A stretch of DNA of 64,000 nt from Nitrosopumilaceae archaeon (GTDB taxonomy: Archaea > Thermoproteota > Nitrososphaeria > Nitrososphaerales > Nitrosopumilaceae), in contig OZ242365.1 of NCBI GenBank assembly GCA_965208905.1, positions 768,001 through 832,000 on the forward strand, in the 5' to 3' direction. Position 1 is the first letter of the stretch. Each line of letters starts with the position of its first letter. Position numbers and translations under genes: made by a program. This document shows, piece by piece, positions 1-64,000 of the stretch. The notes below the pieces were generated by a model. The model was given only the letters and a program-made list of their open reading frames with translations. It was not told the origin of the DNA and did not search any database.

Positions 1-94
1 TAGAACTAGCGCGCTGACGCCACACAATCAATTCGCCATCCATGTATGGACTCGGGCATGGGCGTTATTGAGTATTCATAGATTATGTTGTCAA

Positions 95-1464
95 GGAGCT
101 GTCAAATCTTAGAGGGATATGACAGCCTGCCGTACGGCAGATGTTGGCGAGTTACCATCCAGAGGAGATTCCATGAGATGTTCCTTGTTGGTCAGGCTTT
201 GATGCCCGTCCTTTGGACAGCCTGTGCCGGCCATCACGTCACCAACGACACTGGGTATAGTGAGTGTCGCAAGATGTATCTTCCCTCTCAAGACCATTCC
301 GGCCTTGGCTTGCAGTGAATAAACGGCCTGCACGCGTTTACTCCACTGCACTGCATAAAAAGTGAATAATATGTTGAACGCGGCGTTGACGTCCGCGTGC
401 TGTACAACATCGCAGTCATGGCACCTGAATCGGCTGCCGTCGCGCCACGTGTTTGTTCTGCCGCATACACAGCACTGCTGCGATGTGTATTTCGGGTCAA
501 TCTCGGCATATTCGGTGTTGTGCTTGAGTGACTGCTGCGCCATGTGGGACCGCGCCTCACCGCACTTGGACTGCCGCACCAGACGGTTCTTGTTCTTCTG
601 GCCTGGGCCCTTGGTCGTCATGGTTTTGAGGTTCATGCCCTCCATGATTATTTTGTCGCATTGCGCGAACAGTTTTTTGGCAAACTTGCGCAGCTTGTCT
701 GTCTGCCGGTTTCCCATCTTGCGGTATATGCTTTGCAGCTGCGCGTGCAGTGTACACCACTTGTGGGAGTGAAGTTTGCAGTGAGACATCTTCTTTTGAA
801 TACGCGCGATGTTTCGTATAGTGTCCTTCTCGCGCAACATCAGCATCTCTATTCTGCCGTCCGATTTTGCCACCACAAGCGTGTGTTTGCCGCCCATGTC
901 AATTCCCGCGTGTACGCCGGTACATACACGGTCCGGAACGTGTTCGCGTATAGTTACATGCAGCTCAAACTGTCTTTCCCTGTCCGCATTATTCGTCACA
1001 TCCACAATTTTGTACGACTGTGATGTGTCGGGCAGGCGTCCTTTCTGGAGTTTGAAGGGCGCGCCACACTTTGGGAAATACACTGTATTACCCTTGGACT
1101 TTTTGCCAAGCGGCATATTACTATACAGTGGGTAAACCTTCTTGCCATACTTTACGTGAGTGCACCCCTCCATCTTGTGGCCTTCCTTGATGGCTCCGTG
1201 AACCCAAGCCTGTGGTATGCCCTGACATATGGTGGCTATTTTGTTGGTGTCAAACACCGACAGACCGGCCCGGCGCGCCTTTATCCCTGCATTGAGCCAC
1301 ACATGACTCTCCGAATACATGATGTCAAAGTATTCTGTCAGCCTGGCAGATGTCCTTAAACGGTATTGGACAGTCTTTATAATGTACTTTCCACCATTAT
1401 ACTTCATGTGTAGTTTATAACTTGGTGCTATTTAAGCGGTATCCCCCTAAGATTTGACAGTGCC
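95..1464 (-). mobile_element. Non-autonomous TIR/TSD-bounded element carrying only tnpB (IS6-like ends)
   Basis: TIRs GGAGCTGTCAAATCTTAGAGGGATA (95-119) and reverse complement of 1440-1464 GGCACTGTCAAATCTTAGGGGGATA match 22/25. An 8-bp direct repeat GTTGTCAA lies at 87-94 and 1465-1472. Confidence 0.88.
109..1407 (-). CDS. tnpB: RNA-guided endonuclease TnpB (IS200/IS605 OrfB family)
   Basis: RuvC-I GIDMGG, RuvC-II IIMEGMN, Zn finger TSQQCCVCG...FRCHDC, RuvC-III HADVNAAFNI. The D-E-D triad is intact and the stop codon lies inside the TIR. Confidence 0.93.
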   Translation of the reverse strand: MKYNGGKYIIKTVQYRLRTSARLTEYFDIMYSESHVWLNAGIKARRAGLSVFDTNKIATICQGIPQAWVHGAIKEGHKMEGCTHVKYGKKVYPLYSNMPLGKKSKGNTVYFPKCGAPFKLQKGRLPDTSQSYKIVDVTNNADRERQFELHVTIREHVPDRVCTGVHAGIDMGGKHTLVVAKSDGRIEMLMLREKDTIRNIARIQKKMSHCKLHSHKWCTLHAQLQSIYRKMGNRQTDKLRKFAKKLFAQCDKIIMEGMNLKTMTTKGPGQKNKNRLVRQSKCGEARSHMAQQSLKHNTEYAEIDPKYTSQQCCVCGRTNTWRDGSRFRCHDCDVVQHADVNAAFNILFTFYAVQWSKRVQAVYSLQAKAGMVLRGKIHLATLTIPSVVGDVMAGTGCPKDGHQSLTNKEHLMESPLDGNSPTSAVRQAVISL

Positions 1465-1638
1465 GTTGTCAAACTCTTTATCACTTCTATAAACTGCAGG
1501 AATGGTTCAGGTGGTGTATAACTCTAAACTTCTACCGTACAATCTCTGTAGTCGTATATACATGAGTCTGAATCGAATATTTGAAAGATGGTGGATCGGG
1601 TAGGGTATGTTGGATAGTGGAACAATGCAGCCAAACTT

Positions 1639-1992
1639 TTAACGACCCTTTTGCTCCAGTATGGCTCGGATTTTCCCCACCACCTTGTCAACAACCTGGC
1701 GTGTAGCGCGGCCTGCAAACTCGGCGTGTCTAGCACGCCAGTCCAAGCTCTTGATTTGATCCGCTAAAATCACTCCTCTGACACTGCCTGCATCTGGAAG
1801 ATCTACCTCAAACGGGTAGCCCTTGATCTTGGATGTAATGGGGCAAAATAGCGCCAACCCAACCTTCTCGTTATACGCGCTGGGGCTTATCACCACGGCG
1901 GGTCTTCTTCTTGCCTGCTCATGGCCAGCCTGCGGCATGAAATCAATCCAAACTATGTCGTCCCTTTCCGGCACGTAGCCTGCATCTACCAT
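1639..1992 (-). CDS. mazF: MazF/PemK-family endoribonuclease toxin
   Basis: GHEQARRRPAVVISPSAYN...PITSKIKGYPFEV...DQIKSLDWRAR motifs; ATG at 1992 overlaps the upstream stop. Confidence 0.93.
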   Translation of the reverse strand: MVDAGYVPERDDIVWIDFMPQAGHEQARRRPAVVISPSAYNEKVGLALFCPITSKIKGYPFEVDLPDAGSVRGVILADQIKSLDWRARHAEFAGRATRQVVDKVVGKIRAILEQKGR

Positions 1993-2153
1993 TCTTCTTT
2001 GCCCTGAGCCGAACCTGATTCGTGTTCGGGATGGCAATTGGTTTGGTCCACATGAGACAGCATGCTTGCCAAGTCGTACTTGTCCGTGTTAGTGTGATGC
2101 GCGCTATCAGACCTGCGTAACTCCGTACCCTTTCCAGCTGCATGCTTCATCAT
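1986..2153 (-). CDS. Short MazE-like antitoxin (55 aa, C-terminal toxin-binding segment only)
   Basis: Translated by hand: MMKHAAGKGTELRRSDSAHHTNTDKYDLASMLSHVDQTNCHPEHESGSAQGKEEW. The C-terminus fits the MazE pattern Y-x-L-xx-L...N-x-H-x-E...G-x-E-x-W and the stop overlaps the mazF ATG. Confidence 0.7.
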   Translation of the reverse strand: MMKHAAGKGTELRRSDSAHHTNTDKYDLASMLSHVDQTNCHPEHESGSAQGKEEW

Positions 2154-2396
2154 AACACTTGTACCGCATGCAGGTATATAATAATTACAAAGACTGGTGT
2201 TCTGGCGACCTGGTGAATACTGGGAGTCGTCAAGACATCATAAATCTACTATGGGTGCTCCTGCTGTGGCGTTAGAGTGGGAAACCTTGCCACGCTCGCC
2301 GCAGTTAGACAGTTGATACGGTTGGATAGTTTATCTCGTCAACCTCTGCGGCGATAGGTGCAGCTGGCGGGCACTCGCCTTGATGTCATATGTAAG

Positions 2397-2470
2397 TGGA
2401 CCGGGTGGGATTTGAACCCACGATCTGATCCATGCCAAGGACCCATCCTACCAGTCTAGACGACCGGCCC
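2397..2470 (-). tRNA. tRNA-Ala(GGC)
   Basis: GGGCCGG/CCGGTCC acceptor stem with G3:U70, anticodon arm GGTCC-TTGGCAT-GGATC, T-loop GTTCAAATC. Confidence 0.93.
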
Positions 2471-2515
2471 GCACTTGATATGAAGTATACTAACTGATAT
2501 TAACATATGTACAAT

Positions 2516-3115
2516 TTACCATCCCTTCTTTGGAAACTTCATACCCAAAACTCGTATGGTATCATCTGGAGATGCCGCAAACTGGCGTACTGTGTCCCAT
2601 CTTTCATGTATTATATCAACTACTGGCTCTGGTACTTGACTCTTCCATGCGTCTATACTGTCAGTAGTTGCTGATCTGTACAGTAGTGATTTTACTGATG
2701 TGGCCGATATGGGACGTCGCTCGCCCACCCGGGGCCGTAGCCTGTACAGTCTTAACATTACACCTTCAGACTTGTCTCCTGTATATGAGAAAAAGTCACC
2801 ATGTACATTATTGAGTATCTTTGATCGCAACGACCAGGATTTTTTAGATATTACTGGCGGAATATACTTTTTGAACGGTGCCTCAAAGGTATAGTCGTCA
2901 CTTATACAGATAGTGTCCCCAAAGACCGACTCTAACATTCTCTTTCGAGTATTGTAATCAAATGGAAAGCTACGGCTGTTTAACTCGATATTATCATACT
3001 TGAACACCACCGGCATCACTTTTATTGTATCTGCCTCTTTGATTAGGTCTTGAATTATATCCACGTGGGCGTTTGTCACCGGGTTTAGATGAGCTAGATA
3101 AAGAGCAGTCGCCAA
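2516..3115 (-). CDS. Nucleotidyltransferase (cytidylyltransferase/NMNAT-like)
   Basis: N-terminal HLNPVTNAH (HxGH-like) motif and ISATSVK motif. Confidence 0.75.
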   Translation of the reverse strand: MATALYLAHLNPVTNAHVDIIQDLIKEADTIKVMPVVFKYDNIELNSRSFPFDYNTRKRMLESVFGDTICISDDYTFEAPFKKYIPPVISKKSWSLRSKILNNVHGDFFSYTGDKSEGVMLRLYRLRPRVGERRPISATSVKSLLYRSATTDSIDAWKSQVPEPVVDIIHERWDTVRQFAASPDDTIRVLGMKFPKKGW

Positions 3116-3129
3116 TCTACATCATACAG

Positions 3130-3203
3130 TGGGGACGATGGGACTTGAACCCATGCTCTCCAGTACCCGAAACTGGCAGTATACCAAGCTAACCTACGTC
3201 CCC
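3130..3203 (-). tRNA. tRNA-Pro(CGG)
   Basis: GGGGACG/CGTCCCC acceptor stem, anticodon arm CCAGT-TTCGGGT-ACTGG, T-loop GTTCAAGTC. Confidence 0.93.
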
Positions 3204-3233
3204 AAAGTACGTACTAATCAAAGATATTTTATC

Positions 3234-4073
3234 CTACCCGTAGGACTCGAACTTGACTTCAAAGCTGCCATCATCACGCTTTTTACGACTAGTTACAAAA
3301 CCCTTTGGTTCCAAGTAGTTCATGGCACCATCAATCGTTCCTTGCCAACCACATATGTAGAATATTGTATTGTCTTTGGTTATCTTCTCTCCCACCAACT
3401 CTTCCAATGCCGAAACACCATTACTGTTGGGCTTTAGAAATGACTCGACTCGCCCCACCTGTCCTCTCCAGTCACGGTTCTCGGTGGGCCTACTTATGGA
3501 GGCTCTATACGTAAAGTTCCACTTGTCTTTGCCCACGTCTTCACTCTCACGCTCCAAATCCTCAAAGAGTCTTCTGTACCCCAGCTCATCTGTATAGCTG
3601 GCTCCATGCAATACTATAATTTCACGCTTATCTCCAACTTCATGCAGGTGCTGTGCAAAGCTCACAAACGGCGCTAATCCTGTTCCGCCACCTAGACAGA
3701 CTATGCGCCGTTCATCCTTTTCACCATTGTGCAGTGTCTCATTAATTAAGAGATCATCTCCTCGTGGTGTCATCCACTTTAGTGATGTACCCACTTTGGA
3801 GTTGAACAACTGAGTCGTCAATCTACCTGGAAGTGGTTTTCGCACCCAGCGTATGTATAACTCAAAGTAGTCTTTATTCTCTGGATGTGATGATATTGAG
3901 TACGCTCGACGAACCATTCTGTTATTCTCATTGGGATTTGGCATTCCTATTATGATGTATTGACCCGCCTTATACTCTGGGATCTCTTTATTCTCTGGCA
4001 CTAGTCTGCATACCATCAAGTCATCCTTTAACTTCTCTATGTATGTCAACGTTGAGGTACTTTCAACTACCAT
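3234..4073 (-). CDS. Ferredoxin--NADP+ reductase
   Basis: RAYSISS, GGGTGLAPF and FYICGW motifs; the start at 4073 is chosen by judgement. Confidence 0.88.
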   Translation of the reverse strand: MVVESTSTLTYIEKLKDDLMVCRLVPENKEIPEYKAGQYIIIGMPNPNENNRMVRRAYSISSHPENKDYFELYIRWVRKPLPGRLTTQLFNSKVGTSLKWMTPRGDDLLINETLHNGEKDERRIVCLGGGTGLAPFVSFAQHLHEVGDKREIIVLHGASYTDELGYRRLFEDLERESEDVGKDKWNFTYRASISRPTENRDWRGQVGRVESFLKPNSNGVSALEELVGEKITKDNTIFYICGWQGTIDGAMNYLEPKGFVTSRKKRDDGSFEVKFESYG

Positions 4074-4398
4074 ATTCCATCCTTTTTTCCACTGCTTAAA
4101 TATTTTGCTAAATGAGTTCTGCAGATTGTGTGCCGTGTTACCAAATACCCGCGGCTTATACATGACTGTACTATGCCCAAAATTCGACTAGTCAGTCTAT
4201 CGGCCTATCTATGTTCTCTGCAGATTCCCTGAGGAGACGCGCCAGTTCAGAATACTTTCTTTCTTCTTGACTGACGAACTCAGACAATCTACATTTTTTT
4301 ATCATAATGTGAATCCCTCACAACTGCATATGGTAGACTGCCTTCTATACAAAATCCCTCTCAACATTAAATAATGTTATCTAAAATGTGTAAATTAT

Positions 4399-5307
4399 AT
4401 GAGTATTCATCCAAGTGATATAGTCTGGTTTGATGGTAGATTCATGAATCGTAAAGATGCCTTGGTACCTGTCACCACTCACGCCCTTCACTATGGTACA
4501 TCTGCCTTTGAGGGAATACGGGCGTATTGGACCGGGGATAACCTGTATGTCTTTCGATTACATGATCATATAAAACGTCTGCGCAGATCAGGTGCATTTT
4601 ACAAGATGGAATTACACTATACTGATGAGCAACTAACCGATGCCATAACAGGTACGTGCAGTAAGAACAACCTACAACAGAATACGTATATCAGACCACT
4701 ATACTTTGTGGGGGATTGGGGCATTCGTCTGGAGATTGACAAGAGCGCCCCCATAATATCTGCAGTTATAGTATTTCCACTACAGAGTATATTTGATGGC
4801 GATGGCATAGACGTGAGCATAGCATCATGCCGTCGCCTCAATGATCAATTCCTGCCGACTCAGGCAAAGGTGGGCGGCAACTATCTAAACTCTATAACGG
4901 CCACCATGGAGGCAAAGATGGCCGGCTACGATGAGGCAGTCATGCTGGACTTACATGGAAATGTAAGCGAGACTCCCGGAGCCAACATATTTCTGGTTCA
5001 GGATGGCGAGCTTATAACCCCCGACAAAGCATCATCTGCTCTTGATGGTATAACTCGGGATACTGTGGACTATTTGGCAGCACAGGAAGGCATACGTACC
5101 ATATATAGACGCGTAGCTCCCAGCGAGTTGTACCTATCTGATGAGGTATTCATAGTGGGCACTGCTGCGGAGGTGACTCCCATAAAGAGCGTGGGTGGCA
5201 GACCGATAAATCGTGGCAAGATGACTGAACGTATAAAAGAGATTTATGCAGACGCGGTGACTGGTCGCCGCCAGGTTCCTGATGGGTGGCTTACACCCGT
5301 ATACTGA
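4399..5307 (+). CDS. ilvE: Branched-chain amino acid aminotransferase
   Basis: LHYGTSAFEGIRAY, AKVGGNY, ETPGANIF, LDGITR and GTAAEVTP motifs. Confidence 0.93.
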   Translation: MSIHPSDIVWFDGRFMNRKDALVPVTTHALHYGTSAFEGIRAYWTGDNLYVFRLHDHIKRLRRSGAFYKMELHYTDEQLTDAITGTCSKNNLQQNTYIRPLYFVGDWGIRLEIDKSAPIISAVIVFPLQSIFDGDGIDVSIASCRRLNDQFLPTQAKVGGNYLNSITATMEAKMAGYDEAVMLDLHGNVSETPGANIFLVQDGELITPDKASSALDGITRDTVDYLAAQEGIRTIYRRVAPSELYLSDEVFIVGTAAEVTPIKSVGGRPINRGKMTERIKEIYADAVTGRRQVPDGWLTPVY

Positions 5308-6233
5308 TGATTCGCACCGTTCTAGTGGGTGTTGGTGGCTGGGGTAAGAATCATGCCCGTGTCCTACATGACACCGGAACGCTCGCTGCAATCTGTGATG
5401 CAGATAATACACTAGCAGAGCAGTTTGGTGCACAATATAAAGTGCCCTACTATACTGATGTGCAAAACATGCTGTATAGCGAGTCATTTGATGCGGCCAT
5501 AGTGGCCACGCCCACAAAGACACATTTTCAGATAGGCAAGATGCTATTGCAGTCCAAAAAGCATCTGTTACTGGAGAAACCATTCACATACGAACCTACA
5601 GAGGGTCGTGAACTACAATCTATGGCAAAAAAGGCAGGAGTCATTCTTACATGCGGTTACATAGAGCGATTCAACCCGGCCATTCAGACTACACGCAATA
5701 TAATACAGGACAAGACTCATGGGGATATCGCCCTTCTGGAGTTTCATCGTGAGAGCAACATACCTGTACACATAAAGGATGTGGGTATAATACATGATAC
5801 CGCCGTACATGATATAGATACGGCAAACTGGCTCTTTGATCAGATGCCTCAAGTCGTCTTTGCCCGGGCCGGCCACATACGTCACACCCACGAAGACTTT
5901 GCCACCGTAATGTTGGGATATGCTGACAACCGCACCGCCATACTGGCCTGCAACTGGCTCTCTCCGATCCGCTCCCGTATGTTTCGCGCGGCCCTTACAG
6001 ATGCCATTATTACAGGCGACTTTATAACAAGACACGTACAGATAAACGACAAGACCGCACCCGTCACAGAAGGAGAACCATTAAAACGTGAGATTGACTC
6101 ATTTTTAGAGGCCATAAAGACAAACTCTGAACCTGTTGTAACTGCCCATCAGGCCATATCTGTCAGTGAGATAGCCAAAGCTGCGCTTTTATCTAGCCAA
6201 CGCGGAGTTCCCATATACTTGGATTTGCGATGA
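5307..6233 (+). CDS. Gfo/Idh/MocA oxidoreductase
   Basis: GVGGWGKNH Rossmann motif, LEKP, ERFNPA, VHDID. Confidence 0.9.
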   Translation: MIRTVLVGVGGWGKNHARVLHDTGTLAAICDADNTLAEQFGAQYKVPYYTDVQNMLYSESFDAAIVATPTKTHFQIGKMLLQSKKHLLLEKPFTYEPTEGRELQSMAKKAGVILTCGYIERFNPAIQTTRNIIQDKTHGDIALLEFHRESNIPVHIKDVGIIHDTAVHDIDTANWLFDQMPQVVFARAGHIRHTHEDFATVMLGYADNRTAILACNWLSPIRSRMFRAALTDAIITGDFITRHVQINDKTAPVTEGEPLKREIDSFLEAIKTNSEPVVTAHQAISVSEIAKAALLSSQRGVPIYLDLR

Positions 6234-6496
6234 ACAGAAGACTACTAGACATATTGGCCTGTCCCATGGACAAACACTACCCGTTGGAGCTATACGGAGA
6301 TGACAACTCCGATACCATACAGACTGCTCTGTTGTATTGTACAGAATGTGGCCGGTTCTATGTTGTAGATGGCGGCATACCCATACTGCTCCCCGACGAT
6401 CTTCGAGACAGAGATGCCGAAATAAATGTAATAAAAAATATACCCAATCTACCAGACAAAATTACATTACACGGCAAGCCTTGGAAGATCACTTAA
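6230..6496 (+). CDS. Trm112 family protein
   Basis: LLDILACPMDK...CTECGRFY...GIPILLPD. Confidence 0.88.
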   Translation: MNRRLLDILACPMDKHYPLELYGDDNSDTIQTALLYCTECGRFYVVDGGIPILLPDDLRDRDAEINVIKNIPNLPDKITLHGKPWKIT

Positions 6497-6683
6497 AGAT
6501 ATATCTTGTCAGTCTGACTAGTATGAACACCCACAATATCACCAAAAGTATGGCTACTCCTCCCTTTACCACTGCATTTATGCTGTATACACCCAAATCC
6601 AATGGTCCTAGTACTGTGACGGCCAGACCTCCGCCTATTATTATCAGGCCCCACATGCCACCCAAGAATGCATAAATCCTCAT
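6489..6683 (-). CDS. Small two-TM membrane protein
   Basis: Hydrophobic 64-aa ORF translationally coupled to the upstream gene. Confidence 0.65.
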   Translation of the reverse strand: MRIYAFLGGMWGLIIIGGGLAVTVLGPLDLGVYSINAVVKGGVAILLVILWVFILVRLTRYIFK

Positions 6684-7669
6684 TATATCATCATCATTAT
6701 ACCTGATATTATAGCCAGAATGGCCGCAAAGACACTCAACTTTAGTATCTGTCTTACTACGCCGCCCTCACTCAAGGGCCCCTGCCGTAGTATTAGACGC
6801 ACCAAGGTTATTGGGGCTTGTGGATCACCTGTATCATGTAGTATCATGTCATCATCGCGATATACGGGACTGCGTTTTATCTGGCGGTGCTCTACTATCC
6901 TCCTTACACTATACAGAAAGAAGAATGAGTTTGCTATGGCTGGCAGCAGGGCAACAGCAGCTACGACCTCCACTCCTCCGTATATGGCTACGCAACCATA
7001 GGTGACTCCCAATACCAAGACTCCCGAATCTCCTGGAAATATGCGACTTGGCATACGGTGATACTTGTAGAATGCCAAAGATGCCGCTACCAAAATAATA
7101 CACAGTCCAAATGCCTCCCAGCGCCCTAATAGTGCCAGTATGATGGCAACGGCCACACCTGCAATTATCATGTATCCGCTGGCCACACCATTCATTACAT
7201 CTATGGAGTTTACCGTGTTTCCCATTATTGGCATCATGACCAGTATGACTCCAATGTATAGTATGGGTATATTCACAGTACCAAAGAGAGGAAACTCCAA
7301 GTCTGTACTGTATTGGCCAAATAACACCAATGGTATGGCTGCTACCACCAGTAATGCGGGTTTGAACCAGCCGGGCATCACCTTGAGATCGTCCACATAC
7401 CCTATGATGCATGCCATGACTATGGTCGGTACAGTTGCCAGGACCGCCAGCTGACCCGTTCCCAGATATAGTGCTATGATCCCACCTACTATGCCTGCCA
7501 ATATGGCCGGACCTCCAGGCCGAGCCACCATTATGTTATCTTTTTTGTTTACATCAGGTACATGCATGTTCTTTTTGTTTAGTATGGATATCAGTGGGGG
7601 TGTTATACCATACACTATACCAAATGATATGCATCCGCCAACTATTATGGTCAAAAAGTCTGCCGTCAA
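6683..7669 (-). CDS. UDP-GlcNAc--dolichol phosphate GlcNAc-1-phosphate transferase (MraY/GPT family)
   Basis: GYVDD, NSIDVMNG and IFPGDSG motifs; multiple TM helices. Confidence 0.88.
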   Translation of the reverse strand: MTADFLTIIVGGCISFGIVYGITPPLISILNKKNMHVPDVNKKDNIMVARPGGPAILAGIVGGIIALYLGTGQLAVLATVPTIVMACIIGYVDDLKVMPGWFKPALLVVAAIPLVLFGQYSTDLEFPLFGTVNIPILYIGVILVMMPIMGNTVNSIDVMNGVASGYMIIAGVAVAIILALLGRWEAFGLCIILVAASLAFYKYHRMPSRIFPGDSGVLVLGVTYGCVAIYGGVEVVAAVALLPAIANSFFFLYSVRRIVEHRQIKRSPVYRDDDMILHDTGDPQAPITLVRLILRQGPLSEGGVVRQILKLSVFAAILAIISGIMMMI

Positions 7670-9735
7670 CGTCCCGCTTTTATGGATTTGGCCATCCTCA
7701 AACCGACCTTACATATGGCTTGTATCTTTTCCAGCGGCATATCTTTGATATCTGAAACACTCCGGACTCCCACCCTGTATAAGGCCCGCGCCCGCACCCT
7801 GCCCACATTTCTGACCTGTACCAGAGGCACTAATTCATCCCGCACACCATTCATTACGCGTATGCGCAGCTCCTCCAACTCACTCTGCGCATGACCTGTC
7901 TTGGCGTATCGTGCCAACTCTGCCATACATCTTAGTAGCCAACGGCTCATCTCTACGGCCCGTCGTATATCTCCAGACTCCAAACTGTAATTCTCGGCTA
8001 TGCTCTTCTCGGTCTCTTCTTCTATCCAACCGTATAGTCCTAGCAGTGATCGGGATATGTCATATGAGTATACATCTTCCTCTATCAGCTCGCTTCTATG
8101 TGTCTCTAAGAATGCGTGAACCACCTCGAACTGATCACTTAGTTGAGCCATCTTTGGAAAGAACTCCTCGCTCTCAGATATTGCGTGCAGAAATCCCAGC
8201 GTATTCTTTCTCTTTTTATGCGACTTTTTTATCACACGTAAAAACCCGCTGGCCGTATGGGGCTTTATGTAGAGCTTGCTGGTGAGCTCTCCTAGTTTTG
8301 TAGCTGCATACCTGTTTTTATCTAATGTATCTATCATCTTTAGATTGTACAGACCTTCTAAATCATAGTCGACCTCTATATCGCCGTAGATGCCGCCCAA
8401 TGTACCATCAAAGAACTCGTTTATCTGTTGTAATGTAATACCTGGCTGTGACACAATCAGGCTGAGGAGATGTATGTCCAGCTGACCGTATATCTGTGAG
8501 TGTATGGGCTCGGGCTCGCCGTGTATGTATGCATCTAGTATGTCATCAGCGTCTCTCTTTGCAACCACTACTGCCTCACCTATCTCATCGTACTGGGGCC
8601 TACCTGCCCTACCACAGAACTGCTTGTACTCCATTACACTTATGGGCATATTTCTTCCATGGTCTATGTCATATCTGGTTATATCTGATATTACCACCCT
8701 CCGGGCAGGCAGGTTTACTCCCGCCGCCAGAGTTGGCGTGGCCGTCAATATCTTGATGTGCCCTGCGCGAAAATGCTTCTCTATTATGTCCCGACATGTC
8801 GAGTTTAAGCCTGCATGATGGAACGCTACACCATCTTTTACCAGTTGTGAAAGACGTACAATCAACTCTGTGTCTTCATTTCCACTTAGTATGGAACCTG
8901 ATATTTCATTTAATCTCTTTTTATCTATATTATTTAGCATCTTTCTTACGGCTACTGCGGCTTTGGTTGCTTGGGAGGGTGCGCCCCGTCGTGTATTGAC
9001 AAATATCAATGACTGATGGCCACTCTTTACACTGTCCAAAGCCAAGTCTATGGCCAGTCCCCGGGAACTTGTCTCTATCTGGGACTTTTTGTTGTTCGAC
9101 CATCGTATTGTATGGCCCTCGCATACCCCTTCAGTCAGTTTGACCGGTCTCCAGCTGCTCTTTACCAATTTACAGTCCAACCATTGGGCTATCTCTTTGG
9201 CATTGGATATGGTAGCTGAGAGTCCAACAATCTGCCGTTTACCTCTTAGTCTGGTCAGCACCATCTCAAGGACCGGGCCTCTATGGACATCTCCGACTAG
9301 ATGTATCTCATCGGTTATGACTAAATCTATACTGTCTACCCAGCCCTCGTCACGGCGAAGTGCCAAATCCATTCGCTCATTGGTCATGCATAGTATGTTT
9401 CCCAACAGACGGTCACGAACATTCAGGTCTGCTATGGATATGGATGGTCTTATGGGGTCTGGCATACCTTTGAACTCATTGTACTTTTCGGCGGCCAATG
9501 CCTTTAGGGGACTCAGATATACAGCTTTTCGTCCCCCGCGCTTTAGCATGGACAGTAAGGCCAAGAGTGCAATCAGACTTTTTCCACTGGCTGTGGGTGC
9601 CGATACCAGTATGCTTTTGCCACCCATCAATCCTGCCTTTACGGCCATCCTTTGGGGCGGATAGAGCGTCTCTATGCCATTGCTGTTCAGATGTGCAACT
9701 ATGTCATCTGGTATCTCTAGATCTCTGACCTTCAT
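7666..9735 (-). CDS. hel308: Ski2-like helicase Hel308
   Basis: APTASGKS, DEIH, LSAT, TPTLAAGVNLPA, QFCGRAGRP, C-terminal HhH. Confidence 0.9.
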   Translation of the reverse strand: MKVRDLEIPDDIVAHLNSNGIETLYPPQRMAVKAGLMGGKSILVSAPTASGKSLIALLALLSMLKRGGRKAVYLSPLKALAAEKYNEFKGMPDPIRPSISIADLNVRDRLLGNILCMTNERMDLALRRDEGWVDSIDLVITDEIHLVGDVHRGPVLEMVLTRLRGKRQIVGLSATISNAKEIAQWLDCKLVKSSWRPVKLTEGVCEGHTIRWSNNKKSQIETSSRGLAIDLALDSVKSGHQSLIFVNTRRGAPSQATKAAVAVRKMLNNIDKKRLNEISGSILSGNEDTELIVRLSQLVKDGVAFHHAGLNSTCRDIIEKHFRAGHIKILTATPTLAAGVNLPARRVVISDITRYDIDHGRNMPISVMEYKQFCGRAGRPQYDEIGEAVVVAKRDADDILDAYIHGEPEPIHSQIYGQLDIHLLSLIVSQPGITLQQINEFFDGTLGGIYGDIEVDYDLEGLYNLKMIDTLDKNRYAATKLGELTSKLYIKPHTASGFLRVIKKSHKKRKNTLGFLHAISESEEFFPKMAQLSDQFEVVHAFLETHRSELIEEDVYSYDISRSLLGLYGWIEEETEKSIAENYSLESGDIRRAVEMSRWLLRCMAELARYAKTGHAQSELEELRIRVMNGVRDELVPLVQVRNVGRVRARALYRVGVRSVSDIKDMPLEKIQAICKVGLRMAKSIKAGR

Positions 9736-11840
9736 GGAACTCTATTATAGTGCCCAGGCTTGGACTCATAAATCATTCCCGTACTCTTTATCTTGTCTAG
9801 GAACTGCCTGGCCTCTACACTATCGAACATGTTGGTCTTTGTTAGTTCATCTAGTAGTGTCTTTTCAGGAACAGGCTGTCTCTCATCACCTTCTAATGAA
9901 CGCAATATATCTGTGAATATCTGCTGTTTGTTTACCTGTGTGCTACCTTTGCCGTATAGCGTCCGGACATCCACCGTATTTGCGCTAGCATCATATCCGG
10001 CTTCGGTCAACATCGAATCCATTAGAAATATGGCGCGTGTAGCATCCTCCTCCTCCACCAAGTCTTTCATTAGTAGCCTGGCGCGCGCCGTCGCCAAACG
10101 TATGATTCCCTCTAGTTGTCTTGGCGTGGCCTGTATGTTTCCTGTATCCTGCTCAAAGTTACTGCGTACCTTTAGGTAGTGATCAATTATCACCTTTACG
10201 GCCTCATCGGTGAGCTCGGGGGTGAATCTCTTTGCATATGCAAAGTACTTTGTCAGTATGTCCGGATCTACAATGTTGCGGTTGATGGAACGTCGACTAT
10301 GATGCCGTGTTATGATATGTTTCGCTATACTCCTATCTTTAGCTGTGGTTGGTATATCCCGTATTATGTATATCAGGTCAAATCTAGTTAGTAATGGCAG
10401 GGGTATGTGTGCATTATCTACGATAGTCTTGAATGGATCATAGCGACCCCCCACCGGATTGGCTGCTGCCAGTATTGATGTGCGGGCATTTAGTGTGGCA
10501 ACAATTCCTCCCTTTGCGATACTAGCTGACTGCTGCTCCATCACCTCATGTAAGGCTGAACGGTCCTCATTCTTCATCTTGTCAAACTCATCTATGCATA
10601 CAAGTCCTTGATCCCCCAACACAACGGCCCCTGCCTCAAGCATGAGCATTCCTGACTTGTCTTTTACCACTGCCGCAGTTAACCCGGCCGCTGTACTGCC
10701 CCGACCACTGGTGTACAGCCCTCGGGGAGCTATGCGAGCGCAGAACTTTAGCATCTCGGACTTGGCGGTTCCCGGATCTCCCACCAAAAACACATTGATG
10801 TCGCCCCGGGTATTGGAGCCGTCCGGTAGCTGTCTTCGGTTGGAGCCCACCAGCAACAGTACGATGGCCTCCTTGATGATCTCATGTTCGCTTATGTGTG
10901 GTGCAAAGGACTCTACGAGTCTTTCGTATATGCCTGGGCTGCGCACCAAACCTTGAATTATCTTCTCCTCTTCAGGTGATATCTCTTCGCGTTCCATCTT
11001 GCGGGATGTCTTTGTTCCCCGTCCTCCCAGAAATTCAATATTGTTTCCCTCTATTCTAAGACGGTGTAGTCCACTACGACCCTGAGAGACTCCGCGGACG
11101 GGCTCTTGCTCTATGCGAACTATGCCTGTCAGAACAATTCGGTCACCAGGACGTGCATTGTCCACCAAATCCTGCTTTATGTTTACATCAATATAATGGG
11201 GAATCTGGCCCGGAGGTAGATCTTCGGGCAACTCTTGCAGGCGCAGTATCTGAAAATCAATAAATTCACTCTCTTTGAAGCTCATCTCTAAATTCCGATG
11301 CTTGCAGTCAGGGTTGGAGCAGACTGTCGGTGCATCCACTGACATGCCTTGTGTTGTAGTTGTAGTTGTACTGTGCCCATCTGGACATTTGAAGACAAGT
11401 TTCTTTGCCAGTGGCTTTATCTCGGATGCCCGAACTACCATGCCCGAGACACTTGTAATACGTGATATGGTCTCGGAATTTATCTCTCGTAGGCTTCTGT
11501 GTAAGGGAAAGTTGGCTATACGGGCGCGTATGGCGCCATGTATGCTCTCAGCATATCCGGGAAACCGTGTCCTTAGGACCTCGCCTATTGCCTGCGAAAA
11601 GGCATTAAGTATGCGGTCCGGCTCTGTGTGAAAGAACTTTTCTATCTTTGGTTCCTCTACTAGATCATTATAATTTATAACTATATACTTTGAACTCTTG
11701 GGCATCATGCCGTCTATCTGCTCTAGATACTTGTAGTTATTGTTTACATCCTTGTGATGTGTCAGGAACATTCGAACCTCATCGGCTAGGCCATCTTCTG
11801 TATACTCGGGCTCCTCTGATATGATATCACTCATCGGCAC
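9732..11840 (-). CDS. mcm: Replicative helicase MCM
   Basis: GDPGTAKS, IDEFDKM, LLTRFD, Zn motif CPDGH...CSNPDC. Confidence 0.96.
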   Translation of the reverse strand: MPMSDIISEEPEYTEDGLADEVRMFLTHHKDVNNNYKYLEQIDGMMPKSSKYIVINYNDLVEEPKIEKFFHTEPDRILNAFSQAIGEVLRTRFPGYAESIHGAIRARIANFPLHRSLREINSETISRITSVSGMVVRASEIKPLAKKLVFKCPDGHSTTTTTTQGMSVDAPTVCSNPDCKHRNLEMSFKESEFIDFQILRLQELPEDLPPGQIPHYIDVNIKQDLVDNARPGDRIVLTGIVRIEQEPVRGVSQGRSGLHRLRIEGNNIEFLGGRGTKTSRKMEREEISPEEEKIIQGLVRSPGIYERLVESFAPHISEHEIIKEAIVLLLVGSNRRQLPDGSNTRGDINVFLVGDPGTAKSEMLKFCARIAPRGLYTSGRGSTAAGLTAAVVKDKSGMLMLEAGAVVLGDQGLVCIDEFDKMKNEDRSALHEVMEQQSASIAKGGIVATLNARTSILAAANPVGGRYDPFKTIVDNAHIPLPLLTRFDLIYIIRDIPTTAKDRSIAKHIITRHHSRRSINRNIVDPDILTKYFAYAKRFTPELTDEAVKVIIDHYLKVRSNFEQDTGNIQATPRQLEGIIRLATARARLLMKDLVEEEDATRAIFLMDSMLTEAGYDASANTVDVRTLYGKGSTQVNKQQIFTDILRSLEGDERQPVPEKTLLDELTKTNMFDSVEARQFLDKIKSTGMIYESKPGHYNRVP

Positions 11841-12339
11841 CCACTCTCTTCTTTAGGGTCTCGCCTTCCCGGTTTATGGACTCGAAGAATACCCGCTCCT
11901 CTATACTTATGCGGGATTTTATGTCCGCGGTCAGTCTTGTGGAGTCGGCTAGTCGCACTATCTTTCCCCGCCGCATTCTGAACAGTCCGATCATCATGCT
12001 CTCAACACCATCCCGGTCTCGCTGTCGCAGTTTGTTCATCTGGCTTTGCAGTCGTATATAGAATAAATCATCTAGTGTGGCTAGTTGATACTCTCCAACC
12101 ATCTGCTCTTTTACAGTAGCCTGCTTCAATTCGGTTATGGTGTCGGGCGCATCTAATGTAGCCATCTTATTCTCTTCAAGTATCTCTCCGACCCATATGG
12201 GAATGTTGATGACCTCCCCCTCTTTTCCACTTATTTCCGTGTCGCCCACCTTTAGGTTGATATTCTTTTGTAGTGTGGTCTTTACATCATCTAGAGAGTA
12301 CCCAATCTTGTGTAGCTCTTGAATATCTTCTCCCCACAT
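11827..12339 (-). CDS. GINS subunit
   Basis: Immediately upstream of mcm; GINS-like IPIWVG...FY...RRGKIVRLA...EERVFF pattern. Confidence 0.85.
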   Translation of the reverse strand: MWGEDIQELHKIGYSLDDVKTTLQKNINLKVGDTEISGKEGEVINIPIWVGEILEENKMATLDAPDTITELKQATVKEQMVGEYQLATLDDLFYIRLQSQMNKLRQRDRDGVESMMIGLFRMRRGKIVRLADSTRLTADIKSRISIEERVFFESINREGETLKKRVGADE

Positions 12340-12851
12340 GATATATCATCTTCGTATTTGTATATTACATATCTTGTAAAGAAAATTTGTTTTATTTGTC
12401 AAGTTATTTAGTACGGTATATTATCGTATAAATCTTTGCTATACATAGGAACCGATAACTTGTTGTGTGATGACTAGGGGTGTTAAGCATCACGGCAATT
12501 CGCAGGACATCCAGTGGATTGTCCGTGTATGCTCTTCTCGTATAGTTTGGCCGACGATGCTAACCAAATTATATAATTAGATACTATGTGTAGACGTTTT
12601 TAGTCTGAACGTGGTATCTGCCTTGTTGGACCCGAGAGTCGTATTGAACTTGCCACGTATGAGGGCGTTAATTAGATCGCTCATCTATCTAATGTTGGGG
12701 GTGGCAATTACGCCCATAGGGCTCGGAGTTGGCGTTCAGTGCAGAAAAAATATGTATCCAGCAGGATGCCACGCGCCTGCAGAATGGGTTTTGCGGAAAA
12801 TAATTACGGCGCAAAAAACATCCCGGTCAGGCCTGCCTCCCGGGATATTGG

Positions 12852-13495
12852 TCAAGGATGGCGGCCGGCGCAGCCGCGAACCTGCCATTGATGCCATAGT
12901 GCCTGTGGTTGTGGACGAACTGGAAAGGCTTGACGTACCGTTCCAGATGCCATTTGCTCACGCCGCGGTGTTTTTTCAGCCATCATATACAGCAGGCCTA
13001 TCCGGCACTCGCAGTTGTTGGTATGAATATCGTTGTGCTCGCCTGATGCGTACTCACCCTCGCTGTGGTTGATGGCCAGGTGGCAGTATCCCATCTCTCC
13101 AAGGCTCTTGTAGGCGGGATGCTCGTCGGTTATTACAGTCGAACCCGGTTCGAACTTCCCGGCCACCATTTCGGCCAGCGACATGCGGTTACCGCGGGGA
13201 ACCTCAAAGATGGTCACATCCGGTTCGTCTCCTGTGGCCCGCTGATGGTAGATGGTGACCATAGGTACATTCTTCTTGAAGGTGCCCCTGCCCGGACCGC
13301 GGGGCAGCCGGCGGCGGCTGGGGACAGTCCGGTTCTCGCCGTTGCTGCCCAGTGACGCCCCCTTGGAGCCGGCCCTGGTGTATCCCTCACCGGTCCAGGA
13401 CAGCTTGTCCTCCGGCAGCTCGCCAATCTTCCGCATGATGTCGCGGTACATCTGGTAGACGGCCCCGTAGGCGCGGCCTATCGAAGTTGCAATGT
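12852..13495 (-). pseudogene. IS1595 transposase C-terminal fragment
   Basis: ISXO2-like DDE motifs; frameshifted tail. Confidence 0.8.
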
Positions 13496-15166
13496 CAGTC
13501 TATGAAAAAGTACTCCGTACATTTATCTAATTCGTATTAGGCCAACCACGCTTAGGTCAATAATAACAATGTAGGAGGTATAAAATTATTGAAATGGGGC
13601 ATATAAGGCCGGTGCGGATTAACAAGTTGGTCATGAAAACCACGCACCGAGAAATAGTAGAAAAATTCGTATATAAGGACATGCAGGCGGCGCTGCGCCA
13701 AATATGCTCTGCCTTTGTATCAGACAAGCACAACGCCATATATGGGGCAGCGGATTTCGTGGACGCGGCGCTAGCCGTGGCATCAAAAAACGGGTACGTG
13801 GGCGCCGTCCTGAAAAATCTGAGGGGTGATGACAAGGAGGCAAACACAGACATCCCGCACTGGGTTGAGGACGGCTCTGAATCTCCAAGTGTGCCAAAAT
13901 ACGCCCGGGTATCTCCCACCCCGCAGTGGTTTTTAGGCCGGCTGGACGGGCATTCGGGTGATGAACTGTCTGAGATGGGCGCCGACATGCTGGATGCGTC
14001 GCTACAGGCGGTGCGCAGCATGGGGGCGGCTACCGGCAAGGGACACGCTGGCAGTGGACGGGCACGACCGGCCCTGCCACGCCCCCATGGACGAGGATGT
14101 CATGCGGCGGAGCAAGCCAAAGGGCGGAACCTCAAAGATGGAATCGTACCTGACCATGCATGTGGCAAACGATGTGCACCTGACCACCTCGGCATACCCG
14201 TACACTACAGGCGATTCTGCCGCAGAGATAGTGCGCCGCATGATACACCACACCCAGCGCATTGGAATCAAGATTGAAAAGCTGCTGCTGGACCGCGGGT
14301 TCTATACGGTTGAGATGCTGCGCATACTGCGCGAGGAGAAAATACCATACATAATGGCCGTGCGCATGACCAAACCCATCGGGGCCATGGTGGAGGCGTA
14401 CCATGATGGCCGGGGTAGGGCCATAGTGAGCCACACGGTGGGCAGTGGAAAGGGCGCCCAAGAAGGCCACCCTACTGATACACAAGAGGCGTGATGCGGA
14501 CAAGCACGAAAAAGTCACAGACAAGTACATTGTGCTGGCCTTTGCGGGGGTGTGGCCCAGCGAAAAGGCCGTGACAAGCAGCATACCAGAAGAGTACCGC
14601 AGGCGCTGGTCAATAGAGACCGGCTACCGCAACACAAAAAACATGAGCATCAAGTCGCGCAGCATGATACCCGGAGTGCGCTGCTTCCTGTTCAAGTTCT
14701 CGCTGGCCCTAACCAATTTCTGGGCCCTGGCCAACGCCGCCGTGTCCCCTTCCAAAACAGGCGTGGTGGTGCCGGTCATAACCATAGCCTTCTTTGTGCA
14801 CCACATCTACCAAAGGGTAGCGGGGTTAACGGCGGCCAGGTACGGGCTGCGCGCCGGCCCGGGCCCGCCGGCGCGGTAACGAACCGTGTGGCGCGGCCGC
14901 CACCCACACCCCGTACAATTTCGCGCATGCCACCCCGCGCCCGTCTGCGCATCCTGTGTAGCCATATCGGAGCTGAGACGTACCTGATGAAACAGGACAG
15001 GTCCAGGACAGGCGCCAAACACACATCCATGTCGCATGCAGCCTGATGAGGGCTGCCATTGGCCGCACACAAATTTTTTATTCCCGCCGGATCCACATTT
15101 CCCTCATACACGGCATAATTTTACCACATTTACCTAATTTTTACGGCTGTACTTTTTCATAGACTG
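13496..15166 (+). mobile_element. ISH3/IS4-superfamily insertion sequence (1671 bp)
   Basis: Perfect 18-bp TIR CAGTCTATGAAAAAGTAC; 4-bp TSD ATGT at 13492-13495 and 15167-15170. Confidence 0.9.
13594..14879 (+). pseudogene. ISH3-family transposase, frameshifted over three ORFs
   Basis: LAVDGH, LLDRGFY and YRRRWSIETGYR (DDE/YREK) motifs in different frames. Confidence 0.85.
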
Positions 15167-15676
15167 ATGTAGTTTATCGATATCCCGTTGGGCGGCCCGC
15201 ACAGGAACATTCAGACCAGTATCATCCGGTCTCCCATCCGGACGTGCCGGTAGTGAAGAATAGTCCCGGTCTTGTCGTTGAAGGTCCGGCAGCAGCCCTT
15301 GCACGTGTACCTCCGGATGTGTCACTGGTATCGGCAGTACCGGATGATATCAACCCCGCCGCAACGCGGGCAGAACAGGCCGTTGGCCCACCGGACCGTC
15401 CTGAACAGCTCGGCTGTAGCCGCCATATCAGCAAACAATGCCAGCAGGAGCAACAGGGGACCGGACTCTTTTTGTTTTTGCGTCTTGCCACACGCCATGG
15501 AGGTATGGAGGGATCTACCCTATAGATCTTTTTCGATTATACCTACTTGGTGCGGGGCTTCACTTACTTCCAACACTCAACAGATGAGCGACAAAAGAAC
15601 CCTGAGATGTATGTGACCGCTGGGTTAGATTGGTATCTTTTTCAACTTTATATGTGGTATATGTGGGATTTAGTAT

Positions 15677-17323
15677 ATGCTTAGAGGCTTTTTAGGTGTT
15701 ACATTCGCAGTATTATGTGTAGTTGGCCTTGCACCTTTGGCATTTGGACACGGACTGGGTGGCGACCAGGCCCCGCCGATAAGCTTCGGCGGAATGGAGG
15801 TCACTGTCCGTACGGATCTGAGCCCATCTGATATTACAGTTGGTGATCTGGACACTGCAAACATGAAGATTCGATTCTTTGATGTATTAACGAATCAAAC
15901 CTTACCACAAGTGACGTACCGTGTTGAGATATACCAGAACAACGCACTCTTGGCACGAAGCTTATTCTATGACAACGATGGTGTATTAGACGTTGAGATA
16001 CGACCTCGCGGAGGTTGTACTGAGACTGATCTCTGGCGATGTACCGTCTATTATGGCTCTGAACATGTCAGCGCACCTGGCGCCTTGTACGCGGAGGGCT
16101 CACAAAGACCTGTCATTACAGGGCCGATATTTGAAAAGGGTGGACTGTACAATATTCGTATAGATATAGAGGGTGCCACAAGCCCCAAGGCGTTGTTGTC
16201 GGACGTTCTCTCTTATGATACGTTTGTGAGCGTTGCGCAAGATCAGTTCTTTACTATACAGGATGCCAATGCCAATGAGTACCCTACAGTAATAAAGACA
16301 TACTATGATGAGGTCTCAAACTTTTCATTTGACAATTCAGATAACTCCATATACTTTGAGATGCCATTTGACTGGGCCCCCGACTATGTGGAACAGGTGT
16401 TTGTTGTACATGAGGAGGTTCGAGTCCCCAAAGAGTTTACGCCATACTCGGACGGCAAACAGTTCAAGGGTTATGTAAACGGCGTTGAGTTGGGCTCTCG
16501 AGCTTTGATCAATGACCCCTACTCGTATACAGATATGAACGTCATTCACTTTTTGGTGACCAACGCTGATTTGAGTCGCATAAATGAGCAACTGGGCCCT
16601 GATCACTATTCAAACAAACTGATGACGCTAAAACTAGTACCTCAAGAAGATATAGTCGTGAACTCTCAAGAGTTCTATCTTGTTGATGCTGTTAACTTTG
16701 AGCAAATCCCCACAGATGTTAAAGTACAGTGGGATGCATCATATGGTGCTGGTGATGAGATATCCTTTGAGATAGCCTTCTTTGATGATGGCACTCTCAT
16801 CAAGGATGTCTATTATGGATACTGGCTTATAGATGGCGATGAGATTTTGGGTGAATTTCATGGTGAGGATAATACTGGAATACTGTCTGTTGAAGGGATA
16901 GACACACAAAATATTGTGATTCCTGATGCGGGGCAGTACCGCTTAGACATTATAGTGTATGGTACTGGCCTAGACTATGACCCCACATATGCAGGTGTGG
17001 GAACAGCACTCTTGGAGATTGGCCCTTCTAGTAATGATGTACCAGTATCTGTAATACCTGACTGGGTACGGAATAATGCAGGTTGGTGGGCCGATGGCTC
17101 CATTGATGATGCATCATTCCTACAGGCACTACAATTTCTCATCCGGGAGGGGATTATAGTTGTAGAGTATACATCTGATGATGCTCTGGAGACATCTGAA
17201 TCTGTAATACCTGACTGGGTACGGAATAATGCAGGTTGGTGGGCCGATGGCTCCATTGATGATGCATCATTCCTACAGGCACTACAATTTCTCATCCGGG
17301 AGGGTATATTGGTGGTACAATGA
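15677..17323 (+). CDS. Secreted thaumarchaeal surface protein with duplicated C-terminal [12 protein letters not shown] domain
   Basis: Signal peptide, acidic body, two copies of [34 protein letters not shown]. Confidence 0.85.
17047..17304 (+). repeat. Two identical 105-bp direct repeats (17047-17151, 17200-17304)
   Basis: Nucleotide-identical copies, 153-bp period, in frame. Confidence 0.9.
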
Positions 17324-17532
17324 CTATTCGTGACATAAATGACATAATGCCCAAGATAGACAATATGCGCTGGGGAGCCTTAATGAACCGTCCCCCCACA
17401 AATAAAATTATCAAAGATATGAATGCTATATTTCCTGACAATGGTCGATGGCACACTGTCTTTGAGGAAGATGATTTTATAATCGTCGATGGTAAAGAGG
17501 TGCGTAAAAGAAGCCCCAAGAGCTGGACCTGA
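17320..17532 (+). CDS. Small hypothetical protein
   Basis: 70-aa ORF overlapping the upstream stop (ATGA). Confidence 0.65.
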
Positions 17533-17754
17533 TATGTGATGGATTGGCATGTATGATAAAGATGACTGGGAGTCGATGGGCTGGAGTACAGCAGATGCTG
17601 CCTTTGGTGGCTTTACCGCTGGTAGAAACTCGTCTGTAGTATGCGAGCGTTGTAACATATCTGGTCCTTGGAACATACGAATTCTTCAAAATGACAAAGA
17701 TGGCTCATCAGGATTATGTGGTGAGTTGAGCCGCATAAGTGCCCCTTTGGCCTG

Positions 17755-18459
17755 ATGAACCAAGACCCTGACACGACAAAAATGGACGAATCTGAGACTA
17801 GAATGATATCGTTACAGGAGGATGTTTTAAACTGTGTTAGATGTCCGCGGTTGGCAACGTATATTCGTAATGTTGCCAAGACTCGTACTCGCCGGTTCAT
17901 TAACGAGACGTACCATGGCAGGCCACTGCCAGGCTTTGGTGATGTGCATGCAAGACTGTTGATAGTGGGTTTGGCCCCGGCCGCCCATGGCGGAAATCGT
18001 ACAGGACGGATGTTTACAGGCGATTCGTCTGCAGACTGGCTGGCCCGCGTCATGTACAAATACAAACTGGCATCTACTCCTACTAGTATTGACAAGTCTG
18101 ATGGCCTGACACTGCGCAACGCATATGTGACCGCCGCGGCTCGATGCGCCCCCCCACAGAACAAGCCTACAGCAACAGAGTTACGTAACTGCCTGCCGTT
18201 TCTACAGCGTGAGTTGGATATACTGTATAATGTGCGGCTGATTTTATGTTTAGGCCAGATCGGATACAGAGCTACCTGCCAGGCTCTAAACGTCAAACCT
18301 GCTAAATTTGGTCATAATACACTACACAAGTATGATGGCACAAAGATCAGCATACTGACATCGTACCATCCATCTAGACAGAACACACAGACTGGCCGGC
18401 TCACTTGGGAGGCATGGGATAGCGTCTTTGCCCGCGCTTTGAGCATAATTGGTGTATAG
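17755..18459 (+). CDS. Uracil-DNA glycosylase family 5
   Basis: CVRCPRL, GLAPAAHGGNRTGRMFTGD, RCAPPQNKP, YHPSRQN. Confidence 0.92.
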   Translation: MNQDPDTTKMDESETRMISLQEDVLNCVRCPRLATYIRNVAKTRTRRFINETYHGRPLPGFGDVHARLLIVGLAPAAHGGNRTGRMFTGDSSADWLARVMYKYKLASTPTSIDKSDGLTLRNAYVTAAARCAPPQNKPTATELRNCLPFLQRELDILYNVRLILCLGQIGYRATCQALNVKPAKFGHNTLHKYDGTKISILTSYHPSRQNTQTGRLTWEAWDSVFARALSIIGV

Positions 18460-18472
18460 TATGCTTTATGCT

Positions 18473-20139
18473 TAGTACTCTGCAAAAAGATCCGATATTT
18501 TTCGGTGCCCGACGATAACAGAATTTCTTGCCAGAAGGGATTGGTTTGGGCCGCCCTTCTGCGTGGCAGTCGGCGCCCTACTCAATACGATGTCGGGTGC
18601 AGGGCCGTTGCGGACGGGTCTTGGCATGTTACAACTCAACTTGACATGAATGTAAAATTAGTTTGACATTGCCACGTTTAAACTAGAAGTGTGCCACCGG
18701 TAGTATGTACAAAACCAGTGTAGCACAAAAGGAAACCACAGAAACAGTATTTAACCCTACAGCACCCCGCAGAACCACAGCCAGGGGCAGCGAGCGCCTT
18801 CTGAAGGGTGATGACTTTATGCCCGACTATAAAATCGAGGTAATGGAGGTGTACGTACAGGGCCTCAGGGAGGGCAAGGAGCGAAGCGTTGGGACCGCGT
18901 GCATCAAGAGTAAGCAGAACAAGACCATGAGGACCATATCACAGGAGATGCTCCAGCCACCCGGTACGATTCGAGGCTGGCTGGCCAGGGGGCGGGATCG
19001 GGGCCTGCATGGTTTGGCAGACAAAAAGTCGCCGGGCCGGCCACCCATGATATGCGGCAGGGTTGATGAAACCATTCGGGAATGGCTGTCCAAATCCCCC
19101 GGCGACTTTGGGTTCGAGAGGAAGAGGTGGCAGCTGAACATGCTGCAAAAGAAGCTCAGCAATATGGGAATCAAGTGTAGCAACAGCACTGCAAGGAGGG
19201 CCATGCGCCGCGTCAGGTTCTCCTTCCGCAAGTCACGGCCGGTCCCATACAAGTCTGCATCCATGGAAGAGCAAAAAAGTTCAAGGAGGAAAAGTCAATC
19301 GTACTAAGAAATCTTGCCATACTCGGATATGTGATAATGGCACTTGATGAGGCAACATGCATGATAGGCGGTTGGAACGGCTACTCGTGGCTGCCCAAAG
19401 GCGGACGTGAGACCTCTCCTGTATCATGGTCAAAAAAATCAGTACGCCTGATAGGCGTGCTGGCAGACGGTTGGTTTCGTATTGCAATAATTGATGCCAC
19501 CAACTCTAAAACACTCAAGAACTTTCTGGATACCATAAAGGCAGGTATCGGCAAGGCGGCCATAATAATGGACAACGCATCATACCACAAATCAGAAAAG
19601 ACAGACGAATATCTGAACGGCTCTGATGGAATGTTTGAGTGCATCTTCCTTCCGGCGTACACGCCCCAGCTTAACCCAATCGAGGTGCTGTGGCGCGATC
19701 TCAAGCGCGCGCTGGCAGGCAGATACTTTGAATCTATAGACGACCTAAAGAAAGCCATCACAGATATAGTAAACAGTGGCGAGTTGCAGCCCCCCAAACT
19801 GTTCGGCTATATGCTACCAGATGGCATCCCACCCCCCAAACCCGTACCCTGCACCATACTGGACCTAACAACTCCGGAATCCAAGACCGAAACTGCCGCC
19901 GCCTGAGCGGGCCGTATAGTGCTGTCATGCCACGCACATGTTACCTGCACATCTTGCAGCCGGCCAGTATCGTGTTGATACTCCACTGCTCCCGACTTTA
20001 TACATACAGCCTGTCCTGTAATGGTTTGACTGGATAATGTGGTCCAGATAGCCCGATACCTGCCCGAATTCGGCCCTAATGGCACGATATTTTTGAATCA
20101 ATAAGATCGAAAAATATCGGATCTATCCACAAACGACTA
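18473..20139 (+). mobile_element. IS630-family insertion sequence
   Basis: TA at both ends; inverted repeats sharing TAGT...AGATCCGATATTTTTCG; two-ORF transposase. Confidence 0.85.
18705..19906 (+). CDS. IS630 transposase split into two ORFs by a -1 frameshift at an A6 run (19273-19278)
   Basis: HTH ORF (KSPGRPP) followed by DDE ORF (ALDEA, MDNASYH, PAYTPQLNPIE). The -1 frame reads QKKFKEEKSIVLRN into ORF2. Confidence 0.82.
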
Positions 20140-20392
20140 TGCTCATATGCAAACATATTATCAATATGCCATTACATCTAATGGTACCTAAAATCCATTA
20201 TACCTTACTCATCTTGACAGAGTTCTACAAGCGCTATGCGAACTATATTGCATTTTACTAAAAAAAGTCATAATCTGTTTGCCAGGCACATCATGCATTT
20301 TACCTTTAGGGTTTAGAGCGATTTTGGAGCATCTCTAAACAGACAAGATTTCCCGCAACAACGTAAATAACAATCCTGCCCTTATACACAGT

Positions 20393-20911
20393 ATGGATAC
20401 CTTTGATGGCATCTTGCTACTGTTGTACTGTAAGGGAGATGCCCACATAGGGAGAATAGCACTACAAAAGTTGGTATATGTCGCAGGCCACAAAATTCCC
20501 ACATTGGAGATCCCACCATACAAACTACAGTATTATGGGCCGTTCAGCGAGAAACTGGGTCGTATATTGGAGAGGTTGGTCTCAACATCATTTGTAACTG
20601 AGAATATGACACCTGGCGGTCACTATGAATCATATGATTACTCTTTGAATGATGACGGAGTCGATATATCTAATGATCTAAAGAGCAAGCCTGAATATAT
20701 GACAATACAGTCATTTATGGATGTCTGTCAGAAGACATGCAACTTTGATGTGGCCGCCCTCTCATATGCCTCAAAGATACTATACTTGATGGCTGACCGC
20801 TCTTATGATGATGCTGTAATTGATGCTAAAAAGTCTGATTGGGGGTTGTATAGGGGTAATATCAAGACGGGCATAAAGACACTACAGCGATTAAACTTGG
20901 TGAAGCATTAG
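20393..20911 (+). CDS. YwgA/DUF4065(Panacea)-like winged-helix protein
   Basis: GRIALQKLVY...YYGPFSEKL motif. Confidence 0.65.
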   Translation: MDTFDGILLLLYCKGDAHIGRIALQKLVYVAGHKIPTLEIPPYKLQYYGPFSEKLGRILERLVSTSFVTENMTPGGHYESYDYSLNDDGVDISNDLKSKPEYMTIQSFMDVCQKTCNFDVAALSYASKILYLMADRSYDDAVIDAKKSDWGLYRGNIKTGIKTLQRLNLVKH

Positions 20912-20912
20912 T

Positions 20913-22172
20913 TTGACCTACAAGTCTGTCCATGATCCACTGTATGGCTTTATAGATTTGAGCGAGCTTGAGATTCGTGTAATTGATTCGGCGGTATTTC
21001 GACGCCTACACCGAATAAAACAGTTGGCTCAGGCCAGTGCCGTATATCCGTCGGCCAGCCATGCTAGATTTGAACATTCATTGGGAGTATGTCATTTGGC
21101 AGGTCGCATGGCGAAACATCTCGAATTTGATGATAAAATGATACGAGCCGTTCGTTTAGCCGCATTATTACATGATGTGGGCCATGGCCCATTCTCTCAC
21201 ATCTTTGAGCCTGTACTGTCTAGTATCAACCATCAGGAGATAAGTCACGAGGAAATATCTCAGATGATGATAACAAAAGACCCCGAACTGTCTGGCATTC
21301 TAGGAGAGTTGGCGCCCCAAGTGGCCAGCATTCTTGCTCATAAACCTGTCCCTGGCTGGACACTTCAGAAGAGTATGCTGGCCGCTGATGTGATATCTGG
21401 CCCTTTGGATGTCGACCGCATGGACTATCTGCGCCGGGACTCGTACCATCTGGGAGTGGATTATGGTCACTTTGATCTTGATCAACTACTACATACGATA
21501 ACCACCACCAAAGATACCGGCGAGAGATGGGTGGCCGTAAACATCAAAGGGTGGGGAGCAATTGAACAGTACCGACTGGGCCGTTACCTAATGCATGCGC
21601 AGGTATACCAACATCATACCATAGTGATAGCCAACAGAATGTGTATGGACTCTATGCTGCGCGCCGTGGGTAGCGTGATAGATCCTGATGAGTTATTGGT
21701 CGGTTCACCAAACTTTTTGGAAAATTATACAAAACTAGATGACCAATCACTGAGTGACAGAATACTGTCATCGAATGGTGTAGCAGCAAAGATAATGGGC
21801 CGTCTACGGCGCCGCGACCTACTAAAACGTGTCTGTGAAATCTATCCTGGTAGTGACATACCAGACCCTAAAGCCCGCCTGAAGATGGCAAAGATGAATC
21901 ATACCACACAACAGAAGGTTGCCTCGGAGATTGCCCACACACTACATCTGGCCGAACATGATATAGTGGTGCATACCTCTCATATACCAGTACACCACAT
22001 CGAAGATCAAATTCTTGTAATACGCGATGGTGTACCCAGACACCTGAACGACTCCTCACCTATAATATCAAGTCATTCACCCATAGACAAATTTTACATA
22101 TTTGGTCCCGACAACAATAGAGTTCGAGATACAGTACGTGACTACATGTGTAGTGAATTTGGCATATTATGA
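20913..22172 (+). CDS. HD-domain phosphohydrolase (SAMHD1/YwfO-like dNTPase)
   Basis: DPLYGFI, FRRLHRIKQL, HARFEHSLG, LHDVGHGPFSH, DVDRMDYLRRD. Confidence 0.9.
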   Translation: MTYKSVHDPLYGFIDLSELEIRVIDSAVFRRLHRIKQLAQASAVYPSASHARFEHSLGVCHLAGRMAKHLEFDDKMIRAVRLAALLHDVGHGPFSHIFEPVLSSINHQEISHEEISQMMITKDPELSGILGELAPQVASILAHKPVPGWTLQKSMLAADVISGPLDVDRMDYLRRDSYHLGVDYGHFDLDQLLHTITTTKDTGERWVAVNIKGWGAIEQYRLGRYLMHAQVYQHHTIVIANRMCMDSMLRAVGSVIDPDELLVGSPNFLENYTKLDDQSLSDRILSSNGVAAKIMGRLRRRDLLKRVCEIYPGSDIPDPKARLKMAKMNHTTQQKVASEIAHTLHLAEHDIVVHTSHIPVHHIEDQILVIRDGVPRHLNDSSPIISSHSPIDKFYIFGPDNNRVRDTVRDYMCSEFGIL

Positions 22173-23117
22173 TATAGGTTTGTTGGATGTCAGTTCCGCG
22201 AGCATAGCAGACAACTGTATCTCAGAGTTGGCACCAGATAATATACGATAGTCATATTCGGCTATTATGCGCACCACCCAAGCGGGATCTATGCGCTCCA
22301 TCTTGAATGCTGCGGCGGTTATATACTTTAAAAAGTCTGACTCGGACATTCCGTACACTTTTATCAGCTCGACAGTCTTTTGCCGTGCCTCTGTAAACTT
22401 GCCGTCTATGGCCATCTGTAGTATACGATCAACGTCGGTAACCTTTGCTAGTCCGGCCATGGCCCGTACACTATCTGCAGTCACACTAGAATCAGTCACA
22501 GACGCCTGCATTAGATTTATGGAGTGTCTCATGTCTCCACCAGAGTAGTCGTATATCATATCTAGGGCATTATCATCTATGGATGCGCCCTCGGATTTGG
22601 CTATCTGTCGTAGCTTACCTGTCATATCTTCTTTGGATATGGATGTAAATCTAAAGTTGGCGCATCTAGACTGTATGGGTTCTATTATCTTTGATACATT
22701 ATTGGCTATTATGATGAATCTACAATACTCGGCGGCATCCTCAATTATGCGGCGCAAGGCAGTCTGCGCACCTGATGTCATCTCGTCGGCTTCATCTAGT
22801 ATTATTATCTTAAAGGGTATGTCTCCCATCCCTGCATATCTGGAGAATCGTTTTACCTTTTCCCGTACCATATCTATGCCCCTCTCATCTGAAGCATTCA
22901 ACTCTAGCGTGTAGTTGGAACGGTTATCCCCTAGTATGTGTCGCGCTATACACAGGGCAGTTGTAGTCTTGCCAACACCTGCAGAACCCGAGAAGAGTAG
23001 ATGCGGCATCTGTGATACATTCTCTAAAAGACTCTGTATACTGTTTATGGTACCCTTCTGCCCTACAACATCTGAGAGCTCTGTAGGTCGATATTTTTTA
23101 ACCCACATGTTATCCAT
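22167..23117 (-). CDS. rfcS: Replication factor C small subunit
   Basis: WVKKYRP, GSAGVGKTT, ELNASDERG, LDEAD, IQSRC. Confidence 0.95.
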   Translation of the reverse strand: MDNMWVKKYRPTELSDVVGQKGTINSIQSLLENVSQMPHLLFSGSAGVGKTTTALCIARHILGDNRSNYTLELNASDERGIDMVREKVKRFSRYAGMGDIPFKIIILDEADEMTSGAQTALRRIIEDAAEYCRFIIIANNVSKIIEPIQSRCANFRFTSISKEDMTGKLRQIAKSEGASIDDNALDMIYDYSGGDMRHSINLMQASVTDSSVTADSVRAMAGLAKVTDVDRILQMAIDGKFTEARQKTVELIKVYGMSESDFLKYITAAAFKMERIDPAWVVRIIAEYDYRILSGANSEIQLSAMLAELTSNKPIS

Positions 23118-23200
23118 ACTGTATCAAATTTAGCTCCCATACTAATACTCTCCTAAACATAGAGGTGAATTTAATACTACTATACATTACACGTGTATAC

Positions 23201-23623
23201 ATGCCATACAGGTTCCTTGATCACTCCAGCGATGCACTAGTTGAGGTTCGTCACACTGATATGCGAGGTGCGCTGACTGATGCCGCCTTATCTACAATAG
23301 ATATAATGCTGGATAGAGATGCAATTCAAAACAAGACAGTGCGCCACTTTGATATAAAAGATGATGCAGTACATCGTTTATTGTATCAGTGGTTGGATGA
23401 TATTATATTTGTGACACTCGCCGATAACTTTGCCATCAAAGAGATCACTGTGGATGAATTTGATGACTCTGATCATATAATAATGAAGGCTAGGGCATTT
23501 GGTGAACCATTAGATCTGTCCAAACATAGATTCCGAGTCGAGGTGAAGGCTCCCACATATCATGAGATGAAGATTAACTGTGACAAGAATGGTATAGTAT
23601 TGCAGTTCTTGTTGGATTTATAA
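23201..23623 (+). CDS. Archease
   Basis: YRFLDHSSD and EVKAPTYH motifs. Confidence 0.9.
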   Translation: MPYRFLDHSSDALVEVRHTDMRGALTDAALSTIDIMLDRDAIQNKTVRHFDIKDDAVHRLLYQWLDDIIFVTLADNFAIKEITVDEFDDSDHIIMKARAFGEPLDLSKHRFRVEVKAPTYHEMKINCDKNGIVLQFLLDL

Positions 23624-23854
23624 GAGAATTATATGGGGATTATATGAGGTTGGTGCGTAATTCAATATTGGGATGAAAAGATACGACACTAGTTGCTTTC
23701 TTATCAATCATAAAATCATGTCTAGTTGGTCTTGTAAGGTGTTCCAGGGGGGGGGGGGTAGGCGACGGGAGAGTGTTGAGTCTTGCACATGCGCTTCAAT
23801 GCACGCCTATATAATGGGAGCATGCACCTAGTTGGCTCGCACAACAGTACTAGG

Positions 23855-24800
23855 TCAGGCACACTCTACATGTACCGAGCGACCATAGGAGGGTATTGGT
23901 ATGCCCAGTTTTTTGGCGCACTCAAACCTGTTGAGGACACGTATGTTCCAGGCGATTGCCCTGCCCTTGCCGAATCGACGCCTGTTGTCTTTACGAATGA
24001 ACCTGCAGCACAGCTGATGCTGCCTAGTCTCCTCTGCGCCAAATATGCCCTCTATAAGGGACCTCAGCGGGTATTCGGCGCGGTTAAATATACCTGCGGC
24101 CTTCTTCCTACTTGGCTTGTCCTCGCTGACGGCGCCCATACGTTGCTTGATGTTGGGCATCATGTTCATGCAGAATACCTCTTCAAAATTGTAATCCGCA
24201 TCGTATCGTGGGTGTTTCGCTTTTTGAAGTTGATCGTGCGTAAAAACGTTGACATATGTACTAAATGAAAAATAAGGGTTTTTGTTACCAATGATTGGTG
24301 TTTGAGACGATTTTTTTGACATTAAATAACAATCATTGGTTGTTTATGGTACTTCAAAAAGCAAAACAGTTACATCGTATCCACGATCCGCATTAAACGT
24401 ATTCCCCTTAAAATCAAACCCGTGATTTTTGTACCGGGTGGTCTCCACACCGCTGCTGTCTGCCGCCAGCGGCCCGCTCGCCCCGTCTGCGGCCCTGATG
24501 CAGCGGCGGGCCGTCTCTGCCAATATATAATCCATCTAGTCTTCGGGTATGGTGTATAGATGTCTGCACAGCCAGCTGTGGTCCGGAGCGGGTTCATCGC
24601 TCCACGGCGTATTCATGGTGCGCAAATCTGATTCCGCATTGCGGCAGGTGTCGTTGCTGGCCATCATGTATAGACAGGCAAAGTCCATCTTATCCTTGGA
24701 GTGTATGGGCGGACGACCTCTTGTTGGTTTTGTGCGCGGACAGGGGTTCTTTGTGATTACGTCAATCAACGTTTTTTGGAGGTGGACTGTCTCAACGGTC
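23855..24800 (-). pseudogene. IS5-family transposase remnant
   Basis: Fragments PDHSWLCR, LAADSSG, NADRGYD and RSLIEGIF across stops and frameshifts; interrupted by a MITE. Confidence 0.75.
24208..24373. mobile_element. 166-bp MITE with 8-bp TSD
   Basis: TIRs GTGGGTGTTTCGCTTTTTGAAGT / GTAACTGTTTTGCTTTTTGAAGT; TSD ATCGTATC at 24200-24207 and 24374-24381. Removing it restores ...DRGYDADYNF. Confidence 0.85.
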
Positions 24801-25446
24801 TTTGCCAGTTCATAATACTGCCAGTACCCTTCGCGCCTAGTATGTTGGCTTATACATGTGTATGGGGATGCCGATCTTTAAAACTTTCCTACGATCAAAA
24901 GTGTATACAAACGATCAAACGCCCTAAATTTAGCCGGGCGCGATATGCCGTGCGGCCATACAAGGTTGTTGGCACAAGAGTTCATACATTACACATCTTA
25001 AGGCATACCTGACTCGAATTACGCACCAACCTCTCTCATACCACAACTTTTTCAGGGAGCACAAGGGTCTGAAGAACAACATGACCCCCGTAGAAGCAAT
25101 CGTAATAGACATTATATCGGTACCAGACTCGGACTTGGCACCTGATTGTGACAAGTGGATCACTTTCATTCAGAATGCGGCCATCCACGCCATGGCCTGA
25201 CTGACATACCCGCAACCCGTCCGGATTTATCCGTATGATGTCACGCGCGTACTCAAGATTATACCCGTATGCGTACCACACTACTACTGCACTACGTGAC
25301 ACTGCAAAGTACATGGCGTTGTTATACAGATTTAGACTCTTGCTATGCAGATTCTTACAACATATTCATATGAACATTCATCAACCGCGTTTGCAAGAGA
25401 ACCAATTATTCAATTGTTTATAAACAAATAAAAAAAAAAAATAAAT

Positions 25447-25935
25447 TTATTTTCTGAGAATCTTGTTGTTCTCTTTCAGTATGGTATTATTCTCGGTTAA
25501 CATGCCGTTGTTCTCTTTCAGTATGGTATTATTCTCTTTCAACATGCCGTTGTTCTCGGTTAGTGTACTGCGGTTCCCTTTCAGTATGGTATTATTCTCG
25601 GTTAACATGCCGTTGTTCTCTTTCAGTATGGTATTATTCTCTTTCAACATGCCGTTGTTCTCGGTTAGTGTACTGCGGTTCCCCGCTAGTATTCCGTTGT
25701 TCTCTTTTAGTATTCCGTTGTTCTCTTTTAGTATTCCGTTGTTCTCGGTTAGTGTACTGCGGTTCCCTTTCAGTATGGTATTATTCTCGGTTAACATGCC
25801 GTTGTTCTCTTTCAGTATGGTATTATTCTCTTTCAACATGCCGTTGTTCTCGGTTAGTGTACTGCGGTTCCCTTTCAGTATATCATTATTTTCTTTAAGC
25901 AAAGCAAGGATCTCTGCTAATGCATTTTCAGACAT
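25447..25935 (-). CDS. Heptad-repeat coiled-coil protein encoded by a 21-bp tandem array
   Basis: 21 heptads LKENNGM/LKENNTI/LKGNRST/LTENNGM; TATA-like sequence upstream (about 25957-25966). Confidence 0.75.
   Translation of the reverse strand: MSENALAEILALLKENNDILKGNRSTLTENNGMLKENNTILKENNGMLTENNTILKGNRSTLTENNGILKENNGILKENNGILAGNRSTLTENNGMLKENNTILKENNGMLTENNTILKGNRSTLTENNGMLKENNTILKENNGMLTENNTILKENNKILRK
25456..25899. repeat. 21-bp tandem repeat with 105-bp higher-order unit
   Basis: Contiguous 21-nt units without spacers. Confidence 0.92.
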
Positions 25936-25986
25936 TGAATGATAATTACAGTATCAATATATATACTATTGTTATACGTAAAGGGT

Positions 25987-27189
25987 ATGGCAAATGAGGA
26001 AAGCCAGGATGACAGTAAAATACAGCCTGAACAAGGATCCGAGCTGGTAGATACAGATGCTGATGATGACTCAGCCGAGAATGGAGACTCATATGAACCA
26101 CCACGTCTAACCACAGGGTTGTTTAACATAGTCGACACAGTGCGAACGCTAAGCAATGTAGGTGTCGCAAAGACGAAGGTTAATCCGGCTCAGGGATTAC
26201 TTCTGGGATGGCAGTCTGCCACGTATTTGGGCTTTGCTGCGTTCCTGGCGTGGATGATAATGTCCGCAATTGCCCCAGATATATCAGTAGGATTGGCCAA
26301 GTTTGCTGTATTCATAACATTTGGCGCCTCGGCACTCGTTCTAGTGATATTATATGGAACAAATTTAGTAACAGGCGACTACATGACCTCGGGAATATCC
26401 CTGATGACCAAGCAGGCCCGATGGCGAGAAGTGCTTTGGGAGTGGTCGATAGCCCACGCCGGGCATTGGATATCTGGATTCACCATCTCGTGGATGATAA
26501 TAATTGGGGCCGACCAAGTTGGTGGATTGGGTTCTGCGCTAACTACAATGCTTGCCGATGTGGGCAATACCAAGGTGAATGACCTATCTTGGGATCAGCT
26601 CTTCTACCGCGGTATATTTGCCAACTTGTTGATTGCTATGGGTGTGTGGGGCGCCTACAGGACAAAAGAGACGATAGCCAAGATCTTTTTAATTGGTATT
26701 CCGGTGGGAGTCTTCTTTGCTATTGGGTTTGAACATAGTATAGTGAATCACTTTGCTCTGGCGGCCGGCATCTGGGCCGGTGGCGACTATACTTGGGGCG
26801 AGGCGTGGTTCAAGAACCTTGTTCCTGTCACACTAGGGAACATAATAGGTGCGATGATCTTTCAAGGCATGGTTTATTGGTATATCAGTGGGATGCAGAG
26901 GTGGGTTGGGCCCGGAAGATGGAGGGTACCGCACGGAACATACAGGGACTTGGCGCGCGCAATCAGGGATACTGGCACCCTCATGTTATTCTTCGTAGGC
27001 ATGGCCCCGTTGATGGCGGGGTCAATATTCGTCTTTGGTGTGGAGCCGTTAATGGGTGTGGTCCCCGGCACCAATAACCAAAACTGGGTAGAGCCAATTG
27101 GAATTGCGGTTTATTTGGTGGTTACTGCGCTAATCATAAAGTGGGCTTTCATGCCACGTAAACCATGGCACAAAATACCAGATTCATAG
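25987..27189 (+). CDS. Formate/nitrite transporter (FNT) family channel with C-terminal extension
   Basis: GTNLVTGD, RGIFANLLI, GFEHSIVN, NLVPVTLGNIIGA. Confidence 0.88.
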   Translation: MANEESQDDSKIQPEQGSELVDTDADDDSAENGDSYEPPRLTTGLFNIVDTVRTLSNVGVAKTKVNPAQGLLLGWQSATYLGFAAFLAWMIMSAIAPDISVGLAKFAVFITFGASALVLVILYGTNLVTGDYMTSGISLMTKQARWREVLWEWSIAHAGHWISGFTISWMIIIGADQVGGLGSALTTMLADVGNTKVNDLSWDQLFYRGIFANLLIAMGVWGAYRTKETIAKIFLIGIPVGVFFAIGFEHSIVNHFALAAGIWAGGDYTWGEAWFKNLVPVTLGNIIGAMIFQGMVYWYISGMQRWVGPGRWRVPHGTYRDLARAIRDTGTLMLFFVGMAPLMAGSIFVFGVEPLMGVVPGTNNQNWVEPIGIAVYLVVTALIIKWAFMPRKPWHKIPDS

Positions 27190-27831
27190 GAAGAATCTAC
27201 ACATGATGCTACGTGACCTCTGCACCATACAACTCCTAGCTGCCCAGCGTTACTATAATATTCTTGCTTAGAATCACTACAATAACCACCCAGCAAACTA
27301 CTGCAACCACACCTGCACCACTGCGCGGAGCCCAGCAGAGCTGCCATGGTGTGGTTTGGCGGCCGGTATCTACCCGTAGTGATTTGAAAAAGGATCCGTA
27401 TAAAAATTATTGAATTAAGATCGTTTATATGTTCTGTGTCGTTTGACATGGTATTACAAACTTGTAGAATAAATCGAAACGTTTAGACCCTCCATCCCCC
27501 GGACCCTAATGCCAAAGACAATGAAGGTAAAGCAGGGGTCAGACTATCTGCAGTGAATTACACCAAAACGACGTGAACAGTTACGTCGTTGGGATGTATG
27601 GCCGGGTGTACAAATTACGAGTATGTCCCACTTATGGAAGGATTCGGTATACGTGTCCCACACCCACATGTCCGGCGACATGAATAACAACTAGTTTAAC
27701 AGCCCAACCCCTCCCCCCATAACTTACCACCTTCGTATTTTATGCCTGGGCCCCAAAATAGAGGAATTATGTTACAATGTTCATTCATGTATATAATTCC
27801 CATTTATAACCATACATGTGATATACTTGTC

Positions 27832-28224
27832 ATGGATGCTGACCCAGAGATAGCGCGAATTATGGCTAAAAAGATGCGAGATAGAATGTTTAACACTACG
27901 CGCACAATTATGGATGCTACCGACAACACACTGGATAAAATACTAGACACAAACAGTTTGGTCTTACTGGACTTTTGGGCGGAGTGGTGTGGACCTTGCC
28001 GAGCCCTCCATCCTGTATTTCAGACTGTTGCTGGCGAGTATAACACCATACAGTTTGCTCGATTAAACATTGACCAAAACCCTATCATGCCCGCCAAGTA
28101 TGCTGTTCAGGCCATACCCACTCTTATACTGTTTCACAAAGGCCGACCCATCCATCGAATGACCGGCATGGTGGGCGCGTCTGGCATACGTGATGTATGT
28201 AAAAAGTTCGATCAGTACGCGTAA
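27832..28224 (+). CDS. trxA: Thioredoxin
   Basis: DFWAEWCGPC. Confidence 0.92.
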   Translation: MDADPEIARIMAKKMRDRMFNTTRTIMDATDNTLDKILDTNSLVLLDFWAEWCGPCRALHPVFQTVAGEYNTIQFARLNIDQNPIMPAKYAVQAIPTLILFHKGRPIHRMTGMVGASGIRDVCKKFDQYA

Positions 28225-29990
28225 GCGGCATCCTGCCTTCGTTGTACCTCTATTATGTGGTCTAACATGCTTATCTGTTCGGGACTTAACCTGTCGATGA
28301 ATCTACCTTTCAGATTTTTTGCCTCTTTGGAAGTGGGTAGAGTATGATATGTATCCTCCTCGAATATCTGTCTGTCTATTGTGACATTGCGGACCGAACA
28401 GGCCACCTCCTGTCCTGTATGAGCCTCCTGTATGGTCTTGCCATCATGTTGTAGTTGATGGACGGCCCCTACTTTGCGGCCTTTCTGATTCATAAAGGGC
28501 GTCTTTGAGCGTAATGTGCCACCATCTATTCGTATCCCAAAGACGGCTGGATTGCTGTTCCGAAAGACATATCCCTTAAGAAAAGTGAATTTGGCCAGTG
28601 GCGTTATCTCTGCAAATACGGCATCCTCCTCATGTATAATATCCTGACGTACCCATTCTGTATAGTCGTCTATCAACTTGTATATGACACGTTCCTGAAA
28701 TATGCGCACATGTCCTATCTCAGCCTCCTCGGCAGCATCCGGAAGCACCTTGACACTAAATGCCAAGACCACTCCTAATCGCCTATCGACATCTTTGGTG
28801 GCTCGCGCCTCCATTACATCACGACGGTTTACAGGACCGATGTCTGCTTTTGCTATCTTTACTCCCTTCTCATTTAACATTTGAACCATCGCCTCCAAGG
28901 ATCCTATGGTGTCACACTTTAGCGTCACACCCCGTGTCTGCGTGTCTATAAATACAGACTCCATCTCCGAGCGTATCATCTCACTATACCTTTTGATATC
29001 TTTGTCGGTTTTAGCTATGTATAGTGTGCTTCCTGGCAGCACTCCCTCCAGATCTGGAGATGCTATCTTGAGTCCTGCTGCGGCAATCACTGAATCTGTC
29101 GTCTGGAATTTATCTCGCGGATCCCGCATCTCATCTAGTGGTTTTGGCAGCAGTATGGCCTTTGGTTTTGTTACTATGACGCCATCCCGCTTAGCCATGA
29201 GTATGTAATCGTCCTTCTTTATGGTACCATCAATCAGTATTATGTTGGCTGTCCCCCCCAGCCCTGTCTCGTGATTTGCTTCCAATACTATACCTCGCGA
29301 CTCTTTCTCCTTCTGCTCTAGCCTACCTTGCATGTACTGTTGTGTGAGTGCTACTAGAACTGTAAGCAGCTCAGGTATACCTACACCAGTCTTGGCGGAT
29401 ATGGGTATTATCGACACCTCGGACTTGAAGTCTTTTACCCGGTAGAATGCCTCGGACTTGTATCCTAGAATTGAGAGTGTGCCCACTATATCGTATATGC
29501 TTTTATCTAGTTCTGTGCGTACCATTTGGTCCTGTTCTTTGACTGCTTCGGAGATGAAGGATGTTGATGTATCTCTCCAACCTGATATCTGATCACACTT
29601 GTTGAGCGCAACTACAAAGGGAACCTTTCTGGACTGCAGTATCTTGAAACTCTCTTGTGTCTGAGGCTGGAAACCTCGAGCAGCATCAATCACTAGAATC
29701 GCTATATCTGCTGCTGAACCCCCACGACTTCTTAGGTTCTTGAATACTTCGTGGCCTGGCGTATCGATGACCAAGAGTCCGGGTATCATTGAGTCTGATT
29801 TTAGACGATCATATAAACGACCACATGCCTTTCGTACCGTGTCGTTGGGGAGAAAACTAGCACCAATATGCTGTGTAATGCCACCAGCTTCTCTCCCTTG
29901 AACTCCAGTACCCCTTATGTTGTCCAGTAATGATGTCTTTCCCGAATCAACGTGCCCTAGTACTGCTACTATGGGCTGCCGTATGACCAA
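28212..29990 (-). CDS. infB: Translation initiation factor IF-2 (aIF5B)
   Basis: GHVDSGKT, GGITQHIGA, DTPGH, NKCD; TTG start inferred. Confidence 0.96.
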   Translation of the reverse strand: MVIRQPIVAVLGHVDSGKTSLLDNIRGTGVQGREAGGITQHIGASFLPNDTVRKACGRLYDRLKSDSMIPGLLVIDTPGHEVFKNLRSRGGSAADIAILVIDAARGFQPQTQESFKILQSRKVPFVVALNKCDQISGWRDTSTSFISEAVKEQDQMVRTELDKSIYDIVGTLSILGYKSEAFYRVKDFKSEVSIIPISAKTGVGIPELLTVLVALTQQYMQGRLEQKEKESRGIVLEANHETGLGGTANIILIDGTIKKDDYILMAKRDGVIVTKPKAILLPKPLDEMRDPRDKFQTTDSVIAAAGLKIASPDLEGVLPGSTLYIAKTDKDIKRYSEMIRSEMESVFIDTQTRGVTLKCDTIGSLEAMVQMLNEKGVKIAKADIGPVNRRDVMEARATKDVDRRLGVVLAFSVKVLPDAAEEAEIGHVRIFQERVIYKLIDDYTEWVRQDIIHEEDAVFAEITPLAKFTFLKGYVFRNSNPAVFGIRIDGGTLRSKTPFMNQKGRKVGAVHQLQHDGKTIQEAHTGQEVACSVRNVTIDRQIFEEDTYHTLPTSKEAKNLKGRFIDRLSPEQISMLDHIIEVQRRQDAAYAY

Positions 29991-29991
29991 G

Positions 29992-30393
29992 TCACGAAAA
30001 CACCACACCGGATTCGTACTTGAAACTCTCCAGCGAGTCTGATGCATGTATTATATTTGCGGATATGCCAAGTCCAAAATCTCCCCGTACAGAGCCGGGT
30101 TGCGCCTCATATGACCGTGTACTCCCAATCATCAGGCGTGTTGCATCTATTGCGTGGTCTCCTTCTATTATGGCAGCAACTGCCGGGCCAGACGTTATAA
30201 ACGAGACTAACTCCTCAAAGAACGGCTTTTCTTTGTGTACATTGTAGAACTTTGTTGCTAGTTCACGGTTGAATTGAAGCATCTTTAGGTTAATTATTGT
30301 AAAACCCTTGGATTCGAATCGTTGTATGATTTGACCAATTAATCCCCGTGATGCTGCATCAGGCTTTATGATGAATAGTGTTCTCTCGGACAT
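29992..30393 (-). CDS. ndk: Nucleoside diphosphate kinase
   Basis: IIKPDA, GSVRGDF, NIIHASDS. Confidence 0.96.
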   Translation of the reverse strand: MSERTLFIIKPDAASRGLIGQIIQRFESKGFTIINLKMLQFNRELATKFYNVHKEKPFFEELVSFITSGPAVAAIIEGDHAIDATRLMIGSTRSYEAQPGSVRGDFGLGISANIIHASDSLESFKYESGVVFS

Positions 30394-30399
30394 GTGATC

Positions 30400-30603
30400 T
30401 TAACCACCCCGTTTGATACCGCCCTTTACATACTTCTTGGTCCACTTTAGCTTTCTAGGGTCCCTCTTTAATACCAGAGCGTTCTTCTTGCACTTTGATG
30501 AGCAGAACCACAGTATGCTCCCATCATTCTTTGCAAGCATTGTACCTGAACCCTTTGCAACTGACCGATTACAAAAGTTACAGGATTTTACTAAAAGACT
30601 CAT
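30400..30603 (-). CDS. rpl24e: 50S ribosomal protein L24e
   Basis: CNFC...FCSSKC...RDPRKLKWT. Confidence 0.95.
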   Translation of the reverse strand: MSLLVKSCNFCNRSVAKGSGTMLAKNDGSILWFCSSKCKKNALVLKRDPRKLKWTKKYVKGGIKRGG

Positions 30604-30617
30604 TATACATAATACAC

Positions 30618-30830
30618 CTACTTTATCTTCTTGGCCTCCCTCTCGGTCTCTCGTAGCATTAGTGTCTCCTGTACACGTACGGACCCCTTTACATTACGGG
30701 TGAGTATGCGCCCTTTGTCTTTACCATCTAGTATGCGCACACGAACCTGTATGACTTCACCTGCGATGCCGGTCCTACCAACTATCTGTATCACCTCGGC
30801 GGGGGTTACCTGATCCGTCTCAGCACTCAT
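30618..30830 (-). CDS. rps28e: 30S ribosomal protein S28e
   Basis: GRTGIAGE...RNVKG...LRETEREA. Confidence 0.95.
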
Positions 30831-31207
30831 TTGTTAGCGCCTCGCATGGCCGCCAGTGACTCAATGATCTGATCAACAATATGTTTCGCATCTCCAGAGT
30901 CCATAATTGCTGTAGCGGCAGATCTTGTCTCCAATCCAAGTGATTTGCCCATCTCTTGTTGACTGGGCACAAATGCAAAAGGGATCTTTTGCTCATCACA
31001 CAATATGGGAAGATGTGCCACTACCTCGGGCGGGTCTACGTCTTCGGCTATTATGACCATCTTGGCAGTATTTCGCTCTATCGCCTTTGTCACCTCGTTG
31101 GTCCCCTTCTTGACTTTGCCACTACTAGAAGATATTCGAAGGGCCTCGTATATTGGATTAACCAGATCGTCGGGCACTTCAAATTTTACATAATACCCTT
31201 TGGCCAT
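30827..31207 (-). CDS. rpl7ae: 50S ribosomal protein L7Ae
   Basis: [13 protein letters not shown]...IAEDVDPPE; start at MAKGYY. Confidence 0.95.
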
Positions 31208-31465
31208 AGGGTAATTACTCGGATTTGGTTTTAAAAGCGTTTGCAAATAAAAACAGGGGATTATACCGATAAGTACGCATCGCGGAGTGCTTATTTGACG
31301 ATATAATCCCCGGATCGTACTCCAACGCACATCTGTGCACCACTGTCTATCCGGATCATTGGACTCAAGCGCTGATGGGACTGATCCATCGGGGGGTGGA
31401 GGGTTCTTTCGGCGCCTGTTTGAATGGGGCGCCACATACCGTCCAGATGAACCTAGAATGAGCCG

Positions 31466-31774
31466 TTGGCGGTGGGGGTGTTTGGGTTTCTGTCACCGAT
31501 TGCGTTGTTTATCGTATGGAAGGACAAGAAGTTCCTCAAGCAGATGGCACTTGTCATATTCTATGTGAGTACCTTAATTATACTGGTGTATCTCTTTGGT
31601 ATGGCATACGTCAGTAGCGCAGCTGGCTATGACATGCCTAGCTGGAGGAACGTTCTACTCCCTGCAGTAATGCCCTGGATGGTGGTCATGACGTTTGGCC
31701 TCCTCATAACTGTGTACGCGCAACACGCAATCATCAAGACGGAGGAGCGTATCCGGAACGGCGCGGATACGTGA
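31466..31774 (+). CDS. Hypothetical membrane protein (5' end possibly frameshifted)
   Basis: Three hydrophobic segments; start uncertain. Confidence 0.5.
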   Translation: MAVGVFGFLSPIALFIVWKDKKFLKQMALVIFYVSTLIILVYLFGMAYVSSAAGYDMPSWRNVLLPAVMPWMVVMTFGLLITVYAQHAIIKTEERIRNGADT

Positions 31775-32016
31775 TGTCGAGACTGTAACAACTCAAGTGC
31801 CGGGCAGATGGCGGTCTCCCGCGCCCGGCACTACACACGCTTAACACCACTGTTCATCACACAACAAGTTACCAGTTCCTCCAAGCACCAAGGTCGGTTT
31901 GGCTTGATACTCATTTTGCATTTACTATGGAAACTATTGATGAATGATCATATTTGTACTACAATTAGCTGATGATGTGTTGTATTATTATTATATTGTG
32001 TATGCCTGTTTGATTC

Positions 32017-33354
32017 ATGGGTAAATTATTTGGGACAAACGGCGTCCGCGGTGTCTTTGGCGAGGACTTTACACTAGATATGGTACATGATCTCACACTG
32101 GCGATGGCAAAATACTTTGGTCGGGGTCCAATATTGGTGGGTCGTGATGGGCGCCACACAAGTGATATGGTATCCAAGGTGGTCCGCTCGACACTAAATT
32201 ATGCAGGTCTTGATACTGCTGATGCGGGCCTTGTTCCCACCCCGTGCCTTGAGTACTGCGTAAAGCATCTAAAGTATGCTGGCGGCGTAATGGTTACCGC
32301 ATCACATAATCCCCCCGAATATAACGGATTAAAACCGGTAGCATCTGATGGTGTTGAAGTATCGCGTCACGACGAGCATATCATTGAAGAGAATTATTTT
32401 AATTCCACAAATAGACAGAGTGGACCAAAGTTCGGCACTGACATCCCTGAGGATAGGACCATCTCTACTTATGTGAGTGGTATACTGAATCATCTTGATA
32501 CTGATGCCATAAGACAGAAAAACTATACAGTAGTGCTGGACATGGGCAATGGTGCACAGGCGGTCACAGCACCACTCTTATGCAAAAGTCTTAACTGCAA
32601 TATAATACCGATACACGATACAGTTCATGGTGACTTTCCTGGCAGGGGGTCTGAGCCAACACCAGAAAATCTTCAAGACTTATCGCATACTGTCAAGAGA
32701 AACAACGCAGACATTGGTGTGGCATTTGATGGAGATGGAGATCGTAGCATAATATGCGATGAGAATGGCTCCATACTGACCGGTGATAGATCTGCGCTAT
32801 TTCTACTAGATTATATTTTACAAAGACAACCAAATTCCACAGTAGTCACATGCTTGAATTCTGCTCATGCCGTTGAGACGCTAGCAGAACAATATGACTC
32901 GAATGTTATTCGTACTAGGGTGGGTAGCGTGGAGGTCTCACGTCGTATGGTTGATGTTGGCGCGCTTGTGGGATTCGAAGAGAATGGCGGTTTTATGTTT
33001 GGTGCCCATAACCAGGTTAGAGATGGCTTAATGACGTTATCTCTGGCATTGTCTGCACTGGCATCTTCAAATAACACAATATCTGCAAACATCTCTAAAC
33101 TACCTTTATCATTTACAACCAAAGAGAAGGTTCATTGCACTCCTGAAGAGTCTGCTCAAATTCTAGAAAAATTACACAATATGCATCCAGAAGCAGATCG
33201 CACAGACGGCATAAAGATAATACTAAAACCCGACACATGGATAATGGTGCGGCCTAGCGGTACAGAGCCCTTGGTTCGCATATATGCCGAGGCCCCATCA
33301 TCAACAGAGTTGAGCAGTATAATCTCAAAATATATCCATGTCATAAAAAGTTAA
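32017..33354 (+). CDS. Phosphoglucosamine mutase / phosphomannomutase
   Basis: FGTNGVRG, TASHNP, FDGDGDR, RPSGTEP. Confidence 0.92.
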   Translation: MGKLFGTNGVRGVFGEDFTLDMVHDLTLAMAKYFGRGPILVGRDGRHTSDMVSKVVRSTLNYAGLDTADAGLVPTPCLEYCVKHLKYAGGVMVTASHNPPEYNGLKPVASDGVEVSRHDEHIIEENYFNSTNRQSGPKFGTDIPEDRTISTYVSGILNHLDTDAIRQKNYTVVLDMGNGAQAVTAPLLCKSLNCNIIPIHDTVHGDFPGRGSEPTPENLQDLSHTVKRNNADIGVAFDGDGDRSIICDENGSILTGDRSALFLLDYILQRQPNSTVVTCLNSAHAVETLAEQYDSNVIRTRVGSVEVSRRMVDVGALVGFEENGGFMFGAHNQVRDGLMTLSLALSALASSNNTISANISKLPLSFTTKEKVHCTPEESAQILEKLHNMHPEADRTDGIKIILKPDTWIMVRPSGTEPLVRIYAEAPSSTELSSIISKYIHVIKS

Positions 33355-33383
33355 AATTTAGCTTATTCGCCATACAATGTATA

Positions 33384-33776
33384 ATGGGAGACGAACCAAA
33401 AGACTCCAAAGAGCCTGACAAACAAGAGGATGATACTCCTGAAGAGTTTATACGACCAGCGTATACGCCTCAGGAAATAGCTGAAATAGATAAGCGCGTC
33501 GAGCAGTTCAAAGATGAGACCCCTGATTATAACCCGCAAAATATACTGAGTCCCGAGTATAATGGCACATCAAACTACGAAGCTGGCATACTCTTGGTCC
33601 GTCAAGAGACCGAAGATCGACTGCGAGCCTTAAAACAGAATCCGAATACCAATAAGCAAGAGCTGTTTCGAGCTAATGAGGATCTAAAGACACTGGATCA
33701 TTTATATGAAAACTATAACATCGGCATGAATGTCTTTCGCACGGCGCATGGTGGCCGCGCCAAACTTCGTAAATGA
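33384..33776 (+). CDS. Hypothetical protein
   Basis: 130-aa ORF filling the intergenic gap. Confidence 0.7.
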   Translation: MGDEPKDSKEPDKQEDDTPEEFIRPAYTPQEIAEIDKRVEQFKDETPDYNPQNILSPEYNGTSNYEAGILLVRQETEDRLRALKQNPNTNKQELFRANEDLKTLDHLYENYNIGMNVFRTAHGGRAKLRK

Positions 33777-33836
33777 CTGTACTCAAATTTGGTGATAAAA
33801 AAAATCTATATATGATGCAGTATGAGAAATTGTGCA

Positions 33837-35384
33837 TTGCATGCAGATAAGATGGATGAGTTCAAGCGCAATACGGAAACTTCTCTACTAGGTGGTGGCA
33901 CAAAACGTATTGATGCGCAACACGGCAAGGGAAAACTGACTGCCCGCGAACGCATAACACTACTACTAGATGGAAATTCATTTGTTGAGGTAGACTCCAT
34001 GGTTACCCACCATTACCATGAGTTTGACATGCAGAAACGCCTCCACTATAACGATGGTGTGGTTGGGGGATATGGAACAATCAATAATAGACAAGTCTTT
34101 GTCTTTGCATATGACTTTACAGTATTGGGCGGAACATTAAGCCAGATGGGTGCCAAAAAAATCACTAAATTAATGGATCATGCAATTAGAACCGGATGCC
34201 CCATTATTGGAATAATGGACTCGGGAGGAGCACGAATACAGGAAGGCATAATGAGTCTGGATGGCTTTGCAGATATATTCTATCACAATCAGACGGCATC
34301 TGGTGTCATTCCTCAGATAACTGCCAGTATAGGTCCATCTGCTGGAGGCTCAGTATACTCTCCGGCGATGACCGACTTTATAGTGATGGTTGAAAAAGTT
34401 GGCTCGATGTTTGTTACAGGTCCTGATGTGGTAAAGACGGTACTTGGCGAGGAGATAAGCTTTGATGAGTTGGGCGGTGCCATGGCGCACGGTACAAAGA
34501 GTGGAGTTGCCCACTTTGTTGCCCAGAACGAGTATGAATGCTTTGACTGTATACGGGATTTACTCTCGTATATGCCCCAGAACAACTCTCAGATACCACC
34601 TTCCATATCTGTAAGTGATGATCCCAACAGGACCAATCCGGATATGCTCTCTTTGATACCTGCAAACCCCTTACAGCCATACGATATGAAGGATATAATA
34701 AACGGAGTTGTTGATGATGGAAAGTTCTTTGAGGTGCACAAGCTCTTTGCACAGAATATCGTCGTTGGATTTGCACGGTTGAACGGTATGGCCATAGGGG
34801 TTGTGGCCAACCAGCCAATGTATCTGGCTGGAGCATTGGATATTGACTCATCAAACAAGGCGGCTAGATTCATTAGATTCTGTGACTCGTTCAATATACC
34901 GATTGTGACATTTGTGGATACGCCTGGCTATATGCCCGGTTCAGATCAGGAACACAACGGTATAATCCGTCATGGCAGTAAACTGTTGTACGCATACTGT
35001 GAAGCTACAGTTCCAAAGATAACTCTGGTAATTGGAAAGGCGTATGGTGGTGCCTATATAGCCATGGGCAGTAAGAATCTGCGCACGGATGTGAATTATG
35101 CTTGGCCTACTGCCCGTTGCGCAGTCTTGGGCGCTGAGGCTGCAGTCAAAATCATGAATCGCAAAGACATACAGAACGCCGAAGATCCAGCAAGATTACT
35201 ACAGGAACTCAAAGATAACTTTGAAGAGAAGTTTGACAACCCATATGTGGCCGCATCTCACGGGACTGTTGATGCGGTAATAGACCCGGCGCAGACACGA
35301 CCCATGCTGATAAAGGCACTTACAATGCTATCTAACAAGCGTGATAAGCAATTACCACGAAAACACGGGAACATAAATCTGTGA
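33837..35384 (+). CDS. Acetyl/propionyl-CoA carboxylase carboxyltransferase subunit
   Basis: GKLTARERI, DSGGARIQEG, GKAYGGAY, RKHGNINL. Confidence 0.95.
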   Translation: MHADKMDEFKRNTETSLLGGGTKRIDAQHGKGKLTARERITLLLDGNSFVEVDSMVTHHYHEFDMQKRLHYNDGVVGGYGTINNRQVFVFAYDFTVLGGTLSQMGAKKITKLMDHAIRTGCPIIGIMDSGGARIQEGIMSLDGFADIFYHNQTASGVIPQITASIGPSAGGSVYSPAMTDFIVMVEKVGSMFVTGPDVVKTVLGEEISFDELGGAMAHGTKSGVAHFVAQNEYECFDCIRDLLSYMPQNNSQIPPSISVSDDPNRTNPDMLSLIPANPLQPYDMKDIINGVVDDGKFFEVHKLFAQNIVVGFARLNGMAIGVVANQPMYLAGALDIDSSNKAARFIRFCDSFNIPIVTFVDTPGYMPGSDQEHNGIIRHGSKLLYAYCEATVPKITLVIGKAYGGAYIAMGSKNLRTDVNYAWPTARCAVLGAEAAVKIMNRKDIQNAEDPARLLQELKDNFEEKFDNPYVAASHGTVDAVIDPAQTRPMLIKALTMLSNKRDKQLPRKHGNINL

Positions 35385-35390
35385 TTTGAC

Positions 35391-36866
35391 ATGATAGAGA
35401 AGATTCTGGTGGCAAACCGGGGCGAAATCGCACTTCGAGTTATGCGTACCTGCAAGGCATTAGGAATAAAGTCTGTAGCGGTCTTCTCGGATGAGGATAG
35501 AGACTCACTCCATGTCAAAAAGGCAGACGAATCATATCATATAGGTGAGGCGGCCCCGGCACGTTCATACCTGAACCAAAACAGAATACTTGGCGCAATA
35601 AAAAAGTCGGGTGCCGATGCAGTACATCCCGGATATGGATTTCTGTCTGAGAATGATGAGTTTGCTACCCTGTGTGAGAGGAATAATGTCAACTTTATAG
35701 GCCCAACTGCAACATCAATGAACCTCTGTGGTGACAAGATGCGTTGCAAGGCTGCAATGCTGGATGCTGGAGTTCCCACAGTACCTGGCAGCCCGGGTCT
35801 TGTAAAGGATGCTGATGAAGCCGCAGATATTGCTGCCGAGATAGGCTATCCTGTACTGTTAAAGTCAGTATATGGTGGTGGTGGCCGGGGTATACGGTTG
35901 GTGAATAGCGATTCAGAACTCCGTAATGCCTTTGAGTCTGTAACCGGCGAGTCCATAGCTGCTGTGGGCAAGTCTGCAATTTTAGTGGAAAAATTTCTCC
36001 AAAAGACTCGACACATAGAGTATCAGATGGCCAGAGATGATGGCGGTAACGGCGTACATCTCTTTGAGCGAGAGTGCTCCATACAGCGACGTAACCAAAA
36101 ACTCATAGAACAGACACCCTCACCAGTGGTGGACTCTGAGACTCGCAAAATCGTGGGTGAGTTGGTGGTCAAGGCCTCTGAAGCAGTTGGATACACCAAT
36201 TTGGGAACTGCCGAGTTTCTTAGGGCGGACACTGGCGAGTTCTACTTTATAGAGATAAATGCGCGCCTTCAGGTGGAGCATCCCATAACTGAGATGGTAT
36301 CGGGTCTGGACTTGGTGAAACTTCAGATAGATATTGCCAATGGCGAACCCTTACCATTTGCGCAAGATGATCTACACATGAACGGCTATGCCATAGAGTG
36401 TCGTATAAACGCCGAAGATACATTTTTGGACTTTGCACCATCCACTGGTGCGGTACCTCGAGTGGTCCTGCCTCATGGCCCTGGTGTGCGTTGCGATACC
36501 TATCTTTATCCTGGCTGTACAGTATCACCGTTCTATGACTCTCTGATGGCAAAACTGTGCACATGGGGTGAGACGTTCGAACAATCTCGCACTCGTATGT
36601 TGGTGGCACTTGATGACTTTTACATAAGCGGTGTCCAAACGTCTATACCGCTTTACAAGTCAATTTTGAATACACCAGAATATATGGATGGTGCACTCAG
36701 TACTGACTTTTTAAAACGATATGATATTATAAATCGGCATCGGCAAGACCTAAAACGCGAGAACCAAGAGCTGGCCATCCCTGCATTGGCAGCGGCAGCA
36801 CTAAAGGGAAGACATCATGCAAGTACCATAAAACCTACAAAATCACCAGGCTGGGGGAGTCTATAA
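35391..36866 (+). CDS. accC: Biotin carboxylase
   Basis: ANRGEIA, HPGYGFLSEN, ERECSIQRRNQK, RLQVEHP. Confidence 0.95.
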   Translation: MIEKILVANRGEIALRVMRTCKALGIKSVAVFSDEDRDSLHVKKADESYHIGEAAPARSYLNQNRILGAIKKSGADAVHPGYGFLSENDEFATLCERNNVNFIGPTATSMNLCGDKMRCKAAMLDAGVPTVPGSPGLVKDADEAADIAAEIGYPVLLKSVYGGGGRGIRLVNSDSELRNAFESVTGESIAAVGKSAILVEKFLQKTRHIEYQMARDDGGNGVHLFERECSIQRRNQKLIEQTPSPVVDSETRKIVGELVVKASEAVGYTNLGTAEFLRADTGEFYFIEINARLQVEHPITEMVSGLDLVKLQIDIANGEPLPFAQDDLHMNGYAIECRINAEDTFLDFAPSTGAVPRVVLPHGPGVRCDTYLYPGCTVSPFYDSLMAKLCTWGETFEQSRTRMLVALDDFYISGVQTSIPLYKSILNTPEYMDGALSTDFLKRYDIINRHRQDLKRENQELAIPALAAAALKGRHHASTIKPTKSPGWGSL

Positions 36867-36867
36867 G

Positions 36868-37359
36868 ATGGACTATATGATAGATGATGTAAAGCATTCT
36901 GTTGTATCTGTTGATCATAATACATTAATGATAGATAATACCACGTATGATATCAGTATAATATCGATTAACCCAGATGGGATTGAGTTTCTCTTGGATA
37001 AGCAATACTTTCAGGTGATTTATGCAGAAGAGTCCCGGGGTCAGATGGTTGTTCATGTGAACGGTTCTCCTGTAACACTCAAACTGCACACGGGTCTTGA
37101 TGATATTGTGTACATGAATTCGGGCGGAGCCAGTGCTGCCATGACCAACTCTGCTCTACAAAGCCAGATACCTGGCAAAGTGGTATCCATTGCTGTTGCG
37201 GTAAATGATGAGGTATCGGAGGGTGACACCATCTGCGTTCTGGAATCTATGAAGATGCAGGTATCTGTAAAAGCGCACACATCCGGTAGTGTCAAATCTA
37301 TACGGGTAAAGGTTGGCTCAAGCGTCGCCAAGGGCGATATGATAGCGGAAATAGAATAA
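36868..37359 (+). CDS. accB: Biotin carboxyl carrier protein
   Basis: ESMKM biotinylation motif. Confidence 0.93.
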   Translation: MDYMIDDVKHSVVSVDHNTLMIDNTTYDISIISINPDGIEFLLDKQYFQVIYAEESRGQMVVHVNGSPVTLKLHTGLDDIVYMNSGGASAAMTNSALQSQIPGKVVSIAVAVNDEVSEGDTICVLESMKMQVSVKAHTSGSVKSIRVKVGSSVAKGDMIAEIE

Positions 37360-37364
37360 AAAAA

Positions 37365-37832
37365 CTACTTTTGAAGATGTGATGTAATCTCATTGTAATT
37401 GGGCTCTTTTAGTGGACTATCTGAGACCCATCTGTATGTGACTGTACCTTCTTCATCTACGATAAAGACGCTGCGTTTTGCTGCGTTATACCCTTTCACA
37501 TGTAACAAGTCTGGCATCAATATGTCATAATCTCGTATGGTCTTACTGGTATAGTCTCCTAGTACCGGAAATGTCAACTTGTGCTCTGCTGCAAATGCTT
37601 TGTTGGCAAATGGGCCATCATTACTTATGCCGATTACTTGCGCATTCATATTTGATAACTCATCCCATGAGTCGCGGAACGTGCACATCTCTTTCTCACA
37701 TACTGGCGAGCTGGCAGCCACAAAGAAGGCTAAAACTACCTTTTTTCCTCGGAACTCTTGTAGTGTTCGCATCTTTAGTTCTGTATCCACCAGCTCAAAG
37801 TCTGGCGCCTTATCTCCTACGTTTAGTGTCAT
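37365..37832 (-). CDS. Peroxiredoxin (BCP/PrxQ-type)
   Basis: GDKAPDF, PVCEKEMC, KRSVFIVD. Confidence 0.9.
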   Translation of the reverse strand: MTLNVGDKAPDFELVDTELKMRTLQEFRGKKVVLAFFVAASSPVCEKEMCTFRDSWDELSNMNAQVIGISNDGPFANKAFAAEHKLTFPVLGDYTSKTIRDYDILMPDLLHVKGYNAAKRSVFIVDEEGTVTYRWVSDSPLKEPNYNEITSHLQK

Positions 37833-39202
37833 TGTGTTGCATGTTGCGTTACATATTATGAAGCTTGGCTCCATCGGTTCCTACTGCAAGCACGGGGGTT
37901 CCCGCACCTACAATTACACATCATGCCAGAGGACGACAATGCATGAAGCATCTCGTTCCCCGGTCCGTGCTTGACGCTTCCCAGGGGAGCTAACGCAAGA
38001 ACCCTCCACGTCCAGACACCTCTTGTACAATGGGTGCTGCCGGTGTAGTCCGGCAAATTTCGTAACTTTAGTTGGTCATGTATGGCCCCCCGGCCAAGTT
38101 TCTTCAGCCCCATATCTTCTATGTTTGAGCCCGCATTGCAGTCGGCATGATATGTGTAGCCACACTTCCTGCACAAGAACTTTCTGCCATCCCGGTTGTC
38201 CTCATGCATATAGCCGCACGAGCAGCACCGCTGACTTGTATATGCTGCCGCAACCCAAACTATCTCGCCAGCCAACTTGTACTCCAATAGAGCAGCGAGC
38301 AGCCTCCAACACTGCTCCAGAATGGCCTTGTTCAGCCCAGACTTCTGCGCAACGTTTTTGCCGGGTTCTTCTTCCGTGCCTTTGGCGGACTGTACCATGT
38401 TTTGTATGGGAAGTTTCTCAAGGGCTGCATGTGTGGCGCTGTTAGATATAATGCGTGATATCTTATGCGTGATGGTCTTTCGCATGTTTGCCACCTTGCG
38501 TTTGTTCTTGGCGGCACGTTTGGCGGCTTTCGCCCACCGTCGGGAGCCGGGCTTGCGATTCGTATGCTCCGGCTTCTGCCTGTATGATGCTATCTTTTGC
38601 GCCTTTGAGGCCGTCTTCTCGGCGTTGTTCATGCGGCGTGCCACCTTTTCAGGTATAATTATTACCCAGTCAGGTGTGGTCACATTACCGACATTCCGGT
38701 CTATGCCAATAATAGTCGGTTCCGTCACAACTGGCTCCTCATCAGGTATATTACAAGATATGGTAATTCTCCACCCGCCATCCGGTAGTTGAAACCGTTG
38801 TGCAGTCTTGTATCGGTAATTCAAGACGGGAAACTCCCGCGACAATTTAATCTCGCCCATCTTGGCTATCCTGATTGTACGTGTATCAGTGAAGTGCGCC
38901 TGACCAGTAGTGTTATCATGCGTTATCGTCAACGGGATGGAGATATGACTTCCATGTTTCTTAAAGTGCGGCTCACCAAACTCTACCTTAGGTTCGAGGC
39001 CAGCAGCCTTCAACCTCTCTGTCTCCACATATTGGTCATAATGCCTGCCCAGATCATATAATATTTGGCGCGTCACCCCGGATATGGACTGACTCATCCA
39101 ACGCGGACCCGAACGGTTGCGCAAGTCCGTATATCAGGCGTTTATTCTACCGCGCGTAGTGTTGACCCTCCCAACTCGACGGTACTCTTCCTTGAAGATT
39201 TC

Positions 39203-40246
39203 TGTATTATGTCGAAATTATTTCGCCTAGTCATCGGTGTCCCTCTCCATCCATTCTAAGTCACTCTTCCTGACATCATCTGGTACTTTTTTGTTGTGAA
39301 ATGCCTGTAGCGGGGTCTCGCCATTGTTTATGTCTAAAGACCAGTGCAGTCGCACCTCGTTGTAGTACGCGACAAACTCCGCTAGGCTGCCAAAATGACA
39401 TAGTTCTTCTTCCAAGGTGCGGTGGAACCGTTCAAGCTTGCCGTTTGTTTGTGGGTGGTAGGGGCGGGTGTTGATCAACTCAATACCCCGGTCAAGCAGC
39501 TCTGCCTCAAATATAGTGGGGGTCCATGATTTTGCAGGAATCTTTCTTCTCACACCCACAAAGCACGATCCGTTGTCGGAGAGTATGGTGGCCGGGGTTC
39601 CAAACTCAACAATGCTATTTTGCAGGACTGTTACCGCGTTCTCGGATGTGGCCCCCTTGAATATCATGGCTCCAACCACACATCTTGACGCATCATCAAG
39701 ATATGTGATTAATTGGTAGCCTTGAAAACGTGGATCTTTCATCGCATGCCAGTCCGTATGCCACATCGCATTGGAGTATCTGCGCTCATAGCGTATCCAT
39801 TTACGCCTGCGCGATTTTGCTGCAGATAGAGTGACCATATTGTTTTCTTTCATGATTGTGTATACCGTTTTTTCACTTATTTGTATGCCCTTGTGATTTA
39901 AGTACTTGGTGATCCTTGTGACGCCTGCTGGCATTATACGATGTGCTGCTAGTACGACGTTGGTTTGCTCCTCGGTGGGAGGAATCTTGGGTCTGCCTGG
40001 CATTTGTAGTGTGGGAATCTTGCCCGTTGCACGATACATTGCCCAGAGTTGTTGTACGCGTCTCTGGCTAATCTTCATCTCTGTAGCAATGTGTGATGTA
40101 CTACTACCTTTCCTGCATTGTCGAATGATATAATCTATCTGCTTCTGTGTCAGATTGACTCTCATGGGTTTGCGTGATCTATATAGACTAAAATATTCTT
40201 TGGTTGGCAGTCTAAAGTTAGGGCGAACTAATTTCCGCACAATAGA
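39203..40246 (-). mobile_element. IS481-family insertion sequence (1044 bp) with 15-bp TSD
   Basis: TIRs TGTATTATGTCGAAATTATTTCG / TCTATTGTGCGGAAATTAGTTCG; TTCCTTGAAGATTTC duplicated at 39188-39202 and 40247-40261. Confidence 0.92.
39227..40165 (-). CDS. IS481-family transposase (rve integrase core)
   Basis: WHTDW, LDDASR, SDNGSCF, PQTNGKLERFHRT. Confidence 0.9.
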   Translation of the reverse strand: MRVNLTQKQIDYIIRQCRKGSSTSHIATEMKISQRRVQQLWAMYRATGKIPTLQMPGRPKIPPTEEQTNVVLAAHRIMPAGVTRITKYLNHKGIQISEKTVYTIMKENNMVTLSAAKSRRRKWIRYERRYSNAMWHTDWHAMKDPRFQGYQLITYLDDASRCVVGAMIFKGATSENAVTVLQNSIVEFGTPATILSDNGSCFVGVRRKIPAKSWTPTIFEAELLDRGIELINTRPYHPQTNGKLERFHRTLEEELCHFGSLAEFVAYYNEVRLHWSLDINNGETPLQAFHNKKVPDDVRKSDLEWMERDTDD

Positions 40247-40560
40247 TTCCTTGAAGATTTCCAATAGTTTGTTATACCCATACCTATCCAAGCCGGCCTG
40301 TCCAGCCAACATCCCCTCCTTGAACCCCTTACGGAATCTAACTCTAAATGTATATGTGCGTAACGCCATTAATGTATAGTACGGTCCACACACTTAAAAA
40401 GATAATTGATTATACAGAACCCGACTTTGCGGGAGGAACCAGTTCACGTAATAATAGCGAGGTTAGTATACGTAGGAATACAGTCAGACAAGATTATGGA
40501 CAGTTTGCCTGATGAATTCGAAGGCATGTCGCCAAAACATCACACCTCAAGTCTGGACTC

Positions 40561-40935
40561 TTAGGCTACCTGTTCTACTTGCCAGTCATCGTTTACCCAT
40601 ATGCCGATAACCTCTTTGCCTGACATGTTCTCCCACGATTTTACGACTGATACGGCTTTTTTAATGTCTTGTATGTGTTGCTCATCACTGACAGGATGAC
40701 CAGCACAGTCATAATGCCCAGATATCACTATTGTAGATGAGCCATGGGCATTTACAGATATGGCTACCATATGTTTGATCAGCTCTATGTGTGGCCCACC
40801 TTTCCCTACAAGTACACCGTCCACCCCAGGCTGTGTTACGACATCCACATGTTGCACATTGAACTTTTCTGTGATCCATTTGCGAATAGGCTCTTGTATG
40901 CGCCCATCCATGCAAGATATCGATGTACCAAACAT
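40561..40935 (-). CDS. Putative beta-class carbonic anhydrase
   Basis: SCMDGR...GHYDCAG Zn-ligand pattern. Confidence 0.8.
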   Translation of the reverse strand: MFGTSISCMDGRIQEPIRKWITEKFNVQHVDVVTQPGVDGVLVGKGGPHIELIKHMVAISVNAHGSSTIVISGHYDCAGHPVSDEQHIQDIKKAVSVVKSWENMSGKEVIGIWVNDDWQVEQVA

Positions 40936-41034
40936 CTATTTGGCACTTTTTGTACGGTTTATTTAATGTTGTAGTTTTTACAACTTTGTTATTAGACGAT
41001 ATAGCCGCATAACTTTTTATAGCAAATTTCAAAT

Positions 41035-41421
41035 TTGAGATCTAGATTGGTAGGAGAACTGGCAGGAAACTATGGCAACATACTATTGATGTTTGGTTTT
41101 GCAGTGGTTGCTGTTGGTCCTGCATTGATAATATCCAGAATGATATCTCCCCGTAAACGTAGCAATCCAGTCAAGTTTCTACCCATGGAGTGTGGACAGG
41201 TACCCAAGGGCGAAGGCCGTACCCACTTTATGATGCAATACTATGCATATATACTGATGTTCGTTGTATTTGATGTAATGGCGATATTCCTGTACGCTTG
41301 GGGCGGTTCCATACTGATGTTGCCTAAATCTGCCACACTACCACTGATTGCATTTTTGGGTATAATGTTTGCCGCCATGGCGTTTGCATTATATCAGTCT
41401 CAAAGGAGGAATATATGGTAA
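41035..41421 (+). CDS. nuoA: NADH-quinone oxidoreductase subunit A
   Basis: PMECG, FVVFDV; operon order. Confidence 0.92.
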   Translation: MRSRLVGELAGNYGNILLMFGFAVVAVGPALIISRMISPRKRSNPVKFLPMECGQVPKGEGRTHFMMQYYAYILMFVVFDVMAIFLYAWGGSILMLPKSATLPLIAFLGIMFAAMAFALYQSQRRNIW

Positions 41422-41945
41422 TGATTCGAGAGTTGTTGACACCACATAATGCTAATGTATTTGTTGGTAAGTTGGGAGATCTTTTAGAGAAGGCAATTGA
41501 TCAGCCTCTGGGCTACGCAATAAACTGGGGCCGCATATGGTCATTATGGCCCGTCCATATAGAGACGGCCTGCTGTAGTGTAGAGTTTGGCGCCGCATCA
41601 AGTCCTAGATATGATGTTGAACGATTCGGTATAATAGAGGCATTTGGGTCACTGCGTCAGTGTGATCTGATAGTAGTACAAGGTACAATAACCCGCAAGA
41701 TGGCGCCCCGGCTCAGACTAGTATATGATCAGATGCCCGAACCAAAGTACGTCATAGCCATGGGTGCTTGCGCAATCACAGGCGGATTATACTTTGACTC
41801 TTATAACGTCCTACCGGGAATAGATGGCGTCCTACCTGTGGATATCTACGTACCCGGATGCCCACCAAGACCCGAGACACTAATACAAGGATGTATGTTA
41901 CTACAGGAGAAGATGAAGCGAATGAAGGCGAGGAAGTACGTCTAA
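41415..41945 (+). CDS. nuoB: NADH-quinone oxidoreductase subunit B
   Basis: TACCSVE, MGACA, PGCPPRPE. Confidence 0.95.
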   Translation: MVMIRELLTPHNANVFVGKLGDLLEKAIDQPLGYAINWGRIWSLWPVHIETACCSVEFGAASSPRYDVERFGIIEAFGSLRQCDLIVVQGTITRKMAPRLRLVYDQMPEPKYVIAMGACAITGGLYFDSYNVLPGIDGVLPVDIYVPGCPPRPETLIQGCMLLQEKMKRMKARKYV

Positions 41946-42430
41946 TGAGCACTCCTGTGCCTACAGCCCAACCGTTCTTGGAGAAGTTTCCAGACGCGAC
42001 CATAATATCTGATGATGTGGACCGCCCTGCAATCTTAGTTCCAAAGGAGCATATAATAGACGCTGCAACACTTGCCAAAGAGATGGGCTTTGATCATGCC
42101 GAGTCTGTATCGGGTGTGGACTTCCCAAACGATAATCAGATAGAGGTCGTATATCATCTAGGCTCGTATACAAACGAGAACCTGACAAAGTGTGTTCTGG
42201 CACTGGCCACACGAGCTCCCCGGGAAGATGACCCTAGGCCCGGCCAAGACTCTACACGACTACCCACACTGCGGGAGGTATTCTATTCAGTTGAGTTTCA
42301 TGAGCGTGAGATATTTGAGATGTTTGGCGTATACTTTGAAGGCCATCCGGACAACCGTCGCCTTCTACTCCCCGAAGACTGGGCAGACTTGCCTCCCATG
42401 CGTAAAGACTTTGCTATAAAGGGTCGCTGA
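41945..42430 (+). CDS. nuoC: NADH-quinone oxidoreductase subunit C
   Basis: EREIFEMFGVYFEGHP...PMRKDF. Confidence 0.93.
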   Translation: MSTPVPTAQPFLEKFPDATIISDDVDRPAILVPKEHIIDAATLAKEMGFDHAESVSGVDFPNDNQIEVVYHLGSYTNENLTKCVLALATRAPREDDPRPGQDSTRLPTLREVFYSVEFHEREIFEMFGVYFEGHPDNRRLLLPEDWADLPPMRKDFAIKGR

Positions 42431-43569
42431 TGACAATGTCTGCACAACTACCTCCCGGCTTGCAACTTGAAAAAGTAGATGAGCGTATAATGACGCTCAA
42501 CGTGGGGCCTCAACATCCAGGTTCTGGTCACATGAGGATAATTGTACAGATAGATGGTGACTATATCGTGGCTTGTGATCCCGATCCAGGGTACGTGCAT
42601 CGTGGCGAAGAGAAGATGGCCGAATACCGAAATTATATCACCAACATACCACATCTGGAGCGACCTGTGATACATGACTCTTGTAATATATTATACCCAT
42701 ATGTACTAGGTGCCGAAGAGTTGTTGGGAATTGAGGTTCCTGAACGCGCCAAGTATGTCCGTGTAATTGCTGCTGAGCTGAACAGGTGTGTATACACACT
42801 ATACTGGCTGGCCATATATGGAATATTCTTGGGCCACTCTACAATGTTCATGTGGCCTTCTGGTGATCGTGAACTCTTTATAGATCTACTAGAGAAGCTG
42901 ACCGGTGCTAGGGTCACACATGCCTACTTTATTCCAGGTGGTGTACGAAATGACATGCCCGCCAACTTTGAGGATGTATGTCTGCGTCAAGTGAGATACT
43001 TTGAGAAGCGCATAGCTGAATATTCAGATATCTTCTATGACAATCCCATACTTATATCGCGTACCGCCAACACCGGAGTACTGTCTCGTAATGACGCCAT
43101 ACGATTGGGCACTACTGGTTCTGTCCTACGCGCCAGCGGCGTAGACTATGATGTGCGCAAAAAAGAACCATACGATGTCTATGACTCTTTAGACTTTGAG
43201 ACTAATGTATTAAAGTCAGGTGATTCATACGCGCGCTCCAAGGTACCATGGCTAGACATGATGGAGTCCTGTCGCATCATACGTGATGCCCTATCAAAGA
43301 TGCCAAAATCTGGCTCGGTCCGTACAAAACTAAAACCAAACCCAAAAGGTGGAGACACATCCGTGTACAAACGCGTCGAGTCTGGCCGAGGAGCTTTGGG
43401 ATGTCATATAGTGTCAAGAAAGAAACCCGAACCGTATAGGGTCAAACTCAGTGTCGGCTCATTCCGTAATCTGATAGCAATGCCATATCTACTAAAGGGC
43501 GAAAAATTAGGCAACATGCCCTCTGTATATTGGAGTTTGAACTACTGGCCTGTGGAGGCAGACAGATAA
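42430..43569 (+). CDS. nuoD: NADH-quinone oxidoreductase subunit D
   Basis: GPQHP, GYVHRGEEK, terminal EADR. Confidence 0.95.
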   Translation: MTMSAQLPPGLQLEKVDERIMTLNVGPQHPGSGHMRIIVQIDGDYIVACDPDPGYVHRGEEKMAEYRNYITNIPHLERPVIHDSCNILYPYVLGAEELLGIEVPERAKYVRVIAAELNRCVYTLYWLAIYGIFLGHSTMFMWPSGDRELFIDLLEKLTGARVTHAYFIPGGVRNDMPANFEDVCLRQVRYFEKRIAEYSDIFYDNPILISRTANTGVLSRNDAIRLGTTGSVLRASGVDYDVRKKEPYDVYDSLDFETNVLKSGDSYARSKVPWLDMMESCRIIRDALSKMPKSGSVRTKLKPNPKGGDTSVYKRVESGRGALGCHIVSRKKPEPYRVKLSVGSFRNLIAMPYLLKGEKLGNMPSVYWSLNYWPVEADR

Positions 43570-44867
43570 TGTCTGTTATAGCACCCACCTTTCGTCTGAG
43601 CTACTTTCTAAAGAGCATACTGGATAACGTATTCTGGATTATAGTCCTAGTGACACTGGTGGGAATTCCTGCGATACAGATTGTCTTATTCTATATAGAG
43701 ATGCCTGTAATTAACGGCGAGCTGCTTACCCCATTTCTGGCACTCACATGGCTGGCCGACCCCTCGCGTGCCATTCCCATAGTAAAGGCGTTTATGTATA
43801 CTGACTTCTTCCGTATAGCCGTATTTCCAGGATTTGGTCTGGCTGCGCTAGTAGCTGCAGGTACTATCTTTGTAGAACGCAAAATGTTGGCCAAGCTCCA
43901 ACTGCGCGTGGGACCCTTCTACTGTGGTAAGGTGGAAGGAATACTACAACTGGCCGGTGATGGACTCAAACTGATATCAAAGGAGATTATAATCCCCGCC
44001 AAGGCAGACAAGCCAATATTTTGGATAGCACCGGTGGCGTTTGTTGGTACTGCTGCCGCCTTTGTCAGTCTGATACCTGTTGCTCCTGGCTGGGTGGTTG
44101 CCGATGTCGAATTAGGAGTCTTGGCAGTCTTTGCTGTAATAGGATTCTTCCCCATCGTTACAGTGTTGTCTGCATGGTCTGCCAACTCAAAGTTCCCATT
44201 TATCGGTGGAATTAGAGCCTTACATCAGATGATCTCCTTTGAGATCCCACTAATACTATCACTATTGGGAGTGGTGATGCTGGCCGGAACCATGAGTCTG
44301 ACCGGAATAGCAGAGTCCCAGGAATTTATCCCCTGGATTGTATTTCTGCCGGTGGGCGCCATTGTATTCTTTATCTGTATACTTGCCGAGCTGGAGCGCA
44401 TACCCTTTGACCTGCCTGAGGCAGAGTCCGAGATTGTAGCCGGCTGGCTTACCGAGTTTTCAGGTATGATGTACGGTTTGGTGCAACTGGGAACATATCT
44501 TAAACTGTACGCATTTGCCGCCCTCTTCACTGTAATGTTCTTGGGCGGCTGGAGTGGTCCCATGTTGTGGCCACCATTCCCAGAAGAGATTATAACTGAT
44601 GGTATACAACTAGGCCCCATAACGGCTACCATTCCTGGCCTACCACTACTAGACCAGGCAATGCTCAATGGTGTACTGTGGTTCCTGTTAAAGACAGTAG
44701 CAGTCATATTCTTTATCCTATTACCTAGAGGCGTATTTCCTCGCATACGAATAGATATGCTGCTATCTTTAGGATGGTACAAACTCATCGGCCTGTCATT
44801 TATCAACATCTTTATAGCCTTGGCGCTGCTTTACGCTGGAGTACTTGGACCTGGAGGTATAATATAA
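43569..44867 (+). CDS. nuoH: NADH-quinone oxidoreductase subunit H
   Basis: ERK...RVGP, RIPFDLPEAESE, PRIRID. Confidence 0.95.
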   Translation: MSVIAPTFRLSYFLKSILDNVFWIIVLVTLVGIPAIQIVLFYIEMPVINGELLTPFLALTWLADPSRAIPIVKAFMYTDFFRIAVFPGFGLAALVAAGTIFVERKMLAKLQLRVGPFYCGKVEGILQLAGDGLKLISKEIIIPAKADKPIFWIAPVAFVGTAAAFVSLIPVAPGWVVADVELGVLAVFAVIGFFPIVTVLSAWSANSKFPFIGGIRALHQMISFEIPLILSLLGVVMLAGTMSLTGIAESQEFIPWIVFLPVGAIVFFICILAELERIPFDLPEAESEIVAGWLTEFSGMMYGLVQLGTYLKLYAFAALFTVMFLGGWSGPMLWPPFPEEIITDGIQLGPITATIPGLPLLDQAMLNGVLWFLLKTVAVIFFILLPRGVFPRIRIDMLLSLGWYKLIGLSFINIFIALALLYAGVLGPGGII

Positions 44868-45364
44868 TGGGAACTGCGACTGGAATAATCAAAGCTCTAA
44901 ACTCGGGTGTGAAACACTTGGCGCGCAAGCGGTTCACATTACGATATCCTGAACAGAAGCTAAAGTTTGTGGGTGATGGCTACAGATATGATCCCGTCAC
45001 CGGTGTTGGTGTTGCTGGCCTAAAGGGTCGCCATATGCTGTTTCACGATCACTGTACAGGTTGCCAACTATGCTCTATAGCATGCGAGGGTGTGGCAGAG
45101 GCCATCGCTATGGTAAAGGTTCCTGAGACACATAAGCAGAACAAGAAGAGCATAATGCCCCAGATAGACTACGGCAAATGTGTCTTTTGTGGACTATGCG
45201 TGGATGCATGTCCTTTCTATGCATTATACATGAGCAATGACTATGAACTGTCATCGTTCACAAAGGAGGGTTTGATTTACACCCCGGCCCAACTACAGGT
45301 GAAGCCACACGTATCACAAGATGCGGAGATAAAGATAACTGATAGGGGTGCCACCCATGGCTGA
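44867..45364 (+). CDS. nuoI: NADH-quinone oxidoreductase subunit I
   Basis: Two CxxCxxCxxxC motifs. Confidence 0.94.
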   Translation: MGTATGIIKALNSGVKHLARKRFTLRYPEQKLKFVGDGYRYDPVTGVGVAGLKGRHMLFHDHCTGCQLCSIACEGVAEAIAMVKVPETHKQNKKSIMPQIDYGKCVFCGLCVDACPFYALYMSNDYELSSFTKEGLIYTPAQLQVKPHVSQDAEIKITDRGATHG

Positions 45365-45860
45365 TGCTGTATTTTTGGCTCTCTCGGTTCTGACTGTGGG
45401 CTCGGCTATTGCTGCCTTGGAGATGCGCTCGCTGATATACGGCTCAATAGCCTTGATGGGTTCACTGGGTGGAGTGGCAGGCTTCTTCTTTTTACTGGAT
45501 GCGCCATTTGTTGCACTCTTTCAGCTGGCCGTCTATGTGGGCTCGATAGCCGTACTGATACTATTTACTGTAATGTTGGTACGACGCGAACTGATATTCA
45601 AAAAGATAGAGGATAAGCGCCGCAAGATGGCAGGTATTGGCTTAATGCTTGTCTTTTTAGTCTCGGTGGGTGCCTTGATAATGTCATCTGGAATTCATCA
45701 GTTGGAGTCTGACTCGCCGCCCATAGACTTTCGGGAGATAGGCGAAGACTTTTTGGTGTACTATTGGCCTGCTTTGGTGGTCATGGCCTTGATACTGTCT
45801 GGGGCCGTAACTGGAGCCTTGGTGTTGGCTAGACGGGAGGTGGAGAATGGCTCTAATTGA
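45357..45860 (+). CDS. nuoJ: NADH-quinone oxidoreductase subunit J
   Basis: QLAVYVGSIAVLILF. Confidence 0.92.
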   Translation: MADAVFLALSVLTVGSAIAALEMRSLIYGSIALMGSLGGVAGFFFLLDAPFVALFQLAVYVGSIAVLILFTVMLVRRELIFKKIEDKRRKMAGIGLMLVFLVSVGALIMSSGIHQLESDSPPIDFREIGEDFLVYYWPALVVMALILSGAVTGALVLARREVENGSN

Positions 45861-46146
45861 GTTTGTTCTGGTCTCTGTGGCACTACTGGGTATTGGCATA
45901 TATGGCCTAGCAGTCAAACGAAACGCCATACGCATGCTCTTTGCAGTGGAGATTATAATAAACGCCGCAAACTTGAACCTTGTGGCATTCTCTAGATATG
46001 TGGATGACAGTGGGGGACAGACATTGGCACTCTTCTCCATTGCCATTGCTGCTGCCGAGGTTGCAGTGGGTCTGGCGTTGGTGGTGGTGGCGTATCGCAT
46101 GTACAAGGATGTAGACATTGCCAACTTTAGGAGCTTGCGAGGATGA
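45847..46146 (+). CDS. nuoK: NADH-quinone oxidoreductase subunit K
   Basis: AAAEVAVGLA. Confidence 0.94.
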   Translation: MALIEFVLVSVALLGIGIYGLAVKRNAIRMLFAVEIIINAANLNLVAFSRYVDDSGGQTLALFSIAIAAAEVAVGLALVVVAYRMYKDVDIANFRSLRG

Positions 46147-47645
46147 TAGAGTTTGGACTGCTTCAGGCAGTATTTCTACCTCTCTTTTTAGCTCCTGTAG
46201 CGTATGTTTTGGGGACTAGATATGGCGCCGGTCCGGCCACGTGGTTCTCCTTTGTTGTTCTATTATATGGTACCATCTTGGTGGTTTGGGGAGCCCTCTC
46301 TGACTACTCTGAGTATTACCCATGGACTGAAGCGTTTGGCGGCTTTGGCTTCTCTTTGGATGGCCTCTCCTCACCGTTTGCCATAATAATATATGTGCTC
46401 AGTACAATCTTGGTGATCTACTCCCGCCCATACATGGTGCACCGCTTTGAGGAGATGGCAGATGGCACGATACAAAAGTCTGCATTGAACAGGCAGGTGG
46501 GGTTGTACTTTGCACTATATCTGGTATTTGCCATGGGCATGCTGGGAACCGTTATGTCTACAAACATGATACAGTTCTATGTATTCTTCGAGATAATGCT
46601 GATACCTGGTTTCTTTTTGGTCTCTTTGTGGGGTGATGGACCTCGTCGCAAGATTGGTCTGATGTTTCTCTTCTGGACGCATGTAGGCGCCGTTGTATTA
46701 TTGTTGGGCTTCCTTATGATCGGTTTGACGGTTGGTAGCTTTGACTTTGCAGATATATCCGAGTCTGCCATACCACAAGATATCGTTCTACTATCGGCAA
46801 TAGCCATATCCATAGGACTGGGCGTAAAGTTGGCAGTCTTTATGTTTCACATATGGCTCCCTTGGGTCCACGGTGCCGCACCTACTCCCATAAGCGCCTT
46901 ACTGTCACCGGCCATGATTGGCATAGGCGCCTATGGTATATTTCGATTAGTAGTTGAGTTCCTTCCTAATACATTTGCAGATATAGCCATATGGTTTCAC
47001 ATATGGGGCCTGGTTACAATGTTGTATGGGGGCGCCATGGCCCTGATGCAAGACGACATAAAACGACTCTTTGCGTATTCGTCTATATCTCAGATGGGAT
47101 ATCTGTTGTTTGGAATAGGATCTTTGTCTGTACTTGGTATGGCTGGAGCCGAGATGATGTACATAACACACGCCCTGGGGAAGGGACTGCTCTTTATGAC
47201 CGCCGGTATACTGATAGTGAAGGCGGGCACGCGTAGCATATCAAAACTGGGTGGTTTGGCAGGAAAGATGCCCATTACAGCAGTCTGTGCCGTTGTGGGT
47301 GCTCTAACCATAATGGGAGTTCCGCCCACTAGCGGCTTTATGGGCGAGTGGATACTCTTCTATGGCGCCTTGGAGACTGCTATATCTGAAGGATCGATGG
47401 TGCGAGCAGTCACATTCGGCCTGGGCCTTGTGGCTACAGTCCTTACAATGTCCTATATGTTATGGATGCTAAAAAGAGTCTTCTTTGGCAAAACTCCACA
47501 GCATCTAGAGAAGGTTCGCGATGCTGGTTGGCACATGACCGCACCCATGATGATTCTGGCCGGCTTTACCATTGTACTGGGCATATATCCAGATATCTTC
47601 CTTGAAGGTATAATTCCGTACATGGAGGGGGTGTTGCGCATTTGA
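46143..47645 (+). CDS. nuoM: NADH-quinone oxidoreductase subunit M
   Basis: FHIWLPWVHGAAP, AYSSISQMG, GFMGE. Confidence 0.92.
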   Translation: MIEFGLLQAVFLPLFLAPVAYVLGTRYGAGPATWFSFVVLLYGTILVVWGALSDYSEYYPWTEAFGGFGFSLDGLSSPFAIIIYVLSTILVIYSRPYMVHRFEEMADGTIQKSALNRQVGLYFALYLVFAMGMLGTVMSTNMIQFYVFFEIMLIPGFFLVSLWGDGPRRKIGLMFLFWTHVGAVVLLLGFLMIGLTVGSFDFADISESAIPQDIVLLSAIAISIGLGVKLAVFMFHIWLPWVHGAAPTPISALLSPAMIGIGAYGIFRLVVEFLPNTFADIAIWFHIWGLVTMLYGGAMALMQDDIKRLFAYSSISQMGYLLFGIGSLSVLGMAGAEMMYITHALGKGLLFMTAGILIVKAGTRSISKLGGLAGKMPITAVCAVVGALTIMGVPPTSGFMGEWILFYGALETAISEGSMVRAVTFGLGLVATVLTMSYMLWMLKRVFFGKTPQHLEKVRDAGWHMTAPMMILAGFTIVLGIYPDIFLEGIIPYMEGVLRI

Positions 47646-49678
47646 TGCATGAATTAATCTGGCTAGTCTGGATACTGCCGTTTGTTGCCGCCCTTATAAT
47701 GCCTGGCGTAGGTCGTGCGTCTAAGAAGGCCACAAACTATGTGGCTGTGGGATTTGCATTGGCATCTGCCCTGTCTGCTGCCTCCCTACTGCCCATGGCG
47801 CTAGCTGGTGATGAGATGCACCATCAGATAATGTGGATTGAGGCCATTGGACTAGAAGCAGGTGTCTTGGCAGACCCCGTATCAGTTATAATGGCAAATG
47901 TTGTCGCATGGATATCTTTCCTGATAATGGTGTATAGTACCGGATACATGAAGGGCGATAGAGACATTATACGATTCTGGTTCTGGATGATGTTCTTTAT
48001 AGGTTCGATGCAGATCATAGTCCTCTCAGACAATCTACTACAATTATTCTTTGGATGGGAGGGCGTGGGATTGGCCTCCTACTCGTTGATCTCCTTCTGG
48101 TATAGAGACAAACACAAGGACCATGTGGGTCAGCGTGGCCGTACCGCCTTGGGGCTACTGGACTACTACTCTCCCACACATGCGGGCATGAAGGCATTCA
48201 TCATGACAAAGGTGGGCGATATAATGATGCTGTCTGGCATGCTCTTGATATTTTTGTATGCTGGCACATTCGGGTTCCGGGAGTTGGTGGAGACGACCAC
48301 GTGGGCTACCCAGATGGACGCCGTAGGACTACTGGTGCCTGCCTTTGTGTTACTATTTGGTGGTGCCGTGGGAAAGTCGGCCCAGTTCCCACTGAATGAG
48401 TGGCTACTTGAAGCAATGACAGGACCCACTGCAGTATCTGCATTGATACACGCCGCAACCATGGTAAAGGCAGGTGTCTTTTTGGTGGCCCGGATTGGAC
48501 CTATTATGTTTGCACTGGGAGCTGCGGGAATCCTGGGTGAGCAGTTCTTTGCCATTGTGGCCTGGACTGGCGCCATTACGGCACTTTTGCTGGCCACGCA
48601 AGGCATGACAAACCCTGAGATCAAAAAAGTATTGGCATACTCCACCGGCTCACAGATTGGATACATGATGATGGCGCTGGGTGTCGCTGGCTTATCTCAT
48701 CAGTATGTTGATGGCTATACCGCCGGATTCTTCCACCTTATATCCCATGCCATGTTCAAGGCATCACTCTTTATGGCTGCTGGTTCACTGTTACATGTTG
48801 TGGGTAGCCGCTTTATGACTGATATGGGAGGCCTGCGCAAACACATGAAGAAGACATATGCATTCATGTGGGCCGCGGGGCTAGGCCTGATGGGGGCACC
48901 ATTCATTACTACTGGCTTTTGGAGCAAAGATGCCATATTTGCTGCAGTATACGAATCTGGTGCTGAGTTTGGCATGATACTCTACGGAGTTGCTGTTTTA
49001 ACCGCCATAATTACAGCATTCTACACTACCCGTATGATTGGCATGGTCTTTCATGGAGAGAAGAGTGCACACGTCAAAAAAATGGAGTCTGAAGGCCACC
49101 ACATACATGAGGCACATCTCTCAATGTGGGTACCCTACGGCATACTAGCCGCCCTGACTATAATTATAGGCGTGGCCGGCTTGTACGTGGAAGGCTCACT
49201 GCACCACCTGTTTGATGAGTATCTGGATCACTCATTCCACATACACAGCGAACATGCAGAAGAGTCTGATGCTGGCATATTGGGAGGTCTAAACCCTGTG
49301 GCTTTGATGTCATCGCTTGCAGCCTTTGGTATAGGAATACTGCTTGGATATATCTTTTACATTGGACGGTTCGTCAGTCCTCAGCGACTGATATCTTCCA
49401 ATCTCTTCTTTTATGGCATACACAAACTACTGTTAAACCGGTGGTACCTAAACAGTATGGTATATTGGTGCTTTGTGGTGGCACCACTCTGGCTGGCAAG
49501 AGGACTATTCCGATACTTTGAGCGTACGGCAATAGACTACGGCATGAATACAGGACTTGAGAGGGCCACCAGATGGGGAGCTACTGTGGTACAGGGAACT
49601 CAGACCGGAACCGTGCAATCATATCTATTTGTATTTGGAGCGGGACTACTATTTGTGGTTCTGATGTTGATGGTGTGA
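47642..49678 (+). CDS. nuoL: NADH-quinone oxidoreductase subunit L
   Basis: GKSAQFP, AMTGPTAVSALIHAATMV, SKDAI. Confidence 0.94.
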   Translation: MMHELIWLVWILPFVAALIMPGVGRASKKATNYVAVGFALASALSAASLLPMALAGDEMHHQIMWIEAIGLEAGVLADPVSVIMANVVAWISFLIMVYSTGYMKGDRDIIRFWFWMMFFIGSMQIIVLSDNLLQLFFGWEGVGLASYSLISFWYRDKHKDHVGQRGRTALGLLDYYSPTHAGMKAFIMTKVGDIMMLSGMLLIFLYAGTFGFRELVETTTWATQMDAVGLLVPAFVLLFGGAVGKSAQFPLNEWLLEAMTGPTAVSALIHAATMVKAGVFLVARIGPIMFALGAAGILGEQFFAIVAWTGAITALLLATQGMTNPEIKKVLAYSTGSQIGYMMMALGVAGLSHQYVDGYTAGFFHLISHAMFKASLFMAAGSLLHVVGSRFMTDMGGLRKHMKKTYAFMWAAGLGLMGAPFITTGFWSKDAIFAAVYESGAEFGMILYGVAVLTAIITAFYTTRMIGMVFHGEKSAHVKKMESEGHHIHEAHLSMWVPYGILAALTIIIGVAGLYVEGSLHHLFDEYLDHSFHIHSEHAEESDAGILGGLNPVALMSSLAAFGIGILLGYIFYIGRFVSPQRLISSNLFFYGIHKLLLNRWYLNSMVYWCFVVAPLWLARGLFRYFERTAIDYGMNTGLERATRWGATVVQGTQTGTVQSYLFVFGAGLLFVVLMLMV

Positions 49679-49690
49679 GGTGTATGATAC

Positions 49691-51163
49691 ATGATTGAGA
49701 TGAATGCAACCCCATTGGTAATACTAGGTGTGCTGGGCGTGGCTGGTGTTATACTGCCAGTGCTTGATGTGGCGCGTAGGGAGCGATTCACACAGATGTA
49801 TGCTGCCTTGGCGCTAGGTGCCCTCTTTATATCCATAGGATACGTGGGGTATCAGTTTGTGTCAGGTGTGATACAGCCGGGTGCAGTCTTTTCTACAGAC
49901 GTACTGGCCAATGATGCCTTTGGTGGCCTCTTTGCCATTGCAATGCTTATAGTGGCCGTCTTTAGCGTTACAGGCTCTATAAGTTACATGCGAAATCAAA
50001 AGTATCCAGCAGTTTACTACTCCCTGATACTACTATCTGCTATAGGAATGGTGCTGGTCGCATACTCTACTGACCTTGTGATGCTCTTTGTAGCCTGGGA
50101 GTTGATGAGTATACCCACCTATGTGCTGGCAGGCTTTATGAAGCGAAACCCCATATCAAATGAGGCAGCTCTAAAGTACTTTTTGTTCGGCGCCATGTCC
50201 TCGGCCATTATAGTATATGGCATATCGATGGTGTATGGACTAACTGGTACCACCAACATATCTGAGGTTATAGTTGGCTTGACGACACTGGATGCATCAA
50301 TGATACCTCTGGCCATACTGGCAGTCGGTCTGTTCATTGCTGGGTTTGGCTTTAAGATGGGTCTGGTACCATTTCACATGTGGCTGCCCGATACGTATGA
50401 AGGTGCTCCCCAGCCTATAACTGCCCTGCTGGCAGCAGCCACCAAGAAGGCCGGCTTTGCTGCTACAATTCGCATAGTTATAATGGGTATGGCGGCCTTG
50501 CATCTGGACTGGGCGCTGGCTCTAGGTGTCATCGCTGTCATGACCATGACCATAGGCAACGTTGCTGCCATAATGCAGAAGAATCTGTCTAGGATGCTGG
50601 CTTATTCGAGTATAGGACATGCTGGCTATATTCTAATTGGTTTGGCTGTGGCACCTTATTCGGCGACTGGACTACAGGGCTCCCTGTATCATGTACTTAA
50701 TCACGCCGTCATGAAGGGTGCTGCATTTATAGCCATCTCGGGTGTGGTGGTGGCGCTGGCCGTAACACATCTGGATAAGATAAAGGGGCTGGGACGTCGC
50801 ATGCCCATTACAGCACTGGGACTTACCATATCTTTACTGGCACTGGCGGGTGTTCCACCACTGAACGGCTTTTGGAGTAAATTGATGCTCTTTGGCGCAG
50901 CACTGGATTCTGGAAGTGTTGTGTGGTGGGGCCCTTGGCTTGCTATTGCCGCCGTACTGAATAGCGCCTTGTCTTTGGCGTATTATGGTTGGATCATGCG
51001 CAAGATGTACTTTGAGGGTGAGGATGCCAAGCGGGTCCGGGAACCAAAATCAGTTATAGCTGTAATGATATTTTCAATAATATTTATGGTGGGCCTGGGT
51101 GTCTATCCAGACCCCGTAATCCAGTTCGTCGAGATTGCCACACCCACCTTTACGATTCCCTAA
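49691..51163 (+). CDS. nuoN: NADH-quinone oxidoreductase subunit N
   Basis: EAALKYF, PFHMWLPDTYEGAP, AYSSIGHAG. Confidence 0.94.
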   Translation: MIEMNATPLVILGVLGVAGVILPVLDVARRERFTQMYAALALGALFISIGYVGYQFVSGVIQPGAVFSTDVLANDAFGGLFAIAMLIVAVFSVTGSISYMRNQKYPAVYYSLILLSAIGMVLVAYSTDLVMLFVAWELMSIPTYVLAGFMKRNPISNEAALKYFLFGAMSSAIIVYGISMVYGLTGTTNISEVIVGLTTLDASMIPLAILAVGLFIAGFGFKMGLVPFHMWLPDTYEGAPQPITALLAAATKKAGFAATIRIVIMGMAALHLDWALALGVIAVMTMTIGNVAAIMQKNLSRMLAYSSIGHAGYILIGLAVAPYSATGLQGSLYHVLNHAVMKGAAFIAISGVVVALAVTHLDKIKGLGRRMPITALGLTISLLALAGVPPLNGFWSKLMLFGAALDSGSVVWWGPWLAIAAVLNSALSLAYYGWIMRKMYFEGEDAKRVREPKSVIAVMIFSIIFMVGLGVYPDPVIQFVEIATPTFTIP

Positions 51164-51318
51164 ATTGTGGCAGTTTTCATCCCGTCTAAATTTATGTAGG
51201 ACTTGCACATACATTCAACAAAATTATATTATATCTCATCATTACTAGAGTCTGTCCTACACCAAATTATACTAGCACCAAACTTTAATTACCGATAAAC
51301 GGCAATTCAATTTACATA

Positions 51319-52170
51319 TTGAACAGAAAAAATATCAGTACTAATCCGCTTTTAAAATTATACGCGCCATACATTACACGAATAAACGAGTCATTGAATA
51401 TGGAGATGGAGGCGTATGCCAACTCAGAGTTTTACGAACCCCTACTGTATTCACTAGATGGTGGAAAGCGTATAAGGCCACTCATACTAGTACTATCGGC
51501 AGAATGTTTTGGTGAGGCGGATGAAAATGCCATGTCTGCAGCATGCGCCGTAGAGTTGCTTCATACAGAGTCCATAATACATGATGACATAATTGATGAT
51601 GAGATGCACCGAAGGCAGAAGAAACCATTCCATGTCAAATATGGTTATGATACTAGTATTCTTAGCGGCGACTTTGTGTTGGGCCTGATACTATCTATAT
51701 CTGCACGGCTGGACAACGCCCGAATAACGGATAATTTGGCTAAGACTGCCATGTTGATGAGTGAGGGTGAGATGATTGAGGAGCGATTAGTGAGCGGAGA
51801 TGATGCCACCTTTGAAGACTACTTAAAGACAATACAGTACAAGACCGCCACGGCATTTGAGGCTGCAGCCAAGATCGGGGCCATAATAGGTGGCGGAGAC
51901 GAGCGTCAGATATCTGATGTAACCAAGTATGGTCGAAATATGGGGATAGCATATCAGATACGCGATGATCTCTTAGACTGGAAGAATGAAGATAAAATAT
52001 TCAACATGCTGGTGAGAAAGAGCACTGACCCTCGCGATGTATTTGATAAGATGGAAGAGATGTCAAAGACATATGCAGGAAAAGCCCGGTCTGCTCTAGA
52101 GGGAATACCTGCAGGAAGCGCACGGTCTGGATTGGAAGAATTAATTGGCTTTGCTGTACTAAAAGCATGA
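51319..52170 (+). CDS. Polyprenyl (geranylgeranyl) diphosphate synthase
   Basis: GGKRIRP, HDDIID, YKTA, QIRDDLLD. Confidence 0.92.
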   Translation: MNRKNISTNPLLKLYAPYITRINESLNMEMEAYANSEFYEPLLYSLDGGKRIRPLILVLSAECFGEADENAMSAACAVELLHTESIIHDDIIDDEMHRRQKKPFHVKYGYDTSILSGDFVLGLILSISARLDNARITDNLAKTAMLMSEGEMIEERLVSGDDATFEDYLKTIQYKTATAFEAAAKIGAIIGGGDERQISDVTKYGRNMGIAYQIRDDLLDWKNEDKIFNMLVRKSTDPRDVFDKMEEMSKTYAGKARSALEGIPAGSARSGLEELIGFAVLKA

Positions 52171-52368
52171 CACATTTTATTAGAAAATAAAATTATCTTT
52201 ATCTAATTAAACAGTCTCTGTTACTCCTAAAATCAAATTTTAATTAATATACAATTCATTAGCAGTTTGCATATACAACATGAAATAGATATTTGGTCAG
52301 GTCAAACCTCCATCTTTAGACCAGTATTTTGTTTTTTGAAATACTATGTATCACCAATTAATATTTAG

Positions 52369-52448
52369 TACCAATAATTAGTCTTTAATACCAACAATTA
52401 GTATTTGATACCAACAATTAGTATTTGATACCAACAAATAGTTTAAAA
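52369..52448. repeat. Four 20-bp tandem repeats TACCAACAATTAGTATTTGA in an AT-rich intergenic region
   Basis: Units start at 52369, 52389, 52409 and 52429; inverted half-copy at 52452-52463. Confidence 0.85.
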
Positions 52449-52845
52449 TGTCTATTATTGGTAATTAAAACCCCAAATCAATCATTCAACACATAAGCCG
52501 TTACGTATGATCAACTTCAAAAAGCGAAACAGTGACACATTTAGAAAATAACACGTAATTTATCGATATTTCTATAATAATTGATTATACTGGCATCTAG
52601 ACCAGCTACCGGATAATGTATTGTACGAATGTGTCCGTTAATTTTGATTTTATTTCTCCTTATGATCAGTATAGTTTTTAGATGTCATCTTTTATTCAAC
52701 TACGATATTCTTCTCGAATGTAGCATTACGTTGAAATTTTGATAAATTGACAAAAAACATAATAAAAAACTAGTTGGAGCCACCTGTGACATTTGACAGA
52801 TGAATGAAATTTTTAAATACAATTAGCACCCTAATATATAGCAAG

Positions 52846-53703
52846 ATGCCTATTGATCTGGGAGATTACAATGATCTAGTTGTTGAACCCATCGAGATAC
52901 GATTTATTCGACCCTCGAAATTTCCTGTCAGATACTCTGCTGATGACACCGTAGAGATGATGTCACTCAAGGAGAGCATAAGACAGCATGGTGTACTACA
53001 ACCCATATTGGTGAGAGCATTAGAACAAGGTTTTGAGATTGTGGCCGGGCATCGACGATTCTCTGCCTGCAGATCACTGCGTCACAGGTTTATACCGTGC
53101 CGCATAGGCGAATTTAGCGATCAGCAGGCATTTGAGATACAACTATCTGAGAACCTACAAAGAAAGAGTATGGACCCATTAGAGGAGGCTGAAGCCTATC
53201 AGAAATATGTAACGGAGTTTGGATGGGGTGGTGTTGCGGACTTGAGTGCGCGTATAGGAAAGAGTGAGGAGTATGTGTCACATAGAATACAGCTGTTACG
53301 GCTTCCAGACAGCGTAAAAAGCCACATCATAGACAAGAGTATGAATGTGAGTCAGGCGCTGGAACTGGTGGGATCTCCCAACTCTGATATGTTTGTCGAT
53401 GATATAGTGAATAATAGACTTACAGTAAAACAGATAAGACATCTAAAGACAGACATCCAAGATCCTGGAACTGTGGCCAAACGTAGACGAGACTCCAAAT
53501 CCAAAGAGTCCAACATAACAAAGAGAGGCATATTTGCACTAAAGATAGCACTCTCTCGGTTTGATGACTTGGTGGAGGCCGCCCATGACACCGACCCTCA
53601 ACAGCGAGCTGCCTTGGTTGCTTTTTTGATGGATATGCGATTAAAAGTCCATTCTATGATAGATGAGACCATACGGTTTGAAAAGAGTCGGCCTAAACGT
53701 TAA
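52846..53703 (+). CDS. ParB/Spo0J family protein
   Basis: GVLQPILVR, IVAGHRR, ENLQR, DPLEEA, HTH. Confidence 0.9.
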   Translation: MPIDLGDYNDLVVEPIEIRFIRPSKFPVRYSADDTVEMMSLKESIRQHGVLQPILVRALEQGFEIVAGHRRFSACRSLRHRFIPCRIGEFSDQQAFEIQLSENLQRKSMDPLEEAEAYQKYVTEFGWGGVADLSARIGKSEEYVSHRIQLLRLPDSVKSHIIDKSMNVSQALELVGSPNSDMFVDDIVNNRLTVKQIRHLKTDIQDPGTVAKRRRDSKSKESNITKRGIFALKIALSRFDDLVEAAHDTDPQQRAALVAFLMDMRLKVHSMIDETIRFEKSRPKR

Positions 53704-53707
53704 CAGA

Positions 53708-54259
53708 TTATATGCCCAAAAATGGTGGTGCCCATTCCTGCATAAATTTTCTATATTCGGCCTTTGTATACACTAATGCATACATGGAAGCGTCAGTCTG
53801 CGGGACAAAGTCGTATACCTCATACGTCTGTAGTATGTCTCCAAAGAGATTTCTGAATATATCGTTCTCCTCATATGCTATATCTTTGGTCAGAAACGAT
53901 TTCACAGTTATCCAGTCATAGCCCCCCAAGGTCTTTCCAGAGTATGCAACAAAAGGTGCCTCGTTGAGATACTTTTTAAGACCCTCCAACCTCTTTGGCA
54001 GGGCCTGAGATATTCGAAACGTCATTAAATCTATGTGTACTATTCGTCCAGGTATCTTTTTTGTATCTACAGATATTGTATAACCACGAATTACGCCATC
54101 GGCCTCCATCTGTTTGATGCGAGACTCTATCTCATCCTGACTTATGCTGTACCCAAAGCCCCGCAGATAGTCCCATATGGCAAACGTTCCCTGTCGAGCA
54201 TCTTGACTCAGAGCTGATAATATTACATGATCTGCTCCATCCATAATATGTAATAGCAT
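53708..54259 (-). CDS. Lrp/AsnC-family regulator
   Basis: ILSALSQDAR...RIKQMEADGVIRGY. Confidence 0.8.
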   Translation of the reverse strand: MLLHIMDGADHVILSALSQDARQGTFAIWDYLRGFGYSISQDEIESRIKQMEADGVIRGYTISVDTKKIPGRIVHIDLMTFRISQALPKRLEGLKKYLNEAPFVAYSGKTLGGYDWITVKSFLTKDIAYEENDIFRNLFGDILQTYEVYDFVPQTDASMYALVYTKAEYRKFMQEWAPPFLGI

Positions 54260-54300
54260 AACGGTTATTTAATTAATTAACCTCTTGTGGTGTGTAATAT

Positions 54301-54780
54301 CTGTTAAATCTCTTAAAATATTATAAAATTACAGTCTATGGGCCTGATTGACCAGAAAGGTACCTCACAGCAATGCTGCATGTGCGACAGCACAAACACA
54401 TGGCTCCACAGCAACAATTCAGGCGCCACAATTGTGGCGTTTTAATGCACGTAGGTGTCAACGTGGCATTCAACATATTATTCATTTTTTATGCAGTGCA
54501 GTGGGGTAGGCGTGTGCAAGCTGTCTATGCACTACAAAACAAGATTGGAATGGTCTTGAGAGGAAAGATACATCTTGGCACTTGCACGCTTCCTCCCAGT
54601 GTTAATGACATCATGGTCGGCACAGGCTGTCCAAAGGTTGGGTGTCAAAACCCGACCAACAAAAGACATCTCAATGGAGCTCCTCTGAATGGCGGCTCAT
54701 CGCCAACATCTGTGGAAACACAGGCTGTTTATCCCTCGGATTTAACACTCAGTTTCATCCCTCAGTAACTTAACAGTTCC
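54301..54780 (+). mobile_element. Internally deleted derivative of the TIR-tnpB element (3' tnpB remnant plus right TIR)
   Basis: Homologous to the 3' part of tnpB 109-1407 (FNILF-FYAVQW...GMVLRGKIHL...GTGCPK). Right end reverse complement is GGAACTGTTAAGTTACTGAGGGATG; left remnant CTGTTAAATC at 54301. Confidence 0.82.
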
Positions 54781-54809
54781 CTTATATGAAACAAGGATTA
54801 TACTGTAAC

Positions 54810-55805
54810 ATGGATTATGCACACCCAGAAATTCTTGTAGATACAGACTGGGTGGAAGATAACTGTCTAAAAGAAGGTGTTCGATTAATAGAGGTTAACT
54901 ATCGCCCAGAGAAGGCATACTTGAAGGGCCATATACGAGGCGCGACACTGATTCGATGGGGGGACCTGATCAAAGAAGACAGCTATGTGGACAACGCATT
55001 TGGGCAGACATGGCTACCTGGAATGGACTCGTACGATGATAGCCTTCCTCAGGACATACTGGACAAGAAAGAGTTTGAACAGATGATGTCAAACCACGGT
55101 ATAGATAGAGATACAAAAGTTGTGCTGTACGGAGATCATGGCAACTGGTTTGCTGCCTATGCATTCTGGCTCTTTAAGATATACAATCATCAAGACCTTT
55201 GTCTTATGGACGGGGGTAGAATAAAGTGGGAACTAGAAGGGCGCGAGTATGTTACCGAGGAGGTACAGGTGCAGCCTACCAAATACAAAGTAAAGTCCAA
55301 CAATGAGGGTGACTTTCGTGCATCATTAGATGATGTCTACGACTCTCTTGAAAGTAAAGATGTGACATTGGTCGATATAAGATCTCCTGAAGAATATTCG
55401 GGCAAGACCACATCCAACAAAGATTTGGGATTAGACGAGATGGATAAGAGAGGTCATATACCCGGAGCCGTCAATGTCCCAGCAAGTCAGACAGTTAACA
55501 AGGATGGTACATTCAAGAGTTATGATGAGCTATTGGAGCTGTATAAATCCCATGGAGTGATATCCGATGATGATGTAGTAACGTATTGCCGACTTGGAGA
55601 GAGGGCTGCTCACTCATGGGTCGTTCTTAGGTACCTGTTGGGTTACCCTAACGTGTCCAGCTACGATGGTTCTTGGGGCGAGTGGGGGACTGCCCATGGT
55701 GTACCTATAGTGACATCTGATACGCCAAAATATACAGATTCAAAGAGAGAAGATGATGCACCAAAGAAATCCAAAGGTTGGGGCGGTCGTTTTTGGAACA
55801 AGTAA
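54810..55805 (+). CDS. Thiosulfate sulfurtransferase (tandem rhodanese)
   Basis: GHIRGA, GHIPGA, YCRLGER, YDGSWGEW. Confidence 0.92.
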   Translation: MDYAHPEILVDTDWVEDNCLKEGVRLIEVNYRPEKAYLKGHIRGATLIRWGDLIKEDSYVDNAFGQTWLPGMDSYDDSLPQDILDKKEFEQMMSNHGIDRDTKVVLYGDHGNWFAAYAFWLFKIYNHQDLCLMDGGRIKWELEGREYVTEEVQVQPTKYKVKSNNEGDFRASLDDVYDSLESKDVTLVDIRSPEEYSGKTTSNKDLGLDEMDKRGHIPGAVNVPASQTVNKDGTFKSYDELLELYKSHGVISDDDVVTYCRLGERAAHSWVVLRYLLGYPNVSSYDGSWGEWGTAHGVPIVTSDTPKYTDSKREDDAPKKSKGWGGRFWNK

Positions 55806-56297
55806 GAAAACACATGCCCAATTATAATGAGCAGGATGTCTAGCAACGTGAGGAATGGCTTTACTGATTGTACAAACAGTACACCACCTAGCAGACACGT
55901 ATTTCAAACTGGCCTATATCATAAAAGAGATTGACCCTGATACGTCAAGTTATATGAGATGCGCAGTCTATACCGACTGACACACATCAATCAACATTGC
56001 GTATCTGCCTAAAGCGGCCCTGTTCATGTCTGGTAAGTTGCGCCGTCTGGAGACTTTGACATTCCACCAGAACTCATTAAGCCGTCCGACTGTCGTATCA
56101 CAACCATATACAATACATGCTGTGGAGCCATGTGATTATTTATAATTCATATGCTCGAACTCTATCAAAGATGAGCGCTCGTTGCAAATATGTCGTACTA
56201 ATTATAATCAAATTTAGAGGATTTTGAAACATTCTTTGTATCTGCGGCAGTCTACAGCGATAACTCTTTTAGGTATGCTAAGCGTAATTTCGAGCTA

Positions 56298-58598
56298 TTG
56301 GAGTTTGTGCTATCACCAACTATCGGATATGTGGTACTCATAGGTGTGGGACTAGCGATGGCGGCCGTTGTTACCATGATGGTCAAGGTTGAGACCAAGT
56401 GGTTGGGAACCCGTAAGACTTCTGAATGGTTCTATACGGCAGGCCGTACCATAAAGACGGGACTCATTGCTGCATCCATAGTTTCAGCTTGGACTTGGGC
56501 AGCCACACTGTTGCAGTCGTCTACTGTAACGTTTGAGTTTGGTATGGCCGGAGCCTTTTGGTATGCCGCCGGAGCCAGCATACAGGTGGTCCTCTTTTCA
56601 ATAATCGCCATAGAGCTGAAACGCAAGGCCCCCATGACCCATACATTTCCCGAGATGATATATGTCCGATACGGGAAACACCCGCACAAAGTATTTCTCT
56701 TCTTTGCATTACTGACTAATACTATAGTTACTGCAATGCTGGTTTTGGGAGGCGCAGCAGTGGTGAACTCCCTGACCGGCGTGGATATTACACTGGCCGC
56801 ATTTCTCTTGCCCGTGGGGATAGTTGCGTATACAGTCTTTGGAGGACTAAAAGCTACATTCTTTGCTGAATATATCAATGCCGGCTTCATATTTGTGGTT
56901 GTTCTGATATTTGTCTTGGCGATATATTTTACTGGCCCGACTATAGGGGGCATACCTGGGATGTACGACAAACTCACTGAGGCGGCATTACTTAACCCTG
57001 TGGAAGGAAACGTTGCAGGCAGCTTTCTCACTTTGGCCTCGGCTGGAGCTTTGGTCTTTGGGATAATAAACATTGTAGGGAATTTTGGAACCGTCTTTGT
57101 GGATCAATCATATTGGCAGAGGGCCATTGCCGCGCGGCCAAAATCAGCTACTGGTGGCTTCATACTGGGCGGTCTGGCGTGGTTTGCAATTCCCTTTGCG
57201 CTGGCCACTACGTTGGGTCTGGCAGCAGTAGCCAGCGGTGTGATATTGACCGAAGATCAGGTGGGTCAGGGCCTTGTGGCACCCACTACTGCATCAGTAC
57301 TGATGGGTGATGTGGGCGCAATCTTGATACTAACAATAATCTTTACGGCCGTCACTGCCGCGGGTTCATCACAACTAGTAAGTGTCTCATCACTGGTGAC
57401 ATATGATGTATACCGGACATACATGAAGCCCTCGGCTACAGGCCGCCAACTCATACGGGTGTCGCGATATACAATACTGTTATTTGGTATGGGCATGGGA
57501 TTGTTGGGGCTAGCATTACTCCATATTGGACTATCGCTCCAGTATGTGTATCTTCTGATGGGCATATTGATAGGCTCTGCGGTTGCACCAATTGCCATGT
57601 CGCTATTGTGGTCTAGAACTGGCCCACATACGGCAATATCTGGAGCCATAGTGGGATTGGTGGCCGGCGTAGCAGTCTGGCTGGCATCAGCATATGCCAT
57701 ACACGGCGAGATCACTGTATTGGCTACAGGAGATACAATTCCAATGCTGGCTGGAAATATATCTTCCATATCTACTAGTCTTGTAATATGCGTGGCTGGC
57801 AGCATGTTGACTCGCAACCGCTTTGACTTTCAGATGCTGCGACAAAAGATTGTTGTACTCGATGAGAAGATGCGCTCCATTATAGATAGGGATGCAGATG
57901 AGAATATGTTACGTCGTGCCTCGACAATATCTAAAAGGATAGGGTTGGCAGCAACAATGACGGTGGTGGTGGTATGGCCGGCGCCTCTGTTTTTAAGCGG
58001 ATATGTCTTTACATTGTCATCATTTACTGTGTGGGTCTGGTTGGCGGCTCTATGGGCGGTGGCCGGCGCCATAGTGGTGATCGTACTGCCACTCTTTGAG
58101 GCTAGACGAAGTATATGGCATGTCATATCTCATACGGACTCTGAAGATCATAATGATGTAATATATGATCAAGACACTGTAATGGGTACGCCTTCAATTA
58201 GTGTTCTTGTACCTATAGATGGTTCAATACAATCTTTACGTGCCATGAGTAAGATGCATAATCTACTTCAGGAGATGGCTGGCGTCAGACTATATCTATT
58301 ATACGTGATAGAGTGGCCCGAGGAGAATAAAGAGACCGATGAAAATATCATGCATCAGATGCAAAAAGAGGGTTACTTGGTACTACAGAGTGTGGTGGTT
58401 CCCAGAGAAGCTGGAGACGTGCACCGTATAGTGAAGGTTGGAGACCCATCTACACGAATAGTCGAGATGGCCGAGAGCCTCCATGTAGATATGATAGCCA
58501 TGGGGCGCCGGGGCCTGGGAGGCACTGATGATACTTTGGGCCATGTCACTCAAAATGTAATCCGGACCACGCGCCAACCGGTCATACTACTGGACTAA
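56298..58598 (+). CDS. DUR3-type urea active transporter (SSS family) fused to a C-terminal USP domain
   Basis: SAWTWAATLLQS and GNFGTVFVDQSYWQRAIAA; C-terminal VLVPIDGS...GDP...MIAMGRRG...LGHVT...PVILL. Confidence 0.9.
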   Translation: MEFVLSPTIGYVVLIGVGLAMAAVVTMMVKVETKWLGTRKTSEWFYTAGRTIKTGLIAASIVSAWTWAATLLQSSTVTFEFGMAGAFWYAAGASIQVVLFSIIAIELKRKAPMTHTFPEMIYVRYGKHPHKVFLFFALLTNTIVTAMLVLGGAAVVNSLTGVDITLAAFLLPVGIVAYTVFGGLKATFFAEYINAGFIFVVVLIFVLAIYFTGPTIGGIPGMYDKLTEAALLNPVEGNVAGSFLTLASAGALVFGIINIVGNFGTVFVDQSYWQRAIAARPKSATGGFILGGLAWFAIPFALATTLGLAAVASGVILTEDQVGQGLVAPTTASVLMGDVGAILILTIIFTAVTAAGSSQLVSVSSLVTYDVYRTYMKPSATGRQLIRVSRYTILLFGMGMGLLGLALLHIGLSLQYVYLLMGILIGSAVAPIAMSLLWSRTGPHTAISGAIVGLVAGVAVWLASAYAIHGEITVLATGDTIPMLAGNISSISTSLVICVAGSMLTRNRFDFQMLRQKIVVLDEKMRSIIDRDADENMLRRASTISKRIGLAATMTVVVVWPAPLFLSGYVFTLSSFTVWVWLAALWAVAGAIVVIVLPLFEARRSIWHVISHTDSEDHNDVIYDQDTVMGTPSISVLVPIDGSIQSLRAMSKMHNLLQEMAGVRLYLLYVIEWPEENKETDENIMHQMQKEGYLVLQSVVVPREAGDVHRIVKVGDPSTRIVEMAESLHVDMIAMGRRGLGGTDDTLGHVTQNVIRTTRQPVILLD

Positions 58599-59406
58599 CT
58601 GCATGATGGCGCACTACACGCACAACACTATACATCATATGTAGGATCGCCTCAGTTTTGTTAGCGAGCATTCGTACTATTATGCCATCTTTACTATGCG
58701 TTATACTGGCACCACATGACACGTCCTTATGATGCAACATTGTGTCATTTATGTCACTGTATACTTTTGGTATTATACTGGCAGGTGCTAGTATGTATAT
58801 GGTGGATACAATGTCGTATGTACCCATTATGCCATATTTAGAGATGCTATTTTGTGTGGGCTCGATCTGAGATGCATCGTACAGCCGCCATGTATCTGTA
58901 TCACTTTTGGCAGATACTGTACTTTTAAACGATGAATATTCGAACATCTCCCCAAAAGCCCGCCGCCCTGAAGACAGTATGTCTGTGTATATTATGGTGG
59001 CCGACGGATGACAGACAATATCGACACTCTGTACATATCTGGAGTTCCTATACGGTATTGTGATGTCTGGCAGAAACTCCAGGTACGAGTCCTGCTCCAA
59101 GGTGATGGATATACTCTGGGTAGCCACCATACCCTGAGTATCATATATGCGCGTGGCTCCCTGAGTGGTCAGGCGGGCACGTGCCTTACCCTTTAATGTT
59201 ATCTGTATGGTGTGATTATCTTTACCAAGAATTCCACCTGAACTACTCATCATGTATAGATGCGCCATATCGTATATTGTGTCATCACAGTGAATGGCTC
59301 TCTGTATGTGGTATGGTGGTTGCACAAACTGTTCTGTAATGGTGGTCTTTCTACCTCCACTTAGCACCAATCGCAGAACCCCCTGCCTCCCTACATGATA
59401 CGTCAT
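58582..59406 (-). CDS. ureD: Urease accessory protein UreD
   Basis: SSGGILG, TTQGATRIY, LEFLPD, GR...GE.F. Confidence 0.9.
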   Translation of the reverse strand: MTYHVGRQGVLRLVLSGGRKTTITEQFVQPPYHIQRAIHCDDTIYDMAHLYMMSSSGGILGKDNHTIQITLKGKARARLTTQGATRIYDTQGMVATQSISITLEQDSYLEFLPDITIPYRNSRYVQSVDIVCHPSATIIYTDILSSGRRAFGEMFEYSSFKSTVSAKSDTDTWRLYDASQIEPTQNSISKYGIMGTYDIVSTIYILAPASIIPKVYSDINDTMLHHKDVSCGASITHSKDGIIVRMLANKTEAILHMMYSVVRVVRHHAVSPVV

Positions 59407-60056
59407 TGCGTATGCGCCTTTGGTGCCTGATCAAACAGTATATCTGATATGATATGGTCTACTATGCTATCTACACCTGTATTATGTCTACAGTCGGACA
59501 TCAAAAACGGCCTTTGGTCCCTCATGCGCAACGAGTCTTTACTCATGGTCTCTAGATTTGCATCAACGTGTGGGGCCAAATCTATCTTGTTTATCACTAA
59601 AAGATCACAACTCTGTATGCCTAGCCCACCCTTACGGGGATACTTGTCTCCCCCGGCTACATCTATTACATATATGAAGTAGTCCGCCAATACTGGACTA
59701 AAGGTAGTGGTGATGTTGTCTCCACCACTCTCTATAATTATAATGTCCAGCTCAGGATGACTCTGCTCCATCTCCTCTATTACTGCCAGATTCATGGAAG
59801 GGTCTTCGCGAACAGCCGTGTGTGGGCAGCCGCCGGTCGCCAGTCCGACTACTAAATCTTTGGGTATAATGTTCAGATTTGTAGACAGTGTATGTCGAAT
59901 TCTATCTGCATCCTCTTTTGATATGACATCATTTGATATTATGCCCGTCACATAGCCTCGGTCATACAATATGGGAACCATCCGCTCTATCAACAGACTC
60001 TTGCCAGAGCCCACCGGACCTCCAATACCGACCCGGGGAATCCTACTGATCACCAT
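59403..60056 (-). CDS. ureG: Urease accessory GTPase UreG
   Basis: GPVGSGK, TGGCPH, ESGGDN, NKID. Confidence 0.96.
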   Translation of the reverse strand: MVISRIPRVGIGGPVGSGKSLLIERMVPILYDRGYVTGIISNDVISKEDADRIRHTLSTNLNIIPKDLVVGLATGGCPHTAVREDPSMNLAVIEEMEQSHPELDIIIIESGGDNITTTFSPVLADYFIYVIDVAGGDKYPRKGGLGIQSCDLLVINKIDLAPHVDANLETMSKDSLRMRDQRPFLMSDCRHNTGVDSIVDHIISDILFDQAPKAHTQ

Positions 60057-60070
60057 TTTATACCATCGAA

Positions 60071-60751
60071 TTATGTAATAAACATCTTGGCATCCATACG
60101 CTCATGAGCCATCTGCATTATCTCTGCCTGCGGACAGAACTGCCAGATATCTTTTGATGTATATCCGTACTCTGCGGCCTGTAGTATATTTGGCTGAAGT
60201 GAATACATTATACTTTGAGCCTCTAGATGATGTATCATGCCCAACCTCAGGGCCGCCCCCATACTTGAAGTCACAAAACTGTACGATACGGCCAGCGGCG
60301 CCATCATATGCTCCAGATTCATGGCGCAGCAACATACGCCAATTGCTACAGGATGTGAACCTGAACCTGCATCAGATACATACTGTAGATACCACTTTAA
60401 TGTGTCATTTTGTATAAAGTTGGCCACACATCGCGCCGTCTGTATACCTGACCTCCTATATGCTCTGCGCGACTCTTGTACCGTCTTGATAGCCGTGATC
60501 TTTTGATCTAACAACTCCAGTTCTTTGATGTTGTGTGTGGTGGTATACTTGTACGCTAAAGCGGCAGTCGTACAGTCGGTTGGTCCCACCTGATTCTGTA
60601 AATATGCAGCACAGAACTCTTCTAGGTCTACACCTGACGTTATATCTTTAGCCAAATACATGGACTCTATTCCATTGGACGTACTAAACAGGCCAGCTGG
60701 AAACATGCTGTCGCACAACTGCATCATGTTTAGCATGTTACGCATGGCCAC
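60071..60751 (-). CDS. ureF: Urease accessory protein UreF
   Basis: DSMFPAG..STSNGIE; C-terminal HE...MFIT. Confidence 0.9.
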   Translation of the reverse strand: MAMRNMLNMMQLCDSMFPAGLFSTSNGIESMYLAKDITSGVDLEEFCAAYLQNQVGPTDCTTAALAYKYTTTHNIKELELLDQKITAIKTVQESRRAYRRSGIQTARCVANFIQNDTLKWYLQYVSDAGSGSHPVAIGVCCCAMNLEHMMAPLAVSYSFVTSSMGAALRLGMIHHLEAQSIMYSLQPNILQAAEYGYTSKDIWQFCPQAEIMQMAHERMDAKMFIT

Positions 60752-61199
60752 TCACATTGGCGTTGTTGTGTGGTACAAATACCCGCATCTCAACTGCGAT
60801 GTCATCGATGTCTAGCCTGTTTAATATGCGTCGGAATGTCGCCTCTTCAGATACATCCTGTATGGGGAGTAGTATCTGATTATTTTGTATGTCTATGGGG
60901 CGATGTAGATTTCCCAAGATGTGGCCCAACAGTACGAGTGTGGATGGTGCAACATTACGGGGCATCTGTATGACACATACCAACTCTGGCATCTGTTGTA
61001 TGGTGACGATGTGACCATCGCCTTGCAGTATTATACCATTGTATAAAGTCATGCCGACAGGCAAATCGATACCCATATCGTAACCCTTCTTCGACTGATG
61101 TCTGATGCGACTCTTTTGCATCTGTACCCTGTCTAATGATATGACATCCAAGTTCTTTGTGTTTGTTGTATCATCTAAGATTGTATCTAGCCTTATCAC
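60738..61199 (-). CDS. ureE: Urease accessory protein UreE
   Basis: GHILGNLH motif; cluster context. Confidence 0.88.
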
Positions 61200-61250
61200 A
61201 TCATACAGACACCATTAATGATTATTAAGTACGCAGTATCTTGTAGAGTA

Positions 61251-61553
61251 ATGATGCTGACCCCTCGCGAGACAGACAAACTACAGATATTTGTAGTAGC
61301 AGAGCTGGCCCGGAGGCGACAAGGAAGGGGTTTGAAACTGAATAGACCTGAGGCGATAGCCTTGATTGCAGATCATGTACTTGAGGGTGCCCGAGATGGG
61401 CGTTCAGTAGCCGAATTGACCAGCTCAGGTCGTAATGTATTATCAAGTGATGATGTACTGCCTGGTGTTGCAGACCTGATAGATTCAGTACAGGTTGAGG
61501 CTACATTTGATGACGGGACAAAGCTGGTAACGGTGCACAATCCGATACGGTGA
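61251..61553 (+). CDS. ureA: Urease gamma subunit
   Basis: [10 protein letters not shown]...[17 protein letters not shown]. Confidence 0.96.
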
Positions 61554-61556
61554 TGC

Positions 61557-61922
61557 ATGATGATACCTGGAGAGTACTACATATCAGAAGGAACAATACA
61601 AGCCAACGAGGGTATGCCGACCAGAACTATACAGGTAGAGAATACTGGAGATAGGCCCATACAAGTAGGGAGTCACGTACACTTCTTTGAGGCCAATAAG
61701 ATGCTCAAATTTAACCGTCAAGAGTCATACGGATTTCGTCTGGATATACCTTCAGGAACATCCATACGGTTTGAACCCGGCGATGCCAAGACAGTACCAT
61801 TGGTGCAATACGGAGGTAATAAGGTGGTGTATGGTTTTGGAGGATTAGTGAATGGTTCTTTAGAGGAGAGATATGAGGATGCCAAAAGACTGGCTGTTCA
61901 GCGGGGGTATAAGGGGACATGA
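61557..61922 (+). CDS. ureB: Urease beta subunit
   Basis: [22 protein letters not shown]. Confidence 0.96.
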
Positions 61923-63625
61923 CAAGCAGCATACCTCGTCGACGATACGCATCTTTGTATGGACCTACTGTCGGTGATCGTATACGGCTGGCAGATACAA
62001 ATCTAATTATGAAGATTGAAAAAGATCTTGTACGGTATGGAGATGAGGCCGTCTTTGGTGGAGGCAAAAGTATACGAGATGGCATGGGACAGTCCAGTGG
62101 AGTATCTGATACAGATGCTTTGGATTTGGTGATTACAAATACTATAGTGCTAGACCCGATACTTGGTATAGTCAAAGCCGACATTGGTGTAAAGAATGGC
62201 CGTATTGTAGGAGTGGGGAATGCTGGAAACCCTGACACCATGAATGATATAGATATGACCATAGGATCAACTACCGAAGTAATAGCTGGTGAGCACACCA
62301 TATGCACACCAGGCACAATAGACAGCCATGTCCATTACATATCGCCGCAACAGGTGATAGATGCCATATGCTCGGGTATTACCACAATGATTGGTGGAGG
62401 TACAGGACCTGCTGATGGAACCAACGCCACAACCTGCACCCCTGGCAGATGGAACCTACATCGCATGATGGAATCCGCCGAAGAGTTTCCCGTAAATATG
62501 GGATTTCTGTGCAAGGGGAACGATTCACAGATTGATGCCTTGTTGGAGCAAGTAGAGGCAGGTGCTTGTGGCTTGAAACTGCACGAAGACTGGGGTACCA
62601 CACCGGCCACAATAGATGCCGCACTCAAAGTGGCAGATAAGACCGATACTCAGGTGGCAATACATACAGACACATTAAATGAGTGCGGCTATGTGGATGA
62701 TACCATATCTGCCATTGGTGGCCGTACGATTCATACGTACCACACTGAGGGCGCCGGGGGCGGTCATGCTCCAGATATAATGAAGATGGCCGGCGAGAGT
62801 AACGTATTGCCCTCATCCACAAATCCAACACGGCCATTTACAGTAAACACACTTGCCGAGCACCTAGATATGATGATGGTCTGCCACCACCTAAACTCTT
62901 CAGTACCTGAAGATGTATCTTTTGCGGAGTCTCGCATACGGCGGGAGACCATTGCTGCAGAGGATATACTACATGACATGGGCATCATAAGTATGATGTC
63001 ATCAGATAGTCAGGCCATGGGTCGTGTAGGTGAGGTCACACTGCGAAACTGGCAGACGGCAGACTGTATGAAGATCTCTCAAGGCCGCCTAGCTATGGAG
63101 GATGGTGATAACGACAACTTTAGAATCAAAAGGTACCTGGCAAAGATAACAATAAACCCGGCAATTACACATGGCATATCAAAGCATGTGGGCACACTAA
63201 AGCCGGGCAGACTTGCAGACATTGTAATGTGGAGTCCCAAATTCTTTGGCGTGAGGCCAAAGATGATAATCAAGGGCGGCATGATTGCATACTCTATAAT
63301 GGGCGATGCAAACGCATCCATACCCACTACCGAACCCATAATGTATCGGCCCATGTGGGGGGCGCTGGGTACGGCGCGCAACTCGATTGCAGTAACATTC
63401 ACATCCAAAATTGCACTAGAGAAGGGTCAGGTGTCTGGAAATAGGCAGTTTGTAGCTGTCGAAGACTGTCGAAACATAACAAAGCAAGACATGATGTATA
63501 ATGATGCGACCCCGGACATTCAGATAAACCCTGAGACATATGAGGTGCGTGTTGATGGCAGTATAGTGTCTGATGGGGAACCTGCCAGTGTAGTGTCCAT
63601 GTCCCGTCTGTATAATCTGTACTAA
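61919..63625 (+). CDS. ureC: Urease alpha subunit
   Basis: [43 protein letters not shown]. Confidence 0.98.
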
Positions 63626-63763
63626 ATACTGTATATTGTGTGAGTTCGTACTTGCGCACTTTTGTCAATATTGCCGATATCGACAGAACTACATCGTCAA
63701 AAAACAGCTATATAAAGAAAATTATCTGTAAAAGATCTAGTATAACATAACGTAATAGTATGC

Positions 63764-64000
63764 ATGGTAAATCGCACTATGTTGTGTTTGATGGTTCTAG
63801 GTATTGCAGCTGTTATGGGGCCATCATCCGCCTATGCAGCGGGCGCCATTGGTGAAGGATTCGCAATAGGTGATGTACTTGATGAGTCCTGGGGCTGGTT
63901 TATAGTAGTGGGATTGGGTGCTGTATTTGCCATTGTAATTACAATTGAGACCAAGATAGAGGAGAGATATCTGGGTGTCTCGCAAACTTCTGAATGGTTT
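63764..64000 (+). CDS. Second DUR3-type urea transporter, truncated by the window edge
   Basis: Hand translation MVNRTMLCL...GLGAVFAIVITIETKIEERYLGVSQTSEWF parallels the N-terminus of 56298 (…RKTSEWF). Confidence 0.8.
   Translation, partial: MVNRTMLCLMVLGIAAVMGPSSAYAAGAIGEGFAIGDVLDESWGWFIVVGLGAVFAIVITIETKIEERYLGVSQTSEWF

Follow-up and report, generated by a model that had tools for sequence, protein, structure and literature searches.

A probable non-autonomous DDE-type transposon carrying an intact tnpB in a Nitrosopumilaceae archaeon

The stretch of DNA analyzed here, which we call the window, comprises 64,000 nt of contig OZ242365.1 from a Nitrosopumilaceae archaeon (GCA_965208905.1; positions 768,001-832,000, forward strand). 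At window positions 95-1464 lies a unit of 1,370 bp whose sole content is an intact tnpB gene. Its features, in window coordinates, are listed below.

87..94, no strand: left copy of the 8-bp target-site duplication, GTTGTCAA, read directly and the same as 1465-1472
95..119, no strand: 25-bp terminal inverted repeat at the tnpB 3' (guide-RNA) end, GGAGCTGTCAAATCTTAGAGGGATA, read directly and found by repeat search
98..126, minus strand: predicted terminal hairpin GCUGUCA...UGACAGC, from repeat search and RNAfold
109..1407, minus strand: tnpB, 432 aa, intact, the only long open reading frame of the unit
120..308, minus strand: omegaRNA-like structured region overlapping the tnpB 3' end, from conservation and covariation
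1408..1439, minus strand: short upstream region with a TATA-like box, CTTAAATA, at 1429-1436, read directly
1440..1464, no strand: 25-bp terminal inverted repeat at the 5' (promoter) end, the reverse complement of GGCACTGTCAAATCTTAGGGGGATA, read directly and found by repeat search
1465..1472, no strand: right copy of the 8-bp target-site duplication, GTTGTCAA, read directly

The inverted ends at 95-119 and 1440-1464 are identical at 22 of 25 positions when read directly, and the repeat search places their core in two 21-nt arms, 99-119 and 1440-1460, that match at 95%. The stop codon of tnpB, at 109-111, falls within the first of these repeats. An earlier sequence-only reading had described a 1370-bp unit with 25-bp inverted repeats, a perfect 8-bp duplication, and a stop codon inside the repeat, and direct reading confirms this description. 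The 3' end of tnpB is less than 250 bp from the element end and inverted terminal repeats lie on both sides, the arrangement by which DDE-associated TnpBs are recognized. The TATA-like box CTTAAATA, which we take to be a promoter from its resemblance to archaeal promoters, stands ≈25 nt ahead of the tnpB ATG, and the motif is kept across all subfamilies.

The protein exceeds the cut-offs of the Pfam profiles OrfB_IS605 (PF01385; 39.1 bits versus 30.5) and Cas12f1-like_TNB (PF07282; 52.5 bits versus 26.3), as well as that of the NCBIfam model guided_TnpB (NF040570; 113.6 bits versus 100). When it is aligned with ISDra2 TnpB chains, the D-E-D residues and the cysteines fall at the catalytic motifs. 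The RuvC triad, D170 (GIDMG), E256 (IIMEGMN), and D339 (HADVNAA), is invariant across 12 sequences, as are the zinc-finger residues C312, C315, C329, and C332 (CxxC...CxxC). With a single long open reading frame and its catalytic motifs kept, the unit does contain only a catalytically intact tnpB and no transposase gene, as had been claimed.

Two further copies of the element are present in the genome, both with the same ends but other flanks. The copy at 1379633-1381002 carries a perfect duplication, CGTGATCA, on both sides (8/8), and the copy at 1405835-1407202 an imperfect one (GTCTTGCA versus CTTGTACA). Perfect 8-bp duplications of different sequence thus accompany two of the three subfamily copies, and the proposed check for copies with different duplications yielded one perfect 8-mer of another sequence and one imperfect match. 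Because the same ends recur at two other genomic places with other flanks, the pairing of inverted repeats and duplication in the window is not a chance match. A solo end of the element lies at genome positions 424610-424743. The window copy is the only intact one, since tnpB carries one in-frame stop in each of the other two; the earlier description of an intact gene holds for the window and fails for its relatives. The three copies differ by 5-6%, and junctions matching all three are present in contigs of a second organism label. Together with the two pseudogene copies, this divergence and these shared junctions give no sign of recent movement. For an empty-site check, contigs from four DNA runs were compared with window 1-2500. 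Contigs of both organism labels run from the left flank into the element, and loose contig ends match flanks of two of the other element copies. No contig from the four runs skips the window element, and no empty allele of it was seen among them.

The omegaRNA-like region at 120..308 is nearly invariant across the three subfamily copies, whereas the coding sequence upstream of it varies. RNAalifold applied to 10 subfamily representatives returned 51 pairs, and compensatory changes occur at 10 of these; this count leaves out the hairpin at alignment columns 126-150, where the alternative helices CGACACU/AGUGUCG and GCACUUG/CAAGUGC have arms offset by one column. A search of window 1-1600 against Rfam gave no match at E ≤ 1. 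As modeled, the region probably extends across the inverted repeat as far as position 95. The predicted hairpin at 98..126 links the scaffold end with the outer part of the inverted repeat, with 3 nt left between it and the duplication. Such a hairpin, drawing on that same outer part, is predicted in 7/7 delimited family members, 3-4 nt short of the duplication. In the window element its inner arm is missing from the opposite (promoter) end when that end is read directly, and this presence at the guide-RNA end only suggests that the repeat is built into the RNA. A guide RNA that runs through the inverted repeat, with the guide starting at the duplication, is plausible on this folding model; the hairpin may alternatively have a role for the transposase or reflect how the ends arose.

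The flanks of related elements carry additional signals. Sister TnpB families have motifs of their own immediately 5' of the duplication on the promoter side, with no mirror at the 3' flank: one family has G at -1 in 12/12, and another has TA at -2/-1 in 6/6. The window element's own family shows a weak flank motif, in which position -2 is G in 6/7 and position -1 is T or G in 7/7. The 8-bp duplication itself cannot be the TAM because it has no fixed sequence. A TTGAY-type TAM inside the duplications of the subfamily was a separate candidate, dropped when the three copies gave no common register.

The host genome is a single contig, estimated at 99.57% complete. The Y1_Tnp profile (PF01797) has 0 matches in it, with the control detecting the domain in 6 of 14 reference genomes. 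Resolvase (PF00239), the profile for the serine recombinase TnpA that defines IS607, also has 0 matches in the host genome (control found in 12 of 14 reference genomes), so that this hallmark of IS607 is lacking there. The TnpB TNB domain gives 75 matches in the host genome and 8-51 in 8 of 9 other congeners. Of the 62 full-length tnpB genes of the host genome, 32 were seen to have inverted ends together with an 8-bp duplication, as were 13 of the 18 genes sampled from three congeners and 2 of the 6 loci scanned in another two. A wider scan of genome contigs with two peptide patterns turned up only 6 loci in two records and says little about distribution.

These counts bear on the view that the unit belongs to the ordinary IS200/IS605 elements (IS1341 group) and moves as single-stranded DNA, its inverted repeat a by-product of palindromic subterminal hairpins and its 8-bp match due to chance or to a fixed motif. 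TnpB-only elements are usually of that kind in the accounts we consulted (PMC3119063, PMC13565253), and there is a hairpin in the guide-RNA end. The 25-bp repeat is not itself palindromic, however, and the inner arm of the hairpin is missing at the other end. Moreover, the duplications differ from copy to copy and recur at about half of the tnpB genes (the 32/62 above), and none of 41 genomes of the order has a Y1_Tnp match above the cut-off. The single-strand reading is already contradicted by these observations, and we regard it as highly improbable.

Which DDE transposase could act on such ends? A tblastn search revealed ≈13 IS6-like DDE transposase genes in the host genome, encoding proteins of 355-461 aa with a zinc ribbon. 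They reach 55-56 bits on PF13610 (cut-off 27), and their best NCBIfam family is NF033587 (IS6), at 86-103 bits and under its cut-off of 125. Automatic end-finding around these genes delimited only some elements, which measure 3.4-3.9 kb, have 8-bp duplications, and carry a methylase and a nuclease (restriction-modification) as cargo. Their ends are 25-50 bp long with sub-repeats and start GG(A/T)(A/T)CTGTCAA. Examples, in genome coordinates, are the following.

18695-22054: IS6-like element with matching 8-bp flanks, GAATTTTT
157876-161563: IS6-like element with matching 8-bp flanks, GTCAATAC
1337692-1341644 and 1851328-1854929: pair of IS6-like elements with 8-bp flanks GTCCGTTG and AAAATAAC

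The last two copies have exchanged their 8-bp flanks, only a hint of cointegrate movement. For an IS6-like copy beside a truncated tnpB (genome 2095793), no second end was detectable. Given the scores below the cut-off, the length of 355-461 aa with a zinc ribbon, and the restriction-modification cargo, we call these transposases IS6-like rather than members of IS6. By the account of the sequence-only reading, IS26 ends begin GGCACTGT, and the element's ends and duplication are of the IS6 type. The 8-bp duplications, the GG(A/T)(A/T)CTGTCAA starts, and the best-matching ends agree with that assignment, but the profile scores of 86-103 bits against 125 do not extend to membership of the family.

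The likeness of the ends was quantified by comparing 13 ends of IS6-like, IS1595, IS630, and IS5 elements with nine correctly registered tnpB-family ends, a set that leaves out the window's remnant copy. For each of the nine, the best match is an IS6-like end. The window element end (95-119) agrees with its best IS6-like counterpart at 17/24 positions, and at 11/12 when just the first 12 nt are compared. Of 20,000 24-mers drawn at random from the genome, 4 attain 17/24 and 2 attain 11/12. One sister-copy end matches an IS6-like end at 24/24 and others do so at 17-19/24. Sister subfamilies of the tnpB/guide-RNA cassette have other inverted ends, and for each of these a different IS6-like end is the nearest match; in a congeneric genome the cassette is flanked by IS1595-type ends. 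For the window subfamily, no transposase-bearing element with the very same ends was found in the host genome, 17/24 being the closest, and no pair of ends was common to an IS6-like transposase gene and a tnpB. The proposed search for an IS6 transposase sharing these repeats thus uncovered IS6-like ends that start alike but none that are identical.

Duplication length does not single out IS6, because IS1595-family transposases of the same genome also give 8-bp duplications, and the genome's IS1595-family enzyme might itself be the mover of the window element. An IS1595 element at 1043578-1046414 has the 8-bp duplication AAAATTAT and a transposase scoring 173 bits (cut-off 75), and its GGGAATTATATAC ends are common to two other TnpB families and occur on congeneric copies of the window TnpB's own clade. 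The ends of the window subfamily nevertheless fit IS6-like ends best (17/24, 11/12), and an IS1595 end is best for 0 of the 9 registered ends, which makes this attribution quite unlikely.

Window 95-1464 is therefore, in our judgment, probably a non-autonomous DDE-type transposon that carries tnpB as cargo and is moved in trans. The acting transposase is most likely one of the resident IS6-like enzymes that make 8-bp duplications. Of the original proposal of DDE mobilization in trans, a real transposon with inverted repeats and target duplication, the absence of Y1 and serine TnpA, and the presence of transposons with similar, IS6-like ends all hold up; the enzymes themselves are best called IS6-like.

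A further alternative concerns the order of events. The cassette may have landed in a pre-existing miniature IS6-like element, by an old IS605-type insertion or by RNA-guided homing, in which case the inverted repeats and duplication belong to the shell, the inverted repeat is the guide, and TnpB targets transposon ends instead of the flank. In line with this, the conserved scaffold ends exactly at the start of the subfamily-specific ends, at least five unrelated types of end flank one and the same cassette, the IS1595 type of the congener among them, and 171-bp miniature elements with IS6-like ends exist in the host genome. Yet no empty shell with the subfamily ends was found in the genome, where a pattern of 14 specified bases hit nothing but the three copies and a single truncated end. 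The hairpin's inner arm, confined to the guide-RNA end, also argues against it, as do the TAM-like motifs of the sister families, which adjoin the duplication and not the repeat. We consider this sequence of events unlikely.

Under the preferred reading of a tnpB cargo moved in trans, the 25-bp inverted ends would be recognized by a DDE transposase whose gene lies at another genomic locus, and the element would move unlike IS200/IS605 or IS607. The cargo would consist of tnpB, its own short promoter region, and the 3' omegaRNA region. The tnpB/omegaRNA unit behaves as a cassette: close relatives of it are found between several unrelated pairs of inverted ends, and each pair is similar to those of another DDE transposon resident in the genome. 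The omegaRNA would be transcribed through the inverted repeat and end in a hairpin partly built from it, and the guide would be drawn from the target duplication and the flank beyond (for the window element, TTGACAACATAATC...). TnpB would then cleave alleles of that site which lack the element, helping the element to be retained or copied.

Cas12 descends from TnpB, whose known role is to restore excised IS605/IS607 copies, a role that depends on scarless excision beside a fixed TAM. Homing by TnpB pays off for elements that excise. Since replicative movement is the presumed mode of IS6 elements (Varani 2021, PMC7986276), the payoff of TnpB to an IS6-like vehicle is in question. More tentatively, and with a degree of confidence that falls short of even, we propose that tnpB and its omegaRNA form a free-standing selfish cassette that repeatedly swaps IS6-like and IS1595 vehicles by acquiring their ends, that its guide starts at the duplication, and that the family-specific TAM-like motif just upstream of the duplication marks insertions open to defense or copying by TnpB through cleavage of the empty allele. 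If so, this vehicle swapping would be a prokaryotic counterpart of Fanzor capture, and RNA-guided homing would extend to transposons that make duplications and possibly move replicatively. The setting is a lineage with dozens of tnpB genes per genome on DDE ends with 8-bp duplications and no Y1 enzyme found in 41 relatives. It raises the questions of what use TnpB is to a transposon that leaves a duplication and possibly never excises, how a guide is defined when an inverted repeat separates scaffold from flank, and how cassettes change vehicles, a step thought to precede Fanzor in eukaryotes. Annotation is affected as well, because such elements would be mislabeled IS200/IS605.

Among known systems, the closest parallel is that of Altae-Tran et al. 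(2023, PNAS; PMC10691335), who describe six TnpB branches (DDE-1 to DDE-6) associated with DDE transposases and bounded in every case by inverted terminal repeats, and solo TnpBs inside ends of the transposase-bearing type that are proposed to be moved in trans. The novelty first claimed for the window element was accordingly overstated. Like those branches, the element has tnpB inside inverted repeats with its 3' end less than 250 bp from the transposon end. Unlike them, as they are described in the main text, its vehicles are IS6-like (IS1595 for sister families), no transposase was seen within the same ends as tnpB, and one cassette occurs with several swapped end types. The main text of that study names IS630 alone as a DDE partner, and a 2026 review (PMC13565253) lists ISL2, IS630, and IS1031 as partners of TnpB. 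We found no paper that pairs TnpB with an IS6-like or IS1595 vehicle, although the supplements of PMC10691335 could name one. The arrangement is thus not categorically new, and it is the vehicle family that, set against main-text descriptions, is without a published match.

Fanzor1 in eukaryotic DDE transposons is likewise a TnpB-type nuclease carried as a passenger between inverted repeats, with target duplications made; its guide lies beyond the element end and the duplication is part of the recognized site, as described in the review (PMC13565253) and as we propose for the window element. The window element differs from Fanzor1 in being prokaryotic, in its canonical RuvC-II glutamate, and in a duplication without fixed sequence. 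With the IS1341 group of IS200/IS605 it has in common a single tnpB, a structured 3' RNA region, and multiple copies. IS200/IS605 elements, as characterized in PMC3119063 and PMC13565253, are Y1-dependent and have neither inverted ends nor duplications, whereas the window element has both and no Y1 enzyme was found in its host genome. The IS6 family, as surveyed by Varani (2021, PMC7986276), offers 8-bp duplications, the best-matching DDE profile, and miniature non-autonomous derivatives. Typical IS6 members are 700-890 bp long with perfect 14-bp repeats and a single transposase of 213-254 aa, and only one member is known with a passenger gene (PMC7986276). The resident IS6-like elements, at 3.4-3.9 kb with ends of 25-50 bp, transposases of 355-461 aa, and restriction-modification genes, depart from this pattern.

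The tnpB element at window positions 95-1464 is delimited by inverted ends and a pair of 8-bp duplications:

Window 87-94 and 1465-1472: 8-bp duplication GTTGTCAA, an identical pair read directly
Window 95-119: inverted end GGAGCTGTCAAATCTTAGAGGGATA, adjoining the tnpB 3' end
Window 1440-1464: inverted end, reverse complement of GGCACTGTCAAATCTTAGGGGGATA

By direct reading the two 25-nt ends match at 22/25 positions, and a repeat search gives their core as 21 nt (95%). A single long ORF (109-1407, minus strand, 432 aa) occupies the 1,370 bp from one duplication to the other, and its stop codon lies inside the inverted repeat at the gene's 3' side. The inverted ends, the perfect 8-bp duplication and the tnpB-only content described in the sequence-only reading are all confirmed. 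The genome, a single contig of 2,214,775 bp (45.6% G+C, 99.57% complete), contains two further full copies with the element's ends, 94-95% identical to the window copy, and a truncated end:

Genome 1379633-1381002: full copy, CGTGATCA on each flank
Genome 1405835-1407202: full copy, flanks GTCTTGCA and CTTGTACA, an imperfect pair
Genome 424610-424743: truncated end of the same type

Copies with different duplications, sought in the genome, were found: the 8-bp duplications are perfect in two of the three copies and differ in sequence between them. The other two copies each have one in-frame stop, and only the window copy retains an intact tnpB. Close to the element is a presence/absence difference: an 805-bp segment (window 1591-2395) with a toxin gene of PemK/MazF type on the minus strand (1639-2037; 95 bits in Pfam) is skipped in two runs with a second organism label, by one contig per run.

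The window TnpB exceeds the Pfam cut-offs for OrfB_IS605 and the Cas12f1-like TNB domain, scores 113.6 bits for NCBIfam guided_TnpB (cut-off 100), and is alignable to ISDra2-type TnpB chains. In an alignment with 11 relatives (66-83% identity), D170, E256, D339 and four zinc-finger cysteines are invariant. These motifs and profile scores agree with the earlier description of the gene as intact, and the protein is predicted to be catalytically intact.

We found 224 repeated regions in the genome, whose ORFs Pfam assigns to seven TnpB families and to rve, IS630, IS110, IS1595, IS5 and IS240-type (IS6-like) transposases. The TNB domain of TnpB has 75 matches in this genome and 8-51 in eight of nine other congeners; the Y1_Tnp and Resolvase profiles have none in the genome, and none of 41 genomes from the order has a Y1_Tnp match above cut-off. 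By tblastn, the genome holds ≈13 IS6-like transposase genes, encoding proteins of 355-461 aa with a zinc ribbon. The element had been called IS6-like from its ends and duplication; IS6 is indeed the best NCBIfam family for these proteins and the 8-bp duplications agree, but their scores of 86-103 bits fall below the cut-off of 125. The elements delimited in the genome are as follows:

Genome 18695-22054: IS6-like element, 8-bp flanks GAATTTTT
Genome 157876-161563: IS6-like element, 8-bp flanks GTCAATAC
Genome 1337692-1341644 and 1851328-1854929: IS6-like pair, flanks GTCCGTTG and AAAATAAC
Genome 1043578-1046414: IS1595-family element, 2,837 bp, duplication AAAATTAT
Genome 347829-347999, 470002-470172, 470822-470992, 474681-474851 and 489410-489580: examples of 171-bp miniatures

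The delimited IS6-like elements span 3.4-3.9 kb, and their ends start GG(A/T)(A/T)CTG. Each one scanned (regions 1851028-1855229, 18395-22354 and 156400-161700 of the genome contig, G000:C1) encodes a transposase and an N6/N4 DNA methylase, next to which lies a NotI-like nuclease in one element and an unassigned ORF in another; in the third an HNH-like region is fused to the methylase. The paired elements are direct copies with exchanged flanks, GTCCGTTG...AAAATAAC in one and AAAATAAC...GTCCGTTG in the other, the pattern that a cointegrate, or recombination between two copies, would leave. A duplicated right end lies 351 bp inside the copy at 1337692-1341644. Eight 171-bp miniature derivatives of one IS6-like type carry its ends and show ≥97.9% identity to it; of four whose flanks were read, two have perfect 8-bp duplications (CCGGTAAA, TTTTGGAT) and two are unmatched. 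The 8-mer GGAGATAT adjoining the miniature at 474681 is found again adjoining a fifth copy at 489410. The IS1595-family element encodes its transposase (173 bits, cut-off 75) together with a methylase-HNH fusion.

The first 24 nt of the tnpB-family ends were compared with 13 ends of IS6-like, IS1595, IS630 and IS5 elements, one out-of-register row being left out. Among these 13 DDE ends, the top match for every tnpB-family end compared is an IS6-like end. The element's best score is 17/24, with 11/12 over the first 12 nt, values reached by 4 and 2, respectively, of 20,000 random genomic 24-mers. For a sister copy at 740547-741869, one end matches those of the elements at 1337692-1341644 and 1851328-1854929 at every position (24/24), and other subfamilies score 17-19/24 against other IS6-like ends. 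For a transposase-bearing element sharing the ends of the window copy, the closest found is at 17/24. Within no single pair of ends in the genome do an IS6-like transposase gene and tnpB occur together, and their sole adjacency is an insertion truncating a tnpB copy at genome 2095793. Judged from sequence, the element is most probably a DDE-type transposon that is non-autonomous, carries tnpB as its cargo and would be moved in trans by an IS6-like transposase.

Nine more near-full or partial copies (72-82% DNA identity) share only the interior, element positions 26-1346, and have different, often longer ends. Where both ends were found, 8-bp duplications appear again, such as CTCTGAAC at 2209813-2211265. 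In a congener, the same TnpB clade (67-75% identity) is bounded by GGGAATTAT-type repeats and 8-bp duplications; in the present genome this repeat type forms the ends of the IS1595-family element at 1043578-1046414. Two other TnpB families in the genome, and most sampled TnpB elements of three congeners, likewise lie between the GGGAATTATATAC ends of that element type. The window holds two further tnpB loci:

Window 54346-54779: remnant of the element's own tnpB family, truncated at the 5' side and keeping the C-terminal third and RNA region; its end has two sub-repeats (GGGAACTGTTAAGTTACTGAGGGATGA...GTGTTAAATCCGAGGGATAA), an architecture resembling IS6-like ends
Window 37876-40440: copy of the 490-aa TnpB family whose GGTTCC-type ends are separated by 2,565 bp and lack a matching duplication; it exceeds its relatives in length by ≈1 kb and may contain a nested insertion

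A uniform scan tolerated up to 5 mismatches in 16 nt when the two ends were compared, and up to 1 in the 8-bp duplication. Of the 62 full-length tnpB genes in the genome, 32 showed this structure, spread over five of seven families, as did 13 of the 18 tnpB loci that were sampled in other congeners, three in number; degraded ends, or ends beyond scan range, may escape the scan. The element is therefore one instance of a lineage habit, a pattern of TnpB cassettes on IS6-like and IS1595 ends.

The final ≈215 nt before the element end are near-invariant in the three subfamily copies, whereas the upstream coding sequence varies. This RNA region is likewise conserved across ten wider-family representatives, for which RNAalifold predicts 51 pairs, 10 with compensatory changes; the compensated pairs include the last scaffold hairpin, CUGCCGUACGGCAG, CUGUGUUAACACAG or CUGUUGUACAACAG depending on the copy. 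Rfam returned no match for the region. The conserved scaffold ends exactly where the subfamily-specific ends start. Possibly the repeat itself serves as guide; alternatively, the predicted omegaRNA, the guide RNA of TnpB, may pass through the repeat and take its guide from the flank. We infer the guide position in the element and favor the flank because terminal hairpins use the repeat and because sister families show a one-sided motif. The hairpin, predicted in 7/7 delimited family members, draws on the outer part of the repeat, and 3-4 nt separate it from the duplication; its sequence in the element is GCUGUCA...UGACAGC, with UCC next, and the opposite end lacks the inner arm. Comparable hairpins are predicted in the four remaining families that were scanned, where the remainder is 6-15 nt. 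The sister-family motif sits immediately 5' of the duplication on the promoter side, with no mirror on the 3' flank: G at -1 in 12/12 members of the 451-aa TnpB family, of which 9/12 have A at -4 and likewise 9/12 have T at -3; TA at -2/-1 in 6/6 of the 539-aa family, with C as first duplicated base in 5/6; and TT at -3/-2 in 4/4 of the 490-aa family. The family to which the element belongs shows a weak motif, with G at -2 in 6/7. Such an orientation-specific motif would be the trace expected of a TAM, the target-adjacent motif of TnpB.

The arrangement is of a kind already published, which narrows the novelty first claimed for it. In their main text, Altae-Tran et al. 2023 (PMC10691335) describe six DDE-transposase-linked TnpB branches, all with inverted terminal repeats, as well as solo TnpBs within nearly identical ends, for which they propose movement in trans; that text names IS630, and a list in a 2026 review (PMC13565253) gives ISL2, IS630 and IS1031. 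Among titles and abstracts pairing TnpB with IS6 or IS1595, none concerns such a vehicle, although the Altae-Tran supplements could name further partners. What is new here lies in the details: the vehicles themselves, the cassette's swapped ends, and the lack of a TnpA, the Y1 or serine transposase usual for IS200/IS605 and IS607. In the passages of Varani et al. 2021 (PMC7986276) that define it, the IS6 family has 8-bp repeats, 14-bp ends and elements of ≈800 bp that hardly ever carry passengers, such genes being reported for a single member; the transposons described here agree in their 8-bp repeats but depart in element size, end length and passenger content. Unlike the TnpB-only elements of haloarchaea, which the relevant passages of PMC3119063 describe as without inverted ends or duplications, the element in this window has both.
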